Below are positions 1 to 64,000 of a stretch of DNA of 64,000 nucleotides, in pieces. A program made the translations under genes and the position numbers. The DNA is taken from assembly GCA_002314915.1 (NCBI GenBank), contig DCHU01000029.1, positions 35,452-99,451 of the forward strand. The letters are read 5' to 3'. Source of the DNA: Bacillales bacterium UBA1744 (GTDB lineage Bacteria; Bacillota_I; Bacilli_A; RFN20; CAG-826). The notes under the pieces are model-generated. The model did no database searches, was not told where the DNA came from, and worked only from the letters and a program-made list of their open reading frames with translations. Position 1 is the stretch's first letter, and every line of letters begins with the position of its first letter.

Positions 1-985
1 ATTGTTTGCCGTCAACGGAATTGAACTTATCAGGGTTGATTGGGGAGTGGTCGGCATTGTAGACGATAACCCTATCACGCGCCATGTTAGCGTAGTGAGA
101 TGAGTTGCTGTATCCGGCCTCGACACCACTTTGTGATGCGAGGAGATAAAGGAATACCATGGCGAATGAGAAAACGGTGAAGACAATCGTTGAGAAGATG
201 TTCTTCTTTGGGGTGCCTTTGATGTTCTTCCATGCCATTGAGAGCTGGAGCCACTTATTCTTCTTGATTTCAGCCGGTTTGACGACTTCTTCATCAATAG
301 ATGAGGATTGACCCATTGAGATGTCTTCCGCGACTTGTCCGTCGTGAATTCTAATCTTTCTTGTGAGTATTGGGTCGGCCTGTTCCTCGTTATGTGTGAC
401 GATGAGGACCAACTTGCCCGCGGATACTTCCTTCAAGAGGTTGATGATGTCCTCACCTGACTTGGAGTCGAGGTTTCCCGTAGGCTCATCACACGCAAGG
501 ATTGGGGTGTCCTTCGCTAACGCTCTAGCGATGACGCATCTCTGCTTTTCGCCGCCTGATAACTGGCTGCCTTTGGATCTAATTCTGTGGGAGAGATGGA
601 CTTTCTCGATTAAGACTTTCGCCTTCTCGATAGCCTCTTTCTCACTCATGCCATTGATGATCAATGGAAGGGTGACGTTCTCTAAAACGGAATATGAATC
701 GATAATGTTGTAATTCTGGTTGATGAATGCGACGTTCTTCTTTCTGAACTCGTCACGATCTCTTTCGTCGAAATAGCTTGTCTCTTCGCCGTTGAAGAGT
801 ATTTCGCCGTCATCGTAAGAGTCCATGCCGGAGATTACATTCAAAAGGGTTGATTTACCGGATCCTGATTCACCGACAATACCCACTATCTCATTCTTCT
901 CGAATGACAGGTTGATGTTGTGGAGTCCAAGAGTAGTTACGCCACCGTTGTTGTAGTACTTGCTCAGGTTCTTGATTTCAATCAT
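1..985 (-). CDS. ABC transporter, fused ATPase + MacB/FtsX-type permease (N-terminal part; gene continues past window start)
   Basis: The ORF is open at the window edge, so it is absent from the ORF track. My minus-strand translation from the ATG at 985 gives MIEIKNLSKYYNNGGVTTLGLHNINLSFEKNEIVGIVGESGSGKSTLLNV... It has Walker A GESGSGKST, signature LSGGEKQR and Walker B ILACDEPT, then a linker and the TM segment IFSTIVFTVFSFAMVFLYLL. RBS AAAGGAGGA lies just upstream. Track ORF 363..713(+) is its antisense shadow. Confidence 0.85.
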   Translation of the reverse strand, partial: MIEIKNLSKYYNNGGVTTLGLHNINLSFEKNEIVGIVGESGSGKSTLLNVISGMDSYDDGEILFNGEETSYFDERDRDEFRKKNVAFINQNYNIIDSYSVLENVTLPLIINGMSEKEAIEKAKVLIEKVHLSHRIRSKGSQLSGGEKQRCVIARALAKDTPILACDEPTGNLDSKSGEDIINLLKEVSAGKLVLIVTHNEEQADPILTRKIRIHDGQVAEDISMGQSSSIDEEVVKPAEIKKNKWLQLSMAWKNIKGTPKKNIFSTIVFTVFSFAMVFLYLLASQSGVEAGYSNSSHYANMARDRVIVYNADHSPINPDKFNSVDGKQ

Positions 986-1111
986 GGGGATCCTCCTTTC
1001 TTAATAAAACGCAATGCGCAAAGGTTAATTGCTCATGTGCGTATGAACATTGACTTTTATGCTCTTTCCTTATCGATGTTTTGCTACCGATATATTGTTG
1101 GAAAGACACTT

Positions 1112-1141
1112 ATTCTTAGAATTGTTAATTCTATATTGCAA
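1112..1141 (-). promoter_or_regulatory. Candidate MerR-type promoter/operator upstream of the ABC exporter gene
   Basis: The minus strand reads TTGCAA ta TAGAATTAACAATTCTA AGAAT. That gives -35 TTGCAA (1136-1141), a perfect 7-3-7 dyad TAGAATT/AATTCTA (1117-1133) filling an 18-19 nt spacer, and a -10-like AAGAAT (1112-1117). An over-long spacer carrying a dyad is the MerR-family hallmark. The site sits between the merR-like terminator and the ABC gene. Confidence 0.45.
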
Positions 1142-1188
1142 CCTTATTTTTACAAAATGACGAATTTCAAAACAAATGTTCGCATTAA

Positions 1189-1212
1189 AAAAGACCCGAT
1201 TCAAGTCGGATC
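1189..1212 (-). terminator. Rho-independent terminator after the merR-like gene
   Basis: The minus strand reads GATCCGACTTGAATCGGGTC followed by TTTTTT. Confidence 0.65.
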
Positions 1213-1234
1213 TAGTTTGTTTTTGTAGGGATTA

Positions 1235-2023
1235 CTACTCAATCGGGATCTGAATCTCTGTTAAATACTCGTCTTCGCTTTCTTTGTCCCAGCATCCGTT
1301 GATGTAGACTTCTCTTATCGGTGCAGCGATTTTGAGGTTCTTCTCTTTGATTTCGTTGAGCACGAATTCATAGCCCGCTGCCAAGTTGGCGTAAGGGCCT
1401 TTGACCTCGACGCATAACGCTTTGATTGCGGGATCAACTCTGAACTTAACGCCATCCCCTTCTACGCCTCTAGTTTCAACTGCCTCGACATACTCGAGTT
1501 CGATGTCGCTTTCCTTGTATTCACCTGCGGTGTATGTGACGTAGCAATAGTTCTTGCACTTGAGGTTTGGATTGAGTTTGCCGCATGCGGCACCTGTTGC
1601 TAAGACGAAGTCGAACATGTTCTCCATTGATACAATGACGCCGTGTCTGAAGTATACGATATTCTCTTCGATCGTTTTGATTGTGGATTTGAATTCCATA
1701 GTTGTTTTTGCTCCTTTCAATATTCTTTTTAAGGAGGTTATCTGTGAGGCTTTCTTTTTCTTCTCGCCTTCTAGGTATTTAACGTGCTCAGCGAGGATTC
1801 GCTTCTCATCTCCACCGTCAAAGATCTCTAGAATATCTTCGATTGGCAAATCGAGAGAACGCAGTTCCATAATCTTCAGCAAATCCTTTAGTTGTTCGAG
1901 TTCATAGTATCTATACCCGTTCTCATCGACAAAGCTAGGTCTAAACAATCCTATGTCGTCGTAGTATCTAAGAGTCTTGATTGTAGTCTTTGCAACCTTT
2001 GAGAATTCACCTATCTTAAGCAT
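1235..2023 (-). CDS. MerR-family transcriptional regulator with C-terminal GyrI-like effector-binding domain (BmrR-like architecture)
   Basis: The N-terminus MLKIGEFSKVAKTTIKTLRYYDDIGLFRP...NGYRYY is the MerR HTH signature. A coiled linker and a ~150 aa C-terminal domain follow, matching the size and position of GyrI-like domains. RBS AGGAGGAAAG lies upstream. Confidence 0.85.
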   Translation of the reverse strand: MLKIGEFSKVAKTTIKTLRYYDDIGLFRPSFVDENGYRYYELEQLKDLLKIMELRSLDLPIEDILEIFDGGDEKRILAEHVKYLEGEKKKKASQITSLKRILKGAKTTMEFKSTIKTIEENIVYFRHGVIVSMENMFDFVLATGAACGKLNPNLKCKNYCYVTYTAGEYKESDIELEYVEAVETRGVEGDGVKFRVDPAIKALCVEVKGPYANLAAGYEFVLNEIKEKNLKIAAPIREVYINGCWDKESEDEYLTEIQIPIE

Positions 2024-2044
2024 GTTTCTTTCCTCCTGGACACT

Positions 2045-2075
2045 ACTCTAAATTCTACCCTAACGGGAGAGTCAA
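2045..2075 (-). promoter_or_regulatory. Candidate autoregulated MerR-type promoter (19-nt spacer)
   Basis: The minus strand reads TTGACT (2070-2075), then the 19-nt spacer CTCCCGTTAGGGTAGAATT, then TAGAGT (2045-2050). The spacer contains an imperfect dyad CTCCC-GTTA-GGGtAG that, from memory, resembles the bmr operator (CTCCCCTTAGGGGAG). Confidence 0.45.
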
Positions 2076-2113
2076 AACAAAATTACACTTTTTTTATATT
2101 TCTTTTGGCAAAC

Positions 2114-2138
2114 AAAAAGCTCAGCCTTTCGACTGAGC
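2114..2138 (-). terminator. Rho-independent terminator after tRNA-Trp
   Basis: The minus strand reads GCTCAGTCGAAAGGCTGAGC followed by TTTTT. Confidence 0.8.
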
Positions 2139-2150
2139 GTGTTTGTTGTC

Positions 2151-2224
2151 TGGCAGGGGATGAAGGAATCGAACCCTCATCAAAGGTTTTGGAGACCTCT
2201 GTTCTACCACTGAACCAATCCCCT
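2151..2224 (-). tRNA. tRNA-Trp (anticodon CCA)
   Basis: The minus strand reads AGGGGATTGGTTCAGTGGTAGAACAGAGGTCTCCAAAACCTTTGATGAGGGTTCGATTCCTTCATCCCCTGCCA. This folds as a cloverleaf with a 7-bp acceptor stem, T-loop TTCGATT, anticodon loop CTCCAAA and an encoded CCA end. Confidence 0.9.
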
Positions 2225-2270
2225 AGGCTCGGTAATGATACCCCAATTGATTTGTTATATCAAGGTGTAT

Positions 2271-4313
2271 TTATACCCTTCTTCTTAGAGGCAAGTAAGC
2301 GTTAATATCAGAAGCCATTTGGATGTATTTGGTCTTCAATTGCTCGTTCTCGGTTTCTTGAGAAAGCTGGATGAGTTCGTTCCTCTTCTTCTCCATAATG
2401 GCAAGAACATCCTTCATCTTAAGCTTAGCGTGAGTTCCCTCTTTCTCGATTATCGCTTTAGATAATGCGCCATATTCTTCGATGATGATGTCAATTGCTT
2501 CCGCTTTGACGAGGTTTTCGTGGCTAATTGCAGCGGTTCTGTCACGTTTTAGCCTATGAATTAATCCTCTATATCTTCCATCTGAATAGAATCTGACGAG
2601 TGGGTCGAAGAACAATCCTTTAGCGGCATAGATGCAGATGAAGATCTCCAATCGGGCAAACATCATACCGATCGTGCAGTCCACGAGCATGATGTTATAT
2701 GGGACAAGAGACTCACCGTTTGCCTGCAAGCAGTGCTTATAATCCAAGAATGAATGGACCACTGTTCCATTAACGTCGAAATCAAAGACGGTTAATCCAA
2801 GAGTTGATAACGCGGATGAGAAGTTATAGATGGAGCTTCTGAAGTCGGTGTATGGTAAAGCGGCAATTATCGATGCGCCTACTACAAGCGTGCATACGTA
2901 TAAAAGGATATAGTTATAGGCCTCGGTCTTATCTGACTCCCCAACATCGAGAATCTCACCGTGTCTATACATCTGGTGCGTGGTAACGGTTCTATCGTTC
3001 TTGGCTTTCTTTCTCCATGACCAAGCGAAGTCTTTGATTGCGATGCCGAATCTCCACTGCTTCACGCCGCCTGCGGTTGAGCCAGTTGCGCCACCGATTG
3101 ACATTGAGAATATTGATAAGATGATTGCGAAGTCACCCAATGCTGTAAGTGAACCCGTAACAGGTGCCAATGGACCCGAGTTGGAATAACCGGTTGTTGA
3201 TAAAGCACAGACCGAATAGAAGAAGTTATAACGGAATGACTCGAGAATTGTGAGGTGATCAGTTCCAGCATAGGCAAGGTAATCGCCGTAGTTTGCGAGG
3301 TTCTGGTTGATGTATAACCAAGTACCCGCCGTAGCCAAGAATGCGATAAGAAGGATGTAAATAATGGAGAATCTGAACTCAAAATCCCTGAAAACTGCAG
3401 GGAAACGCTTCTTTAAGTCATCCATCTTCAGTCCTTTTGCGAATACGGTGAAGAATAAGAAATGGATAACGAATGACGTTGAGCCTAAGAACATGAGGAT
3501 TTCGAAAACGATTTCCATGGCGATTTGTCTTCCGCGTGACAAAGCGTTCGCGCCGACCTGCCAATAAAGCAATCCTTCGCCTCTAGTTGAGAATCCGCCT
3601 GTCGCTAAACAGGAGACGGAATGACAGAATGCCTCAAATGGATTCATGCCGATTATCCAAAGTGCCGCAGCGCCAAGAACGATGAATACGAGATAGATTA
3701 AGAAGATCCATCTAGCGGTTTTTGCGATGTTTGGAAGAAGGTGGTCATTATGGCCTTCTGCAGAGAACAATTTAGCGTTGTTCTTGTCATGGATGATTGA
3801 GGTGAAGATAAGGACTAGGCCAACGCCACCGATGAACTGCATCATTGCACGGTGGAACAAGAACACGTGAGCGTACTCAAAGCCCGTTCCCAAGTAACCG
3901 GAGTAAACGGTTAAGCCGGTTGTGGAATAACCCGACATTGCTTCGAAGAAGGCTTCTGTATAGGACATATCCATTTCACCGAATAAGGTCGAAACATAGA
4001 AAGGGGATGCTCCTACTGCAACAGCAGAGAGCCAAAGCATGATAAGCATTACCGATTCCTGGTTCTTATGGAGCTTTCCAGGCTTTCTTCCCGCCAAGAA
4101 GATTAAGTATAAGAGAATGCCAAGAACAAAGGCGCAGCCAGCCGGAATTGCGAAATCCTTCCAGCAACCAGCCTCATTAGGATAGAATGCGAGAATTGCC
4201 AATGAGAAAACGGTTATGAAAGCTTCGGCCATTAGGAACAATCCTAAATAACCGAGAATCATAGGGAAACCATTCACATACTTTTTCTCTTTACGTTTTC
4301 GTAATATCGGCAT
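2271..4313 (-). CDS. trkH: TrkH/KtrB-family K+ transporter subunit, long form with ~130 aa C-terminal cytoplasmic extension (paralogue 2)
   Basis: The protein has multiple TM helices and selectivity-loop-like segments SGYSTTGLT, CLATGGFSTRG, LSTTGYSN and GGATGSTAGGVKQ. It aligns by eye along its full length with the neighbouring gene. Confidence 0.8.
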   Translation of the reverse strand: MPILRKRKEKKYVNGFPMILGYLGLFLMAEAFITVFSLAILAFYPNEAGCWKDFAIPAGCAFVLGILLYLIFLAGRKPGKLHKNQESVMLIMLWLSAVAVGASPFYVSTLFGEMDMSYTEAFFEAMSGYSTTGLTVYSGYLGTGFEYAHVFLFHRAMMQFIGGVGLVLIFTSIIHDKNNAKLFSAEGHNDHLLPNIAKTARWIFLIYLVFIVLGAAALWIIGMNPFEAFCHSVSCLATGGFSTRGEGLLYWQVGANALSRGRQIAMEIVFEILMFLGSTSFVIHFLFFTVFAKGLKMDDLKKRFPAVFRDFEFRFSIIYILLIAFLATAGTWLYINQNLANYGDYLAYAGTDHLTILESFRYNFFYSVCALSTTGYSNSGPLAPVTGSLTALGDFAIILSIFSMSIGGATGSTAGGVKQWRFGIAIKDFAWSWRKKAKNDRTVTTHQMYRHGEILDVGESDKTEAYNYILLYVCTLVVGASIIAALPYTDFRSSIYNFSSALSTLGLTVFDFDVNGTVVHSFLDYKHCLQANGESLVPYNIMLVDCTIGMMFARLEIFICIYAAKGLFFDPLVRFYSDGRYRGLIHRLKRDRTAAISHENLVKAEAIDIIIEEYGALSKAIIEKEGTHAKLKMKDVLAIMEKKRNELIQLSQETENEQLKTKYIQMASDINAYLPLRRRV

Positions 4314-4322
4314 AACGGGAAA

Positions 4323-6383
4323 TTAAATTTTCTTTCTGAGTCTCCTTGGCAAGAACCAATTGAGTTCTGCTGCCATGTACATATATCTGTTTCTTTCAGT
4401 CTCATCTTCTGATTGTCTGGCTGCTGAAATATAGAAGTCACGACGATTTACGATAATGCGTCTAACATCATTGCTATTGAGGGAAGCGTGCGTACCGTTG
4501 ACGCGGATATTTGCTTCATAGAGGGTTTCGTATTCATTGATGACCATGCTGATTGCTTCAGCCTTGTCCATCTTGTTCATTCTGATTGCGATGAACTTTT
4601 GTTCTTTAAGAACATAGATAAGGCCTTTGTACTTACCGGTGACGATGATTTCTCTAATTGGGTCATAGAAGAATGACTTGAATGCGAAGTAGCAAGCAAG
4701 TATTTCAAGACGTCCAAGAATCATGCCGACATCAATGATTGCAAGCATAAAATAGTAACCTGTAGCATCACCCGTTGTAGCAAGGAGGGCTTGTTTATAA
4801 CCAGTGAATGAATAGACGGTTGTTGTTCCAACCTGGAAATCAAACAATCCTAAACCTGTACCCGATAGGGCAGATGCGAAGTTGTACACCGAGCTTCCAA
4901 ATGTAGTATATGGGAGCGCGAGCAATGCGAGCGAGCCAATGAACAAGACCGAGAAGTACAGGAACGAATAGTTATATGCGTCAGACTTGTCTGAATCGGA
5001 AATTTGGACAACTTCACCATGGTGGGTGATTGGGCTTGGCGTGACGGTTCCGTGTGTGACAAATCTAGATTTGACTGACCAATAGAACTCTTTGATCGCA
5101 ACGCCAAATCTATACTGTTTGATACCACCACCTGTTGAACCGACGGCACCACCGACGATCATAAGGAATACTGAACATAGGACAGATACCTGACCTAATG
5201 CTGCAAGGCTGCCTGTTGATGGGCTTAATGGGCCACAGTTTGAATAGCCGGTTGTAGTTAGGCATGAGATGACGTTGAAGAGGTTGTATCTAATTGATTC
5301 ACCAACAGTTAAGGTATTGCTGTGAATGCTTAGATACTCAGTCATCAAATCAGGCATTTCCTTAGCATAGAATAGCGAATATGCGGCGGTTATGAATGTG
5401 ACAAGAATGATGATAATCGTTGAGAATCTGATTTCAAAATCCCTGAATAACGCCACAAATCTCTTACCAACAATGCCTTTTTTGTGTGGTTTTGCAAAGA
5501 TTGTGAAGATCAAGAAGTGAATGACAAAGCTTGTAGCGCCAAGAATCATCAACACTTCAAAGACAGTTTCCATAGCAATCTGGCGGCCTAGCGATAAAGC
5601 ACCACTGCCAACCTGCCAGTAAAGAAGTCCGCTTGAACGGGTTGAGAATCCGCCTGTTGCAAGGCATGAGATTGAATGGCAAAGAGCCTCGAATGGGTCC
5701 ATGCCGATAATCCAAAGAGCGCCAGCGCCGACGAGGATATAAACGATGTAGATTAAGAAGATCCATCTAGCGGTTCTGCCCATATTTGGGAGAAGGTGAT
5801 CGTTGTGGCCTTCCGCAAAGAACAATTTGAGATTGTATTTGTCGCTGACGATTGATGTGACAACGAGAACCAATCCGACGCCGCCGATGAACTGCATCAA
5901 GGCGCGGTGGAACAAGAATACGTGGGCGAACTGATATCCTGAGTCTAGGAATCCGTCATAGACGGTTAATCCTGTAGCGGAATATCCCGACATAGATTCA
6001 AAGAATGATTCCCAGAAGTCCATGGTGAGACGTCCGGTATCACCGGTCTTTGCCCCGACAATGCCGTCGATAAAGAATGGCAATGCGCCAAGGATAACTG
6101 CTGACATCCAAAGGAGGAATAACAAGAGAGAATCATCTCTCTTTCCGAACTTGCCCTTCTTGCGTCCAGCGATGAGTAAGAACAAGAGGAATCCGAGGAC
6201 AACGCCTCCCGCTGCAGGGATAACGAAATCCATCCAGCAACCCCATTCGGAAGGGTAAAATGCCAAAATTGCCAAAGGCAAAAGAGTAAGGACTCCCTCG
6301 ACCATCATAAATAAGCCGAGGTATCCAAACAAAAGGCGGAAGCCGTTAGCTGTTTTCTTTTCCCTTTTGAAGAATGATGCCAT
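4323..6383 (-). CDS. trkH: TrkH/KtrB-family K+ transporter subunit, long form with C-terminal extension (paralogue 1)
   Basis: It carries the motifs SGYSATGLT, CLATGGFSTRS, LTTTGYSN and GGAVGSTGGGIKQ. Its start overlaps the upstream stop (TAATG at 6381-6385). Confidence 0.8.
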   Translation of the reverse strand: MASFFKREKKTANGFRLLFGYLGLFMMVEGVLTLLPLAILAFYPSEWGCWMDFVIPAAGGVVLGFLLFLLIAGRKKGKFGKRDDSLLLFLLWMSAVILGALPFFIDGIVGAKTGDTGRLTMDFWESFFESMSGYSATGLTVYDGFLDSGYQFAHVFLFHRALMQFIGGVGLVLVVTSIVSDKYNLKLFFAEGHNDHLLPNMGRTARWIFLIYIVYILVGAGALWIIGMDPFEALCHSISCLATGGFSTRSSGLLYWQVGSGALSLGRQIAMETVFEVLMILGATSFVIHFLIFTIFAKPHKKGIVGKRFVALFRDFEIRFSTIIIILVTFITAAYSLFYAKEMPDLMTEYLSIHSNTLTVGESIRYNLFNVISCLTTTGYSNCGPLSPSTGSLAALGQVSVLCSVFLMIVGGAVGSTGGGIKQYRFGVAIKEFYWSVKSRFVTHGTVTPSPITHHGEVVQISDSDKSDAYNYSFLYFSVLFIGSLALLALPYTTFGSSVYNFASALSGTGLGLFDFQVGTTTVYSFTGYKQALLATTGDATGYYFMLAIIDVGMILGRLEILACYFAFKSFFYDPIREIIVTGKYKGLIYVLKEQKFIAIRMNKMDKAEAISMVINEYETLYEANIRVNGTHASLNSNDVRRIIVNRRDFYISAARQSEDETERNRYMYMAAELNWFLPRRLRKKI

Positions 6384-7075
6384 TATTTTTCTCTAGTCAT
6401 GAACTTTTTGAGTTCATCAACATCCTTTCTGTGACATACACAGTAAACTGAGTCGTTAGCGTGTAAGACGGTTAAACCTTTAGCCATCTCAATTGTGACT
6501 GGCTCACCGTTTTCGGTGTTTGGTCTAAATCTCTTAACGCATGCGATTGTTGCGATAGGAGGACATTTGATTTCCATGATCGTCTTCCCGCAGATTTCAT
6601 AGTTTGAATAGACCTGGAATTCGAATGCCTGAACTTCGTCTTCGATTGTAATAACCTTAAGGTTACCGTTGATATCAGACTCGTTTCTGATGTTCTCGAC
6701 TAACTGAAGTGTAGAACAGATAACTGAGTCAATACCGAGTGATTTGTAGACTTCAACGTTTGAAGGGTTTGTAACTAAGCAAATCGTTCTTGAAACGTAG
6801 AATGAGTTTGCAGCCATGCAGCATGCTGCATAGTTGTTTGTGTCTTTTGTTGATAATGCGATAAAGATGTCAGCGTTGGTGATGTTAGCCTTTTCGAGAA
6901 CGTGGAAGTTCCATGGATGACCAACAATGACGTCGTGTCTCTTTGTCTTTGAGAATTCTTCTGCGAATTCCTTGTTGTCGTTGATGACGATCAACTTGTT
7001 TCCGTCACGGTTGAAAGCGTCGAAGATGTATGACGCTTCATTGGTACCGTTTGCGATAACGATAGTTCTAGCCAT
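6383..7075 (-). CDS. TrkA-like regulatory protein (RCK N-like domain with degenerate nucleotide-binding motif + TrkA-C-like domain)
   Basis: The size and operon position fit KtrA/TrkA. The N-terminus IVIANGTNEASYIF replaces GxGxxG. The C-terminal half (LKVITIEDEVQAFEFQV...GKTIMEI) resembles TrkA-C. A TAATG overlap occurs at both ends. Confidence 0.6.
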   Translation of the reverse strand: MARTIVIANGTNEASYIFDAFNRDGNKLIVINDNKEFAEEFSKTKRHDVIVGHPWNFHVLEKANITNADIFIALSTKDTNNYAACCMAANSFYVSRTICLVTNPSNVEVYKSLGIDSVICSTLQLVENIRNESDINGNLKVITIEDEVQAFEFQVYSNYEICGKTIMEIKCPPIATIACVKRFRPNTENGEPVTIEMAKGLTVLHANDSVYCVCHRKDVDELKKFMTREK

Positions 7076-7497
7076 TAGTCTTCTCCTCCTACTAATTCGT
7101 TGTATTTATCAACCGATAAGTTGAATGGATAAATCGTCTGGACTGAGTTATAGCCGAAAAGCAATGGAGCCATATCGCTGTTGTCAAGACGCACATAAAC
7201 GTGCTTGATGTGATATCTGACTTCGGATAACTGAGCCAAGAAAAGATTCAAGCAGTCATCACCTGTTGCGATGATTACTCTATCAACTTCTTTGATGTGA
7301 CATTTGTTTTCTAATGTTTCAACGTCTGATGCGTCACCGATGATCTTCTCGCCTGAGAACTGATCGGAATCGTCTAAACGTTCGAATGAGCTGCCGATTT
7401 CATCTACAACGTAAACGTTGTATTTTTCTTCGGCATAACGGTTAGCAAGGGCTGCGCCTAGCTTACCACATCCAATAATGAGTACTCTATTTGCCAT
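7075..7497 (-). CDS. trkA: TrkA-N (RCK, NAD-binding) domain protein
   Basis: The N-terminus MANRVLIIGCGKLGAALANRY...VYVVDE shows a Rossmann GxGxxG plus an acidic residue. It is only 140 aa, so it is a stand-alone N domain. RBS AAGGAGGT lies upstream. Confidence 0.75.
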   Translation of the reverse strand: MANRVLIIGCGKLGAALANRYAEEKYNVYVVDEIGSSFERLDDSDQFSGEKIIGDASDVETLENKCHIKEVDRVIIATGDDCLNLFLAQLSEVRYHIKHVYVRLDNSDMAPLLFGYNSVQTIYPFNLSVDKYNELVGGED

Positions 7498-7533
7498 GTT
7501 TTACCTCCTTGGATACGGGGCAAGTATACTCCC

Positions 7534-8139
7534 CTATTCTAGGGGAATCAATTTTTCTTCGTAATGTAGTTCGTCAATAACCTCAACATCAGGGTACTTA
7601 GATGTAATTTCTAAGTACACTTTTTTGGTGTCTTTTTTCTTCAGGTTTTTCCAACCTGATGAGGCATATTGTTCAAAACACCAAGTGACGAATTCCTTGG
7701 TTGATTGAGTCATGTAGTAATGGGATTTTCTCTCGTTGAAGTAATCAAGAGGCATATTAGGTTTGAAGTTCTTGCGGGCATAGACCTTTGAAGCAGCGAT
7801 GACATCACAAACATATTCAACTGAATACTTGTATGGCATCGTCTTTGCTAGGACGTGTCCCTTGAAGAAATCGGCCCAATACTCCCAGTGGTGTTTGTTG
7901 CGTCCACAATGATGGAGACATACGGTTGATGCCATGTTCTCATTTAATCTTTGTTGGAACACCGGGGATGAGGTTCCCTGATAATACTTGGCTGAGTTAT
8001 GGAATTCGGTATAGGAGTATTTGCTGAGGTCATGGCCTAAAGCATGCCAGAAAATACCCATATGGAATCCGTTGCGGATAACCTGGTGTCTATGTTTTGT
8101 GATTGTTACAAAATGTTTGAATGGATGATAGCCGCTCAT
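7534..8139 (-). CDS. DUF5662-like His-rich protein (often mis-annotated as catalase)
   Basis: The motifs KHRHQVIRNGFHMGIFWHALGHDLSKYSYTEF...YYQG...CLHHCGRNKHHWEYW match my recollection of the DUF5662 signature. The gene overlaps the sirtuin stop by 4 nt. Confidence 0.55.
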   Translation of the reverse strand: MSGYHPFKHFVTITKHRHQVIRNGFHMGIFWHALGHDLSKYSYTEFHNSAKYYQGTSSPVFQQRLNENMASTVCLHHCGRNKHHWEYWADFFKGHVLAKTMPYKYSVEYVCDVIAASKVYARKNFKPNMPLDYFNERKSHYYMTQSTKEFVTWCFEQYASSGWKNLKKKDTKKVYLEITSKYPDVEVIDELHYEEKLIPLE

Positions 8140-8864
8140 AAGAGAATCTCCTTAAGTACTCTACCAATATCATCATGGATGACGTAGTCAAATTTTCTAT
8201 CGAGAGGTGTTTCCTCTAAATTGATTAGGATGGATGTATCGCCTTGGAAGTATGAGATTAGTCCCGCTGCAGGATAAACATTTAGCGAAGTTCCGCCAAC
8301 TATGAGGACATCCGCTAGCTGAAGGTCGATAATCGCATGAGTTAGGATTGTCTCATTTAAAGGTTCCTCATATAAAACGACGTCCGGTTTTAAGAGTCCA
8401 CCACACTTTGGGCATTTAGGAATTCCATTCGGTTCGATATCATTAAGTTTGGTGAGATGCATGCACTCCTCGCAGTAGTATCTACGAACCGAACCGTGAA
8501 GTTCATAAACCTTCTTGGAACCGGCATCTTGGTGCAATCCATCGATGTTTTGCGTGAGAATAGCGAGGTTTTTGCCGCGTTTTTCGCATTCGGCAAGAGC
8601 TAAATGGGCGTCGTTTGGTTTAGCGTTAACATTCACCATGTTGTCCCAATAGAACTCATAGAAAATATCCGTGTGGTCAAAGAAATAAGAATGGGAGAGC
8701 ATACGTTCATAGGAAATGCCGTACTTGTTTCTGATGTTATAGATTCCCTGTGGAGAGCGGAAATCAGGTATTCCGGACGCGGTTGATACCCCTGCTCCAC
8801 CAAGAAAAACAATGCGTTCCGCCTTCTTGATGATTGCCTTGATTTCTTCAATGTTATTTTGCAT
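8136..8864 (-). CDS. cobB: NAD-dependent protein deacylase (Sir2/CobB family)
   Basis: It has GAGVSTASGIPDFRSPQGIY, QNIDGLH and Zn-ribbon CEEC...CPKCGG. I trimmed the track ORF (to 8894) to Met11 (MQNNIEEIK) because the extension runs into the mscS terminator hairpin. No SD is present, so the start is uncertain. Confidence 0.85.
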   Translation of the reverse strand: MQNNIEEIKAIIKKAERIVFLGGAGVSTASGIPDFRSPQGIYNIRNKYGISYERMLSHSYFFDHTDIFYEFYWDNMVNVNAKPNDAHLALAECEKRGKNLAILTQNIDGLHQDAGSKKVYELHGSVRRYYCEECMHLTKLNDIEPNGIPKCPKCGGLLKPDVVLYEEPLNETILTHAIIDLQLADVLIVGGTSLNVYPAAGLISYFQGDTSILINLEETPLDRKFDYVIHDDIGRVLKEILL

Positions 8865-8881
8865 ATAACATATCATATAAC

Positions 8882-8901
8882 AAAAAAGCCCCAAATGGGG
8901 C
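8882..8901 (-). terminator. Rho-independent terminator after the MscS-like gene
   Basis: The minus strand reads AGCCCCATTTGGGGCT followed by TTTTTT. Confidence 0.8.
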
Positions 8902-8919
8902 TCTTAAATATAAGAATGT

Positions 8920-10167
8920 TTATTTGTCGTGAAGAATTACTTTGTGGCCTTTTGATGAGAACTCGCTAGAACTAACGATTCCATCCTGCTGTAACTGTCC
9001 TAAAACCTTTGTGGCGGTCGGGAATCCGAGGTTGAATGTTTTCTGAAGTCTTCCTACTGAGCAATATTCCCAAGACATGACCTTATTGATGATCTTTCCA
9101 TAATCATCGTCTTCTTCCTGAGCAACTGCTTTTGGTTCTTCCTTAACTTCAGGGATTCCAGTGATTTTCGGAGATGGCTCAGCTTGGCTGTCATGGATGA
9201 CGACTTGCTGGAATGGGATGTTGATATGATGTTCATCAAACATGATCTTTATTGCTCTGTTGAGATCTCTTCCCACCTGGAATCTGTTCTCTTCTTTGCA
9301 CTTAGCGATGAACTTGAGTTCGATGCCGGATGCACCCAATTCTGAAACGCCTAAATAAATAACGTCTCCGATGCAGTTAGGGATTGTGGAATTAAGATCA
9401 TGGATTTCTGCTTTGATGATTGCTTCAACATCTTTGATGTTCGCACTGTATTCAATCTGAACAACAGACACCGCAACAGAGAGATTGTTTGTCATGTTGA
9501 TGAGTGTTCTGATGTCTGAGTTATTGATGATTTTGACATTGCCTCCAGCATCGACAAGTTGGGTTGTTCTAATACCGATTTCAGTAACTGTTCCTCTGAA
9601 ATCGTCGATGACGATGATGTCACCAACATCAAAGAGTTTTTCAAATACGATGAAGATACCTGCTATGACATCTTCGATGAGTGGCTGAACACCAAGACCG
9701 ACGATAATGGAGATAATTCCTGCCGATGCGAGGAGAGTAACTCCATCCACCCCTAATGCGCCGAGAACGGCGAATATCGCGATGAGTGCGGCTAAATACT
9801 TAATGAACGATGATAAGAGGCTCATCAACGCCTTCCTCTTAACATAAGCTGTTGAGATATAGATGATGAATCTAATTGTGTTGGATAAGGTTAGCAAAAC
9901 AATGAGGATTGAGGCGACACGAAGCACGATTGCACCTTCTGGCATTCCTTCAATTGTTCCGATATCCCAGAACTTGAAGAAGTTCATGGCCTGGTAAATC
10001 CATTGTGCACTTGCCGGGAAGATAACCCCGCCAAGGAACATTATCGTTGTGTAGATAATTCCGACGACGAGGGCGACGATAAAGACTGGGCTGAGTTTGG
10101 CTCTCTCATTCTTGATTCTCTTTTTTGCTTCTTTTGCGTCTTTTTTGATGTCTTCGTTAATATTCAT
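8920..10167 (-). CDS. MscS-family mechanosensitive channel fused to a C-terminal FtsK-gamma-like winged-helix domain
   Basis: TM helices are followed by the MscS beta-domain motif GDIIVIDDFRGTVTEIGIRTTQLVDAGGNVKIINNSDI. An acidic linker follows, then SVGRLQKTFNLGFPTATKVLGQLQQDGIVSS...KGHKVIL. Compare the FtsK gamma pattern ISxxQRxFRIGYNRAARIIDQxExxGIV...REVL. Confidence 0.8.
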   Translation of the reverse strand: MNINEDIKKDAKEAKKRIKNERAKLSPVFIVALVVGIIYTTIMFLGGVIFPASAQWIYQAMNFFKFWDIGTIEGMPEGAIVLRVASILIVLLTLSNTIRFIIYISTAYVKRKALMSLLSSFIKYLAALIAIFAVLGALGVDGVTLLASAGIISIIVGLGVQPLIEDVIAGIFIVFEKLFDVGDIIVIDDFRGTVTEIGIRTTQLVDAGGNVKIINNSDIRTLINMTNNLSVAVSVVQIEYSANIKDVEAIIKAEIHDLNSTIPNCIGDVIYLGVSELGASGIELKFIAKCKEENRFQVGRDLNRAIKIMFDEHHINIPFQQVVIHDSQAEPSPKITGIPEVKEEPKAVAQEEDDDYGKIINKVMSWEYCSVGRLQKTFNLGFPTATKVLGQLQQDGIVSSSEFSSKGHKVILHDK

Positions 10168-10191
10168 GTTTATCCTCCTTCGAAAGATAGT

Positions 10192-10998
10192 TTAAGCGAT
10201 TGTGAATTCCGTTCCAACTAGTGGCACAGATATTTCGGTTCCATCAAACCTCGTGATGGATCCAAATGTGATGAAATACATCTCACCCGATACAGATTCA
10301 ACAGTTCCGTTCGTTGATTCGAATGTGTCTCCTTGAGCGATGAGTTCTCCATTCTCATAGATATACATATCTAGAGTTCCATAGAAAGCATAGGATGCAA
10401 AGTGGGTAAACCCGCTTAAATCACCGCTTGTATAAGTGACACTATAATCCATTCCGTCGAATGTGCACGAAGCGTCTAGAACGCCTCTTTTTGTTTCTAT
10501 GGTTGTGGTGTCTGTATACGTTTGCTGTAATAAGTCCATTACCCTCAAGTCATAGTCTCCAGAGTAGAGCGGAATTGTATCAATGAAGTATTCTTCTTCA
10601 TCATGGTAAATGGTATTTGAGTAGTCAAAATCCCCACAAATCAGCTTAATATCCTGTATATTTGCCGATTTTACAGGCATTGTAATGGCCATCTGACCAT
10701 TATCCTCTACCTTGGATCTGGATATCATTACAACCGCAATTGCAGTGACTGATGTGGCGCCGATTGCAAGGGCCGTAACGATAGTTTTGACCTGGTTGGC
10801 TTTTCTCTTTTCTCTAGCGCTTGTGGCGTGTTCTCGATTCAATGTCGAAAGAACGTACTTGGCATCCTGATACTCGTCGCCAAGCCGTGGGGTTGGATCG
10901 CTCTTAACTTCTTCGTAGGAGTATCCAAATTCTTTTTCGGTTTCGTTCTTTGAATCGTATGACATGTGGTTGTCTGCAAGGCATTTTCTTTGCAGCAA
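10192..10998 (-). CDS. Single-pass membrane-anchored protein, unknown function
   Basis: The only evidence is the ORF plus one TM segment (TIVTALAIGATSVTAIAVVMI). The track start is a TTG without an SD, and the ATG at 10965 (MSYDSKNE) is an alternative start. Confidence 0.5.
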   Translation of the reverse strand: MLQRKCLADNHMSYDSKNETEKEFGYSYEEVKSDPTPRLGDEYQDAKYVLSTLNREHATSAREKRKANQVKTIVTALAIGATSVTAIAVVMISRSKVEDNGQMAITMPVKSANIQDIKLICGDFDYSNTIYHDEEEYFIDTIPLYSGDYDLRVMDLLQQTYTDTTTIETKRGVLDASCTFDGMDYSVTYTSGDLSGFTHFASYAFYGTLDMYIYENGELIAQGDTFESTNGTVESVSGEMYFITFGSITRFDGTEISVPLVGTEFTIA

Positions 10999-11136
10999 AT
11001 AATCATATCATTTTATTCTTTCTTTTGAATGAATAACCATTCTTCTGTTTGGAGATATGGCGATTTTATCAAAGTTTCTTTGAAACATTGCACAATTGAA
11101 GATACACTATATCAGCACTTCATAAAGGAGAGAAAT

Positions 11137-11889
11137 ATGAAGAAATCATTATTAGGATTATTAATGGCAGCACCACTTATGCTCGCTGCATGTGGCGGAG
11201 GCAACACACCAGTTGAACCAGTTTCATCTGAAGAAGGGAGCGTTGCTCCTTCTGGATACAAATACACTGCTACATTCAAAGAAAACTCAGGCTTTGCACT
11301 TACAGGCGTTAAGGCTCAGTGGTGCGACACCACTTCCGGAATCTGCAAAACTCCAGTCGAGGTCAATGACAAAGGATATGCTGAAGCATACTTTGAAGAG
11401 TTATCAAATTACTATGTCCACGTTGTTGGATATAACACAGCAGAATGGGCATTCAACCCATATGCTCACATCGCTACACCAGAGAATAGAGATGTCGAGA
11501 TCAAGATGACATATGTCGCTCTTGGTGATGTAGAACACACAGCAAATACCTACATGACATGTCTCCAGACAATCTCAGACGTTGCATATAACATAACCCT
11601 CTCGCAGGACGAATCGTTCTACTTGGTATTCAACAACACCGGGGAACAGTCATACTCAATCGAGTCATGGCAGAGCGACGCAAACGCTGCAATGAAGGTT
11701 GAGCAAATCAACGGTTATGATGAAACTGTGATTGGCGAAGGCGTTGAAGCAGAGAACGGCAACTTCAAATATGAGTTCTCTCACAACACAACAGACAGGG
11801 TATCTTCCTATTTCAAAATCACATTAACGAACAACCCATATAGAAGCGGAAAGCCTTACACATTCCCATTCTCTATCGTTGAGAAATAA
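11137..11889 (+). CDS. Lipoprotein, unknown function
   Basis: I trimmed the track ORF (11029) to the ATG at 11137, which is preceded by AAGGAGAG. The signal peptide with lipobox is MKKSLLGLLMAAPLMLAAC. Confidence 0.7.
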   Translation: MKKSLLGLLMAAPLMLAACGGGNTPVEPVSSEEGSVAPSGYKYTATFKENSGFALTGVKAQWCDTTSGICKTPVEVNDKGYAEAYFEELSNYYVHVVGYNTAEWAFNPYAHIATPENRDVEIKMTYVALGDVEHTANTYMTCLQTISDVAYNITLSQDESFYLVFNNTGEQSYSIESWQSDANAAMKVEQINGYDETVIGEGVEAENGNFKYEFSHNTTDRVSSYFKITLTNNPYRSGKPYTFPFSIVEK

Positions 11890-11903
11890 GCGCAAAACAA
11901 ACA

Positions 11904-11928
11904 AAAATCCCGGAAATCCCGGGATTTT
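11904..11928. terminator. Bidirectional terminator between convergent genes
   Basis: AAAATCCCGG aaatc CCGGGATTTT forms a perfect 10-bp stem flanked by A and T runs. Confidence 0.8.
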
Positions 11929-11936
11929 CTTTTATT

Positions 11937-13520
11937 TTACTTTGCGATTCCAAGCATTTCGGCATAACACTCAAGGGTGTCCATTCCGATTGCATTTGTC
12001 TCCACACCGATGATCACGCCTTCACTGTCAAGGACGACCGTAATAGGGAATCCGTTGGTCGTGAAGTGTGATGCATACGATGCGTTGTAGTCCATACCGA
12101 AGTCCATGTACATCGTTGTCCAGTCAACTTCAGGTCTCTCTTCTGAGATGTAGTCCCTGCACTCCTCTTTGGTATCAATAGAGTCAAGGATGATTAAATC
12201 TAAGTCGCCTTGATACTTGTTGTAGAAATCCTGGAAGTGAGGCATTTCAGTCTTGCAACCAGCACAGTCGACATACCAGAAGTTAAGGATGGTTGGCGTT
12301 CCGTAATGGTCAGAGATTGTCCATGTTCCGTCGCTTCTAACAAGGTCGAATGTTGCATCAGGCGCAATCATACCGACTTGATATCCCTCAGGAACAGTAT
12401 CGAAGAAATTGTAATAGACAAGCGCAGCGCTTAAGACAACAGTCATTGTTACGCCGACGCCAATTGCCCAACCTTTTTTAAGTTTGTTTCTTGGCTTAGG
12501 GTTCTTTGCGATTGCCTCTGGTCTGATTCTCTCCTGCTTAACAGGTTCAACAACCACTGGTGTTTCGTTCTTGTTTGCCATCTCTGCAAGATTGAGTTTT
12601 CTCTCTGGGATTGGAGTCTCGATTGCGTTAGGAGCAAGGAAGATCTTATCGCCCTTCCACTTGATTGCGTTAACAGGGCAAACAGGGATACATTCTCCGC
12701 AAGAGATACATTCGTGGTCACCAACGTGTTTGATGTCCATCTTACATTTATCTAAGCAAAGTCCGCAGTTTGTGCATGTAACAGGGTCATATTCAACGCC
12801 GAACAAGGCGATTTTGTTGAAGAAACCATAGATTGCGCCAAGTGGGCAGAAGAATCTGCAGAAGAATCTATAGATGAACATTGAGGCCACGATGAACACC
12901 ATAAGAAGACTGAACTTCCAGGTGAACAGAGGTCCCATATCACCCATGTTTGCAGGGTCTGACATTAAGAAGAGAGAACCTTCAAAAGTGCCAACTGGGC
13001 AGATGTATTTACAGAAGGCAGGAATCTGCATTCCGATGAATGAATACATGATTGGGATTGTGACAACGAATACGGCAAGGATTACATATTTGAGGTATGA
13101 TGCAATTCTTGACCATTTGGATTTCTTGAGTTTTGGAGTCTTTACCTTGTAAGCGAACTCTTGGAGCATACCAACTGGGCAAAGCCATCCGCAGATGGTT
13201 CTTCCGCAGATGAGTCCGAAGAGCATGATGCATCCAATTACATAGTAAGGCGTTCTTGTATCAGCGGATTCGAGTGAGTTCTGAAGTGCACCTAAAGGAC
13301 ATGTTCCAATAGCACCTGGGCATGAATAGCAGTTGAAACCAGGCAAGCATGCATACTTGGTGTTGCCAGTGTAGATGCTCGCGTTGATGAAGCCTTTGAT
13401 GTTTGCGTTGTAAAGAAGCGCTACATAGAGCTGAACGATTCTACGTCTGGTTGGTGCATGGTCTTTTAACCAACCCCATACGTTTTTGAAGAACTGTTTA
13501 ATCTTATTCATACTATCCAA
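11937..13520 (-). CDS. NapH/NosR-like polytopic 4Fe-4S protein fused to a C-terminal TM + TlpA/ResA-like thioredoxin domain
   Basis: There are four CxxxCP(V/L)G motifs (CYSCPGAIGTCPLG, CGWLCPVG, CKYICPVG, CRFFCPLG). A 2x[4Fe-4S] ferredoxin motif follows (CTNCGLCLDKC...CISCGECIPVCP), then a basic/Pro linker, then the TM GWAIGVGVTMTVVLSAALVYY. The thioredoxin fold is ILNFWYVDCAGCKTEMPHF...GFPITVVLDSEGVI. Confidence 0.8.
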   Translation of the reverse strand: MDSMNKIKQFFKNVWGWLKDHAPTRRRIVQLYVALLYNANIKGFINASIYTGNTKYACLPGFNCYSCPGAIGTCPLGALQNSLESADTRTPYYVIGCIMLFGLICGRTICGWLCPVGMLQEFAYKVKTPKLKKSKWSRIASYLKYVILAVFVVTIPIMYSFIGMQIPAFCKYICPVGTFEGSLFLMSDPANMGDMGPLFTWKFSLLMVFIVASMFIYRFFCRFFCPLGAIYGFFNKIALFGVEYDPVTCTNCGLCLDKCKMDIKHVGDHECISCGECIPVCPVNAIKWKGDKIFLAPNAIETPIPERKLNLAEMANKNETPVVVEPVKQERIRPEAIAKNPKPRNKLKKGWAIGVGVTMTVVLSAALVYYNFFDTVPEGYQVGMIAPDATFDLVRSDGTWTISDHYGTPTILNFWYVDCAGCKTEMPHFQDFYNKYQGDLDLIILDSIDTKEECRDYISEERPEVDWTTMYMDFGMDYNASYASHFTTNGFPITVVLDSEGVIIGVETNAIGMDTLECYAEMLGIAK

Positions 13521-14349
13521 TTCCTATGCACTCTTTGCAGATTGCGACTGCCTTCTTTAGAGCTTCTGCCGCTCCACCATTGAGGATACCTGCAACTATA
13601 AATGTGATGGCCATAACCAAAATTACGCCTCTAATAATCCAAACAGATTTATCGTTAAGTTTTCTTCTTGGGAGTGGTCTTAAATCATTTTGAGAGGATT
13701 TTAGCACTGCTTTTAACGATTCATATTCAAGTTTTGCCCATAGTTCATTGAGGGCAAACACGATTACTGCGGTTGCAAATGAGATAACGACGAATGGAAG
13801 AACATGCTCCATGCACTTAGCCATTTCCTGCATAAGAGGGATAGTCGCGGTCTCAACGAAATTGTTCTTGTTGAGCAAGTATCCATATGAGAGGCCCGCA
13901 CAGGCTGCTGTGATGACTAAGGACACAATGAAACCAATGAGTCTTCTTGTTTTGTATTTCTTAATGAGGGAGTATTCAATTTCCATTCCAACAACCGGTT
14001 CTTTAGGGAGTTTGGCTTCAAGCTCTCTGATGTTGTCAGCTTTGGCGCCTTTGTATCTCCATCTTCTTTCTTCATGAGGGAAGACGTATGAGAGGACACC
14101 TGCCGTGACGAGCAATATACCCCATAGAATGACGATTGCCATGATTGGAGAGAATGCTGCCCATATGGTTTCTGGAGTATATGGATGGTCGTCCATAGTG
14201 CCTCTATATGTGGCAAATAACCACTGGACTCTAACGATGAAAAGAACACCAACAACGATGGTCAAAAGACCTAAGACTGCTTCTATAATGAAGCATGCCT
14301 TTTTGGCTGGTGTTAGCATTTTGAACTTCTCAATGAGGGCTTTCATCAT
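13513..14349 (-). CDS. Multi-pass membrane protein ending in a CD1871A-like CXXC module
   Basis: The C-terminus ...GILNGGAAEALKKAVAICKECIGIG matches my recollection of the short CD1871A-family CXXC proteins (ICxECIGIG). Its stop overlaps the downstream 4Fe-4S gene start by 8 nt. Confidence 0.6.
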   Translation of the reverse strand: MMKALIEKFKMLTPAKKACFIIEAVLGLLTIVVGVLFIVRVQWLFATYRGTMDDHPYTPETIWAAFSPIMAIVILWGILLVTAGVLSYVFPHEERRWRYKGAKADNIRELEAKLPKEPVVGMEIEYSLIKKYKTRRLIGFIVSLVITAACAGLSYGYLLNKNNFVETATIPLMQEMAKCMEHVLPFVVISFATAVIVFALNELWAKLEYESLKAVLKSSQNDLRPLPRRKLNDKSVWIIRGVILVMAITFIVAGILNGGAAEALKKAVAICKECIGIG

Positions 14350-14355
14350 GAGCCG

Positions 14356-14385
14356 ATTATAAATTAACTAAGGTTTAAAACTCAA
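14356..14385 (-). promoter_or_regulatory. Promoter giving a leaderless transcript of the CXXC/4Fe-4S pair
   Basis: The minus strand reads TTGAGT (14380-14385), an 18-nt spacer, TATAAT (14356-14361), then 6 nt (CGGCTC), then the ATG at 14349. No SD is present. Confidence 0.55.
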
Positions 14386-14493
14386 TTATTTATAATAAAA
14401 AACCATTTTTGTTGACGTTGATAAGCAATTTTTGGTTAGTTTTCAGAATGTTTGGATATAATACGCATGTATATCGATACATAAGGAGACCAT

Positions 14494-16269
14494 ATGAATA
14501 CATCTTGGGACTTATCAAGAATCTGCTCTTCTCAGGAAGAATTTGAGAAGGGTTTAGCCTGGTGCAAAGAAGTTGCAATTCCAGGTGTCGCCTCATTCAA
14601 AGGCAAACTCGGAACCGAAGAGGGATTAATCGGTTATTTGAATCTCGAAAGAGAGATCGAAGAAAAACTTTCTAAGGTCGCTATATTCGCCAGCATGAGA
14701 AGCGATCTCGACAAGAGAGACACTAAAAACGCTCAGGATTTAGCAAGAATCCACTTAGCGTATAACGACTTGGGGGCAGCTGACTCATATTCACAGCCAG
14801 AAATCCTCGCTTTAGGAAAAGAATACATGGATGCGTTCTTTGAAAAACATCCAGAATTCAAAGACTTCGACTACCAGATGGACAAGCTCTTCAACTCACA
14901 GAAGTTCGTTCTTGATGGTGAGAAGGAAGGGTTGCTCGCTAACTATAGCGCGCTCTCAAATGCAGGATCACAGCTCTATTCCATGTTATCCGTTGCAGAC
15001 GCTATGCCAAAAACCATCACTTTATCTGACGGAAGAGAACTCACTGTCACTCAGTCCAATTGGACACACGAAGTAGAACATGCAAAAACCGAAGAAGATA
15101 GAAAAGCAATCTTCGAGGCTTTGTATAGCTACTATGACGAGAGAAAGAACACCTATGGTGAAATCTATGCTCAGGTATTGAACGCAGAGATGGCAACCCT
15201 CAAATCAAGAGGATTCTCATCCATTCTCGAAGAGCACCTCTTCACAAACAAGATTCCAACAAGCGTCTTCACGAACCTCGTTGAAGTAGCCTCAAACAAC
15301 AGCGCAGCTCTCAAGAAGTATTATGAGATTAAGAGAAAATATCTCGGCTTAGAGAAATTCCGCTCATACGACAGATTTGTCCAGCTCGCTAAGAGCGATT
15401 CCAAGTATACATATGAAGAATCACTTAAGATCTTCTATGACTCACTTGAAGGTCTTTATACAGAGGACTACAAGGCTAAGGCTAGAGAAGTCACTGCAGA
15501 AGGCTATGTTGATGTCTTCCCTGGAGCAGGAAAGAGAACAGGTGCTTACTCAACTGGCGGCTATGGAGTTCACCCATATATTCTTTTGAACTTCAACGGA
15601 GGTTTAGACGATATATTCACTGTCGCGCATGAAGCGGGACATTCAGTACACACCATGTACTCAGATGAGGCTCAGCCACTTTTGAAGCAGAATTACACCA
15701 TTTTCGTTGCAGAAATAGCTTCAACATTCAACGAACACAACTTAATTGACTACTTGATGCAGAAAGAAGACGTGTCAAAGAACGACAAGATCTTCCTCTT
15801 ACAGAAGGCAATCGATGAAATTTGCGCCACATTCTATCGCCAGACATTATTCGGCCACTACGAATGGGAAGCAGCTAAGAAGGCAGAGGCTGGTGAGCCT
15901 ATCAACCACGAGGTCTTATCAAACATCATGGTCGACCTCTATCAGCAGTATTACGGCATCGATATCAGAGAAGAGAAGTATAAGCAGTATGTTTGGGCTT
16001 ATATCCCACACCTCTTCTACACTCCATTCTATGTCTACCAGTACGCCACATCATTCACCGCTTCAATGTTGATCTATGAAAACGTTAAGGCAGGTAAACC
16101 AGGAGCATTCGAAAACTACATCAATATGCTCAAGATGGGCGGAAGCGATTATCCAATCGACGAGGTTAAGTCAGCAGGCGTTGACCTCACGACAAAAGAG
16201 CCATTCCTCGCTGTTACAAGACGTATGGAATATCTCGTTGATGAGTTGGAGAAACTCTTAACAGAATAA
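14494..16269 (+). CDS. pepF: Oligoendopeptidase F (M3B family)
   Basis: It is 591 aa with the zinc motif HEAGHSVH and typical PepF length and context. RBS AAGGAGA lies upstream. Confidence 0.85.
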   Translation: MNTSWDLSRICSSQEEFEKGLAWCKEVAIPGVASFKGKLGTEEGLIGYLNLEREIEEKLSKVAIFASMRSDLDKRDTKNAQDLARIHLAYNDLGAADSYSQPEILALGKEYMDAFFEKHPEFKDFDYQMDKLFNSQKFVLDGEKEGLLANYSALSNAGSQLYSMLSVADAMPKTITLSDGRELTVTQSNWTHEVEHAKTEEDRKAIFEALYSYYDERKNTYGEIYAQVLNAEMATLKSRGFSSILEEHLFTNKIPTSVFTNLVEVASNNSAALKKYYEIKRKYLGLEKFRSYDRFVQLAKSDSKYTYEESLKIFYDSLEGLYTEDYKAKAREVTAEGYVDVFPGAGKRTGAYSTGGYGVHPYILLNFNGGLDDIFTVAHEAGHSVHTMYSDEAQPLLKQNYTIFVAEIASTFNEHNLIDYLMQKEDVSKNDKIFLLQKAIDEICATFYRQTLFGHYEWEAAKKAEAGEPINHEVLSNIMVDLYQQYYGIDIREEKYKQYVWAYIPHLFYTPFYVYQYATSFTASMLIYENVKAGKPGAFENYINMLKMGGSDYPIDEVKSAGVDLTTKEPFLAVTRRMEYLVDELEKLLTE

Positions 16270-16278
16270 GCCAAAAAG

Positions 16279-16302
16279 AACCTCCCGGATAACCGAGAGG
16301 TT
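16279..16302. terminator. Bidirectional terminator between pepF and the acyltransferase gene
   Basis: AACCTCcCGG ataa CCGaGAGGTT is flanked by an A run and a T run. Confidence 0.7.
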
Positions 16303-16306
16303 TTTC

Positions 16307-17626
16307 TTATTGTTCTTCTGCTTCTTTATACATCCAGTCGTTCCAAGGGAAGTTCTTCCATGTATTAACATGGAGTCTGTGCATCTCTTGTACGAGCATG
16401 ATTGCTTTAGCGCCGAAATGATCAGCGCCTTCAGGTCTATAGAACTCATAGAGTTCACCATTGAAGAAGATTGCGAATGTTCTGAAGTCATTCTCAACGT
16501 TCATTGTGTAGACTTCTTTGTAGTCTTCGAATATCTCAAATGGTTCACCGAGTTTGGTACCTTTGTAATGGAGACCCTCATGGTCGATTGTTAAGACGCC
16601 CTCACCGCAGATTTCTGTGGTGTTTGGATCCTTAACGCATTTGTATGGAGGGAGGTATCCAAGCTTAACTTCTCTAGAGAATGAGTAGTTAGGGTCTTTT
16701 CTGATCTCTTTGATGATCTGGGCTCTTTCCCAGTCAACCCACTTGGATGGTGTCTCAGGGATTACGCATGTGTCATCGAATGGAAGGAGGTCATAATACT
16801 CATTGACGTTCATACCGTTGCCACACTTGGTGCACTTACATGAATTGCCTTCAGCTACGATTGTGAATTCCTCACCGCACTTAGGACATTTGTAGAGCAT
16901 ATCGTCCCAATGCGAACAAGCGTTGTTCTTGATCTTGTATTTGATCCTAGCGGTCTTGTTCCAGACATAATCGTCGTGGTTGAAGACCTCATCAATCTTG
17001 GTCTGGATTTCATCTCCAGTCATGGCCTTTAAGTCCTCTGGAGTGAATAATTTGTAGATTTTTGCGTAGATTTTGCCAGGTTTATCCTCGATATCGACCT
17101 TATGAGACATGAGATATGCGCCTTTAAGGTCCATGCAGTAGATCGGGATGCCGTAGTGTTTCAAGAACTTACCGGTTCCTGGAACGATAGGCTGAGACAT
17201 ACCGAACATGGATGAAGTTCCTTCTGGCGAGAAGGTGACGACGTTTCCGAGTTTGATTGCTCTATGCATTCCGGCGATTGACACCATATCGCTAGAGAAA
17301 TTCTTCTTAGGAATAACGTTTACAAGATGGAATAAGAATCTAAATTTCTTGCGGAAGAATTCGTTGTAGCCAGCAAGCATATTGAACTGCCTTGGATACA
17401 TGCCTAACTGCAAGAAAAGATAGTCTCTTCTAGAAAGGTGGTTCCAGATAAGGAAGCATGGTCCTGGTTCTTTTCTGATATCATCGACCATCTCAATCTC
17501 TGCGTTATATGGAGCAGCGACGATGTGTGCGAGCACGTTATAAGCCCACCAAACGACTGGGTTTGTCTTTTTAATTTTGCGACGCTCCTCTTGTTGCTGA
17601 AGCGTGAGTTTAGGTTTCTTGGCCAT
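16307..17626 (-). CDS. Lysophospholipid (PlsC-like) acyltransferase with C-terminal zinc-ribbon-containing extension
   Basis: It has the HX4D motif NHLSRRD, the PEGT block (FSPEGTSS) and the ribbon CPKCGEEF...CKCTKCGN. I trimmed the track start (17650) to the ATG at 17626 (MAKKPKL). Confidence 0.7.
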   Translation of the reverse strand: MAKKPKLTLQQQEERRKIKKTNPVVWWAYNVLAHIVAAPYNAEIEMVDDIRKEPGPCFLIWNHLSRRDYLFLQLGMYPRQFNMLAGYNEFFRKKFRFLFHLVNVIPKKNFSSDMVSIAGMHRAIKLGNVVTFSPEGTSSMFGMSQPIVPGTGKFLKHYGIPIYCMDLKGAYLMSHKVDIEDKPGKIYAKIYKLFTPEDLKAMTGDEIQTKIDEVFNHDDYVWNKTARIKYKIKNNACSHWDDMLYKCPKCGEEFTIVAEGNSCKCTKCGNGMNVNEYYDLLPFDDTCVIPETPSKWVDWERAQIIKEIRKDPNYSFSREVKLGYLPPYKCVKDPNTTEICGEGVLTIDHEGLHYKGTKLGEPFEIFEDYKEVYTMNVENDFRTFAIFFNGELYEFYRPEGADHFGAKAIMLVQEMHRLHVNTWKNFPWNDWMYKEAEEQ

Positions 17627-17786
17627 AAAGGTACCTCTGAGATAGGGCAATTATACTTTAAAAGTGTACATTATGGAAATCTCTTAAAACGCCTCGTCTT
17701 AAGAGAATCGTAAGATTGTATATAACATTTACCGTTTATCCTTAGGATATGTCTAAGACAAAAAGAAAGACCACAAAGTGGCCTTT

Positions 17787-20162
17787 TTAGTTTATTTCAA
17801 CGGTTGTTGATGCGTTTCCGAATGGAGATGAGCACTCAATCTTAGCAATACCCTTGCCGATTGGCGCGAATACCGCGAGCGTTTCTCCGAAGTATGTATC
17901 CGACACTTCGGTGATATATCCACGCGTATTGTATGGGCATGCGCTGCCGAATCCGATTAGTTCAAGATTCTCCATCTTCTCAATCTTGATGTCGCCTCTA
18001 ACACTCGAGATGAGAGTTCCGTTTTCATCGGTGTATCTCATTCTCACGTACACGAGTCCATCACTTGCAACTGTTGCTGCCTCAGGTTCAAGCCTTAAGG
18101 TTGGTGTTGAACCACCGCTCACGAGGACCACCTCTCCGATAACATTATTCTCCTTATCGTATGAGACAGCTTTAAGTTCTCCTGGCTGATACTTCACTTT
18201 GAAGATGGTTCTAGCATCATCGTTCATCGCTTTCTTACCAATCTTAGTTCCATTTAAGAAGAGTTCGACGTGATGACAGATTGCATAGACTTCTACTTCA
18301 GTCTTCACGCCTTCGCATCCCGGATATGTCCAAGAGCGTTCAGCCTGTGAGAATTTCCAGCTGGACGGTGAGTGTTTCTTTCCATAATGGAATGGAGCGA
18401 TGACACCCATATTGATTGTGTCGAGCCCGAAAGCCACTCTAGTGTAGTCGGTTTCCGATGTCATCTTTCCAGTGATATCAATGCGTCCTGATCCCGCATT
18501 TAACCATCCTACCTGATGAGCGAAATCGTCATCGCAGTAATCGGATGTTGTCCAAGAACCGATTCCAACTTCTCCGAGATAGTCAAATCCCGCCCAGACA
18601 AAGTCTCCGATGAGTCTAGGGTTGTCTTTTGCGATAGACATGAACTTATATGCATCTGAGCAGAATGTCTCTGATCCTAAGATGATTCTATTTGGGTAGT
18701 TCTTTAAATCTTTTTTGTATCTGTTGATACCGTAGTTATATCCGGCGGCATCCATATTCGCGAACGCATCTCTGGTCTTAACATTCGAGCCATGGAGTGT
18801 TGCTCCAAGCTTCATAAAATCTGCACCTAAGATGCCCGCTAAATCGTTGAAGAATTCTGATCCAACGGACTTTTTCTTCTTTTTTGCTGTGGTTTTTGCA
18901 CTCTTTTCAGCTTTCTTGTCGCTATAGACACCAAAGCCCATAGAGTATAGGTAGTTAAAGAAAATGTTCACGCCACATGACACGTAGCGGGTGTCATCTA
19001 ACTGATGGAGATACTCGGTGAAGTTCTTGGTTAATTCAATTCCGCGTTTTTCGCTTGTTTCAGCGACTTCGTTGCCGGTTGAATAAAGAATTACGGATGG
19101 GTGATTGAAATCCTTGTCAACGATGTTTTCGAGGTCTTTCTTCCAGTTTGCTTCTACATGTGATGCGTAATCATACTGCGTTTTGTGGATATACCAGCAG
19201 TCTACATATTCATCCACCATCAAGACGCCTAATTCATCGCAGGCGTTGAGGATGTTCTTGGAACATGGATTGTGAGCGGATCTCAATGCGTTGTAACCCG
19301 CTTCTTTATGGATTCTTACTTTGCGGTATTCAGCAGCCTTATGGCTTCTTGCGCCGATTGGTCCGTTATCGTGATGGAAACAAGCGCCTTTTAGGATGAC
19401 TCTTTCTCCATTGATGGTGAGTCCTTCTTCTTTTGTTAATGATACAGTTCTGATGCCGAATCTCTCTTTAACGATGTCGCCTTCAAAATTGACTTCCAAC
19501 TCGTAAAGATTTGGGTGTTCTGGCGACCAGAGTTCAGCATTTGGCACAACGATTTCAAGAGTTGCGTTTCCATCCGTTGTTGTAAGGGTGTTCGCCACCA
19601 CTTCTCCGTTGCGGATAACGTTGAGTCTAAGTTCTCCGTTTGTGTTGGTTTTGATGTTTGCGGAAATCTTGCCTTCCTTGTAATCAACAGTCTTTACTTT
19701 TACTCCATTAATTAAGATGTGCTTCTCAGGTAATACATATACGTTTACGTCTCTATAAATACCTGCGCCTGTATACCATCTAGAGTTTGGCTGATCGTGG
19801 TTCTTGGCAATGACTCTAATTGTGTTCTTTCCATCTTTTAACGCTTCGGTGATGTCGGCAAATATGTCGGTGTAGCCATAGTCGCATTCAGAGACCTTAA
19901 CGTCGTTAACGAAAACCTCGGACACCATCATGATGCCTTCGAATTCGATTATGGTCTTCTTCCCTTTCCAAGATTCAGGCAAATCAAACTCTTTTACATA
20001 TTCGTAATCGAGTCCGGCAAAGTACGAGTTATTCGTTCCGCCTTTGTTCTCTAAAGCGCGATCCTCATAGATCATCGCATCATGTGGGAGAGTCACTTCT
20101 TTATAGTCATTCTCTCCTAAATGGGCATACTTCCAGCCCCCATTAAATAATATCTTTTCCAT
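17787..20162 (-). CDS. Glycoside hydrolase family 2 (beta-galactosidase/beta-glucuronidase-like)
   Basis: It is 791 aa with an N-terminal sugar-binding domain pattern (WYTGAGIYRDVNV) and a TIM-barrel with NHPSVILYSTGNEV (acid/base Glu). Confidence 0.8.
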   Translation of the reverse strand: MEKILFNGGWKYAHLGENDYKEVTLPHDAMIYEDRALENKGGTNNSYFAGLDYEYVKEFDLPESWKGKKTIIEFEGIMMVSEVFVNDVKVSECDYGYTDIFADITEALKDGKNTIRVIAKNHDQPNSRWYTGAGIYRDVNVYVLPEKHILINGVKVKTVDYKEGKISANIKTNTNGELRLNVIRNGEVVANTLTTTDGNATLEIVVPNAELWSPEHPNLYELEVNFEGDIVKERFGIRTVSLTKEEGLTINGERVILKGACFHHDNGPIGARSHKAAEYRKVRIHKEAGYNALRSAHNPCSKNILNACDELGVLMVDEYVDCWYIHKTQYDYASHVEANWKKDLENIVDKDFNHPSVILYSTGNEVAETSEKRGIELTKNFTEYLHQLDDTRYVSCGVNIFFNYLYSMGFGVYSDKKAEKSAKTTAKKKKKSVGSEFFNDLAGILGADFMKLGATLHGSNVKTRDAFANMDAAGYNYGINRYKKDLKNYPNRIILGSETFCSDAYKFMSIAKDNPRLIGDFVWAGFDYLGEVGIGSWTTSDYCDDDFAHQVGWLNAGSGRIDITGKMTSETDYTRVAFGLDTINMGVIAPFHYGKKHSPSSWKFSQAERSWTYPGCEGVKTEVEVYAICHHVELFLNGTKIGKKAMNDDARTIFKVKYQPGELKAVSYDKENNVIGEVVLVSGGSTPTLRLEPEAATVASDGLVYVRMRYTDENGTLISSVRGDIKIEKMENLELIGFGSACPYNTRGYITEVSDTYFGETLAVFAPIGKGIAKIECSSPFGNASTTVEIN

Positions 20163-20199
20163 CGTTGATGTTATTTTATCAGTTATTTGACTATGTTTT

Positions 20200-20226
20200 T
20201 GCGTAAATTATGCCGTATTTTACGCA
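20200..20226 (-). promoter_or_regulatory. Dyad operator overlapping the putative GH2 promoter
   Basis: TGCGTAAA-n11-TTTACGCA is a perfect 8-bp inverted repeat. On the minus strand it brackets a putative TTCATA-17-CATAAT promoter 40-60 nt upstream of the GH2 ATG. Confidence 0.4.
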
Positions 20227-20237
20227 TTTTATGAAAA

Positions 20238-20263
20238 TGAAAAGGGCAACCATATGGTCGCCC
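20238..20263 (-). terminator. Terminator after the GPH transporter gene
   Basis: The minus strand reads GGGCGACCATATGGTTGCCC followed by TTTTCATTTT. Confidence 0.7.
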
Positions 20264-20280
20264 TAGTTTTGTTAGCTTAA

Positions 20281-22290
20281 TTAAGCAACGTATTCTGGTA
20301 AGCCAGCTGCAACACGGACCTTGTTGAGGTCGATTCTTGCTGCTTCGAGAGCTTCTGCTTCCTTAGCGGCTTTTGCTGCTTTGACTTCTTCTGGGATAGC
20401 TGCTTCTTTTTCTGCCTTCTTTGCATCAGCTGCTGCTTTCTTTTCAGCTGCCTTTGCATCGTTAGCTGCCTTCTTCTCTAAGAACTTAGCGTTCTCAGCA
20501 TCGAAGTCGAGATGCTTCTTCTCGCAGTCTTTCTTCAACTGATCGATACGAGCCTCTTCAACGAGTCTTGCATTTTCTTCAGCTTCCTGAGCTGCTCTGA
20601 CTTCTGGTTCGATCCATTCACCGCCTGCAGCGAGGACTTTAGCCTTCTGGTCAGCGACGATAGCGAGGTTGTCAATCTTGGAGAACTTCTCAACGTTCAT
20701 GAAGACGAACATAACAGCGATTAAGAGATAGCAGACACCTTCAACGCCGAATGCGAGTGTTGTGTTGAGCATTTTGCCGATTGTTGGGAATGCTGAGTTG
20801 AGACCGACGATGATACCGTTACAAACGCCTGCCATAGCGACCATGATTGCGCCGTAGACTGCCATTGTGAATCCGTCTGTACGGATGCCGTGGACTGCTT
20901 CCTGGTGATCGAGAACGTTGGCCATGAGAGCGATTGAGATGTACATTGCAGGTGCTGTACCTAATGCCTTAACGCAGAATGATGCGACAGCGATTGCTGT
21001 AGTTCCAGCAACGTTCATTGAGACGAAGACTGGGATGTAGCAGACTGCTGCTGCAACGAATGCGATGACACCGCCTAATGCGATTGTCTTAGATTTTGTG
21101 AGTTTTGCAGCGATAGGCCAGACGATTGCCATGCCTAATGCTGTTGGGATAGCACCAACTGTGTTGATGACTGAAGCGACTGAGTTTCCGCCTGTCATTG
21201 ACTGTGAGTAGAATGACATTGCGTTGTTCTTCATCTGACCACCGAACTGGTAGAGGAAGAAGAAGATAATGATGAACCACCAATATTTGTCTTTGACACA
21301 AACCTTGATCTGGTCTGCCATTGAAGTCTTTTTGACTTCTGGAGCTGACTCGCCAGCTGCTGCTGCAGCTTCTGCGTTGTTGACAGCTTCTTCTGTGATT
21401 CTTTCACGTGTGAAGAAGTATTCGAGTAAGCAACCAATGACAAGTGTGGCAACCATGACGATCATGAGGATTGTCCACTTCTGGTTTGCCTGAGCACGTG
21501 AGATTTCAGTTGTGTAATCGACGTTTGGAAGTAAGTTCTTAACGAGGTTGAAGTCGTTTGTCTGTGTAACGCCTTCGCCTAATTCAGCTGCGTGGAGATT
21601 AACATATGCGTCTGTGTATTTGTAAACTGGTAATAAGCCGAGTAAGTCGACTAAGATACCACCGAACATACCAGAGACACCAGCTGCTGCGAGCTGAGCT
21701 GCCATGATAGCTGTTCCTAAGAGTCCACGAGCTCCGCCATCACGGGTGGAGAGGTTGACTAATGCGGAATGTGATGTGTAGTAGATTGGCCATGCGATTG
21801 CATAGAAGAGGTTGTAACCAACTGCGATTAAGATGGATGCAAGGAGCATTCCGTCCTTTGGCAATGCGCTGTTGGTGAGAAGAGCCTGAATGATTGTGCT
21901 TTCATCAGCAGCCTGTGGGAGTGGAACGATGAACAAGACAACCATTGCGATTGCGATGACAGGCATTCCTAATAAGATCAATGGTCTTGCTTTACCTGCA
22001 AGTGTAGGTTTTCTTTCCATCAAACGTCCGACGAATAAGTTACCGATGACGATAACGATTGCGGAGATGATAGGAAGGAGAGTCTCAAACAATGGTGCCC
22101 AAGTTCCCAATCCAAGAACCTTGTCCCAATACTGAATGAGCCAAATGTTGATAACGCCGTTTCCGAGGAGTGCGCAAATAGGTCCAAGTAAATAGCCTAA
22201 AGCAGCCTCAGGGAAAAGCGATACGGTTGCGCTTTTTATTTTTGACTTCATTAAAGGGGTCTCAAAAAAGCTCTTTCTTTTTTCAGCCAT
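20281..22290 (-). CDS. GPH/MFS-type sugar:cation symporter with ~130 aa Lys/Ala/Glu-rich C-terminal tail
   Basis: It has about 12 TM segments with a MelB/GPH-like N-terminus. The tail is ...KAAEKKAAADAKKAEKEAAIPEEVKAAKAAKEAEALEAARIDL. RBS AAGGAGG lies upstream. Confidence 0.65.
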   Translation of the reverse strand: MAEKRKSFFETPLMKSKIKSATVSLFPEAALGYLLGPICALLGNGVINIWLIQYWDKVLGLGTWAPLFETLLPIISAIVIVIGNLFVGRLMERKPTLAGKARPLILLGMPVIAIAMVVLFIVPLPQAADESTIIQALLTNSALPKDGMLLASILIAVGYNLFYAIAWPIYYTSHSALVNLSTRDGGARGLLGTAIMAAQLAAAGVSGMFGGILVDLLGLLPVYKYTDAYVNLHAAELGEGVTQTNDFNLVKNLLPNVDYTTEISRAQANQKWTILMIVMVATLVIGCLLEYFFTRERITEEAVNNAEAAAAAGESAPEVKKTSMADQIKVCVKDKYWWFIIIFFFLYQFGGQMKNNAMSFYSQSMTGGNSVASVINTVGAIPTALGMAIVWPIAAKLTKSKTIALGGVIAFVAAAVCYIPVFVSMNVAGTTAIAVASFCVKALGTAPAMYISIALMANVLDHQEAVHGIRTDGFTMAVYGAIMVAMAGVCNGIIVGLNSAFPTIGKMLNTTLAFGVEGVCYLLIAVMFVFMNVEKFSKIDNLAIVADQKAKVLAAGGEWIEPEVRAAQEAEENARLVEEARIDQLKKDCEKKHLDFDAENAKFLEKKAANDAKAAEKKAAADAKKAEKEAAIPEEVKAAKAAKEAEALEAARIDLNKVRVAAGLPEYVA

Positions 22291-22453
22291 AACAGCCTCC
22301 TTAAATTTTGATACTTAATTATAAACATAATTGAAAATAAAAGAGAGTGGGCAATGCGCAAGTATCGTCATTTTTGCCATAAGTGGTAACTTTCACGGCA
22401 TTTTTTGCATAGTTTTTGCGTCTCTCCTCCTGAAAAAACGATTAGTAGAATAA

Positions 22454-22480
22454 GAAAAAGCCCTTATTTTACTAAAGGCT
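22454..22480 (-). terminator. Terminator after the GNAT-MGMT gene
   Basis: The minus strand reads AGCCTTTAGTAAAATAAGGGCT followed by TTTTTC. Confidence 0.6.
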
Positions 22481-22489
22481 TATCTGGGT

Positions 22490-23362
22490 TTAGAGGTAGC
22501 GATATTGGTACTTTGACAGGTCGACTTTGTAGTCTTTGACCACTACTCCATCGTTTTCGAGTCGCCTTTTTTGCTCATCAATTCCGCCTGGCGCACCAAA
22601 GTGTTTTGCAAGTTCTCCTTTGGCGTTTACGACCTTGAAACAAGGGTTCTTGTCTGGATCCGGATTCACATGGAGGATGTTGCCGACCACTCTTGCGAGG
22701 CGTTTGTCTCCTAGGTATTCAGCAATCTGACCATATGTGGCGACTTTGCCATCAGGGATCATTCTAAGGAAGGTATACACTCTTTCGCTTAAAGGGACTC
22801 TATTATTCCAGATGACTCGGCCTATGGACGGCTCTTCAGTGCCCATACGAGTTTCGAACGTGAATGACTTGCAGTCCTGGAAACCGACCTTATGTTGCAC
22901 CCTTTCAGATTGTGGATTGGAGATGAAACTGCAGCAAGTAATGCAATCGACTTCTTGTTCTTTGAAGAGATATTCAATTGCGGCCTTTGCTAGTTCAGGC
23001 ATAAATCCTCTACCCCAAAATGGCTTAGCGAGGACATATCCTAGTTCTTTGCATTTATATTCGTTTAGTTCTGGAAAATGATTTGGGTTTGTTTCCTCAA
23101 TGCCGAGTGAGCCAATAACTTTACCGTCATAGACGATTGCGAATGTTTTCTTCCCATTCATGAACATATCAAGAATCATTTGTGATTCGTTGATGTCTTT
23201 GTGATGTGACCATCCCGCCATTTCTCCTACTCCAGGCACTTTTGCATATTCAAAGAAATCCTCTAAGTCCGAAGGCTTAAAAGCCCTTAAAGTGAGTCTT
23301 TCGGTGTTAATTACTACATTTGTTAGGTCGATTGGGAAGTCCATAGATCTCTTATACCCCAT
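22490..23362 (-). CDS. GNAT (RimJ/RimL-like) N-acetyltransferase fused to an MGMT/Ogt-type DNA-binding domain with altered active site
   Basis: The N-terminal half shows a GNAT pattern (LTLRAF...GYVLAKPFWGRGFMPEL). The C-terminal half is ATYGQIAEYLGDKRLARVVGNILHVNPDPDKNPCFKVVNAKGEL, against the canonical TYGxIAxxxGxPxAxRAVGxAxxxNPxxxxxPCHRV. The start may be Met7. Confidence 0.75.
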   Translation of the reverse strand: MGYKRSMDFPIDLTNVVINTERLTLRAFKPSDLEDFFEYAKVPGVGEMAGWSHHKDINESQMILDMFMNGKKTFAIVYDGKVIGSLGIEETNPNHFPELNEYKCKELGYVLAKPFWGRGFMPELAKAAIEYLFKEQEVDCITCCSFISNPQSERVQHKVGFQDCKSFTFETRMGTEEPSIGRVIWNNRVPLSERVYTFLRMIPDGKVATYGQIAEYLGDKRLARVVGNILHVNPDPDKNPCFKVVNAKGELAKHFGAPGGIDEQKRRLENDGVVVKDYKVDLSKYQYRYL

Positions 23363-23461
23363 CTATTGTACCTATTCAATGACAGATAAAGAAAACCACC
23401 GGTTTCCCGATGGTTTATGTTTCAGGCTTTTTACTTCTTAAATCCGCTGTTAAATTTCAAA

Positions 23462-23493
23462 CAGACACAACCCTTTCGGTTGGTTCATGGGTT
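23462..23493 (+). pseudogene. Partial, inverted tRNA-Glu-like fragment
   Basis: The plus strand AGACACAACCCTTTCGGTTGGTTCATGGGTT resembles the sense sequence of the adjacent tRNA-Glu, AGACACCACCCTTTCACGGTGGGTTCATGGGTT. The differences are a 2-nt deletion and 2 mismatches. It lacks acceptor arms. Confidence 0.4.
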
Positions 23494-23495
23494 AA

Positions 23496-23524
23496 AGAAA
23501 AACCGGACCTTTTAGATCCGGTTT
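23496..23524 (-). terminator. Terminator after the tRNA-Asn/tRNA-Glu pair
   Basis: The minus strand reads AAACCGGATCTAAAAGGTCCGGTTT followed by TTCTTT. Confidence 0.75.
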
Positions 23525-23533
23525 ATAGTCAGT

Positions 23534-23608
23534 TGGTGACCTGTACGGGACTCGAACCCATGAACCCACCGTGAAAGGGTGGTGTCTTAACCGCTTGACG
23601 AACAGGCC
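23534..23608 (-). tRNA. tRNA-Glu (anticodon UUC)
   Basis: The minus strand reads GGCCTGTTCGTCAAGCGGTTAAGACACCACCCTTTCACGGTGGGTTCATGGGTTCGAGTCCCGTACAGGTCACCA. The anticodon loop is CTTTCAC and CCA is encoded. Confidence 0.9.
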
Positions 23609-23611
23609 AGC

Positions 23612-23686
23612 TGGCGCTAACTAGAGGGCTCGAACCTCCAACCGATCGGTTAACAGCCGATTGCTCTGCCATTGAGCTAAGTTAGC
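23612..23686 (-). tRNA. tRNA-Asn (anticodon GUU)
   Basis: The minus strand reads GCTAACTTAGCTCAATGGCAGAGCAATCGGCTGTTAACCGATCGGTTGGAGGTTCGAGCCCTCTAGTTAGCGCCA. The anticodon loop is CTGTTAA. Confidence 0.9.
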
Positions 23687-23719
23687 ACTAGACTTACGCT
23701 TCTATAAAAGCGCTCAAAT

Positions 23720-23748
23720 ATATTAAGCAACTCCTTAAAAATTTGCAA
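23720..23748 (-). promoter_or_regulatory. Promoter of the tRNA-Asn/tRNA-Glu operon
   Basis: The minus strand reads TTGCAA (23743-23748), a 17-nt spacer, then TAATAT (23720-23725), about 35 nt upstream of tRNA-Asn. Confidence 0.6.
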
Positions 23749-23781
23749 CAATAAATACAACACTTTTTGAATGTTATTAAT

Positions 23782-23804
23782 AAAAGCGGCCCGAATGGAC
23801 CGCT
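23782..23804 (-). terminator. Terminator after acpP
   Basis: The minus strand reads AGCGGTCCATTCGGGCCGCT followed by TTTTATT. Confidence 0.75.
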
Positions 23805-23821
23805 CTTGTTGCTAATTAGCG

Positions 23822-24055
23822 TTATTTGGAAGCAACTTTGGAATCGATCTTACCGAGTAAGTCACCGACAGTCTTGAACTCAGCGAGTTCTTCTGTGGCG
23901 AACTGGATTCCATACTTATCTTCAAGATCTAAGCACATCTCGACGACGTCAAGGCTGTCCAAACCTAAATCCTTAAGAGCCTTGTCATCTGCGATTGTGT
24001 CTGCACCGACTTTGTCGGCTAAGAACTTTCTAATTTCTTCAACTTGTCTACTCAT
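23822..24055 (-). CDS. acpP: Acyl carrier protein
   Basis: It is 77 aa with the phosphopantetheine site LGLDSLDVVEM. RBS GAGGT lies upstream, and a possible own promoter TTAACA-17-TATAAT is present. Confidence 0.9.
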   Translation of the reverse strand: MSRQVEEIRKFLADKVGADTIADDKALKDLGLDSLDVVEMCLDLEDKYGIQFATEELAEFKTVGDLLGKIDSKVASK

Positions 24056-24128
24056 AGTTTTGTACCTCGAGGTAATTATAGTGCAATTAAAGACCTTTGT
24101 TAAATGAGTTTCAAGTTGTATCTTGCGA

Positions 24129-24272
24129 TTATCCTAATGCTGATGAGATTGTGATCTGGCTTGCAACGTCCTGTGCGGACTGCTGGAAAGCCGGGATTAA
24201 AACTGCTGCGATGATGCCGAATACGGCGATGACTAAAACCATCGTGAGCAACGTTCCTTTTAGTTCTGACAT
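24129..24272 (-). CDS. Flp-sized type IV pilin-like protein (47 aa; not in ORF track)
   Basis: My translation is MSELKGTLLTMVLVIAVFGIIAAVLIPAFQQSAQDVASQITISSALG, ending in TAA. A strong RBS AAAGGAGGT lies 5 nt upstream of the ATG at 24272. A short charged leader ends in Gly6 and is followed by a ~22-residue hydrophobic helix. It is the last gene of the Tad-like operon. Track ORF 24097..24294(+) is its antisense shadow. Confidence 0.7.
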   Translation of the reverse strand: MSELKGTLLTMVLVIAVFGIIAAVLIPAFQQSAQDVASQITISSALG

Positions 24273-24285
24273 GGTTACCTCCTTT

Positions 24286-24624
24286 CTAATCTAAATAACC
24301 GATGACCGTCGATCGGGTAACCGACACTGTCATGGCAGATTGCGACATTACAAGAGGGTCGTATTCCCTCGATAAGGTGAATATGAAAACATCACCAGGC
24401 CTTGATGCGGTTGTGGTCTCTATTTTGACGGTGGCTTTGTTCTTCTCTATAAGAGATAGCGTTTCTTTCGATATGGTTCCCTCCAAAGACACCTTCTTTG
24501 CAACCGTCAAAGCGGTAGAGTCTAAGGCGCTGTGGATGGCCTGTATCGAATATAGGTCACCAGAATAGGCGATGACCTCGATTATGAAGAATAAGGTTAG
24601 GATGAATCCGAGTTTAGAGCCCAT
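24286..24624 (-). CDS. TadE-like pseudopilin/minor pilin
   Basis: MGSKLG/FILTLFFIIEVIAYSGDLYSIQAIHSALDSTALTVAKKV has a 6-residue leader ending in Gly. A hydrophobic helix with an embedded Glu and an A-rich amphipathic stretch follow, as in TadE N-terminal domains. Confidence 0.55.
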   Translation of the reverse strand: MGSKLGFILTLFFIIEVIAYSGDLYSIQAIHSALDSTALTVAKKVSLEGTISKETLSLIEKNKATVKIETTTASRPGDVFIFTLSREYDPLVMSQSAMTVSVTRSTVIGYLD

Positions 24625-25255
24625 TGACTATGCCTCCCATGATATTGATTATTCCGACCGTTATCATAATCATCGTCAGAGCGCTTCCGACGAGAGGGAA
24701 GTAAGAGCCTGTGGCTAGTTTCTTATCAAGTCGTTTAACCTCTTGCTTTCTCTCATTTTGCAAAAGGGATGTGAAAAGGAAATTGAACTGATTGATATAG
24801 GAGACATCCCCTCCTTCTATCGACATCCTGTAGATTGAGATGAGGACTTGTTTGCATTCCAATGTGCCGAGTTCCTCACCAAACTCCATAAAAGGCCTGA
24901 CGGTTTTGTCGTTATCAACGCTTTTCAAGAGATTCGTTAGTTTATCCGCCATGGAAGGAGTGGCGAACTGTATTACTTCTTCTATTGCGTTATAAACAGG
25001 AAGCCCGTTTTTGATATAGATTGCAAAATACGAGAAAATCCTGATGAATTCCTGTGATAACGCATCTTTTTCGTCCTGAATCTTTTTCTTTGGACTCGTT
25101 ATGAACAAATAATTCGCAACGGCTAAAATTAGGAATAAAGATATAGGCATAAGCAAAGAGTTCTGCAGCAAGAAACTCAACACAACGAAGGCTATGCCTA
25201 TAACATCCCCTATTATCAATATGATCAGCTGAGTCTTATTTAGTTTTATTCGCAT
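24614..25255 (-). CDS. Single-domain T2SS-F/TadC-like membrane platform protein
   Basis: It has an N-terminal TM pair, a cytoplasmic helical domain (FIRIFSYFAIYIKNGLPVYNAIEEV...) and a C-terminal TM. The size and topology match TadB/TadC. Confidence 0.65.
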   Translation of the reverse strand: MRIKLNKTQLIILIIGDVIGIAFVVLSFLLQNSLLMPISLFLILAVANYLFITSPKKKIQDEKDALSQEFIRIFSYFAIYIKNGLPVYNAIEEVIQFATPSMADKLTNLLKSVDNDKTVRPFMEFGEELGTLECKQVLISIYRMSIEGGDVSYINQFNFLFTSLLQNERKQEVKRLDKKLATGSYFPLVGSALTMIMITVGIINIMGGIVNGL

Positions 25256-25955
25256 TGCGTTTCCTCCATTCGAATTTGAGTTTTTCTCCCGTTATGTTCA
25301 TTGTGAAGAAAAGAGATGAGCCTATCACAAGGACAAAATAGGACACGGTTAAAAGGATGTAGATGATCGAGTTTGATAATTCCTCATAGAACATCGATAA
25401 ACCAAATCTGATGGACAGGAGGATAATCGCGCTTAAGGCCCACAAGGTCAGGAACTGAACCAAGTTATTCATCTTCACTTTGTCCTTCTGATTCTCTACT
25501 TTCTCCACCTCCGCGACCTCGACTAACAAAGGGCCGGCAAGATCTAGGACATCGCCTCCTTGTTCTTCATAGATATGAAATATGGACAAGAACATCTTGT
25601 AGTAATCCTGATGGAAGTAGTTGGCTAGATACTGGATCTTTTCTCTTGCCTGATATTGGTCTATCGAATCCGTTATGTCCTTTTCTTCTCCTGTCACTCC
25701 TTCGATAGCGCTGTAATAAGCGCCATCAACCGAGTTAAGACTGGATAGCGAGACCATGAAAGAGTAGACGAACTGATAACACTCATGCCTCCTTCTCGTT
25801 TTAACTACGTAGTCTCCAACCATAGGCCTAACAAGGAATAGAAGAACCACTTCGAATACCGCAAAAATCAATATCCCGAGAATGATGTTGTTCAACAATA
25901 GGTATCCCATCACCCCATATATCAGGGCGATAACACTGAAAATCGCGTAAATCAT
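25236..25955 (-). CDS. Single-domain T2SS-F/TadB-like membrane platform protein
   Basis: The topology is the same as its neighbour (TMs flanking a helical cytoplasmic domain). It overlaps both neighbours, by 20 nt and 4 nt. Confidence 0.6.
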   Translation of the reverse strand: MIYAIFSVIALIYGVMGYLLLNNIILGILIFAVFEVVLLFLVRPMVGDYVVKTRRRHECYQFVYSFMVSLSSLNSVDGAYYSAIEGVTGEEKDITDSIDQYQAREKIQYLANYFHQDYYKMFLSIFHIYEEQGGDVLDLAGPLLVEVAEVEKVENQKDKVKMNNLVQFLTLWALSAIILLSIRFGLSMFYEELSNSIIYILLTVSYFVLVIGSSLFFTMNITGEKLKFEWRKRNANKTK

Positions 25956-26905
25956 TTATCCCTCCTAAAGAGAACTTCCATGGTTCCGTCGTCATTCAAC
26001 GTACCGATTTCATCTACAAATCGGTGGATGCGGCCGTCTTGGCTCTGTTCTCTTTTTAAAAATATGTAGTTCTTTATGTGCTTAGACACATCGTCTCTAA
26101 GTTCATCCGGCGAGGAACGCTTGTCTCCTTGCATACAAAGTTTGACTATACGGTTTGGCATGGACTCAAGGTTCAAGGCGTGTATGGATGAGATGAGACT
26201 GTGTCCTGATGTCGCGGACACCAAAGCGTCATACATCTCGCCACCTCTGCCCTCCGCGACCACTATGTAGTCAGGATTATTTCTTAAAGCGTTCCTTATG
26301 AGCTTAGGAAATGACGAGGTTTCGTTCTTGTCGTTTGATATCCAAACCGTTAAATCAAGATGAGGTATGGACATTATGTCCAGCTCCTCAATGTTGTCGA
26401 TTACGATGACTCTGGTGTTATCGGGCATCTTGGTTAAAAGCCATTTCTCAAGCTCGGTTTTGCCGGTTGATGTCTCTCCTCCAACGATGATGGAACCTCG
26501 GTTTCTAAGCATTTCTAGGACCAAATCCCTGCTATTTCCTAGGAAAAAGCCTTCATCTTTATCTATTTTCGATTCAAATGACTCTATTCTTAGGTCGAAC
26601 GTGAACACCTTTTCGTTGGAACTCCTTGCGATTGATTTGTAGGTGGCATTTAGCCTATAACGCCCAAAGCTGACATCTAATATCGGAGATGAATACGAGA
26701 ACTGTTTCTCTGATAGGTTGGCAACCTGACGAAGGAAATCACCAACTGTATCACTGCTTATTGCCAAATCTCCTTTGAGCCTTCCCCTCTCGCTTGTCAT
26801 ATAGAAAAGAGCGGTACCGTTATATGAGATGTCGGTTACCTCGGGAATAGAGAGGAATGGTTTTAAGAATGATTCCTCTATGTATTTGGATGTGTCCTTA
26901 TCCAT
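25952..26905 (-). CDS. Secretion ATPase of the VirB11/CpaF(TadA) class (minimal, 317 aa)
   Basis: It has Walker A IIVGGETSTGKTE, an Asp-box/Walker B region RVIVIDNIEE...PDYIVVAEGRGGE, and a His box SGHSLISSIHA. Confidence 0.8.
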   Translation of the reverse strand: MDKDTSKYIEESFLKPFLSIPEVTDISYNGTALFYMTSERGRLKGDLAISSDTVGDFLRQVANLSEKQFSYSSPILDVSFGRYRLNATYKSIARSSNEKVFTFDLRIESFESKIDKDEGFFLGNSRDLVLEMLRNRGSIIVGGETSTGKTELEKWLLTKMPDNTRVIVIDNIEELDIMSIPHLDLTVWISNDKNETSSFPKLIRNALRNNPDYIVVAEGRGGEMYDALVSATSGHSLISSIHALNLESMPNRIVKLCMQGDKRSSPDELRDDVSKHIKNYIFLKREQSQDGRIHRFVDEIGTLNDDGTMEVLFRRDK

Positions 26906-27293
26906 ATATGGCCTCCCCCTCTTTTATGTAAAAGGAAGAAACGCTCTCATAGTGGTATGTGGACAAGAAGTCTCCATAGAACGTGATATCAATCCATGTG
27001 GTTCTCCATACGCCTTCTTCGTAAAACCCATCCAACGGTTCCGTCATGAAGCTATATTTGAGCATTGGCTTGTACATATCTAGATTTGTCTTCAGGTATG
27101 TCTTTACGGTTGATTCCACAACATGTTCGTCAAAGAACGGCTTAGAGGCATCCATAACATTGACCGCCTGGCGGAATACATTCTCATCAAGACCCTGGAA
27201 CGTTCTGTCTAGAGCGCCATAACTCACGGAGAAAGAGAACATCGTGACGCTCAAGATGAAGAGCATCGTCGCTAATAACATATTTGCCATCAT
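26898..27293 (-). CDS. Small N-terminally anchored protein of the Tad-like operon
   Basis: I trimmed the start to ATGATG, which overlaps the upstream TGA (ATGA at 27290-27293), with GGGAGAGA as RBS. The N-terminal TM is MMANMLLATMLFILSVTMFSF. I found no recognisable domain. Confidence 0.55.
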   Translation of the reverse strand: MMANMLLATMLFILSVTMFSFSVSYGALDRTFQGLDENVFRQAVNVMDASKPFFDEHVVESTVKTYLKTNLDMYKPMLKYSFMTEPLDGFYEEGVWRTTWIDITFYGDFLSTYHYESVSSFYIKEGEAIYG

Positions 27294-28360
27294 TCTCTCC
27301 CTACACAATATGTGGACGATATGCAGGATCCGATGAAGTTCTTGGTCTTGGTTACTTCAAACTGATACACCCATTTGTCAAGTTGGTTTGGACCGGTGTC
27401 TATTACTTCTAATATGCACTTGAAAACCTTGGCCTCACCCGCCTCAACCGGAGGGAAGTACAGATCGTTGGTGTACAAATCGGTATCGTTTTTGTCCTCC
27501 ATGCGTTTCATCGTTCTTCCATCCATTGTGACCGCGTATGTGTCCCGGAGTTGGAAGGTGTACATCTCGTTGTCATCGGACTCCACTATCTCAACCGGAA
27601 TCTGTCTCCATGACGTATATCCATCCGTTTCCAAAGGAAAAATATCAAAATCGCTGAGATAATTCGTGATTTTGATATAAGCGTTTCGGTATAACGGCAT
27701 CACAAGTTCTTTCTTATAGTCAAGAACGCCTATCTGAAGTTGATTAAAAGGCAGGCGATTCTTATCAGGATTCTTAAACTCTTTTACAAACCCTTCATGC
27801 TTTATTGTGTACGCGTTCTGATAGACGGTATGATCGCTCACGCTTGCACCCGTGAAGGCGTCTTTATCTCTTTTTAAATCTCCTTCGGTTGTTAAGTCCC
27901 ATGTCCTTGGGCTTTGAACATCGAGTCTGAAATAGGAAACGAATGTAGCGCTCTTTGTGCCATCGGCATTCGTCTCTCTGTTATATAGCCAGAACTTGTT
28001 TCCGGTCGCATTGATCATTTTCCTATCAACCGTAATCGATAGAGTCTTTGTTCCTTTGGCGAATATGGTCACTTTCATCCACATGGTGTCCCTGTAGACA
28101 AAAGAGGTTGGAAACTTGCCGTCGTTGTGGAATTCGGGTGTTGATTCAACGAGGCTGTTATTGAAAACGATGTAGAATTCGTGCGTTCCTTTTCTGACGG
28201 CTTTAAGTTTGATGTCCAGATTAAAATCCTGGTCATTATTTGGAATGCAGCCTATCTCCTGATCGTCTAAGAATGCCGTTTGGGTAACCGTATCTGTCGC
28301 GGTGGTCGCAAAGCATCCGAGGAACATCGAACCAATTAAAGATACCATTGAAAATCTCAT
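27290..28360 (-). CDS. Secreted or lipoprotein-like protein, first gene of the Tad-like operon
   Basis: The signal-like N-terminus MRFSMVSLIGSMFLGC carries a borderline lipobox. RBS AGGGAGA lies upstream. I recognised no family. Confidence 0.55.
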   Translation of the reverse strand: MRFSMVSLIGSMFLGCFATTATDTVTQTAFLDDQEIGCIPNNDQDFNLDIKLKAVRKGTHEFYIVFNNSLVESTPEFHNDGKFPTSFVYRDTMWMKVTIFAKGTKTLSITVDRKMINATGNKFWLYNRETNADGTKSATFVSYFRLDVQSPRTWDLTTEGDLKRDKDAFTGASVSDHTVYQNAYTIKHEGFVKEFKNPDKNRLPFNQLQIGVLDYKKELVMPLYRNAYIKITNYLSDFDIFPLETDGYTSWRQIPVEIVESDDNEMYTFQLRDTYAVTMDGRTMKRMEDKNDTDLYTNDLYFPPVEAGEAKVFKCILEVIDTGPNQLDKWVYQFEVTKTKNFIGSCISSTYCVGRE

Positions 28361-28440
28361 AAAAATTTCTCCCTACACTAATAAGTAGCGGTGAAATTCG
28401 ATTTTTTTCCCAAAAAGTTATTATTTTTGCGAAATATTTA

Positions 28441-28446
28441 TATAAT
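28441..28446 (+). promoter_or_regulatory. -10 box giving leaderless gmk mRNA
   Basis: TATAAT is followed by 6 nt (GTTGGC) and then the ATG at 28453. There is no SD, and the -35 is weak. Confidence 0.5.
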
Positions 28447-28452
28447 GTTGGC

Positions 28453-28995
28453 ATGATTATCCTCGTTGGAGCCTCCGCTAGCGGAAAAACTGAAGTTGCT
28501 AAACTCTTGAGAGTGAAGCACGGAATCGTTAAGGCCATCACCACTACCACTAGAACAATCCGTCCTAGCGAGACTGATGGAGTTGACTACTTTTTCTTAA
28601 CCAAAGAGCAGTTCTTGGAGTTAAAAGAGAAGGACAATTTCGTTGAGACGACCTTATATAACGGCAACTACTATGGCTGTTCTAAGTCACAGGTTGCGGA
28701 TGATAAGGCGGTCATCGTCGATCCAAATGGACTCAAGTCATTCTTGGCACTCAACAATCCAGGAGTCGTAACCTTCTACCTCACAGCAAAAGAAGAGACG
28801 CGTGGAGCGCGTATGAAGATGAGAGGCGATACCGATGAGAACATCGCTCTCAGATTGAATGGTGACAAAATCGAATTCGCACCAGAAAAAATAGCCCCTA
28901 CGGACTATGTGATTGCGACGGATGACTTATCGCTCGATGAAGTTACCGAAATCGTTTATAAAGACTATATTGAGGCGTTAAAGAAAAGACGCTAA
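28453..28995 (+). CDS. gmk: Guanylate kinase
   Basis: It has P-loop GASASGKT, TTTRTIRPSETDGVDYFF and NGNYYG. Confidence 0.8.
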   Translation: MIILVGASASGKTEVAKLLRVKHGIVKAITTTTRTIRPSETDGVDYFFLTKEQFLELKEKDNFVETTLYNGNYYGCSKSQVADDKAVIVDPNGLKSFLALNNPGVVTFYLTAKEETRGARMKMRGDTDENIALRLNGDKIEFAPEKIAPTDYVIATDDLSLDEVTEIVYKDYIEALKKRR

Positions 28996-29000
28996 GAACT

Positions 29001-29024
29001 GGGCCGTTAGGCTCTTTTCTTTTG
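29001..29024 (+). terminator. Weak terminator after gmk
   Basis: GGGCC gtta GGCTC is followed by TTTTCTTTTG. Confidence 0.45.
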
Positions 29025-29030
29025 CGTCTA

Positions 29031-30329
29031 TTAATCGTTGTCTTTGCGTCTTCTTGCGTAATAGTGGACTGAGCACTCCTCTACGGTGAACTCGGTTGCT
29101 TTCGTGACAATCAACTCTATTGTGCCGTACTTAATCTTGTCGCCGACTCTAGCGAATTTCTCGAGTCTATCGTTAATCCAACCGGATAATGTGGAATAAT
29201 CCTCATTAAGTTCTTCATCATCCATGTGGAATCTGTTGAAGAAATCGGTGATGTTCATCATGCCTTTGACGATATAGATGTTTCTCTTGTTAGTCTTCTT
29301 GACTGCGTCATCGACGATTTCTGACTCATCCCACATCTCTCCGACAAGCTCTTCGAGAATATCTTCGAGAGTGATGATACCTTCGGTACCTCCGAATTCA
29401 TCTCTAACTACAGCGATGTGGTTATGGGAGTCTTTCATCATTGCCATGACGAAGGAGATGGTCATGGTTCTTGGAACCGAGATCAATGGGAGGAGGATTG
29501 ATTTCACATCAACCGTTCTCTCTTTGACGAGTTTTCTTAAAAGAGTCTTAACCGGGATGAAGCCGATGATGTGGTCAAGATTCTCCTTATAGACAGGGAT
29601 TCTCGAGTGTTTAAAGACATCTTCTTGCTTCAGGAATTCCTGGAATGATGTTTCGATATCGTAGGCAAAGACCTTAACGCGAGGAGTCATGATTTCATAA
29701 CATGATGTCTCTTTGAAGTCGATTGACTTGGAGAGGAGCTCACTCTGATCGTGGTCAATGATGCCTTCGCGTTCAATCTCGTCGACCATGGCCTGAAGTT
29801 CATCATCAGATGCAACGGATTCTTCGCCATCATCAGCCTTTTCGATGAGCGGAGATGTGATGAGTTGAGCGAACTTGTTGGTTGGCCAAACGAATGGTAA
29901 GAAGAGTTTTCTAATCACCATAACAAATGGCGAGAAGAACTTCGCGAATGCGTATGAATGGGATTTGGCAATCTCTTTAGGGAAGATTTCTCCGAAGATT
30001 AAAACGACCACTAAGAGAATACCTGCACCAATTACCTCTGCAGTATCAGCGTCAATTGAGGTGCTTCCTGTCTTATTTAAGACGGAAACCGCAAGGAATG
30101 TGACGATAGATGAGGCGAGGATGTTGACAAAGTCATTACCAAATAAGATTGAGGCAATCGTCGTCTCATAGTCCTCTACGCACCTGAGTGCGCGCTTAGC
30201 GCCTTTGCTTGTTTTAGCGTGTCTCTTGAGTTTGAGGATGTTGACGCTTGAGTAAGCCATATCCATCGCTGAGAACATGGCGGAGAAGACGATACAGACA
30301 GCGATGATTACTGAATACACGATAATCAT
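29031..30329 (-). CDS. CNNM/CorC-family protein (DUF21 + CBS pair + CorC_HlyC)
   Basis: It has a four-TM DUF21 N-terminus, a CBS region (EIMTPRVKVF...HIAVVRDEFGGTEGIITLEDILEELVGE) and a C-terminal transporter-associated domain. Confidence 0.8.
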   Translation of the reverse strand: MIIVYSVIIAVCIVFSAMFSAMDMAYSSVNILKLKRHAKTSKGAKRALRCVEDYETTIASILFGNDFVNILASSIVTFLAVSVLNKTGSTSIDADTAEVIGAGILLVVVLIFGEIFPKEIAKSHSYAFAKFFSPFVMVIRKLFLPFVWPTNKFAQLITSPLIEKADDGEESVASDDELQAMVDEIEREGIIDHDQSELLSKSIDFKETSCYEIMTPRVKVFAYDIETSFQEFLKQEDVFKHSRIPVYKENLDHIIGFIPVKTLLRKLVKERTVDVKSILLPLISVPRTMTISFVMAMMKDSHNHIAVVRDEFGGTEGIITLEDILEELVGEMWDESEIVDDAVKKTNKRNIYIVKGMMNITDFFNRFHMDDEELNEDYSTLSGWINDRLEKFARVGDKIKYGTIELIVTKATEFTVEECSVHYYARRRKDND

Positions 30330-31354
30330 TATTTGCCCTCCTCTCCGAGAGTGTTCCTCTCATTGATTGGACCGACGAGTTCCTCAAGAACGTCTTCCAT
30401 GGTGACCATGCCGATAAGCTCCTTGTCTTTCATGACATAGGCGATCTGGGTGTGATGGTCCTTAAAGCCGTCGACTAAATCATCCATCTTAATGGAAGGT
30501 GAGACGATGTATGGCTTCTGGATATAGTCTTTGAGTTTGATATTTGGGTTCTTGAGATAGGCCGCAAGGAAGTTCTTTACGATGATCGTGCCGATGATTC
30601 TGTTTTTCTCACCGAAATAGACCGGGATACGGGAGTACTTGGTTGAGCAGATTATCTCAGCGAGTTTTGAGTTTGTGAGGCCCTGGATGTCTATTTCAAA
30701 CATCTTATTTGGTCTTGTGAGAACTTCTTTGACCGATGTATCGGTAAAGTCGAATGAAGCCTGGATTAAATCGGACTCATTCTCTTCGAGAAGACCTTCT
30801 TTTTCGTTAAGGTCAAGAACGGAGTTGAAATCGGATTCCGTGAATTCCTCTTCTCCTTTTGAACCGGTGATCTTCTTAGCGAGGGCGATTAAACCTCTAA
30901 AGATGATGGAAATCGGATAGAAAAGAATGATGAAGAATGAAAGAGGGTAGCAAAGAATGGAGGCCATTCTGTTAGGAATTCTCTTGGAAACCTGCTTTGG
31001 AATTGTTTCCGAGAAAATATAAACGATGATGGTCATCACGATTGATGCGATGAGGGAGGTTAACCAATCAAGGTTCTCTCCAAGGCCTAACCAGAACGTG
31101 AATAATGCAGTTGAGATTGTTGATAAAAGAACCGCCGCAACGTTTGTGCCGATAAGGATTGATACGAGTGACTGCTCATAGTGTTTTCTGACCCACAAAA
31201 CTATTTTTGCGGTCTTGCTTCCGTCATCCGCTTTAGTTTCGAAACGATACTTGTTTAAGCAAGAAAAAGCAGTCTCAGAGGCTGCAAAGAAACTAGATAC
31301 AATTACAAGAATTATGATTATCCCAATATATATGGGCCAACTGTCAGGGTTCAA
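30329..31354 (-). CDS. CNNM-family protein (DUF21 + CBS pair, no CorC_HlyC domain)
   Basis: It is a paralogue of the downstream gene (VKEVLTRPNKMF...QIAYVMKDKELIGMVTMEDVLEELVG). The start is TTG, 8 nt after AAGGAGA. Its stop abuts the next start. Confidence 0.75.
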   Translation of the reverse strand: MNPDSWPIYIGIIIILVIVSSFFAASETAFSCLNKYRFETKADDGSKTAKIVLWVRKHYEQSLVSILIGTNVAAVLLSTISTALFTFWLGLGENLDWLTSLIASIVMTIIVYIFSETIPKQVSKRIPNRMASILCYPLSFFIILFYPISIIFRGLIALAKKITGSKGEEEFTESDFNSVLDLNEKEGLLEENESDLIQASFDFTDTSVKEVLTRPNKMFEIDIQGLTNSKLAEIICSTKYSRIPVYFGEKNRIIGTIIVKNFLAAYLKNPNIKLKDYIQKPYIVSPSIKMDDLVDGFKDHHTQIAYVMKDKELIGMVTMEDVLEELVGPINERNTLGEEGK

Positions 31355-31418
31355 CTACGTATTCTCCTTGTCGGATAACCGACTGCAATATATTAGCAAA
31401 GATTTCAGCATAATAAAA

Positions 31419-31443
31419 GCACCCCTCCTAGAAGGAAGGGTGC
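31419..31443 (-). terminator. Terminator after the repeat-protein gene
   Basis: The minus strand reads GCACCCTTCCTTCTAGGAGGGGTGC followed by TTTTATT. Confidence 0.75.
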
Positions 31444-31456
31444 AATTAGTTAAGGA

Positions 31457-33631
31457 TTATTCCTCGTCAGCGTCTTCGTCGTCGCCACCCTGAGGCTTAT
31501 AGTTCTTAAGCTCTTCAGCGTAGTTTGCTTCAACGATGTCACCCTGAACGAGAGGCTCATTGTCTCCCTGCTTAGCGGTGCATGCCATGTCGATGAGCTG
31601 TTTTGCTCTCTTCATCGAGAGTCCGCTCTTGACCTTGAAGCAGCATGGAATGTCTTTGTAGATATTCTTTGCGCTTGCATCGATGACTGGGATTGGTGAA
31701 TCTGCGAAGTCATTTGGGTTGAGAGCTAAGTATAACTTAAGTCCCTTACCTGCGACTGTGACTTTGCAGTATGTTGTGCAGCTTAATCTGAATGTGTCAC
31801 CTGAATTTGAGAGTCTGCTCTTTAATCCATAGGATAAGAGGTATGCCTTGATCTCGTTGTAGTTGTCTAAGAGTGACTGATCGCATTCTGCAAAGCGGTC
31901 TGCGAATGTCTTTCTTTCATAGACGACTGCTGGAGCCGGTTCTTCAACGACAGGCTCTGGCTCTGGTGCTGGCTCTTCAACAACTGGCTCAGGCTCTGGC
32001 TCTGGTGCTGGCTCTGGTGCAGGTGCTGGAGCTGGTGTTAATAAAGCGATTTCCTCACGGATGATTGCGCGGATGTCTTCGCTTGAGAGTGCTGGAGCTG
32101 GCTCTGGTGCTGGCTCTTCTTCAGCAGCTTTCTTTTCGATTTCCTCAGAGACGATGACTCTGATTTCTTCTGCTGTTAAGACTGAATCTGCGATAGCTTT
32201 GATTGCTTCGTTCTGTCTTTCTTCGACTGCCTTCTGAGCTTCTTCCTTTTCAGCATCCTTAGCTGACTGAGCAGCGAATGCGTCATTGATGACTGAACGG
32301 ATGTCATCGAGAGAGATAGCTGGAGCAGGTGCTGGTTCTTCAACGACAGGCTCTGGCTCTGGCTCTGGTGCTGGCTCTGGCTCTGGTGCTGGAGCTGGGA
32401 CTAATGCCTGGATTTCTTCGCGGATGATAGCGCGGAGATCATCGCCTGTTAATGTGTCGTCTTCGACGACTGGTTCTTCTTCAACTGGTTCTTCTTCAAC
32501 AGCTGGAGTTGCTCCTGCATAGTATGCATCGAGTTCCTTGCGGACGAGGTCACGAGCTTCGTCGTCTGTTAATGGACGATCGTTCTCTGGGTGATCATGG
32601 TCATCAAGAGCTTCTGCGATGATTTCGCGGAGTTCTTTTGCTGTTAATGGTCTGTTGTCTTCTTCAACAACAGGCTCTGGTGCTGGAGCAGGTGCTGGAG
32701 CTGGTTCTTCCTTCTTCTCCTCTGGCTGTGGATATGGATAGTATGGAGGGAATGGTGGATATGGGTATGGGTATGGAGCATACTGAACTGGAGCTGGCTG
32801 AGCTGCTGGAGCTGGTCCTGCGCAGTAGAAATTCTGGACGATCTGAGGTCCGTTCTTTCCTGGGACTTCTGCCTGTCCTGCTTTAGCAAGTTCATCATAC
32901 TGAGCTGCCTTGAGAGCTGCTTCGTCTGCTGCCTTGTCTTCTTCTTTTGCTTCTTCTGCAACTGGTTCGTCAGACTTGACTTCGCCAAGCTTAGCGTTCT
33001 TAGCTGCTTTAGCTTCTTTTGCCTTCTTGACTCTCTTCTTGCCGTTTTTAACAGCGTCAGCGAGTGACTGGAATTCATAAACGACTGCGATGATTAAAGC
33101 AACAGCAGCGAGGATGAATGGGAGAGCTGTGTAAAGCATCTGGACAACAACTTTGAGTTTCTCAACGAACGTTCCAGATAATGGGAGAGCACCCTTAATG
33201 ATAGACGAGAGTGTTGCTGATGGAGCGATTGCGCCTGCAGTGATTGCTGACAAAAGGATTGTGTATGCTGCTGCAGATGTAATGAGATAGAGGATTGTGC
33301 AGACTGTGCCTGATCCACGTCTCTTTGCGATGAATCCGATGAACTGGATTAACCAGACGATGACGAGGAAGATTAATCCTCCGAATGCGACCCAAGCACC
33401 GATCTTTCCGAATGTGACTGTGCCTGCGGAACCTGTGAATCCTAAAGCCGCGAATAAGTTCATAAAGGTTGCTGGAACAGCCTTAATGATTGAGAGTAGC
33501 GCTCTAGGTTCTGACTTGATGAGCGAGATGTTCTTTCCTGCAATCTGGAGTGGAGTGAGGAAGAGAACTAATGCTGCTAATCCGACAAGAACTAGTGCTA
33601 CTATGGCATTTACAATAGATTTTTTCTTCAT
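31457..33631 (-). CDS. Membrane protein with long Pro/Glu/Ala-rich repeat region and conserved C-terminal globular domain, unknown function
   Basis: I trimmed the track ORF to the ATG at 33631 (MKKKSIVNAIVALVLVGLAAL; RBS AGAGGT). It has about 5 N-terminal TMs. Six amphipathic modules (for example DDLRAIIREEIQAL and SEDIRAIIREEIALL) are separated by (PA/PE)n linkers. The C-terminal domain is YERKTFADRF...KVKSGLSMKRAKQLIDMA. Confidence 0.7.
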   Translation of the reverse strand: MKKKSIVNAIVALVLVGLAALVLFLTPLQIAGKNISLIKSEPRALLSIIKAVPATFMNLFAALGFTGSAGTVTFGKIGAWVAFGGLIFLVIVWLIQFIGFIAKRRGSGTVCTILYLITSAAAYTILLSAITAGAIAPSATLSSIIKGALPLSGTFVEKLKVVVQMLYTALPFILAAVALIIAVVYEFQSLADAVKNGKKRVKKAKEAKAAKNAKLGEVKSDEPVAEEAKEEDKAADEAALKAAQYDELAKAGQAEVPGKNGPQIVQNFYCAGPAPAAQPAPVQYAPYPYPYPPFPPYYPYPQPEEKKEEPAPAPAPAPEPVVEEDNRPLTAKELREIIAEALDDHDHPENDRPLTDDEARDLVRKELDAYYAGATPAVEEEPVEEEPVVEDDTLTGDDLRAIIREEIQALVPAPAPEPEPAPEPEPEPVVEEPAPAPAISLDDIRSVINDAFAAQSAKDAEKEEAQKAVEERQNEAIKAIADSVLTAEEIRVIVSEEIEKKAAEEEPAPEPAPALSSEDIRAIIREEIALLTPAPAPAPEPAPEPEPEPVVEEPAPEPEPVVEEPAPAVVYERKTFADRFAECDQSLLDNYNEIKAYLLSYGLKSRLSNSGDTFRLSCTTYCKVTVAGKGLKLYLALNPNDFADSPIPVIDASAKNIYKDIPCCFKVKSGLSMKRAKQLIDMACTAKQGDNEPLVQGDIVEANYAEELKNYKPQGGDDEDADEE
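31925..32830 (-). repeat. Intragenic coding repeats (hexamer-periodic GCTCTG/GTGCTG tracts; ~396-bp spaced duplicated block)
   Basis: The exact 29-mer GGTTCTTCAACGACAGGCTCTGGCTCTGG occurs at 31938 and again at 32334. Both copies are followed by (GGCTCT/GGTGCT)n and by a GATTTC..CGGATGAT.GCGCGGA block. Confidence 0.8.
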
Positions 33632-33711
33632 AGTATTACCTCTTTTGCCTTTATATAATACACACGCACACAAAAAAGAAAAGCGCAATTTATCACATTT
33701 TTGCAAAGTTT

Positions 33712-34557
33712 CTATTTAAAAAGTGCTCGAATTGCGTGTTTTTCTGTATCAATAATTGCGTTTCCGGAAAGGAATTCCTCTCCATCTATACACCACGTTA
33801 GATTATCACCTTTTACGAGGATTTCTAAATGTTCGCTTGTTTTCATATATACATTTTTCTTGGTAGCATACGAACATAAACCGTTAAACATTTTTCCGCG
33901 CGAAACAAACAAATCTAACAAACCGTCATCTCTTTTTCCCAGTTTATTAACCTTAAATCCACCAACATATGGACCGTTCAAAACCATGATGAAACCGGCA
34001 GTTCCTTTTTCTTCAAAAATTTCGTATTTTATTGCAACTTTTTTGAATAAAGCCTTAAACGCAGCCCAGTAATATGAGAATTTGCCAAGACCTTTTTTCC
34101 ATCTTTTAGTTTTGTAGGAGATATCTGAGTAGGCTCCCACTGCCGCCATATAACTGAAATATTTGGATGTGCCCTCAACCGTTATCTTTCCGATATCGCA
34201 AGGTTTGACGTTCATCCTCTTGATTGTCTTGATGCTCTTCTTGATGCTCTTCGTTATACCGAATAAACGACCAGCATCGCCGAGCGTTCCGTTGTTGATA
34301 TAGCCAATGACTGGCCTAGCCTCGTTTTCCATCACGGCGTTTATGGCATTGTTGAAAGTGCCATCCCCTCCAGCGATGATGAGGACGTCATAATTCTTGT
34401 AAGCGTTCTTCTCCACCTCATAGGCCTCTTCTCTTGTGTCTGGGCATACCGTATCGAGCACTTCAAACACCGGATCAAGTTCTTTATGAGCATAAGAAAG
34501 ATAACGGGAGAAATCTCTTCTTCCGCTAGCTTTCGAATATAGGAGTAATGCTTTCAT
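33712..34557 (-). CDS. Diacylglycerol/lipid kinase (YegS/DagK family)
   Basis: It has the DAGK catalytic motif VLIIAGGDGTFNNAINAV and a typical ~280 aa length. Confidence 0.75.
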   Translation of the reverse strand: MKALLLYSKASGRRDFSRYLSYAHKELDPVFEVLDTVCPDTREEAYEVEKNAYKNYDVLIIAGGDGTFNNAINAVMENEARPVIGYINNGTLGDAGRLFGITKSIKKSIKTIKRMNVKPCDIGKITVEGTSKYFSYMAAVGAYSDISYKTKRWKKGLGKFSYYWAAFKALFKKVAIKYEIFEEKGTAGFIMVLNGPYVGGFKVNKLGKRDDGLLDLFVSRGKMFNGLCSYATKKNVYMKTSEHLEILVKGDNLTWCIDGEEFLSGNAIIDTEKHAIRALFK

Positions 34558-34563
34558 GCCACT

Positions 34564-34572
34564 AGTATAGCA
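34564..34572 (-). promoter_or_regulatory. Extended -10 box giving a leaderless lipid-kinase mRNA
   Basis: The minus strand reads TGcTATACT, then 6 nt (AGTGGC), then the ATG at 34557. No SD is present. Confidence 0.5.
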
Positions 34573-34574
34573 CT

Positions 34575-36182
34575 TTATCTTTTCTTGTTTTCGATACTTG
34601 CCTTGATAAAGCCTGCGAACATTGGGTTTGGCTTAAGAGGTCTAGATGTGAATTCTGGGTGGAACTGACCTGCAAGGAAGAATGGATGATCAGGTATTTC
34701 AATCATTTCGCAGAGGTTTCTCTGTGGGTTAATTCCTGCGAATACGACACCAGCATCTTCAAATGCCTTCTTGAAATCGTTGTTAAACTCATATCTGTGA
34801 CGGTGGCGCTCCTGGATATCGTGTGTGCCATAGCACTTGTAAGCGAGTGTGTTTTCATCTTCGATATGGCAGTCGTAGAGACCAAGACGGAGTGTTCCGC
34901 CCATATCGATTCCGGTGTACTGGTCTTTGAGTAAGTCAATGACAGGATACTTTGTATGCGGATCAAATTCCGTTGTGTTAGCGCCTTTATAACCTAAGAC
35001 GTTCTCTGCAAATTCTATTAATGCGAGCTGCATACCTAAGCAGATGCCAAGGAATGGTACCTTATTCTCTCTAGCGTATTTGATTGCAAGTTTCTTTCCG
35101 TCTGTTCCACGTTCTCCGAATCCGCCTGGAACAAGAATTCCATCGTAATCCTTGAGCAACTCTTCGACGTTATCCTTTGTGACATCCATGGACTTAATCC
35201 ATCCGATTTCAACGTTGTGATTGTTGTGCCAGCTGGCGTGCTTTAATGCAGATGAGACGGAAAGGTATGCGTCGTGTAATTCAACATATTTGCCAACAAG
35301 CGCGATTTTGACGGTTTCCTTTGAATTCTCAATCTTCTTAACGTAAGCGTTCCAGTCATCAATGTTTGCTGGAGGTACGTCTAATCTAAGATGATTGCAG
35401 ACGAAATCATCTACACCCTGATCATGAAGACATTGTGGAAGTCTATATAGGATGTCCATGTTGACTGCATCAAAAACACCACGTGATGGAATGTTGCAGA
35501 ACAGGGAGATTTTGTCTTTAGCGCCCTGTGGGACAGGAACTTCCGATCTCAAGATGACAGCGTCAGGCTGAATTCCCAATGAAAGGAGCTCTTTTACTGA
35601 GTGCTGAGTTGGTTTTGTTTTGATTTCGCCCGCTGCATGGAGGTATGGGACGAGCGTGTTATGCATGAACATGACGTTCTCGTAGCCGAGTTCGGCACGA
35701 GTCTGTCTCATGGATTCTAAATACGGGAGTGATTCGATATCACCTACGGTGCCACCGATTTCAACGATGACGACATCGGCGTTAGAGACTTTGGCCGCTT
35801 CCATGAATCTTGCGCGGATTTCATTGGTGACGTGAGGGATGACCTGAATGCAAGCGCCGAGATAATCTCCCCTTCTCTCTTTATCGATGACGGCCTTATA
35901 GACCTTGCCTGATGTGATTGATGACTCTTTTCTAAGGTTGATGTCAACCCATCTTTCGTAATGGCCGAAGTCCAAATCGGTTTCTCCTCCATCGTCGGTG
36001 ACGTAGACCTCACCGTGCTGGTAAGGCGACATGGTTCCTGGGTCGACGTTGAGATAAGGGTCACACTTAATCATGAAGACCTTAAGGCCTCTAGACTTCA
36101 AAAGCATGCCTAAAGAAGAGGCGAAGATGCCTTTGCCTAATGAGCTAACGACACCGCCTGTAACGAATATGAACTTGGACAT
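34575..36182 (-). CDS. pyrG: CTP synthase
   Basis: [18 protein letters not shown]..., a glutamine amidotransferase half with GICLGMQ, and a 535 aa length. Confidence 0.95.
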
Positions 36183-36292
36183 AACTGAACCTCCTTTCAG
36201 GATAGTCCTATTTAAAAAACTGTCCTCAATTCTAATTATTGATATAAAGAGGTCAATATTTTTTTATCGAAAACAGTAAATATTTTTGCGAG

Positions 36293-36973
36293 TTAGATTT
36301 CAGAGGCAACTTTGAAGCCGAGTGACGCACATTTTTCCTTAAGTGTCTCTGATTCGAAGTGCATCAGGATGAACTTGGAACGGAGGCTGTCTGGGACAAG
36401 TCTAGCGAGATCATCAATACCAATATGCATTGGAGACGATTTGGATGCTACCTCATGATAGATTCGATTGATTATTTTGCCTTTGAGGAGGTCTAAAGCG
36501 TCGAGTGAGAGGACAGATGTGTCTCCAGAATAGAAGAATCCGTCTTCTTTGTCTTTAACGACATAGCCGTAAGAATTCTGAATGTGGTATTGAGGGATAG
36601 CCTCGATATGAAGTCCGTTAAGGTTGAAAGCCTCCTCTTCAATCCAATTAACTTCACCTTTGTAGTTAAGCATCTTAATAAACGCTTCCAGAGGCTCTCT
36701 ATTCGGATAGATGATTGTGACATTGGTGATTTTGGTAAATATGCGGATATAGGTTAATAATGGTTCTAGTGAGCCAATGTGGTCCGCGTGCATATGTGTA
36801 ATAAAGATATTAACGGAGGTAACGCCATCCAAAAGGCCTAAATCAATGACTTTTGAAGCGATTTTCTCCCCCATATCGATGAAATAGATGGTTGAGCCAT
36901 CCTTCCAATAGCATGAATTGCAATCATCCTTGTATGAAAAGGCTGAGCCCACTCCTAAGAATTTGACGTCCAT
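36293..36973 (-). CDS. MBL-fold metallo-hydrolase
   Basis: It has the HxHxDH motif (THMHADHIGS). RBS GGAGG lies upstream. Confidence 0.75.
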   Translation of the reverse strand: MDVKFLGVGSAFSYKDDCNSCYWKDGSTIYFIDMGEKIASKVIDLGLLDGVTSVNIFITHMHADHIGSLEPLLTYIRIFTKITNVTIIYPNREPLEAFIKMLNYKGEVNWIEEEAFNLNGLHIEAIPQYHIQNSYGYVVKDKEDGFFYSGDTSVLSLDALDLLKGKIINRIYHEVASKSSPMHIGIDDLARLVPDSLRSKFILMHFESETLKEKCASLGFKVASEI

Positions 36974-37011
36974 ACGGTAACCTCCGAATTACATATAAAT
37001 ATATGGCAAAA

Positions 37012-37036
37012 GAAAAACGGCCTCAAGTGAGACCGT
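37012..37036 (-). terminator. Terminator after the aquaporin gene
   Basis: The minus strand reads ACGGTCTCACTTGAGGCCGT followed by TTTTTC. Confidence 0.7.
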
Positions 37037-37054
37037 TATATCTGTTTGGGGTTA

Positions 37055-37807
37055 TTAAGCAGCCTGCTCTGCTTTTGCTTTTGTGATGAGCTTGTAGACG
37101 ATAGCTGCAAGAGCGCCACCAGCGAGAGGAGCGAGGATCCAGATCCAGACCTGTGATAAGGATGTTGCATCTCCTGCGATTGCCTGGAGAACAGCTGGAG
37201 CAAGTGATCTTGCTGGGTTGACTGATGTGCCTGTGAAGCCTAAGCCGATGAGGTGGACGAGTGTTAATGCACCACCGATGACGAGGCCAGCCTGCTTGCC
37301 TTCATGGAACTTGGAGTCTGTGACGCCGAGGATTGCCATGACGAAGATGAATGTGAGAACGACTTCAACGACGAATGCGCCGATGTATGACCATGCGTTG
37401 AGTGTGTAGCCTGTTACGATGCCGAGTGAGTTGGTCTCAGGAACCATAAGGGCTGTCTGGATTGCGTTTCCGCCGAGTGAAGCGAATCCGCCTTTGTTGA
37501 TTAAGCATAAGCCTAAGAGTGCAGAACCGACGAATGCGCCGACAACCTGTGATCCGACGTATGCGAGGAATTCCTTGAGTGTCATCTTTCCGCTGATGAA
37601 CATAGCGATGGAGACTGCTGGGTTGATGTGACATCCAGAGACGTTTCCGATGCTATATGCCATCGCAACGATGACAAGTCCGAAAGCGACAGAGGTTGCA
37701 ATCCACCATGAGTCTGATCCGCCTGCTACAACAGCAACGCCGCATGCAGCAAAGCATAATACTGCAGTGCCGATTACCTCAGCAATGCACTTTTTGATTA
37801 AGTTCAT
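37055..37807 (-). CDS. MIP-family channel (aquaporin/glycerol facilitator)
   Basis: It has two NPA boxes (HINPAVS, SVNPARS) and six TMs. Confidence 0.9.
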   Translation of the reverse strand: MNLIKKCIAEVIGTAVLCFAACGVAVVAGGSDSWWIATSVAFGLVIVAMAYSIGNVSGCHINPAVSIAMFISGKMTLKEFLAYVGSQVVGAFVGSALLGLCLINKGGFASLGGNAIQTALMVPETNSLGIVTGYTLNAWSYIGAFVVEVVLTFIFVMAILGVTDSKFHEGKQAGLVIGGALTLVHLIGLGFTGTSVNPARSLAPAVLQAIAGDATSLSQVWIWILAPLAGGALAAIVYKLITKAKAEQAA

Positions 37808-37863
37808 AATGAACCTCCTAATTGTTAAATTAATTTTAGTTTCACTTCGGTTGTTTGTTAATA

Positions 37864-37891
37864 GAAAAAACGAGTTTTTTGCGCTCGTTTT
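37864..37891 (-). terminator. Terminator after the lipoprotein gene
   Basis: The minus strand reads AAAACGAGCGCAAAAAACTCGTTTT followed by TTC. Confidence 0.7.
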
Positions 37892-37901
37892 GCTCTATTT
37901 T

Positions 37902-38984
37902 TTAGAAATTGATTTCAATGTGTCCGCCGTGATAGGAACGATCGGTGTCACCCTTATCACCTTTTTCGCTTCCGTAGTCGGAATAATGGCTGAAGTCGAG
38001 GCCGCAGTTGATGTACTGGCCAATTTCTTCTTCTGTGAGTTTTGTGACTTTTGTCTTGTTATAGCTGAAGTTCATCTCAACTGAGAAGACAGATTTAGTT
38101 ACTTTGTAATTGAGTAATGATGTCAACTTTGAAAGAACTGAGTCATCAAGCATCTCTGACTTGTTGAATTTGACTGACGTGAACACCTTGTCCACTACGT
38201 TCATGGCAACTGTAGCAACGCCTTCATCTAAAGTGATGTCTGCGGTAACAATGTTTCCTTTTGTGGATGTTACTGCAACCTTTCCTTCGTCAAGCAACTG
38301 GTCGATAACGTCTTTGACGCTGAGTTCTGAATCATGGCGAAGCTTGACGTTTGATGCCATCGATACGAAGTAATCGCTGAATTCTGAATACGCTCTTTCA
38401 AGGTCGATGTTGTATGCGAGGTTTGCCTGAATGCTTCCGAGCCAGTTGTTTGTGGCTGTTTGCTTTGCAAAGAGTGTGCCATCCTGATAATTCAAGCCGA
38501 TGCTTTCAGATCCTGCGTGGAGGAGATTGTCCTGATACTCATGTGAGAGTGATGCGTCGAGGAGGAATCCTGATTCTGTCTTTTCGAAGTCGACTGTGTA
38601 GTTCTGCTTATCGATCTGATGCGTTATTTCTTGATCGTTGAGTGATACGGCGAACTCGAAGTCGAGCTTGTAGTCGGCATGGAAAGAGTTGATCTCCAAT
38701 GTCTCAGCAGGCTCGACTTCTGTGACTGAAGACTCAGGAGTCTCACTGTCCACAGATGGAATGTCAGAATCTTCAAATCTGGCTTTGGCTTTTTGAGTTG
38801 AAGAGGTAGTTGATTCTGCCGCTGCTAGGTTTGCATCTGACTGAGTGTAGATATTTGAGAAGTTTTCTTTGTCCTTTGCGGATGTGATGACTCCCTTGTC
38901 GAATTCTTTTGAGGCTTCTCCGCCTAACGAGCATCCCATTAAGAGGAACGCAGGTAATAATACGAGTAATTTGTTTGCTTTCAT
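37902..38984 (-). CDS. Lipoprotein paralogous to the ectodomain of the adjacent anti-sigma-like protein
   Basis: I trimmed the track ORF (39215) to the ATG at 38984, after AAGGAG. The lipobox is MKANKLLVLLPAFLLMGC. It aligns by eye with 39088..40227 (FHADYKLDF/YHVDYKLHY; YQDGTLFAKQ/YRDGRLYTKQ; C-terminal RSYHGGH in both). Confidence 0.75.
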   Translation of the reverse strand: MKANKLLVLLPAFLLMGCSLGGEASKEFDKGVITSAKDKENFSNIYTQSDANLAAAESTTSSTQKAKARFEDSDIPSVDSETPESSVTEVEPAETLEINSFHADYKLDFEFAVSLNDQEITHQIDKQNYTVDFEKTESGFLLDASLSHEYQDNLLHAGSESIGLNYQDGTLFAKQTATNNWLGSIQANLAYNIDLERAYSEFSDYFVSMASNVKLRHDSELSVKDVIDQLLDEGKVAVTSTKGNIVTADITLDEGVATVAMNVVDKVFTSVKFNKSEMLDDSVLSKLTSLLNYKVTKSVFSVEMNFSYNKTKVTKLTEEEIGQYINCGLDFSHYSDYGSEKGDKGDTDRSYHGGHIEINF

Positions 38985-39003
38985 TTTGTTTCTAAGCTCC
39001 TTA

Positions 39004-39018
39004 CACCAAATGTAACGA
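39004..39018 (-). promoter_or_regulatory. Shared upstream motif (copy 1), candidate ECF-type promoter element
   Basis: The minus strand reads TTCGTTACATTTGGT about 20 nt upstream of the lipoprotein ATG. A near-identical TTCGTTACATTGGT lies upstream of the sigma gene. Confidence 0.4.
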
Positions 39019-39050
39019 AGGAGATATTCGAAATTATTGAGAAAAGTTTT

Positions 39051-39082
39051 GAAAAAATAAAAAACTGCCAAATTTGGCAGTT
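39051..39082 (-). terminator. Terminator after the anti-sigma-like gene
   Basis: The perfect palindrome AACTGCCAAATTTGGCAGTT is followed on the minus strand by TTTTTATTTTTT. Confidence 0.8.
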
Positions 39083-39087
39083 CCTTA

Positions 39088-40227
39088 TTAATAAGAAGTC
39101 TTGTTATGTCCACCGTGGTATGAACGGGATTCACTGTAACCATCATCGGTTTCTTTATCAAATGCGCTGTAATGGAGGAGGTCGGAGAGTCCGATATAAT
39201 CGCTTTCCACGACATCGCTGACTTTCACGTCGTCGTCATACTTGAAGTTTAACTCACATGAGAACTCGTATTTATCTAGTGACACGAGCGGGTTGTCTTC
39301 GATCGTGATCTCTGTTTTGAGTTTGGAGTAATCGAAGCGGATTCCGTTGAATCTTCCGTTATCTGTGTCGATGTTCGTTGTGATAAGGGCCTCATCGGTG
39401 TCGGTTGCCACTTTAATGGAATGAGGTTTAGTCTCAACTACTTCTGCTTCTCCTTTGTTGATGATGGAGTTGATGAGAGCGATGTTTTCGTCATCTGAGA
39501 GATTTGAGAATCTAGCGTTCTCAAGCATTGAGATAAAGTATTCAGGGAACTTATTGAAAATGTCGTTCTTTCCGATGGTGTAGTAATAATTGATGTCAAT
39601 TTTGAAGTTATCAATCAAGGTTGTTGACCAGGAAACGGATTGTTTCGTGTATAGGCGTCCATCTCTATATATCGCATTGATGTTATGGCTTGCGACATAA
39701 TGAGTTAATGGAGTATCCTCGGCAAGCGTAACAGCGCTACTCATCTCGAATCTCGTCCCGTTGGTATCCTGAATGAAGTCGAATGAGTAAGCCTCATCAT
39801 CGCTCTCGGACCAAGTCATTCCGATTGCAGTTGCTTCCATTGCATAATGGAGTTTGTAATCGACGTGATATGAGTATTCTGTTAAGTCATTGGCTCTCTT
39901 GGCTTTTTTGTTTGTGTTGCCGTTCTCAAGGTTTGCAAGAGTTGTGTATGAGTTGGAATAAAGAGCGGATGCCTTTGCTTTCTTTTCTGGATCTGTGATT
40001 TTGCCAGTTGCGAAATCAGGGTTTGTTGAACCCATTGGGATGATGATAGCGGCAACAATTCCAGCGGTTAAACCTAAGGCGAATAAGGATGATAAAGAGG
40101 CAATTAAAGGGGTTTTTGATGATTTTTTCTCGGATTTAAGCTCTAATTTGGCCGCCAATTCCTCGAAATGGTCTTCTGCGACGAATTTGGATTCGACATC
40201 TTTTCTGTACTTGTCTTCCGTTCTCAT
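39088..40227 (-). CDS. Anti-sigma-factor-like single-pass membrane protein
   Basis: Its start overlaps the sigma gene stop by 4 nt. It has a short cytoplasmic N-terminus, one TM (LIASLSSLFALGLTAGIVAAIIIP) and a large ectodomain. No zinc-finger anti-sigma motif is present. Confidence 0.6.
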   Translation of the reverse strand: MRTEDKYRKDVESKFVAEDHFEELAAKLELKSEKKSSKTPLIASLSSLFALGLTAGIVAAIIIPMGSTNPDFATGKITDPEKKAKASALYSNSYTTLANLENGNTNKKAKRANDLTEYSYHVDYKLHYAMEATAIGMTWSESDDEAYSFDFIQDTNGTRFEMSSAVTLAEDTPLTHYVASHNINAIYRDGRLYTKQSVSWSTTLIDNFKIDINYYYTIGKNDIFNKFPEYFISMLENARFSNLSDDENIALINSIINKGEAEVVETKPHSIKVATDTDEALITTNIDTDNGRFNGIRFDYSKLKTEITIEDNPLVSLDKYEFSCELNFKYDDDVKVSDVVESDYIGLSDLLHYSAFDKETDDGYSESRSYHGGHNKTSY

Positions 40228-40739
40228 TTCTCTTTCTCCTTGTAGTAATCTTTAAGCTTCTTTATTGCCTTGTAGTATTTGCCTTGTATCGTTCCAAGCG
40301 TTTCTTTTGTTTCGTCTGCGATTTCTTGGAACGTGTAATCGTAGACGACTTTCAGTGCGACAATGCTCGCTTCATCAACCTCTAATACTTTATTGAGGGT
40401 GATCGTCAGTTCTGCATCATTCAGGTCCTCGGTGGAGATGGAGTCTATCATCTCATCGGTCGCTGACGCTCGTTTCGTCTTCCTTCGGTATAGGTCGATC
40501 GCCTCGTTTTCTGCCATTCTTGACAGGAGTTGTTTGATCGATGAGTCATCATCCACTCCTTCTATGTTCTCCATGAACTTGATGAATGTCTGTTGCGTCA
40601 CATCTTCTGCGTCTTCCTTGTTGTTGAGCACCGAGTAGGCTCGATAGAAGACGAGGTTTTTGTATTGATGGTAGACAATATCAAAAGCTTCGAGCGACTT
40701 CCGTTTTAGGCGTTTAATCAGCTTTGAATCTTTCCCCAT
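40224..40739 (-). CDS. ECF-type sigma-70 family RNA polymerase sigma factor
   Basis: Region 2 is AEDVTQQTFIKF...NEAIDLYRRK and region 4 is YTFQEIADETKETLGTIQGKYYKAIKKLK. It is 171 aa. Confidence 0.8.
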   Translation of the reverse strand: MGKDSKLIKRLKRKSLEAFDIVYHQYKNLVFYRAYSVLNNKEDAEDVTQQTFIKFMENIEGVDDDSSIKQLLSRMAENEAIDLYRRKTKRASATDEMIDSISTEDLNDAELTITLNKVLEVDEASIVALKVVYDYTFQEIADETKETLGTIQGKYYKAIKKLKDYYKEKEK

Positions 40740-40750
40740 ATCTACCTCTC

Positions 40751-40766
40751 AACCAATGTAACGAAT
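40751..40766 (-). promoter_or_regulatory. Shared upstream motif (copy 2), candidate autoregulated ECF promoter element
   Basis: The minus strand reads ATTCGTTACATTGGTT about 12 nt upstream of the sigma ATG. Confidence 0.4.
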
Positions 40767-40837
40767 ATCTATCCTTATTTTATTTAAGAAATTTGCAATG
40801 TTCCGTAATATTACTCCCATTCGTTTCTAAAACGAAC

Positions 40838-40861
40838 AAAAAAGGCCGGTTTGCACCGACC
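40838..40861 (-). terminator. Terminator after the TlpA-like lipoprotein gene
   Basis: The minus strand reads GGTCGGTGCAAACCGGCC followed by TTTTTTG. Confidence 0.7.
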
Positions 40862-40866
40862 ATTTA

Positions 40867-41715
40867 TTACTGTTGTATCTCAAATGAGTTTTTCTTGTAG
40901 AACACCGGTTCGTAATCATCCCCGGTGAAGGAATCTATTAGGTTAGAGAATTCCTGGGAATCAAGAATCTGTCCATTCATCAAGAAACAGATGAATCCAT
41001 ATCTATCGATAATCGCTGTTGTAGGGAATGATGTGACTCCATATCCGCCTGTCATGTTATCGTAGTCGTATGCGATGTCGAAGTTGAAACCCTTATCCTC
41101 TTTTGCCTGGCACAAGAGTTCATCGGTTCCATCTTTCTTGTCGTAGTAATCTACGCCCAACATATATGCACCGTTGTCCTTGTGTGGAGCATAAGCTTTG
41201 GTTATGCATGGTGCTTCCATATCGCAAGCGGAGCAGTCGATGTACCAGAAGTTGAGAATCAGGCAATCGTTTGTCCTGAGTTTATCTTTGAGAGTTATAA
41301 GCTCTTTCTGAACCTTCCCATCTTCAGTTTTCTCAAGCGTCATAAAGGAATAATCATATGCGATATTGCCAATTCCGATTGTCGTTCCTCTTTCAAGAGG
41401 CTTACTGATGAGTTCTGACTCAAGAACAATCGTGTAGTCCGTCATGCCATCGAGTTTGAACGATTCAATTTTTGAATATCCGTCAGGAAGTGATTTGAAT
41501 TCAACGGTACCAATTGCGGAGGCGTTTTTCAAAACGGCACTGCCTTTGTAGTTGGTGACGTATGACTTTCCGTTTAACGAAAGTTCAACGCCTTCAACTG
41601 GAAGGTTGTGTCTATTGATAATGGTAACAGTGATTGGGACTGATTTTGAGCAGCCGACCAAGGAAGCTAACATCATCGCGATAGGTAATATGGCGATTTT
41701 AGCGTATTTTTTCAT
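40867..41715 (-). CDS. Lipoprotein with C-terminal TlpA/ResA-like thioredoxin domain
   Basis: The lipobox is MKKYAKIAILPIAMMLASLVGC. The redox motif is LILNFWYIDCSACDMEAP, followed by SFPTTAIIDRYGFI. Confidence 0.75.
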   Translation of the reverse strand: MKKYAKIAILPIAMMLASLVGCSKSVPITVTIINRHNLPVEGVELSLNGKSYVTNYKGSAVLKNASAIGTVEFKSLPDGYSKIESFKLDGMTDYTIVLESELISKPLERGTTIGIGNIAYDYSFMTLEKTEDGKVQKELITLKDKLRTNDCLILNFWYIDCSACDMEAPCITKAYAPHKDNGAYMLGVDYYDKKDGTDELLCQAKEDKGFNFDIAYDYDNMTGGYGVTSFPTTAIIDRYGFICFLMNGQILDSQEFSNLIDSFTGDDYEPVFYKKNSFEIQQ

Positions 41716-41720
41716 AGTTT

Positions 41721-43577
41721 TTAGAATTCTTTGTATGCCATTACGAGGAACATGACTTTCTTGCCTTCGAGCATCAATACTGCCTGAGCGCCGAGTTTGT
41801 CTTCGCCAGCATAGTATAAATCATTTTCGTAATCACCCTTAAATGTGTAATCAGGATCGAGGTCCCAACCGGAGTTTACGAATGCCTTCGAGATTGCCGT
41901 TGCTGCTGCAAGAGCCTCTTCCTGGGTCTCATATGTGAGGGCGTACATGTATCCGAAGTACACTTCTTCGTACTTGTAGACGTACTCAGCTTTGTAGAAG
42001 TCAGTCATATCGGAGAATCCGACACGTGATGCTTCTTTGAGCGTCGTTGGGAGCTCAGGGAACATGTTGTAATCTTTGTGGATTGAGTTGAACTGGCTGA
42101 CGAATGTGGACCACTCGGTGTCATCGCCATAGTCAGTTGTCATTGGTTCTGTTGCGTAGAGGGAAATCGAGAAACTTGCCGTATTTGGCTTGTTGTCGAT
42201 TTCGATGAAATATGAGTATCCACCGTTTGAGATGTAATAAAGAACGCTGTTGTCTGTTCCAAGTTTGGAATCATCGAATGAGATGAATCCAGAGTTCTCT
42301 AACTTTGTTGCATATGCCTGGAGATTCTCTAATGCCACTTCTGCACTTGAGTATTCAGATGAGAATGTGTCTAAGAAATAGAATCCAAGGGTTGGCGCAT
42401 ATGATGAGTAATCGGTGTAGACGAATGAGATATCTTCGGTTGATGTGAAGTCAACGATTGGTTCTAGTTCGCATTCCGTTGCTCTCTTGTTTTTGAACGT
42501 GTTGAATCTAGCGATGCTGTATATTTCTTCGGAAGCATAGCTTAACTTGAACTGGCCCTGTGGATAGTAGGTCGTGTAGTAGTCTTTCTCATAGTAATAA
42601 TCATCGAGATAATCACCTGAGATCCAGGCAGCCTGAACATACTGTTTCTTGACGAGTTCTCCGTTATCTAAAATGTCTCTGTGGTAAATCTTTGACTCGA
42701 AGCCGACCTTCTTTGTTGAGTCGTTGTCTGTTTCGTGCGAGTCAAGAGTCCAACCAGCGTTAGCGAGTGTATCGCCGAATGAGGAAACGACGTTTCCACA
42801 TCCAAGGTCTGTTAAGACTCTCTGGCTGTCATTAACTGTAACGGCGTATGAAGCGTCGTACATTGGGAGAGCTTCACCCAAAAGATCAACCATATCCGCT
42901 TTCATAGATGCTGGATAATCCGTGATTTTCTCCATTTTGGTTGGGTTTGCTAAATAGGCTTCAACAACAGCGTCTTTCGTGTTTCCGATGTCGGAGAAGT
43001 CGAGGTTTACATCATATTCGGAGAAGCTGAACTTGATGTTAGCGGTTGAGCAATCCTTATGTGAAGGGAATGTGAGAGTAATCTTGTTGTCGATAATCTT
43101 GTCGGCAAGTGACGATTCTCCTCCAAGGAATGCAGCATAGTAGACGATGTCCTTGTCTGTTGTTGTGTAGACGTTCATGTCTTCATCATCCTGCTCCCAA
43201 GCATCGATGTCTTCGAATAACTTGGCTGGGTAATATGTTAAATCGCTGATTTTGAGATTTGCGTTGATTGTCTCGCAATAGTCGATGGAGATGTTTTCTC
43301 CATAATAAAATCTGAATGAGCCTTGCTCGGTTCTGAGATATCCAACGTCTTTCTTATCGAAATCCTGCTCGTATGCTTTGCTGAAATCATAGAAGAATGC
43401 ATCATCTCCTAAGAAATATGTCTGCCACAATCCATCAACATCGATTGTGCAGTTTCCGGCCTTCAATGAATCGGCGAATTTTTCGATGACTGTTCTAGTG
43501 TCTTTTGTCTGTCCGCAGCCTGCGAGAAGCATGGTAGCGGAGGCAAGAGTAACCATTAATTTATTAAATTTCTTCAT
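41721..43577 (-). CDS. Large lipoprotein, unknown function
   Basis: I trimmed the start to the ATG at 43577, after GAAGGAGAC. The lipobox is MKKFNKLMVTLASATMLLAGC. Confidence 0.7.
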   Translation of the reverse strand: MKKFNKLMVTLASATMLLAGCGQTKDTRTVIEKFADSLKAGNCTIDVDGLWQTYFLGDDAFFYDFSKAYEQDFDKKDVGYLRTEQGSFRFYYGENISIDYCETINANLKISDLTYYPAKLFEDIDAWEQDDEDMNVYTTTDKDIVYYAAFLGGESSLADKIIDNKITLTFPSHKDCSTANIKFSFSEYDVNLDFSDIGNTKDAVVEAYLANPTKMEKITDYPASMKADMVDLLGEALPMYDASYAVTVNDSQRVLTDLGCGNVVSSFGDTLANAGWTLDSHETDNDSTKKVGFESKIYHRDILDNGELVKKQYVQAAWISGDYLDDYYYEKDYYTTYYPQGQFKLSYASEEIYSIARFNTFKNKRATECELEPIVDFTSTEDISFVYTDYSSYAPTLGFYFLDTFSSEYSSAEVALENLQAYATKLENSGFISFDDSKLGTDNSVLYYISNGGYSYFIEIDNKPNTASFSISLYATEPMTTDYGDDTEWSTFVSQFNSIHKDYNMFPELPTTLKEASRVGFSDMTDFYKAEYVYKYEEVYFGYMYALTYETQEEALAAATAISKAFVNSGWDLDPDYTFKGDYENDLYYAGEDKLGAQAVLMLEGKKVMFLVMAYKEF

Positions 43578-43722
43578 AGTCGTCTCCTTCGTCACGAGGG
43601 AAACAATAAAGGCAAACGGACTTTAAATCAACCATAAAAGGTTAATTTAGGGGCAAAAAGGTGCTTTTTAGACAGAAAGTAAATAAAAAAGAGAGCCAAT
43701 GGCCCTCTTATTTATCGTTTTC

Positions 43723-44448
43723 TTATTTTGAAGCGTAGTAGTCTCTAGCGACGTCACATGCGACGTTGATCATGTCGACGAGCGATGTCTGTCTCTCTTC
43801 TGAAGTCAAGATTCCAGGAGCGACGAATGAGTCTGAGATTGTGCAAACGGCGAGTGCTTTCTTGCCGAGTCCTGCAGCGATGCAGTAGAGAGCGTATGCT
43901 TCCATTTCAACTGCGATGACTCCCATCTTGGCCCACTTCTTCCAGCCATCTGTATCTGGGTTGTAGAAGCAGTTTGCGGATAAGACGTTTCCGACCTTTG
44001 AAACGATGTTGTTCTTCTTTGCTGAATTTGCAGCGCTAACTAATAAGTCAAAGTCTGCGATTGCTGAATATGAGCAAGTTGGGAATAAGTAATTGGTCAA
44101 TGGGTTGCTGTCGTGGCATGCTGCCTGAGCGATGACGACTGACTTGAGTGGGCACTCTGCGGAATATGATCCTGCTGTGCCAACACGGATGATGACCTCT
44201 ACTCCATACTCAGCGAATAATTCCTGAGCGTAGATGCTGATTGATGGGACTCCCATGCCTGAAGGCATAACTGAGATTGGAGTACCGTCTTCAAGTTCTC
44301 CTGTGTATGCTGTCATTCCTCTGACATCATTTACTTTTTTGGCGTTCTTGAAGAATGTGTTTGCGATCCATTCTGCTCTTCTTGGATCTCCTGGCATTAA
44401 GACGACTTTAGCGAATGAACCCGCTGGTGCACCGATGTGTATGGACAT
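43723..44448 (-). CDS. deoD: Purine nucleoside phosphorylase, DeoD type
   Basis: VVLMPGDPRRAEWIA...NDVRGM...GMGVPSISIYAQEL...IIRVGTAG aligns with E. coli DeoD motifs. Confidence 0.9.
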   Translation of the reverse strand: MSIHIGAPAGSFAKVVLMPGDPRRAEWIANTFFKNAKKVNDVRGMTAYTGELEDGTPISVMPSGMGVPSISIYAQELFAEYGVEVIIRVGTAGSYSAECPLKSVVIAQAACHDSNPLTNYLFPTCSYSAIADFDLLVSAANSAKKNNIVSKVGNVLSANCFYNPDTDGWKKWAKMGVIAVEMEAYALYCIAAGLGKKALAVCTISDSFVAPGILTSEERQTSLVDMINVACDVARDYYASK

Positions 44449-44538
44449 AGTTATTTCCTCTATTTCTGCTACTAGTATAACAAAGTTAGCCCATTACGAT
44501 ATATGAGTTATGAGTAAAAAGAAAGAGGCAAATCGCCT

Positions 44539-45438
44539 CTATTCAATTTTTGATGGTCTTCCGTTCTCATCGTACTCATCGGCTGAGACGTCTCTATCCG
44601 GGTCGATGTAGATGAGTTTCTTGAACCAATTGGTCGCCTTTTCTTTGGTCTTTTTGCTCTTTTCCTCTTCTTTTGCAAGCTTGGCTTTGACCGCCTGAGG
44701 AACAAGTTCTGACAGTTTATTAACTGTCTCATCTTTCTTTTCCTTCATTTCCTCTCTTAATTTTTCATAAGTGAGGGCAACCGGATTGTTCTTGGTGAAC
44801 TTGACGATTTTATGGAAGAGACCTGCACTGTTAATCCAGTCGATGAGCATAACTCCATAAAGGATTCCGATACCGAAGATGACGAAGAATTCAGTGATTA
44901 AACTTGAGCTATCTCCAACGGTGAAGAATGAGGATAGCATCTCGAAGAACGAGAAGATGAATGGGTTGATTCCATAGTAGTAAATCACTGCAACAACACA
45001 CCATATGAGGTTGAACTGAGGACAGATAACGCCTTTGATGTTTCCTTTGAAGTTTGTGTAATCCCAGAGTCTGACTTTGAAGCCGTTAACGAAAATGATA
45101 CCCGCAACCAACTCAAGGAGAATGGTTCCGATTGCCATCAATGCCAGTGGAATGAGGTCGTACCAGGTACCGCCAGACACCCCGCTTCTCCAGAACAAAT
45201 CACCCATTGGGTTATAGAACTGCCAGGATGCTGGGGCAATTGTCTCTATTAAAAAGCAAACGGAGAACATGAGCAGGAGACCGAATCCATAAAGAGGAAG
45301 CCAAGGTCCTCTCATGAAACCCGGGTTAACCCATTTCTTTGCTGCAAAACGTCTGTATAAGACTTCAAGTAAATATCCACCCATGCAGCCGATGATGAAC
45401 ATCACTAGGTAGATAAGTAAAATCTCTCGCCAATCCAT
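44539..45438 (-). CDS. Polytopic membrane protein of the putative ABC-transporter type IV (PF06541-like) family with Lys/Glu-rich tail
   Basis: GCMGGYLLEVLYRRF...VNPGFMRGPWLPLYGFG matches my recollection of the PF06541 signature. Confidence 0.55.
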   Translation of the reverse strand: MDWREILLIYLVMFIIGCMGGYLLEVLYRRFAAKKWVNPGFMRGPWLPLYGFGLLLMFSVCFLIETIAPASWQFYNPMGDLFWRSGVSGGTWYDLIPLALMAIGTILLELVAGIIFVNGFKVRLWDYTNFKGNIKGVICPQFNLIWCVVAVIYYYGINPFIFSFFEMLSSFFTVGDSSSLITEFFVIFGIGILYGVMLIDWINSAGLFHKIVKFTKNNPVALTYEKLREEMKEKKDETVNKLSELVPQAVKAKLAKEEEKSKKTKEKATNWFKKLIYIDPDRDVSADEYDENGRPSKIE

Positions 45439-45444
45439 GCAATC

Positions 45445-45453
45445 ATCATAGCA
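45445..45453 (-). promoter_or_regulatory. Extended -10 box giving a leaderless mRNA
   Basis: The minus strand reads TGcTATGAT, then 6 nt (GATTGC), then the ATG at 45438. No SD is present. Confidence 0.5.
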
Positions 45454-45578
45454 CCCTAGAAATGAAATGGTTCATTAAATGATGTGTTTTTTGTGGATAA
45501 AAAGTATACTTTGTCAATTTAATGCTTTTATGTGGAGGATATTTCTATAAAATATGCTTGTTTTTAGGAGGACCGCCC

Positions 45579-46895
45579 ATGAAAAAGAATTGGATATTCG
45601 GCTTATCATTAGCGGCATTATTAATGGTTGGTTGCGGAACGCCTGATAAATCAGAATCATCAAGCGTTGAAAAAACATCAGAATCAGCGACTTCCGAAGT
45701 TGTGTCTTCAGAAGAGACTTCAGTTACATCAGAGTCAACCCCTGTTACATCAGAATCGGTTCCAGTGACATCAGAATCATCTAAAGAGTCGAGCTCTGAA
45801 GCATCGTCCGAATCGAGTTCAAGCTCAGAAGAGCCGGACTCATCAGAAGACGAGGAGGAAGAGGAAATCGTCACAGAGTCTACTGTCAACAAATTAATCG
45901 AGATTGCTGATAAGCAGGACGCCGGAAAGTATTCCGCAGATAAATATACTGTCACATGCTTTGTAAAAGAAATGATTGAGACAAGGGCAAACGGTGATTC
46001 ATTCCTTGTCGTATTCACTATCGCGGATACCGTGGATTCAGATAAGGTCATAGAGACAAAATGCGCGGTTGAAAATGAATTCGTAGCACAGGAGTTCACA
46101 ACGGGCGCCAAGATAAAAACTGAAGGCATGGTTGGCCGTTTCGTTAATGGCGAAGTCACAACCTACTCAATGTACAATCACGCATGTGAGTTGATTGAAT
46201 CAGCGTTGGTCGATGCAACGGAATTAAGCATCGGAAACGATGTCTCATTGAGTGTTGGTCAAAAGTCCAAGCTTGAGGCGGCATGGAGCCCATCAAATGC
46301 TCGCAAAGAAGCAATAACCTGGTCTTCATCCGATGAGAAAGTTGCAACCGTAAACAATGGAACTATCACCGCAATTGCGGAAGGAAACGCAACAATCACT
46401 GCAAAAACAACACATTTTACAAAAACAATCGCAGTTACAGTAAGTGCAGCGACAACAAAAACACAGACCATCAGTTTCACCAAAGCGACAGAGGGAGGAG
46501 ACATTCCAACAACCACTATCGCAACTGATAAGATACTTGACGCACTTGTGTCAGACGGATTGGATTTGATCGAATCGTGCGATGAGTCAAAATACGTTTA
46601 TTATGGTGGCCAGTCCTTGAAGTTCAACCCAAACGGATTCCTCACGCTCACATTGAAAAATCAGATAAATGTCTCAGAGGTCAAGTTTGAGGCGATGAGA
46701 TATCAGACCAAGAACGCTAAAATCGGATTTGAGACCACGAACTTTACCGGAGAACTGACAACCTCTGGACCAACCTCTGCAACTGAGTACGAAGACATCG
46801 TCTACGACTTAGGCGGAGTTGATGTAAAGACATTCAAATTCAGTTCCACTGATAAGGTGTTCATCAAATCAATAACTTTTAGTTATAACGGCTAA
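45579..46895 (+). CDS. Lipoprotein with Ser/Glu-rich linker and Big_2 (bacterial Ig-like) domain
   Basis: I trimmed the start to the ATG at 45579, after TAGGAGGA. The lipobox is MKKNWIFGLSLAALLMVGC. The Big_2 signature is ITWSSSDEKVATVNNGTITAIAEGNATITAKT. Confidence 0.75.
   Translation: MKKNWIFGLSLAALLMVGCGTPDKSESSSVEKTSESATSEVVSSEETSVTSESTPVTSESVPVTSESSKESSSEASSESSSSSEEPDSSEDEEEEEIVTESTVNKLIEIADKQDAGKYSADKYTVTCFVKEMIETRANGDSFLVVFTIADTVDSDKVIETKCAVENEFVAQEFTTGAKIKTEGMVGRFVNGEVTTYSMYNHACELIESALVDATELSIGNDVSLSVGQKSKLEAAWSPSNARKEAITWSSSDEKVATVNNGTITAIAEGNATITAKTTHFTKTIAVTVSAATTKTQTISFTKATEGGDIPTTTIATDKILDALVSDGLDLIESCDESKYVYYGGQSLKFNPNGFLTLTLKNQINVSEVKFEAMRYQTKNAKIGFETTNFTGELTTSGPTSATEYEDIVYDLGGVDVKTFKFSSTDKVFIKSITFSYNG
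45723..45785 (+). repeat. Three tandem 21-nt coding repeats (VTSESxP)
   Basis: GTTACATCAGAGTCAACCCCT / GTTACATCAGAATCGGTTCCA / GTGACATCAGAATCATCTAAA. Confidence 0.8.
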
Positions 46896-46900
46896 AAAAG

Positions 46901-46922
46901 AACCCCGATTGAAGTCGGGGTT
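46901..46922. terminator. Bidirectional terminator between convergent lipoprotein genes
   Basis: AACCCCGATTGAAGTCGGGGTT is flanked by AAAAAAG and TTTC. Confidence 0.8.
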
Positions 46923-46925
46923 TTC

Positions 46926-47558
46926 TTATGCAAATAAGATTTTGATTGGCAATGTTTCAACGGTATTGACGTTGTAGTAGAAGTCTTGCAATGCTGCGTC
47001 GTACTGGTTTGTTGCCGAGAGCCAACCATCACATCCTTCAACGGAATAATAGCTCTTGCCGTTGTATTCCGTTTTCAGACTACCGCAAACGTAGTCTGCT
47101 GAACTGGAACCGTATATAGCATAGGTGGCACCGTCAATTTTGGCTTCTTTGCCCCCGTCCATCCAGGTATCGTGATGAGGGAAATCGTAAAGAAATGAGG
47201 CGGGTATATCTACGGCATCTTCAGATGCATAGATGCTTTCTATCGTAGCCATGTTTATAACGCTGGAGCTTTTAACGTAGAGGATTCCTGGATAATCCTT
47301 AACCGTGTAGATTCTTGTGGAGTAATTGTCTTTGTCGTTAAACGCTGCGATGTATTCGTCTTTCTCGTTAAAACCATCTTCAGGTGTTCCGGCACGACGA
47401 TAAAGGGTGTCACCCACCATAAGATTTGTTATATCGGCAAACTGGGACTCATCAAGGTAATGAGCGTTTCCGAATTCTTCGACTTTAAAACACGAGGTTA
47501 ACAACCCGGATAGCAATAGAATTGGCACCACTACGATTCTTTTCTTCATGCGAGTCAT
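46926..47558 (-). CDS. Lipoprotein, unknown function
   Basis: The lipobox is MTRMKKRIVVVPILLLSGLLTSC. RBS GAAGGAT lies upstream. Confidence 0.65.
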   Translation of the reverse strand: MTRMKKRIVVVPILLLSGLLTSCFKVEEFGNAHYLDESQFADITNLMVGDTLYRRAGTPEDGFNEKDEYIAAFNDKDNYSTRIYTVKDYPGILYVKSSSVINMATIESIYASEDAVDIPASFLYDFPHHDTWMDGGKEAKIDGATYAIYGSSSADYVCGSLKTEYNGKSYYSVEGCDGWLSATNQYDAALQDFYYNVNTVETLPIKILFA

Positions 47559-47576
47559 TATACATCCTTCTGCAAA

Positions 47577-48161
47577 TTATATGGTTGGGTCAAATGCGTA
47601 AACACCAGAAAAGTAAACCATGCATGGCGCACAATTGGCATCATCGTGACAATCTCCGCAGTATTGTCGAGTCATCTTTATGTTTTCTGTGACATAGTAT
47701 TCATCCCCATCGTAATCAGATAGATACTTACAGTGCCCTTCTTTGTCGGTTACGATGAAATCGGCATAAACGGCATAAGCGTTCATGGAGCTAAATTCTT
47801 CTTTGGATACATGGTGAACGGTTGGTTGCTCAAAAGAATAAGATATTACCTTACCCGAAGTTAAAACCATTGTTGATGGGTATGTCTCTTGGATGTAAAT
47901 ACTTCCTGTATAAGTTATCGTGAATAGAGAGCCGATAAGAAGATTATCCGGCACTTTTACTTCTTCGAATCCCTTACCGAGGTATGAGGAGCCAATTAAA
48001 ATGGACCCTGGGTATTCGTTGTCCACCCCCGTTACGCTATTGACGACCAAATCGACACTAAATGTGTCAGTTTCGCTGAAGATCAAATCAGGAACATCCA
48101 CAATGTTGCATCCCGTTAAAGCTAAAACAGATATCGGGAGTAATAAGTTTTTAATTCTCAT
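47577..48161 (-). CDS. Lipoprotein, Cys-rich C-terminus, unknown function
   Basis: The lipobox is MRIKNLLLPISVLALTGC. RBS GAGGT lies upstream. The C-terminus contains CGDCHDDANCAPC. Confidence 0.65.
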   Translation of the reverse strand: MRIKNLLLPISVLALTGCNIVDVPDLIFSETDTFSVDLVVNSVTGVDNEYPGSILIGSSYLGKGFEEVKVPDNLLIGSLFTITYTGSIYIQETYPSTMVLTSGKVISYSFEQPTVHHVSKEEFSSMNAYAVYADFIVTDKEGHCKYLSDYDGDEYYVTENIKMTRQYCGDCHDDANCAPCMVYFSGVYAFDPTI

Positions 48162-48218
48162 ATCTTATACCTCGCTTTATATGACAGTTATTGAACTGCT
48201 TCCGTTACAAACTATAAC

Positions 48219-48244
48219 AAAAAAAGCCCGACTTCAATCAGGCT
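48219..48244 (-). terminator. Terminator after the CoA-transferase gene
   Basis: The minus strand reads AGCCTGATTGAAGTCGGGCT followed by TTTTTTT. Confidence 0.8.
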
Positions 48245-48257
48245 TTAAGATGATTCG

Positions 48258-49793
48258 TTACTTTCTCTTGGAGATTTTGGCAGGATACTCAACCGGGAAC
48301 GGGAGTAAATCCAAGATATCTTTCTGTGGGTCGACACCTGGATACACTTCAACGAGTTTCAATCCGTTTTCGCCGAGTTCAAAGATACATCTTTCGGTTA
48401 CGTAAAGAACTCTTTGCCCATTCTTTATAGCGCGCTGTCCATTAAAGGAGATGGCACTGACATTTGGAACGAATTTAGGAACGGTTCCGTTCTCCAAGAT
48501 TGTAACTGTATTGTTTGAACGGTCTACGTTTAATCCCTTTGTGTTGAAGGTTAAGCAGAAGACGACGTTTGGCGTCTTAGCGGTGATGTTCGCGAATCCT
48601 CCGATTCCGGAGAAATTACCTGGCATCTGGTGAGAGTTGACGTTACCGAACTGATCGACTTCGAATCCGCCCATGAAGCAGATATCTAATGTTCCGTTGT
48701 CGTAAAGGTCGAACTGGTTAGCCATATCATAAACTGATGCTGCGCCGATCATCGCACCGAATACTTTTCCGGATACAGGAAGTCCACCAATACCGCCTGA
48801 TTCTACAGTTAAGGTGATTTTTTCAAGGATTCCGCTCTTTCTTGCGTAATCTGCGACCTGTTCTGGAATTCCGATTCCGATGTTGACTAGGTCATCTTCT
48901 TTGAGTTCTTTTGCAGCGCGTTTGCCGATGACTTTAAATGCTGGATTAACCTTGACGTGAACGGTGCTGATGTCATCAATCATGCTCTTCCAGCCCTTCC
49001 ATTCTGAATATGGGATTTCGAATCCGCCTGTCAGAGCGCGGAATGAAACTGGGTAATCTTCTCTTTCGACGACAACGATTGCGTCAACGAGGCTGCCCGG
49101 AATAATGGTATTTCTAGGTCTAGATGGCGTTGCGACGAGTCTATCAACCTGAACGATGACTGTGCCATGGTTGGCTTTGACTGCCTGGCAAACCGATAAT
49201 GCGTCGCCTGACATGAACTGGTCATCGAATGCGATGTTGCCTTTCTTATCTGCGACAGTTCCCTTGATTAAGGCAACGTTAAGTTTTGGCAATTGATAAT
49301 ATAGGAATTCCTCTCCATCTAAGTTTACTAGTTTGACGAGGTTCTTATCTGTTGAAAGGCTATTGACGCCAGGTCCTTTGACTCTTGGGTCTACAAAGAT
49401 ATCTAATCCGACTTTTGATAAAGCACCAGGTAAACCTGCTGCCTGCGAGCGGATTGCGTGTGATATACATCCTAATGGAAGGTTATATGCTTCGAATCTA
49501 TCTTCCATAAGGAGTTTCTTGGTGCTTGGCATAGCGCCGAAGTGTCCGCAGATGAGTTTAGAGACTGCGCCGTCTCTGATGTAGCCTTCTGCTGCTCTAT
49601 CTTCTTCCCAGATACCAAAGCCTGCGCTTGATACGAGGGTTAAGTTCTTTGGTGAGCCTGTTGATTTATATTTGGCATAAATGCCTTCATGAAGTGCGAC
49701 TGGGTTTTCAATTCCGACGAAAGAGTTGAGGCAAATAATGTCGCCATCATGAATCAAATTCACTGCTTCTTCGATAGTCATTATTTTATGCAT
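48258..49793 (-). CDS. Acyl-CoA:carboxylate CoA-transferase (propionate CoA-transferase/YdiF family, fused alpha-beta)
   Basis: It is collinear by eye with Clostridium Pct/YdiF. Shared features include IEEAVNLIHDGDIICLNSFVG, the active-site region LTVESGGIGGLP, and GGFANI. Confidence 0.8.
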   Translation of the reverse strand: MHKIMTIEEAVNLIHDGDIICLNSFVGIENPVALHEGIYAKYKSTGSPKNLTLVSSAGFGIWEEDRAAEGYIRDGAVSKLICGHFGAMPSTKKLLMEDRFEAYNLPLGCISHAIRSQAAGLPGALSKVGLDIFVDPRVKGPGVNSLSTDKNLVKLVNLDGEEFLYYQLPKLNVALIKGTVADKKGNIAFDDQFMSGDALSVCQAVKANHGTVIVQVDRLVATPSRPRNTIIPGSLVDAIVVVEREDYPVSFRALTGGFEIPYSEWKGWKSMIDDISTVHVKVNPAFKVIGKRAAKELKEDDLVNIGIGIPEQVADYARKSGILEKITLTVESGGIGGLPVSGKVFGAMIGAASVYDMANQFDLYDNGTLDICFMGGFEVDQFGNVNSHQMPGNFSGIGGFANITAKTPNVVFCLTFNTKGLNVDRSNNTVTILENGTVPKFVPNVSAISFNGQRAIKNGQRVLYVTERCIFELGENGLKLVEVYPGVDPQKDILDLLPFPVEYPAKISKRK

Positions 49794-49973
49794 AGCTACT
49801 GCCCTCCTTCTGACGCCGATGTCAGTTGTGTATAAATGATGCCTATTTAGTAGATAATTTCACTAAAAAATACATAAAAAGCGATTTCATAAAGGGAAAA
49901 AGTGCAAATTGTTTAGATTTTTGGGTCAATTTTTCAAAAACTCCGCTACTTAATAGTAGGAGGTTATTTGAAA

Positions 49974-50792
49974 ATGCCAAAAAATAACGGAAAAGAATAT
50001 GAGCGTTTGTTCGTTGAGGCCATCAATAACAAAAAGGTTTGTGAGGTGCCTCAAGGGTTCAGGGAGAATCTTGATCGAATGTTCAAACGCCTAAAGGATG
50101 GGGATGTTGTTAAGGCCGGATTGGTTGAAGGATGTCAGAAACCTGATTTCTATGTGAGTATCAACGGGACCAGGAAAAACGTTTCTTTGAAGACAGGATT
50201 CGCCACTCAGGTTGGAGGAATTTCTCTCAAAGAGTTCATCGCTTTTATGCGATCGAAAGGTGTCAGCGAGGACACATTGAAGACAATTGTTTTACTCCAC
50301 TTCTGCGATGGAACTTTCAATAACACAGGGGCGGTTAGATACGACGTTATGGATTTCAGAATGAGATTCAAGGACAGGATTAAGAAGGCAAATAAAGAGT
50401 TGAATCACGACAAGAGTTTCGTGAAAGACTTTGTTTACACGGTTGTTTTCAAAGGGTTTTATAAGGGTAATATCGCAGCGGATTATCTATATTTTGGAAG
50501 CCAAGAGTTCGGTTTTTGCTGCAATTTTAAGCAGATTTGCAGGCTAATTGACGATAAAAGGTGGGCAAAAACTGAAAACCTTCACATCGGACCAATCCAG
50601 TTCAGGCCTGTTGCTAGATACACAGGTATGAAGGTACGCGATGATTCAAAGAGATGGGGAGTCAGATTTTATTGGCCGGGTTTAGAGGGAGAGATTAGAA
50701 GGGTCGGAATACAATACAGATACCATTACGATGGATACATACCTCTTGCTGAGAGGGCGGAAGAAGGCGAGAGCAATATTAACCAAGCATGA
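49974..50792 (+). CDS. PD-(D/E)xK nuclease-like protein resembling MspI/HinP1I-type restriction endonucleases; no adjacent methyltransferase
   Basis: I trimmed the start to the ATG 10 nt after GGAGG. The core is CQKPDFYVSINGTRKNVSLKTGFATQVGG (PD...SxK followed by GFxxQ). The late motif GPIQFRP recalls, from memory, the HinP1I/MspI LQFK. Arg codons are AGG 9, AGA 8 and CGN 5 (my count), whereas argG uses AGA only. Confidence 0.4.
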   Translation: MPKNNGKEYERLFVEAINNKKVCEVPQGFRENLDRMFKRLKDGDVVKAGLVEGCQKPDFYVSINGTRKNVSLKTGFATQVGGISLKEFIAFMRSKGVSEDTLKTIVLLHFCDGTFNNTGAVRYDVMDFRMRFKDRIKKANKELNHDKSFVKDFVYTVVFKGFYKGNIAADYLYFGSQEFGFCCNFKQICRLIDDKRWAKTENLHIGPIQFRPVARYTGMKVRDDSKRWGVRFYWPGLEGEIRRVGIQYRYHYDGYIPLAERAEEGESNINQA

Positions 50793-50847
50793 AAGGTTTT
50801 CGATTTATTGTTGAAAACAAAAATGCTTAATGGTTTAATATTGCTCG

Positions 50848-50922
50848 CGGCCCTGTCGTCAAGCGGTTAAGACACCGCCCTCTCAAGGCGGGTTCCCGGG
50901 TTCGAATCCCGGCAGGGTCACC
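50848..50922 (+). tRNA. tRNA-Glu (anticodon CUC)
   Basis: GGCCCTGTCGTCAAGCGGTTAAGACACCGCCCTCTCAAGGCGGGTTCCCGGGTTCGAATCCCGGCAGGGTCACCA. The anticodon loop is CTCTCAA. Confidence 0.9.
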
Positions 50923-50934
50923 AAATGAATTGTA

Positions 50935-50961
50935 AAGCCTCGACTATGTTCGGGGCTTTTT
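50935..50961 (+). terminator. Terminator after tRNA-Glu(CUC)
   Basis: AGCCTCG actatgtt CGGGGCT is followed by TTTTTT. Confidence 0.75.
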
Positions 50962-50990
50962 TCATGCGGTGATTCTGCCTGGGATGAGAA

Positions 50991-51019
50991 CAAAATAAAA
51001 GGCAGGACTTTTGCCCTGC
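50991..51019 (-). terminator. Terminator after gltX
   Basis: The minus strand reads GGCAGGGCAAAAGTCCTGCC followed by TTTTATTTT. Confidence 0.75.
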
Positions 51020-51030
51020 CAGTTTGAATA

Positions 51031-52686
51031 TTAGTCGATTGCGTTTAAGAGTCTGTCCACTACTCTATCTTTTCCTAAGATATCAATGACCTCGTGGAGG
51101 TTAGGTGAGTTCTTGGAACATGTAAGGGCGATACGGATCAATTCCGCTGCGTCTGCGACGTTTCCTTTGAACAACTCAGGATTTGCCTTGTACTCTTTGT
51201 TATTTGTCGCAAAGCCGTTCTTTGCAGCCAATTCTTTGACACTGTTGAACCATGTTGATTCATCAACGCCGTATGTCATCTCTTCTGAGGCTTTCTTTAA
51301 GAAATCCTTGATAAATGCGTTGTCGAACTTCTCGTTGAATGGAAGTCCTGCTTTCTTGATCTCAGCGTAATCCTCATCGAAGAAGAATCTGGTGATTGGT
51401 TCGATGTCGCTGTATTTAGCGTAGTCTTTACGTGGGTTTGGTTTATCTTTGTCGATGTTGATGATTCTAGCTAAGAATGCTGGATCTTTCTCAATCTTTG
51501 CATAGAGCTTTGGATCATAGACTTTTGCCCACTCTGTGGCAGCTGGGAGGATTGTGTCTGCGTGTTCTTTGCCGAGAACTTCTCTGCAGAAATAAGCAAG
51601 CTTATCAATATCGAAGAGAGCGCCGTCTAATGACATCTTGTTCCATGTGAACTGGAAGTGTGAGATGTCGTAGTCTTTGCTCTGCATCGTCCAATCTTCG
51701 AAGTTGGAATTAGCGATGTTCATCAAGTATACGAGTAATCCTTTTGCTGGATATCCGCTTTCGATGAAGAATGAGACTGCTGCTTCTGGGTCTTTTCTCT
51801 TTGAGAGTTTTCTCTTGTTTCCGTTATCGAGTTTCATGATAACTGGAAGGTGAGCATACTTTGTTGGTTTCCAACCAAGAGCTCTGAAAAGGTCGAGGTG
51901 GATTGGGGTTGATGGGATCCACTCTTCGCCACGGGAGACGACTGTTGTTCTCATGAAGTGGTCGTCGACTACGTGTGCAAAGTGATATGTTGGGAGACCG
52001 TCACCTTTGAGGATAACAACATCAACGTCATTCTCCTGGATTTCGATCTTTCCGCGGATAGCGTCTGTGAATGCGACTTTTCTATTGTGGTCACCGTTTG
52101 ATTTATAACGGACGACGTATGGCATTCCTGCTTTGATTTTCTCAATCTGCTCGTCTGGGGTGAGGTTTCTGTCTCTAGCGAATTCGCCATAGTAACCAGG
52201 GAGAATCTTGTTCGCTTCCTGATATGCTCTGATCTTCTCTAAATCCTCTGGTGTGCAGAAATCTGCATATGCCTTGCCTTCCTGGACGAGGTGTTTGATG
52301 ACGGTTCTATAGATATCTCTTCTCTTTGACTGCTGATATGGACCATAAGCGCCTTTATCGCCTTCTGGGAAGTAGCCTTCATCTGAGACGATGCCGAAGT
52401 TTGCAAGCTGGACGATTAAATCGTCTGCTGAACCAGCGATTGTTCTCTTGGTGTCTGTATCCTCAAGTCTGAACATGTAGATACCGCCGGACTGCTTCGC
52501 GTACTTATATCCCACGAGCGCGGTAAATAAAGAACCTGTGTGTAAGAAGCCTGTAGGTGATGGGGCAAATCTAGTGACCTGCGCGCCTTCTGGTAACTGT
52601 CTGACAGGGTATTCGTTTTCTAAGTCATCAACTGTCTTTGTGATGTCCGGGAACATGAGTTCCGCTAAATCGTAATAATTAGCCAT
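51031..52686 (-). CDS. gltX: Glutamate--tRNA ligase
   Basis: It has the HIGH-region RFAPSPTGFLHTGSL and KMSKS-like KLSKRK. I trimmed the start from the track TTG (52701) to the ATG at 52686, 7 nt after GGAGGA. Confidence 0.9.
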   Translation of the reverse strand: MANYYDLAELMFPDITKTVDDLENEYPVRQLPEGAQVTRFAPSPTGFLHTGSLFTALVGYKYAKQSGGIYMFRLEDTDTKRTIAGSADDLIVQLANFGIVSDEGYFPEGDKGAYGPYQQSKRRDIYRTVIKHLVQEGKAYADFCTPEDLEKIRAYQEANKILPGYYGEFARDRNLTPDEQIEKIKAGMPYVVRYKSNGDHNRKVAFTDAIRGKIEIQENDVDVVILKGDGLPTYHFAHVVDDHFMRTTVVSRGEEWIPSTPIHLDLFRALGWKPTKYAHLPVIMKLDNGNKRKLSKRKDPEAAVSFFIESGYPAKGLLVYLMNIANSNFEDWTMQSKDYDISHFQFTWNKMSLDGALFDIDKLAYFCREVLGKEHADTILPAATEWAKVYDPKLYAKIEKDPAFLARIINIDKDKPNPRKDYAKYSDIEPITRFFFDEDYAEIKKAGLPFNEKFDNAFIKDFLKKASEEMTYGVDESTWFNSVKELAAKNGFATNNKEYKANPELFKGNVADAAELIRIALTCSKNSPNLHEVIDILGKDRVVDRLLNAID

Positions 52687-52746
52687 AATGTATTCCTCCA
52701 ATTCGGAGCCTTATGAATTATATTCAATATTTTTGTAGTTTTCTAC

Positions 52747-52775
52747 TTGCCAATAGTAAAACACCTAATTATAAT
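52747..52775 (+). promoter_or_regulatory. Promoter of tRNA-Gly
   Basis: TTGCCA (52747-52752), a 17-nt spacer, then TATAAT (52770-52775), 27 nt upstream of the tRNA. Confidence 0.7.
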
Positions 52776-52801
52776 AAACCACGCTCTCACAAAGAGTGAT
52801 T

Positions 52802-52875
52802 GCAGGTGTAGTTCAATGGTAGAACGCGACCTTGCCAAGGTCGACACGCGGGTCCGATTCCCGTCACTTGCTCCA
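52802..52875 (+). tRNA. tRNA-Gly (anticodon GCC)
   Basis: GCAGGTGTAGTTCAATGGTAGAACGCGACCTTGCCAAGGTCGACACGCGGGTCCGATTCCCGTCACTTGCTCCA. The anticodon loop is TTGCCAA. Confidence 0.9.
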
Positions 52876-52885
52876 GTTGATAGTT

Positions 52886-52916
52886 AACCCTCGAGTAATC
52901 GGGGGTTTTATTTTTG
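52886..52916 (+). terminator. Terminator after tRNA-Gly
   Basis: AACCCTCG agtaat CGGGGGTT is followed by TTATTTTTG. Confidence 0.7.
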
Positions 52917-53049
52917 TTCGGACCCGCGTTTTTCCTCTTAATTTATTAAGGTGATTATTAGCTGTTTTTATGTTTTGTCCGGTGTAAGTGCTTTCTTTAA
53001 AAAATCGAAAATTAACGCTTTAAATTATTCGACTTTTGTTTAATATGAC

Positions 53050-53311
53050 CCCATAGCGATGAAGGGAAATAGTACCTTTTGAGTAAGATCTGAGCGAGCT
53101 GCCGATGGTGAGAGGGCGGTATCTGAGGCAATTGGGAACGCGTCCTAGAGCTGATTCTCTGAAATGAGTAGGAGATTCCGTGTTCGCACGTTACAGCGAC
53201 TTTGGGATAAATAACTTATCCTGGAAAGGTAACACTCGTGAGAGTGTTATAAACTAAGGTGGCACCACGTTAAAAAAACGTCCTTAGACTTTGTTAGTCT
53301 GGGGACTTTTT
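53050..53311 (+). promoter_or_regulatory. T-box leader (tRNA-sensing riboswitch), probable Arg specifier CGC, controlling the arg operon
   Basis: The stem I base is AGCGATGAAGGGAAATAGTA, the AG-bulge-like element is AGCGAG, and the distal loop is GGTGAGA. The specifier-loop context is GGGAA-CGC-G (CGC at 53139-53141). The T-box sequence is AAACTAAGGTGGCACCACG (53252-53269). A terminator CCTTAGACT ttgtt AGTCTGGGG followed by ACTTTTT (53282-53311) lies 30 nt before the argG ATG. Confidence 0.8.
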
Positions 53312-53341
53312 GTTTACTAGGCTGAAGGAAAGAGAGAAAAA

Positions 53342-54565
53342 ATGGACAAGAAAAACATCAAAAAGGTCGTCTTAGCCTACTCAGGTGGCTTAGACACATC
53401 AATCATCATCCCATGGTTGAAGGAGAACTATAACAACTGTGAAGTTATAGCGGTATCCGGCAACGTTGGACAGGCTGATGAACTCGAGGGATTAGAGGAG
53501 AAAGCACTTAAGACAGGCGCTAGCAAACTCTATGTTCTCGACTTAACCGACGATTATGTCGACAACTACATCATCCCAACAATGAAGGCAGGCGCATTAT
53601 ATGAGGAATACTACCTCGGCACCTCACACGCTAGACCATGCATCGCTAAAGGATTGGTCGAAATCGCACTCAAAGAAGGCGCGGATGCAATCTGCCACGG
53701 CTGCACCGGAAAAGGAAACGACCAGGTCAGATTTGAGTTAACCATCAAGAGATTTGCACCAAATATGCCAATCATCGCTCCATGGAGAGAATGGTCAATC
53801 AAATCAAGAGACGAGGAAATCGATTACGCGGAGGCGCATAACATTCCTCTTAAGATCAACAGAGAAACTAACTACTCAAAGGACAAGAACCTCTGGCACT
53901 TATCACACGAGGGTCTCGACCTTGAAGATACAGGCAATGAGCCATTATATGACAAGCCAGGATTCCTTGAGATGGGCGTATCCCCAATCAAGGCTCCAGA
54001 CACCCCTACTTATGTCGAACTCGAGTTCGTCAAAGGCGTTCCAGTCGCGATCGACGGAGAAAAGATGTCCGCAAAGAACATCATCTACAAGTTGAATAAG
54101 CTCGGCGGCGAGAACGGAATCGGATTACTCGACATCGTTGAGAATAGACTTGTCGGCATGAAGTGCAGAGGCGTCTATGAGACACCTGGAGGCACAATCC
54201 TCTATAAAGCACACAGCTATCTCGAATCATTGTGCTTAGACAAGATGACGATGCACGAGAAAGAGAAACTAGCAATCACCTTTGGTGAGTTGGTCTATAA
54301 CGGTCAGTGGTTCACCCCGCTTAGAGAAGCTATCTCAGCATTTGTCGACAAGACACAGGAAACAGTTACAGGTAAGGTCAAACTCAAACTTTATAAGGGC
54401 AACGTCATCAAAGCGGGAGCTTGGTCAGACTATTCGCTATACAGCGAAGATATCGCTACATTCGGAGAATCCGACTACAACCAGAAGGATTCAGAAGGAT
54501 TCATCAACTTATATGGCTTACCACTCAAGGTCGCTGCATTAGTTGATGCAAAGAACAACAAATAA
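53342..54565 (+). CDS. argG: Argininosuccinate synthase
   Basis: [12 protein letters not shown]..., [15 protein letters not shown]-like [15 protein letters not shown], 407 aa. RBS GAAAGAGAG lies upstream. Confidence 0.95.
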
Positions 54566-54577
54566 GGAGCAAACAAT

Positions 54578-55954
54578 ATGGCAAAAATGTGGGCCGGAAG
54601 AACATCGGGAATTACATCTAAAATCGCGGACGACTATAACTCATCCATCTCTTTCGACTCGAGAATGTTCGAGGAGGACATCGCCGGTTCAATGGTCCAC
54701 GCCTTAATGCTCGCTTCAAAAGGGATAATCACGGAAGATGAGGCCTCTAAAATCAACGAGGGTCTCACTTCCATCCTTGAAGATATCAAATCCGGCAAAT
54801 TGGAAATCGACTTGAGCGCCGAGGATATCCACATGTTCGTGGAATCGGTTCTCACAGAGAGAGTCGGAACGGTCGGAAAGAAACTCCACACAGCAAGAAG
54901 CAGAAACGATCAGGTCGCTCTCGACATGAAGATGTATGTGAGAAAAGAAATCACCTCTATTGAGGAGAAGGTCAAGGGACTCATCGCCGCAATCGTTGAT
55001 AAGGCGGATGAGTACACGTGTTACATCATGCCTGGATATACACATCTTCAGAGAGCGCAGCCAATCACTTATGGACATGACTTAATGGCCTATGCATTCA
55101 TGTTTGAAAGGGATTTATCCCGTTTAAATGACTGCAAAAAGCGCTTAAACCTCTCTCCTATCGGCTGTTGCGCACTTGCGGGCACCACTTATGACACAGA
55201 CCGCGACTTCGAAGCAGAACGCCTTGGATTTGATGGGGTTGTGCTAAATTCGCTCGACGGAGTATCCGATAGGGATTACTTGGTTGAGTTGCTCTCATGC
55301 TTATCTCTCATCATGGTTCACTTATCAAGAATGTCAGAGGAGATAATCCTCTTCTCATCCTGGGAGTTTAAGTTCATTGAGTTAGATGACGCGTTCACAA
55401 CCGGGTCATCAATCATGCCTCAGAAGAAGAACTCGGATATGGCCGAGCTTGCTCGTGGCAAGTCAGGAAGAGTGTTCGGCTCCCTTATGGGTATGTTAAC
55501 CGTCCTCAAAGGACTTCCACTCGCATACAACAAGGACATGCAGGAAGACAAAGAGCAGACATATGACGCGATTGACACGGTCAAGATGACCCTTGATGTG
55601 TTCACTCCTATGGTCGCAACAATCAAGGCTAATGAGGAAAATATGTTGAACGCCGCTAAGAAGGGCTTCATCAACGCGACCGACTTGGCGGATTACCTCA
55701 CCAAGAAAGGCATGCCATTCCGCGATGCGTATAAGCTCACAGGCATGCTTGTGAATAAGTGCATTGAAGAGAATAAGACGCTCGAAGACATCACGCTTGA
55801 TGAATACAAAAAGTCATCAGATCTCTTCGACAGCGACTTATATGAGGAAATCTCTCTCAAGACATGTGTTGAAAGAAGAGTCTCCAAAGGAGGCACATCT
55901 TTCGCATCAGTAAAAGAACAGATTGCTTATCTAAAAGATAAATTGGGTTTATAG
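54578..55954 (+). CDS. argH: Argininosuccinate lyase
   Basis: MWAGRTSG..., GYTHLQRAQP, and the fumarate-lyase signature GSSIMPQKKNSD. Confidence 0.95.
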   Translation: MAKMWAGRTSGITSKIADDYNSSISFDSRMFEEDIAGSMVHALMLASKGIITEDEASKINEGLTSILEDIKSGKLEIDLSAEDIHMFVESVLTERVGTVGKKLHTARSRNDQVALDMKMYVRKEITSIEEKVKGLIAAIVDKADEYTCYIMPGYTHLQRAQPITYGHDLMAYAFMFERDLSRLNDCKKRLNLSPIGCCALAGTTYDTDRDFEAERLGFDGVVLNSLDGVSDRDYLVELLSCLSLIMVHLSRMSEEIILFSSWEFKFIELDDAFTTGSSIMPQKKNSDMAELARGKSGRVFGSLMGMLTVLKGLPLAYNKDMQEDKEQTYDAIDTVKMTLDVFTPMVATIKANEENMLNAAKKGFINATDLADYLTKKGMPFRDAYKLTGMLVNKCIEENKTLEDITLDEYKKSSDLFDSDLYEEISLKTCVERRVSKGGTSFASVKEQIAYLKDKLGL

Positions 55955-55965
55955 AGGAACTGGAA

Positions 55966-56892
55966 ATGAAAAAGAAAGTATTTATAGATGGTTCCTCAGG
56001 AACTACCGGATTAAAGATATTTGACCGATTGAAGGATAGAACGGATATCGAATTGCTCATCCTTGATGAGGAGCATAGAAAAGATCCATCATCAATCAGA
56101 CATATGATCAACAACTCGGATGTCACAATCCTTTGCTTACCGGATGATGCATCTAGAGAAGCACTCGCGATGGTCGACAACCCAAATACCGTCATCATCG
56201 ATACCTCAACCGCATTCAGAACAAGCCCGGACTTCGTCTATGGCTTCGCTGAATTGGGCGGATTTGAAAACAAAATCAAAAAATCAAAAAGAATAGCGAA
56301 TCCTGGATGCCACGCATCGGGATTCATTGCTCTCATATACCCGCTCGTGAGCAAGGGCATATTGAGCAAGAAAGCCAAACTCTCATGCTTCTCCCTCACC
56401 GGTTATTCCGGAGGCGGCAAGAAGATGATCGAGGAATATGAAGGCGAGAATAGAGATACATTACTCGATTCACCTCGAGTATACGGACTCAACCAAAATC
56501 ACAAACACCTTAAAGAGATGAAGTCGATTTGTGGTTTGGGATCAGAACCGGTGTTCATCCCGGTTGTCGGAGACTTCTATTCCGGCATGGAGGTCACAAT
56601 CCCTCTATTCAAGGGAGACGTGAACCTCTCAAAAGAAGAGTTAATCAAGTTCTATGAGAACTACTACAACTCAGATATCGTCCATGTTAGCAAGGACACA
56701 GAAGGAAACTTCATGGCAAGCAATAAGCTAAGCGGACTTGATGTCATGGAGATATCGGTTCAGGGAAACGATGAGAGAATGACACTCGTCGCCAGATACG
56801 ACAACTTAGGCAAAGGGGCCTCAGGAAGCGCGATCGAGAACCTGAACATTGTCATCGGACAAGAAAAAACCACATCACTCAAATTAAAGTAG
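55966..56892 (+). CDS. argC: N-acetyl-gamma-glutamyl-phosphate reductase (short, type-2 form)
   Basis: It has the N-terminal Rossmann motif VFIDGSSGTTG and the active-site Cys in ANPGCHASG. It is 308 aa and sits in an arg operon context. Confidence 0.85.
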   Translation: MKKKVFIDGSSGTTGLKIFDRLKDRTDIELLILDEEHRKDPSSIRHMINNSDVTILCLPDDASREALAMVDNPNTVIIDTSTAFRTSPDFVYGFAELGGFENKIKKSKRIANPGCHASGFIALIYPLVSKGILSKKAKLSCFSLTGYSGGGKKMIEEYEGENRDTLLDSPRVYGLNQNHKHLKEMKSICGLGSEPVFIPVVGDFYSGMEVTIPLFKGDVNLSKEELIKFYENYYNSDIVHVSKDTEGNFMASNKLSGLDVMEISVQGNDERMTLVARYDNLGKGASGSAIENLNIVIGQEKTTSLKLK

Positions 56893-56902
56893 GAGGCAGG
56901 AA

Positions 56903-58117
56903 ATGAAATTTATCGAAGGCGGAGTTACAGCTGCAAAAGGATTCCTCGCAACAGGCATCCACTGCGGCATCAGAAAGAATCGCTCCAAAAGAGATTTAGC
57001 TCTCATCTACTCAACAACCTTATGCACCGCTAGCGCAGTCTATACGACCAACTTGGTCAAAGGCGCACCGCTCCTCGTTACAAAGGAACACCTCAAGGAC
57101 GGACACGCCCAGGCTGTCATCTGCAACTCAGGAAATGCAAACACATGCAACTGGAATGGCGCGCAAATCGCTGAGGAAACATGTGAAATCCTCGCAAAAG
57201 AGTTAAATATCCCTAGCAATAACATCGTCGTTGCCTCTACAGGCGTCATCGGACAGCTCATGGACATCGAGCCATTCAAGGTTGGCATCCCACCACTTGT
57301 TAAGGCCTTAAATGAGAACGGTTCCGATGAAGCAGCGGAAGGAATCATGACAACCGACACCATCAAGAAAGAGGTCGCAGTCGAGTTTGAAATCGGCGGC
57401 AAGACATGCAAGATGGGAGGCATCGCAAAAGGAAGCGGCATGATTCATCCAAATATGGCAACCATGCTCGTCTTCATCACAAGTGACGTCGCGATATCAA
57501 GCGAGATGCTCGATAAGGCGCTCAAGAACGATATCAAGAACACATTCAATATGGTATCGGTCGATGGAGACACCTCCACAAACGATATGGTCACGGTCCT
57601 CGCAAACGGACAGGCCGGTAACAGAGTTATCGACAAAGACGATGAGGACTTCAAGACATTCATGAAGGCTCTCAATACATTAACCATCTCCTTATGCAGA
57701 AAGATTGCAGGAGACGGCGAAGGCGCAACAAAGCTCTTGGAGTGCGTTGTGACCTGTGCATCAAGCGAAGAAATCGCAAAAGTCGTCGCTAAAAGCGTCA
57801 TCACATCTTCGCTCACCAAGGCCGCGATGTTCGGCGCTGATGCAAACTGGGGCCGAGTCCTTTGTGCAATCGGCTATAGCGGAGCAAATGTGGACGTTAA
57901 CAAAATCGATGTCTCATTTAAGTCAGTAAAAGGAACAATCGAGGTCTGCAAGAACGGAGCGGGAATCGATTTCAGTGAAGAAATAGCAAAGGAAATCCTT
58001 TTAGAGAAGGAAATAGACATTTTGGTCAACCTCAACTCGGGATACGAAAAGGCAACCGCTTGGGGATGCGACCTCACATACGACTACGTAAGAATCAATG
58101 GCGATTACAGAACCTAA
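56903..58117 (+). CDS. argJ: Bifunctional ornithine acetyltransferase / N-acetylglutamate synthase
   Basis: It has the autoprocessing site region KGSGMIHPNMATML (cleavage before the Thr of ATML) and is 404 aa. Confidence 0.9.
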   Translation: MKFIEGGVTAAKGFLATGIHCGIRKNRSKRDLALIYSTTLCTASAVYTTNLVKGAPLLVTKEHLKDGHAQAVICNSGNANTCNWNGAQIAEETCEILAKELNIPSNNIVVASTGVIGQLMDIEPFKVGIPPLVKALNENGSDEAAEGIMTTDTIKKEVAVEFEIGGKTCKMGGIAKGSGMIHPNMATMLVFITSDVAISSEMLDKALKNDIKNTFNMVSVDGDTSTNDMVTVLANGQAGNRVIDKDDEDFKTFMKALNTLTISLCRKIAGDGEGATKLLECVVTCASSEEIAKVVAKSVITSSLTKAAMFGADANWGRVLCAIGYSGANVDVNKIDVSFKSVKGTIEVCKNGAGIDFSEEIAKEILLEKEIDILVNLNSGYEKATAWGCDLTYDYVRINGDYRT

Positions 58118-58135
58118 TGAGAAGGGAGTAAAACT

Positions 58136-58999
58136 ATGAACCTATCAAACTTTGAGAGAGCCAAAGTCTTAACCCAAGCTCTTCCATACATCAAGAAATA
58201 CACGAATAGAATCGTCGTCATCAAGTATGGCGGCAACGCTATGATCAGCCCTGAACTCAAGGCACAGGTCATCGAAGATTTGGTTTTGCTCTGGACAATC
58301 GGAGTCAAAATCGTCTTGGTCCACGGTGGAGGTCCAGAGATCAATGAACTATCCAAAAAGCTCGGAAAAGAGGCGACTTGGGTCAACGGATTAAGAGTGA
58401 CCGATGAAGAAACAGTCGACATCGCTCAGATGGTCCTCTCAGGAAAGATCAACAAGCATTTGGTCAACTTGCTCCAGACACAGGGCGGTAACGCAATCGG
58501 AATCTCAGGCGTTGACGGAAAACTCATCGAAGCTGAGATGAAGGACCCTGCGTTGGGTTATGTTGGCAAAATCACAAAAATCAATCCAGGCGCAATACAG
58601 GATTTATTGGACCTCGGTTATTTGCCAGTTATCTCCACGATTGGACGTGATAAAAAAGGAAATCTCTACAATATCAACGCAGATACGGCCGCTTCTTCTA
58701 TCGCAGCAGCCTTAAATGCCAAGCGTCTCGTTCTCTTAACTGACATCAACGGAATCTTAAAAGACAAGAACGATCCAAGCTCTGTCATTGAGGAAATGAC
58801 TGTCCAGGAAGCAAAAGACTTATGCTCCTCCGACATCATCTCAGGCGGAATGATTCCTAAACTCGAATGCGCAATCCAGGCAGTCGAAGGCGGAGTTTAC
58901 AAAACCACCATCATCGACGGAAGAGTCCCACACTCAATCGTCATGGAGTTATTGACCGATGAAGGTGCTGGCACCCTTATTAAAGGAGATGTCCAATAA
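58136..58999 (+). CDS. argB: Acetylglutamate kinase
   Basis: VVIKYGGNAM..., VLVHGGGPEI, NINADTAA. Confidence 0.95.
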   Translation: MNLSNFERAKVLTQALPYIKKYTNRIVVIKYGGNAMISPELKAQVIEDLVLLWTIGVKIVLVHGGGPEINELSKKLGKEATWVNGLRVTDEETVDIAQMVLSGKINKHLVNLLQTQGGNAIGISGVDGKLIEAEMKDPALGYVGKITKINPGAIQDLLDLGYLPVISTIGRDKKGNLYNINADTAASSIAAALNAKRLVLLTDINGILKDKNDPSSVIEEMTVQEAKDLCSSDIISGGMIPKLECAIQAVEGGVYKTTIIDGRVPHSIVMELLTDEGAGTLIKGDVQ

Positions 59000-60171
59000 T
59001 GAGTATCTTTGAACAGGATAAAGAATACATAGTTGGATCATACAATCGTTTCCCGATAGAGATCGTTAAGGGCAAAGGCTCTCTAGCATATGATGCAGAT
59101 GGCAAGGAGTACATAGACCTTGGCTCTGGCATCGCGGTCAACACTTTCGGATATTCGGATGAGGAATGGATAAAAGCTGTTGAGTCTCAGTTAGGACTAT
59201 TCCAGCACACATCAAACCTCTATTACACCAAACCATGCGTTGAACTTGCTAAAGCAATAACCGAGAGGACGGGAATGAGCAAAGTGTTCTTCGGAAACTC
59301 GGGCGCAGAAGCAAATGAGTGCTTGGTGAAGGTCGCAAGGAAATGGGCCGCTGAAAACAAGGGCGAGAATTGCTACACAATCGTCACACTCGAGAATTCC
59401 TTCCACGGAAGAACCCTCACAACACTTGCTTTGACGGGCCAGGACCACTACCACGAATTGTATCAGCCATTAACCCCGGGTTTTAAACACATCGAAGCGG
59501 GCAACATCGAAGAAGCTGAATACGTCATCTCTAGAGGCAATGTCGCCGCAGTCATAATCGAGACTGTTCAGGGCGAAGGCGGAGTAAACGTCATCGACAA
59601 AGAATATGTCGAAGGTCTATATCAGCTCTGCAAAAAATACAACGTATTGTTCATGGTTGACGAGGTTCAGACAGGCAATGGAAGAACCGGAAAACTATAT
59701 TCATACATGCACTACGACGTCGAGGTCGATGCCTTCTCAACCGCTAAAGGCCTTGGAGGTGGACTTCCAATCGGGGCATGCGTTGTAAGCGATAAGCTTA
59801 AAGACGTGATCAAATTCGGTGACCATGGATCCACATTCGGAGGAAACCCAATCGCCTGCGCTGGCGGTTTGTCGATAATCAATAGATTAGATGATGAGTT
59901 CCTCGCTGAAGTGGCTAAGAAAGGCGATTACATAGTAAATAGCCTTAAAGATGTTCCGGGAGTCGAGTCAATCTCGCATCTTGGAATGATGATTGGAATC
60001 AAACCAACCAAAGATGTTGCAGGCGCGATTGTGAAAGAACTAATGAATCGCGGTGTGCTTGCCTTAACCGCAAAGAACAAAGTCAGATTATTGCCTGCGC
60101 TAAACATCGACTATCCAACGCTCGATAAGGCGTTAGATATATTGAAAACAGTATTAAAGGAGAATGCCTAA
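58999..60171 (+). CDS. argD: Acetylornithine aminotransferase
   Basis: It is a class-III aminotransferase with FFGNSGAEANE, DEVQTGNGRTG, and the PLP Lys in FSTAKGLGGG. A TAATG overlap joins it to argB. Confidence 0.9.
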   Translation: MSIFEQDKEYIVGSYNRFPIEIVKGKGSLAYDADGKEYIDLGSGIAVNTFGYSDEEWIKAVESQLGLFQHTSNLYYTKPCVELAKAITERTGMSKVFFGNSGAEANECLVKVARKWAAENKGENCYTIVTLENSFHGRTLTTLALTGQDHYHELYQPLTPGFKHIEAGNIEEAEYVISRGNVAAVIIETVQGEGGVNVIDKEYVEGLYQLCKKYNVLFMVDEVQTGNGRTGKLYSYMHYDVEVDAFSTAKGLGGGLPIGACVVSDKLKDVIKFGDHGSTFGGNPIACAGGLSIINRLDDEFLAEVAKKGDYIVNSLKDVPGVESISHLGMMIGIKPTKDVAGAIVKELMNRGVLALTAKNKVRLLPALNIDYPTLDKALDILKTVLKENA

Positions 60172-61184
60172 TGAGTTACTACAAAAAGAGTTTCTTAAAG
60201 TTACTAGACTTCACCAGTGAGGAGATCGCAACCCATTTGAAGGTCGCAAAGAACCTCAAGGCCGAGAAGAAATCCGGAGTCTCACACCGAGTACTCGAGG
60301 GAAAGAACATCGCTCTCGTCTTCGAGAAGACCTCAACCAGAACCAGATGTGCTTTCGAAGTTGCTGGCAGCGATTTGGGCATGCACCCTGTATACCTCGA
60401 CCCTAAGTCATCCCAAATCGGAAAGAAAGAGTCGATTGAAGATACCGCAAGGGTCCTTGGAAGGATGTTTGACGGAATCGAGTACCGTGGATATGGTCAG
60501 GAAATCGTTCAGAAACTCTCCGATTACAGCGGAGTCCCAGTCTGGAACGGTCTCACAAACGAATACCACCCAACACAGATTCTCGCAGACTTGTTAACCA
60601 TTCAGGAACACCTCGGAGAACTCAAGGGAAAGACCCTCGTCTTCATGGGCGACTGCCGCTACAACATGGCAAATTCACTCATGGTCGGTTGCGCAAAGAT
60701 GGGAATGAATTTCGTTGCTTCATCCAACAAAAAATACTTCCCAAACGACGAATTAACATCAATTTGCAAGGAAATTGCCAAGGAAACAGGCGCAACAATC
60801 ACTTTTGAGGAAGATCCAATCAAGGCCGTTAAGGGCGCAGATGTCATCTATACAGACGTCTGGGTATCAATGGGTGAAGACCCTTCTGTTTGGGATGAGA
60901 GAATCAAAGACTTGCTCCCATATCAGGTCAACAAAACCCTTATGGAATCAACAGGCAAGGAAACAACCAAGTTCATGCACTGCTTACCTGCCTTCCATGA
61001 CTTAAAGACTGAAATCGGAAAAGACATCTACGACAGATATGGCCTTACCGCGATGGAAGTCGCAGACGACGTGTTCGAGAGCGAGGCATCAATCGTGTTC
61101 GATGAGGCCGAGAACAGAATGCACACCATCAAGGCTGTCATGCTCTGCTCACTCGTCGAAGACATCTCAAGATGGGCTAAATAA
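60171..61184 (+). CDS. argF: Ornithine carbamoyltransferase
   Basis: FEKTSTRTRCAFE, HPTQ, and HCLPAFH. A TAATG overlap joins it to argD. Confidence 0.95.
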   Translation: MSYYKKSFLKLLDFTSEEIATHLKVAKNLKAEKKSGVSHRVLEGKNIALVFEKTSTRTRCAFEVAGSDLGMHPVYLDPKSSQIGKKESIEDTARVLGRMFDGIEYRGYGQEIVQKLSDYSGVPVWNGLTNEYHPTQILADLLTIQEHLGELKGKTLVFMGDCRYNMANSLMVGCAKMGMNFVASSNKKYFPNDELTSICKEIAKETGATITFEEDPIKAVKGADVIYTDVWVSMGEDPSVWDERIKDLLPYQVNKTLMESTGKETTKFMHCLPAFHDLKTEIGKDIYDRYGLTAMEVADDVFESEASIVFDEAENRMHTIKAVMLCSLVEDISRWAK

Positions 61185-61195
61185 ATAACAAACAG

Positions 61196-61227
61196 AGGAC
61201 GATTAGAAAATATCGTCCTTTTTGTTT
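61196..61227 (+). terminator. Terminator of the arg operon
   Basis: AGGACGAT tagaaaat ATCGTCCT is followed by TTTTGTTTT. Confidence 0.8.
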
Positions 61228-61236
61228 TAATAATTC

Positions 61237-61264
61237 TTGAATATATTCCCGATGCTTTTATAAA
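61237..61264 (+). promoter_or_regulatory. Promoter giving a leaderless M20-peptidase mRNA
   Basis: TTGAAT (61237-61242), a 16-nt spacer, TATAAA (61259-61264), then 7 nt, then the ATG at 61272. No SD is present. Confidence 0.5.
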
Positions 61265-61271
61265 TAACCTC

Positions 61272-62588
61272 ATGAGCGAAAAACTTGATTTATACACATC
61301 TAAGCTATCTAAGATGATCCAGGCTGAGACTGTATCATCCTTTTCAGAACCTGATTTAGACAAATTCAAACACTTTAGGTCTTTGCTTAAGGATTTATTC
61401 CCGCTGGTATTCAAAACCTGCGAGATGGAAGAATTTGACGGCTCCCTTCTTTTGGAGTGGAAAGGTGTATCTTCGGATAAGCCATCACTTCTCATGAACC
61501 ATTATGATGTTGTTGAGGCGACCGGGGAATGGTCACATTCAGCATTCTCTGGAGAGGTTGTAGACGACAAGCTGTATGGCAGAGGCACATTGGACGACAA
61601 AGGACCATTATTCGCTATGCTTCAGGGCATCGAGGAGATGATTGAGAGCGGATTTACGCCAAAGAATGACATCTATATCGAAACCGGAAGAAACGAGGAA
61701 ACCGACGGAAGAGGAGCGGATGCAATATCCAGGGCCTTAGAAGAAAGAGGAATCAGAATCGACTTCGTTCTCGATGAAGGTGGAGAAATCATGTATGACC
61801 CGCTCGGCGGAGCAGATGGAACGTTCGCAGTAGTCGGACTTGGAGAAAAGTGCACGGTCGACTTGAAATTCACCGCAAGAAGCGCCGGAGGTCATGCATC
61901 CACGCCGGGAAAGAACACCCCACTCGTACGATTGGGCAAGTTCATGGCGGAGGTTGATTCAAAAGACTTATTCAAGAAGTCGCTTTCTCCAGTCATTAAA
62001 AACATGTTCAAAGATATGGCTCCAACGGTAAAGGGGCCTCTGGGTTTCGTTTTCGCACATCCAACATTCTTTTGGTCGATCCTAAAAACAGTTATGCCGA
62101 AGGTATCTCCATCCGCAAAGGCACTCCTTCAGACAACTATCGCATTTACGATGGCTAAGGGAAGCGATGGAGACAACGTGTTGCCGCAAGAGGCATATGT
62201 CATCGCAAATATGAGAACATCCCATCACGAGGGCTTGGAACACTCCATTGCAGCAGTAAAGAAAATCGCAGATAAATACGGGCTTGAGACTGAGGTGGTC
62301 AGCGACCCGTTTGAGTCTCCTTTGAGTGATGTAAATTCAGAACAATACAAGTTGCTCAAAAACATCATAAAAGAGTCGTTCCCAAATGTCATACCAACCA
62401 CATATATCATGAATGGAGCATCTGACTCCAAATACTTCTCAAGAGTCAGCAACAACGTATTCAGATTCGCCCCATTCACAATTGATGAACAGCAATTAAG
62501 CAGCATCCACGGAATTGATGAGAACGTTGATATCGATACATTAGAGCCGGCGGTAAACTTCTATCGAAACTTGATAAAGGAACTATAA
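61272..62588 (+). CDS. M20-family metallopeptidase/amidohydrolase
   Basis: NHYDVV (metal His/Asp), GRGTLDDKG, and the catalytic/metal NEETDG. Confidence 0.75.
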   Translation: MSEKLDLYTSKLSKMIQAETVSSFSEPDLDKFKHFRSLLKDLFPLVFKTCEMEEFDGSLLLEWKGVSSDKPSLLMNHYDVVEATGEWSHSAFSGEVVDDKLYGRGTLDDKGPLFAMLQGIEEMIESGFTPKNDIYIETGRNEETDGRGADAISRALEERGIRIDFVLDEGGEIMYDPLGGADGTFAVVGLGEKCTVDLKFTARSAGGHASTPGKNTPLVRLGKFMAEVDSKDLFKKSLSPVIKNMFKDMAPTVKGPLGFVFAHPTFFWSILKTVMPKVSPSAKALLQTTIAFTMAKGSDGDNVLPQEAYVIANMRTSHHEGLEHSIAAVKKIADKYGLETEVVSDPFESPLSDVNSEQYKLLKNIIKESFPNVIPTTYIMNGASDSKYFSRVSNNVFRFAPFTIDEQQLSSIHGIDENVDIDTLEPAVNFYRNLIKEL

Positions 62589-63995
62589 ATGGCAGCAGAA
62601 ACCACGCAAAACCAAAAGAAAAAGGGTTTAAACATACCTTTACGCAGCTTTTTAACATCTGTTGCGGTCATTTTTGTTTTGATGCTCGTCTCATATATAC
62701 TCACGTTCGTCATACCGTCCGGTGAATATGCAAGAAACGCTGACGGGATGATCGAATCTACTTCTTCGTTCACATTTGTAGACGCATCGTTCCCATTTTG
62801 GAAATGGATATTGTCCCCATTCCTAGTGTTGGGCGCAGATGGCAGCACAACCATCTTCTTGGTACTCGCATTCTTGCTTATAATCGGCGGTGTTTTCACG
62901 GCTCTGGAAGAGTGCAATTTCATGGGATATCTCCTAGGAAGAATAATCGCTAGATTCGGCAAGAAAAGATATACCCTTCTATTCGTGATTTCCGGATTCT
63001 TTATGCTGATGGGCGCATTCGTCGGAAGCTTTGAGGAATGCCTTCCATTGGTACCATTAGTGGTATCCTTGGCACTCGCTTTAGGATGGGATGAGATTAC
63101 CGGATTAGCCATCAGCCTCGTCGCTGTTGGATGCGGATTCGCAACAGGTATTCTCAATCCTTTCACCATTGGAGTTGCCCAGACTATTGCCGGTGTCCCT
63201 ATGTTCTCCGGAATGTGGCTGCGAATCGTCAGCGGAGTGCTCATCTATGGCCTCCTTGCCCTGTTCACATATCTCCACGCCAAAAAGGTCGAGAAGCCGA
63301 TAAGTGATGAAAACTCAATCGAGGTACAGGAAAAGGATCCAAAGAAAAATAGAGCGTTAATAGTCTTCTTATCTGCTCTCGGAGCCGGAATATTGATTAT
63401 CCTCTGCTCCACTTTCCTCACGTTCTTACAGGACTATACGATGGTCGTCATTGTCCTCATGTTCCTTGTTGCAGGCATCCCAGCGTGCTTCCTATCTGGA
63501 ATGAAAGCCAAAGATTTCTTTAAATCTTTTGGTAAAGGCGTCTTAGGAGTCCTTCCAGCGATCGTAATGATCCTCATGGCAAGCTCTGTTAAATACATCC
63601 TTACAGAGGCAAAGATACTTGATTCAATCCTCTATTACGCAACAGAAGCCGCGAGTGGCATGCACCCAACCCTAATCGTGTTGTTCATGTACCTCATCGC
63701 ACTTGTCCTCAACTTCTTTGTTCCATCAGGTTCTGCTGAAGCGATCCTTCTCATACCGCTTCTTGTTCCTATGGGGGAGATGTTCGGCATATCAAAACAG
63801 ATATCAATTTTGGCTTATGTATACGGTGATGGATTCTCAAATGTCCTATACCCGACGAACTCGGTATTGCTTATCGCGCTGGGCCTTGTTGGACTAAGTT
63901 ATGGAAAGTACTTCAAGTGGGTTTGGAAACTAGAGTTAGCCCTACTCGTCTTAACAAGCGGAATACTCGTCTTTGCCTACCTCATCAATTATTAA
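62589..63995 (+). CDS. YfcC-family (DcuC-like) transporter, putative basic amino acid/peptide carrier
   Basis: It aligns by eye with E. coli YfcC (GFATGILNPFTIGVAQTIAGVPMFSG; FNFFVPSGSAEAILLIPLLVPMGEMFGISKQISILAYVYGDGFSN). Its start directly abuts the M20 stop. Confidence 0.8.
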   Translation: MAAETTQNQKKKGLNIPLRSFLTSVAVIFVLMLVSYILTFVIPSGEYARNADGMIESTSSFTFVDASFPFWKWILSPFLVLGADGSTTIFLVLAFLLIIGGVFTALEECNFMGYLLGRIIARFGKKRYTLLFVISGFFMLMGAFVGSFEECLPLVPLVVSLALALGWDEITGLAISLVAVGCGFATGILNPFTIGVAQTIAGVPMFSGMWLRIVSGVLIYGLLALFTYLHAKKVEKPISDENSIEVQEKDPKKNRALIVFLSALGAGILIILCSTFLTFLQDYTMVVIVLMFLVAGIPACFLSGMKAKDFFKSFGKGVLGVLPAIVMILMASSVKYILTEAKILDSILYYATEAASGMHPTLIVLFMYLIALVLNFFVPSGSAEAILLIPLLVPMGEMFGISKQISILAYVYGDGFSNVLYPTNSVLLIALGLVGLSYGKYFKWVWKLELALLVLTSGILVFAYLINY

Positions 63996-64000
63996 AAGAG

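Follow-up and report, generated by a model that had tools for sequence, protein, structure and literature searches.

A conserved 47-codon gene encodes the probable major subunit of a divergent type IV filament-type machine in uncultured gut Bacilli

The 47-codon open reading frame (ORF) at positions 24129–24272 (minus strand) of the 64-kb window, which is the whole stretch of DNA analysed here, is a real gene under strong purifying selection. It probably encodes the major subunit, a mini-pilin, of a type IV filament (TFF) machine that is very divergent and resembles Tad or archaeal systems. Most likely, this is a so far undescribed Tad-like machine shared by an entire lineage of uncultured Bacilli of the gut; literature searches on the N-terminal peptide, on RF39 pili or Tad systems and on DUF6112 found no description of the system.

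The small gene starts 13 nt after the TAG stop codon (24288–24286) of the preceding 112-aa gene. Its position, this spacing and its translation agree exactly with those given in the initial annotation of this DNA. A strong Shine–Dalgarno motif, AAAGGAGGT (24277–24285, minus strand), precedes it, with 4 nt (AACC) between motif and ATG; counting from the GGAGG core gives the 5 nt first reported, an error of at most one. The strong ribosome-binding site is a conserved trait: in 73 of 75 distinct relatives, GGAG lies 5–11 nt 5′ of the start. The gene had also been called unannotated, which is correct for the ORF track with its 60-aa cut-off but not for public databases: the exact 47-aa protein is already present in JGI, Logan and NCBI gene calls, and a 98% identical NCBI protein (MCQ2797009.1) is named 'type II secretion system GspH family protein'. 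That name is an over-annotation. The GspH minor pseudopilin is about 170 aa long and contains a β-sheet domain, whereas the protein here has 47 aa; the two have in common a short basic leader ahead of a hydrophobic helix and nothing more, and the GspH model TIGR01708 scores 13 bits on it against a cut-off of 80.

By itself, a 47-codon ORF is not significant, because the ORF list of the window holds dozens of ORFs of 40–60 aa; its significance comes from conservation. Comparison of the window with the related locus L010 revealed 23 synonymous changes and 1 non-synonymous change in the small gene (dN/dS ~0.006; Fisher p = 2e-16), with 2, 0 and 23 differences at codon positions 1, 2 and 3, respectively. 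Across relatives, dN/dS ranges from 0.006 to 0.2 and the differences fall mostly at codon position 3. Two checks had been proposed with the initial annotation, conservation of the reading frame at related loci and the presence of homologous small ORFs at the 3′ end of similar loci, and both came out in favour of the gene. Among close relatives the frame is kept and the changes are nearly all synonymous; the small gene directly follows the same 112-aa gene in about 80 related genomes (at least 80 loci), and a profile search with the small protein recovered 239 protein clusters (50% identity), every one of them aligned from residue 1. Among close relatives it is the best-conserved product of the operon, at 98% versus 82% for the ATPase. 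The 65-aa ORF on the plus strand (24097–24294) exists but is an antisense shadow and no gene, as had been suggested. The one point in favour of its being the expressed product is that the ORF is there; it is interrupted by stop codons in five relatives (L010, L011, L013, L006 and L002), one of them very close, and the substitutions track the codon phase of the minus strand, so that, together with the synonymous bias, a plus-strand product or a non-coding region is refuted and retains a negligible probability.

The small gene is the last of seven genes in the order secreted protein, N-anchored protein, ATPase, two platform paralogues, 112-aa protein and 47-aa protein. This order is identical in 74 loci, and six further loci end with two small genes in tandem; flp genes, too, often occur in tandem. 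Current profiles name only the ATPase of the operon (317 aa; 25952–26905, minus strand), which belongs to the VirB11/CpaF/FlaI clade of secretion ATPases. It matches Pfam T2SSE with 65 bits (cut-off 24.9), and its closest sequence matches in the PDB are afGspE (5e-23), HP0525 (5e-20), FlaI (8e-18) and CpaF (1.7e-16). The alignment contains the Walker A motif GETSTGKT, a Walker B-type motif (VVAEGRGGE) and the His box SGHSLISSIHA. In NCBIfam, VirB11 is the best match (96 bits, below its own cut-off), ComGA reaches 48 bits and the TadA-type model TIGR03819 attains 92 of the 373 bits that its cut-off requires.

The ATPase gene is followed by genes for two half-size proteins that we assign as platform proteins, one TadB-like (239 aa; 25236–25955, minus strand) and one TadC-like (213 aa; 24614–25255, minus strand). 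The two families are paralogous by hhalign (91.6%, E 8e-7, 130 columns). The AlphaFold2 model of the 213-aa protein (pLDDT 81) starts with two transmembrane helices, continues with a cytoplasmic helical domain of the GspF type and ends in further transmembrane helices, and the top eight Foldseek matches of this model are the cytoplasmic domains of OutF, EpsF, SpoIIIAB and PilC (probability 0.84–0.99, TM 0.55–0.65, E-values 0.2–0.9). Among Pfam models, T2SSF matches the 213-aa family most often (8 of 56 relatives, best E 6.6e-5) and ranks second for the 239-aa family (4 of 56), below threshold in each case. PDB sequence searches with the profiles of the 239-, 213- and 112-aa proteins returned nothing meaningful. 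The T2SSE ATPase and the two paralogous platform proteins, one with a GspF/PilC fold in its model, support the predicted assignment of the operon to TFF-type machines. GspF-type platform proteins belong to such machines and not to type IV secretion system (T4SS) channels.

The 112-aa protein (24286–24624, minus strand) had been called TadE-like. In support of this, its AlphaFold2 model (pLDDT 87.9) is pilin-shaped, with a helix at residues 2–48 and a three-stranded sheet, and Pfam TadF (PF16964) matches 9 of 57 relatives below threshold (best E 2.4e-4), the window protein itself being unmatched. Beyond these two observations the label found no further support, and the protein is best described as a TadE/TadF-like candidate minor pilin. 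Its N-terminus, MGSKLG|FILTLFF, contains a leader of six residues, the same length as that of the small protein, and all 478 homologues of the family are 'hypothetical'. Foldseek found no significant counterpart of the model in the PDB (best E 0.28); the lack of the N-terminal helix in solved pilins is the probable reason. At the other end of the operon, the N-anchored protein of about 130 aa (26898–27293, minus strand) is conserved directly before the ATPase gene in 87 loci. Its anchor consists of M-x-N followed by about 20 hydrophobic residues, and its true start is probably the Met codon at ~27293–27290 rather than the TTG at 27308. The first gene of the operon (27290–28360, minus strand; position conserved in 86 loci) encodes a 356-aa protein that carries a signal peptide of the Sec type and, in its C-terminal part, a conserved G-x-C-x6-C motif. 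This family evolves fast (mean column identity 16%), and the protein is a candidate surface or adhesin component. Pfam scans of the ~130-aa and 356-aa families gave no match.

The operon lies between two housekeeping genes: gmk precedes it in 58 of 66 loci, and acpP follows it in 62 of 67. Its position between them is fixed across ATPase identities of 41–82%, and the operon is vertically inherited at this site in an uncultured lineage of gut Bacilli.

The small protein of the window consists of an MSELKG leader, a 23-residue uncharged segment and a short polar tail, with the junction reading G|TLLTMV. Beyond Lys5 it contains neither Lys nor Arg, so that trypsin would leave one peptide of about 42 residues, which would be difficult to detect. 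Throughout the family (46–135 aa, median 59 aa), the N-terminus MSE[ILVF]KG|[QT]LL is nearly invariant: S2 occurs in 96%, E3 in 99%, K5 in 100% and G6 in 95% of members (A6 in 5%), and the +1 residue is Gln, Thr or Ser in 99%, with Gln alone in 79%. The uncharged run after position 6 has a median length of 24 residues, and the tail is short and variable. The layout on which the initial annotation based its comparison with Flp and archaeal-type pilins (a polar leader, a Gly, a hydrophobic helix put at ~22 residues and a polar tail) is thus kept family-wide, but membership of the Flp family was not borne out. The Flp motif G/XXXXEY is absent from all 225 members, none of which has Glu at +5 or any Asp or Glu at positions 7–24. 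With Gln, Thr or Ser at +1 and no Glu5, the family also departs from the bacterial N-methylation motif [KR]-G-[FYLIVM]-[ST]-[LT]-[LIVP]-E (GFTLxE type). For the window protein, Pfam Flp_Fap (PF04964) gives no match at E <= 1; for 143 relatives, this model is absent from the best 25 of the 69 Pfam families matched, so that at most one of these relatives could match it.

No pilin family model matched at threshold, in Pfam or NCBIfam for the window protein or in Pfam for the 143 relatives, and a PDB sequence search with the small-protein profile returned nothing meaningful. Below threshold, the NCBIfam pilin equivalog models score 13–18 bits on the small protein (cut-offs 49–400), and the alignments to GspG, ComGC and PpdD place residues 7–37 on the mature pilin N-terminus; the sub-threshold Pfam matches among the 143 relatives include archaeal Pilin_N (6 of 143), TadE and Arch_flagellin. 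In a test at the level of pattern only, the family displays the archaeal-type class III signal (K or R at −2, G, A or S at −1, then some 20 or more hydrophobic residues), with K at −2, G or A at −1 and an uncharged run of 24 residues in the median. Its members also resemble Flp prepilins (about 45–80 aa) in size and in amounting to one hydrophobic helix encoded together with an ATPase and two platform paralogues. By hhalign, the small-protein family has no significant similarity to the 112-aa or ~130-aa families, and we therefore do not claim that these proteins are paralogous pilins.

We searched for a prepilin peptidase by scanning all ORFs for membrane proteins with G-x-G-D-x-K or G-G-A-D-x-K. 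No such A24-type motif was found in the operon, the 64-kb window or the 10 kb past each of its ends, nor in the ORFs of 100 related loci or in ~1.1 Mb of flanks of 80 loci. Cleavage of the small protein as a pilin by an A24-family peptidase (PilD/ComC/TadV/FlaK/PibD/EppA) is putative. The proposal that the gene encodes the likely pilin draws on size, layout and operon context, and has against it the missing peptidase, the lack of Flp membership and the lack of a pilin model at threshold. In the mechanism that we favour, the small protein would insert in the membrane with its six-residue leader on the cytoplasmic side. A class III-signal (prepilin) peptidase from another part of the genome would remove the leader behind Gly6 and so release a mature helix of 41 residues (TLLTMVLV...), which the two platform proteins, powered by the hexameric ATPase, would lift from the membrane and polymerize. 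In this scheme, the 112-aa protein, with its M-x-x-K-L-G|F leader of equal length, could act as the priming minor pilin, and the fast-evolving secreted 356-aa protein may be a surface or adhesive partner. Adhesion or cell–cell contact would be a likely use of the machine, and DNA uptake a possible one.

The leader itself supplies an argument for a different role. Its residues S2, E3 and K5 are better conserved than the presumed mature part, which is unusual for a discarded peptide. The small protein may instead be an unprocessed single-pass membrane component, such as an assembly factor, a regulator or a stator-like platform partner, with any filament made from the 112-aa and/or ~130-aa proteins. 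The absence of Glu5 and of a nearby peptidase fits this alternative, as do plasmid counterparts without Gly at −1 (described below) and the fuller pilin shape of the modelled 112-aa protein. By contrast, the size and layout of the small protein and its operon-terminal, presumably strongly translated position match Flp-type major pilins. The gene is tandemly duplicated in the six loci mentioned above, an invariant N-terminus with a variable tail is the typical pilin pattern, and all members have K at −2 and either G or A at −1. On balance, we consider an unprocessed component unlikely.

A broader reading, which we offer tentatively and regard as doubtful, is that the operon represents an unrecognized class of TFF-like machine, common to the chromosomes of RF39-like gut Bacilli and a plasmid 'VirB11 module', that may polymerize subunits of 40–50 residues without a canonical prepilin-peptidase step. 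A peptidase-free route is suggested because Glu5 is absent, the hexapeptide is nearly invariant, the plasmid subunits lack Gly at −1 and Met excision is possible, residue 2 being small (Ser, Gly, Ala or Thr) in essentially all family members.

For the reading that we prefer, a mini-pilin of a Tad-like or archaeal-like machine, the comparison with named filament systems is informative. Monoderm examples of Tad/Flp systems are the tad locus of Bifidobacterium breve, Rv3654c-3660c of Mycobacterium tuberculosis and the tad-like competence pili of Micrococcus luteus. Tad/Flp (type IVc) systems have one ATPase of the CpaF/VirB11/FlaI clade, two half-size platform proteins, where non-Tad systems have one fused PilC/GspF protein, and no secretin in monoderms. 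Their major subunit is about 45–60 aa long, essentially one hydrophobic helix and sometimes encoded in tandem, and TadE/F-like proteins are encoded in the operon. The operon here likewise has a single ATPase, two predicted half-size platform proteins, a tiny candidate subunit with one hydrophobic helix (in tandem in some loci), a small protein modelled as pilin-shaped and no secretin. It differs in that the small protein lacks G/XXXXEY, Glu5 and a Flp_Fap match, neither TadZ/CpaE nor TadV/CpaA is among the seven conserved genes, the 317-aa ATPase has no N-terminal extension, T2SSF and TadE/F models matched below threshold only, and two extra genes (356 aa and ~130 aa) stand before the ATPase gene. 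Archaeal class III signals (EppA/PibD/FlaK substrates and Epd pili) have a short leader ending in K-G or K-A, and EppA substrates carry Gln at +1. The family resembles these signals in its K-G/K-A leader end, its predominant Gln at +1 and its lack of Glu5; moreover, the nearest solved relative of the ATPase is archaeal GspE, with FlaI also among the relatives. Here the differences are the Bacilli host, the split platform (archaea have one FlaJ/PilC-like protein), a far smaller subunit than in most archaeal type IV pili and the absence of an adjacent peptidase gene. The ComG pseudopilus (ComGA-GG plus ComC) is likewise a TFF machine of Bacilli, whose single operon encodes the ATPase and platform together with a small major pilin and the minor ones, but ComGB is a single fused two-domain platform protein and ComGC has a canonical KG|FTLxE. 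The TANB77 and Bulleidia tad loci, which we considered as equivalents of the operon and rejected, are canonical Tad loci (PMC11680825, PMC12786226) and differ from it.

If the preferred reading is correct, the core genome of a whole order-level lineage of abundant uncultured Bacilli of gut, rumen and faeces includes a surface filament machine that escapes the profile libraries now in use. In these genome-reduced organisms, the machine would be an obvious candidate for DNA uptake or for attachment to host or partner. The subunit family lies outside the Flp, bacterial and archaeal pilin profiles, and a dedicated model would correct names such as 'GspH family'.

The core of the operon (ATPase, both platform proteins and the 112-aa protein) is also homologous to a module of Gram-positive conjugative plasmids and shares its gene order, as seen for the tra regions of pXO2, pAW63, the Listeria plasmid pLM5578 and E. 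faecium p32. This 'VirB11 module', which corresponds to CDS 19-25 of pAW63 (PMC1196294), belongs to the tra region of pXO2, pAW63 and pBT9727 and of Listeria pLM5578-type and Enterococcus p32-type plasmids. Its order is a ~125-aa N-anchored protein, the ATPase, proteins of ~275, ~245 and 120 aa, and then one to three proteins of 44–50 aa; a surface protein (a large adhesin) is encoded upstream of the ATPase, close to the end that corresponds to the site of the 356-aa gene in the operon. The ATPases are ~30% identical over 92–96% of their length, the plasmid one being 100–150 aa longer. By hhalign, the 239-aa family matches the plasmid protein after 'VirB11' (95.2% over 227 columns), the 213-aa family its plasmid counterpart (93%) and the 112-aa family the 120-aa plasmid protein (93.3%). 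The ~130-aa family shows no significant match to its positional counterpart (6%), despite weak top HMM matches, and the MSExKG family has no homology to the plasmid small proteins detectable by hhalign; those proteins, in the equivalent position, have a polar head that ends with Arg and no Gly at −1. The plasmid module proteins are all annotated as hypothetical.

This homology, together with VirB11 as the best NCBIfam match of the ATPase and sub-threshold DUF6112 matches in 22 of 143 family members, would fit a domesticated 'VirB11 module', that is, a conjugation or T4SS-related device for DNA or protein transfer in which the small protein is a VirB2/TrbC-like pilin or channel subunit. We judge this improbable. 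The plasmid modules are plasmid-borne and lie within conjugation gene clusters, whereas the operon is chromosomal; with its fixed site between housekeeping genes, and with relaxase, VirB4 and VirD4 all missing from the genes called at three related loci (L010, L011 and L006), a mobile conjugation element at the locus is rejected. The GspF-type platform proteins point to a TFF machine, and on the plasmids TrbC/VirB2 or CagC is encoded by a gene of its own.

Two further identities are very improbable. A SpoIIIAC-like part in a complex resembling the sporulation feeding tube is suggested by one sub-threshold SpoIIIAC match, by SpoIIIAB among the structural matches of the 213-aa model and by the sporulation genes that RF39-type lineages are predicted to retain (PMC10868615), but that SpoIIIAC match occurs in 1 of 143 members only, the NCBIfam SpoIIIAA model does not match the ATPase, and gene order and content are unlike spoIIIAA-AH, with no analogues of AE-AH; a SpoIIIA-like system is rejected. 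A leader-bearing bacteriocin-like peptide is rejected as well, its six-residue leader being far shorter than those of the double-glycine type and neither a cognate ABC exporter nor an immunity gene being present.

For the plasmids, the part that 'VirB11' plays in Gram-positive conjugation has been a puzzle since 2005. Homology to the operon suggests for this ATPase a place in a Tad-like filament module, next to two platform proteins, rather than in a T4SS channel, an idea open to direct test in cultured, genetically tractable hosts. The platform protein that we tested was found in 272 plasmids, 224 of them typed as conjugative.

The initial annotation placed a 47-codon gene on the minus strand at 24129–24272 with a ribosome-binding site 5 nt from its ATG, and both the ORF and its translation (MSELKGTLLTMVLVIAVFGIIAAVLIPAFQQSAQDVASQITISSALG) are as claimed. 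The Shine–Dalgarno sequence (AAAGGAGGT, 24285–24277, minus strand) ends 4 nt from the ATG, the spacing of 5 nt holding when counted from the GGAGG core, and the stop codon of the upstream 112-aa gene (24288–24286, minus strand) bears out the 13-nt gap. Across loci, the median of this gap is 16 nt and GGAG lies 5–11 nt 5′ of the ATG in 73 of 75 distinct cases. Because ORFs of this length are frequent by chance in the window (dozens are listed), we tested conservation of the reading frame, the refutation test named beforehand. Codon alignment against syntenic loci shows 23 synonymous changes and 1 non-synonymous change between the window and the related locus L010 (dN/dS ~0.006, Fisher p = 2e-16; 2, 0 and 23 differences at codon positions 1, 2 and 3), and the minus-strand frame is thus conserved; more distant syntenic pairs gave dN/dS of 0.1–0.4, with dS saturated. 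The plus-strand 65-aa ORF (24097–24294), said to be an antisense shadow, is present in the window and is indeed one: stop codons break it in five relatives (L010, L011, L013, L006 and L002). Homologues of 47–56 aa (50–98% identity) share an invariant MSELKGTLL start. The exact protein already exists in public gene calls, so the gene was missed by the 60-aa ORF track only and is 'unannotated' in that sense alone. The small gene is certainly real. NCBI gives a protein 98% identical to its product, MCQ2797009.1, the name 'type II secretion system GspH family protein', which is unsupported, as the GspH model scores 13 bits on it where 80 would be needed.

When 1.84 billion representatives were searched with the family profile, 239 clusters passed E ≤ 0.001, with lengths of 46–135 aa; among the matches listed, all but one align from the first residue of protein and profile alike. 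Over the 225 distinct sequences used for position statistics, the head is conserved as M1 (100%), S2 (96%), E3 (99%), [ILVF]4 and K5 (100%), residue 6 is Gly in 95% and otherwise Ala, position 7 is Q (79%) or T (16%), and L9 (97%) and F18 (99%) are retained. An uncharged run (median 24 residues) extends past position 6 and is followed by a variable tail, and no member has an acidic residue at positions 7–24. Archaeal EppA-type substrates have K-G/A at −2/−1 and Gln/Thr at +1; since the small-protein family likewise combines these residues with an uncharged run, we infer a class III signal peptide layout. The proposed Flp or archaeal-type pilin layout therefore stands with respect to the class III signal, and not with respect to Flp, as the Flp motif G/XXXXEY is absent from the family, together with the bacterial G-F-T-L-x-E motif. 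No Pfam or NCBIfam family matches the small protein or its relatives at threshold. Sub-threshold matches among 143 relatives were to DUF6112 (22), archaeal Pilin_N (6), TadE (2) and Arch_flagellin (1), and the GspG, ComGC and PpdD models align residues 7–37 of the window protein with the mature pilin N terminus, also below threshold. The C-terminal residue is aromatic in 79 of 225 members, about a third, often as ...LLTF, ...LHY or ...YHF, and may be a contact or anchoring motif; the window protein ends in ...SSALG, without a terminal aromatic residue.

The ATPase is the sole operon protein recognised by curated libraries, through its T2SSE domain; its scores against VirB11 and TadA-type models fall under their cut-offs. 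Its nearest solved structures are archaeal GspE (5e-23), HP0525/VirB11 (5e-20), FlaI (8e-18) and CpaF (1.7e-16), with PilT, PilB and BfpD far behind. The two membrane proteins, of 239 and 213 aa, are paralogues by family comparison (hhalign 91.6%, E 8e-7), and T2SSF is the commonest Pfam match for the 213-aa family (8 of 56 relatives) and the second commonest for the 239-aa family (4 of 56). An AlphaFold model of the 213-aa protein (pLDDT 81) retrieved only platform-protein cytoplasmic domains (from OutF, EpsF, SpoIIIAB and PilC) as its top eight Foldseek matches (prob 0.84–0.99, target TM-scores 0.55–0.65, with weak E-values of 0.2–0.9). Tad systems combine two separate half-size platform proteins with an ATPase of the CpaF/VirB11/FlaI clade, and the window operon appears to have the same set; it very probably encodes a type IV filament machine that is Tad-like but divergent. 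Homologues of the 112-aa protein number 478; every one is named 'hypothetical' and nearly all are 113 aa long. Its predicted model (pLDDT 87.9), a helix at residues 2–48 and a three-stranded sheet, has the shape of a minimal pilin; Foldseek found no significant match for it, and 9 of 57 relatives gave sub-threshold TadF matches. The N terminus of the 112-aa protein reads M-[GSA]-[SY]-K-[LI]-G followed by F-[LI]-L-S, with a six-residue head as in the small protein. No family match was found for the ~130-aa protein, which has an N-terminal anchor, or for the 356-aa protein (27290–28360, minus strand). The latter, first in the operon, has a signal peptide, evolves fast (mean column identity 16%) and keeps a C-terminal Cys pair in the motif G-x-C-x2-S-x-Y-C-V (window sequence GSCISSTYCV); we consider it a candidate for a component that is adhesive or exposed at the surface.

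In 74 loci, local profile searches recovered a single fixed order of 356-aa, ~130-aa, ATPase, 239-aa, 213-aa, 112-aa and small genes. Six further loci (L050, L060, L063, L064, L075 and L078; ~10.6–11.1 kb in each) carry two tandem small genes, whose tails are divergent, resembling flp1/flp2 duplications. The operon has gmk upstream in 58 of 66 loci and acpP downstream in 62 of 67, and because this position is fixed across ATPase identities of 41–82%, the operon is vertically inherited core-genome content and not a mobile island. Within the spacer that separates the small gene from acpP (24056–24128), a promoter-like site for acpP, TTAACA-17-TATAAT, lies at 24103–24075 on the minus strand. The same spacer contains ACTTGAAACTCATTT.ACAAA on that strand, near-identical in L010, L011 and L013. 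No intrinsic terminator was found after the small gene in the window; L002 and L015 show clear hairpin-plus-T-run terminators. A profile scan of genomes gave 240 ATPase relatives, the best 80 of which all lie in gut, rumen and faecal MAGs that bear the label Bacilli, Mollicutes or Erysipelotrichaceae, including Candidatus Enteromonas (which we take to be RF39 in GTDB) and Alloenteromonas. The MAGs that contain operon-bearing contigs L039, L042, L048, L053, L055 and L062 have the titles Escherichia coli, Prevotella sp., Alistipes shahii, Hallerella sp., Bacteroides uniformis and Bacteroidaceae, which are probably taxonomy-label or binning errors within one series ('cleanbin').

On balance, we favour the small protein as the major subunit of the operon's filament machine. 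The main rival, an unprocessed membrane component, is considerably less probable. Searches of the operon, the window, 10 kb past each window end and ~1.1 Mb of flanks turned up no signature of an A24-type peptidase. The putative leader MSE[ILVF]KG (24255–24272, minus strand) is more conserved in the family alignment than the mature segment, an unusual pattern if the peptide is discarded. Essentially every member has a small residue 2 (Ser, Gly, Ala or Thr), and removal of the initiator Met would accordingly be expected. The small protein may instead be an unprocessed subunit with Glu3 in the role of Glu5. For cleavage after Gly6, we put the odds at even at best.

A related module occurs on Gram-positive conjugative plasmids. 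On plasmids, the ATPase finds its best full-length matches in 'CpaF/VirB11 family' genes of conjugative Firmicutes plasmids (~30% identity, 92–96% coverage), in neighbourhoods collinear with the window operon: an N-anchored protein of ~125 aa, the ATPase, proteins of ~275, ~245 and 120 aa and one to three proteins of 44–50 aa, with a surface adhesin (TED/SpaA-type) farther upstream. Such modules lie on Enterococcus faecium p32 (L096), Bacillus velezensis pDSYZ (L097), Bacillus anthracis pXO2 (L103), Listeria monocytogenes pLM5578 (L104) and two further plasmid loci (L105 and L106); all proteins except the ATPase are annotated as hypothetical. Profile–profile comparison linked window and plasmid platform proteins (95.2% over 227 columns, and 93.5%) and the 112-aa and 120-aa proteins (93.3%, 99 columns), and returned nothing for the ~130-aa protein or the small proteins. 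The plasmid small proteins share the layout of the window protein, but their polar head ends in Arg without Gly, which makes the cleavage model less general. The plasmid platform protein is present in 272 PLSDB plasmids (180 Bacillus, including pXO2 and pBT9727, 45 Listeria and 31 Enterococcus), 224 of which are typed conjugative. In pAW63 the module corresponds to CDS 19–25, described originally as hypothetical proteins around 'VirB11' (PMC1196294); a 2022 review mentions the ATPase alone (PMC9673590). Homology and collinearity with the operon core suggest that the 'VirB11' of pAW63 and pXO2 belongs to a Tad-like filament module. A peptidase-independent filament class common to the operon and these plasmids is an unlikely extension. 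Literature searches found no paper describing the present operon system. A conjugation-type role for the operon itself is highly improbable, as its chromosomal position is fixed and the gene calls of L010, L011 and L006 include no relaxase, VirB4 or VirD4.

Elsewhere in the window, a 290-aa protein (22490–23362, minus strand) fuses a GNAT acetyltransferase domain to a 6-O-methylguanine DNA methyltransferase DNA-binding domain (Acetyltransf_3 and DNA_binding_1). A 749-aa protein (31457–33706, minus strand), with no Pfam match on record, combines N-terminal membrane segments with long Pro/Ala/Glu-rich repeats (PAPAPEPEPEPVVEE...) and is conserved in the equivalent position of L010 and L011.
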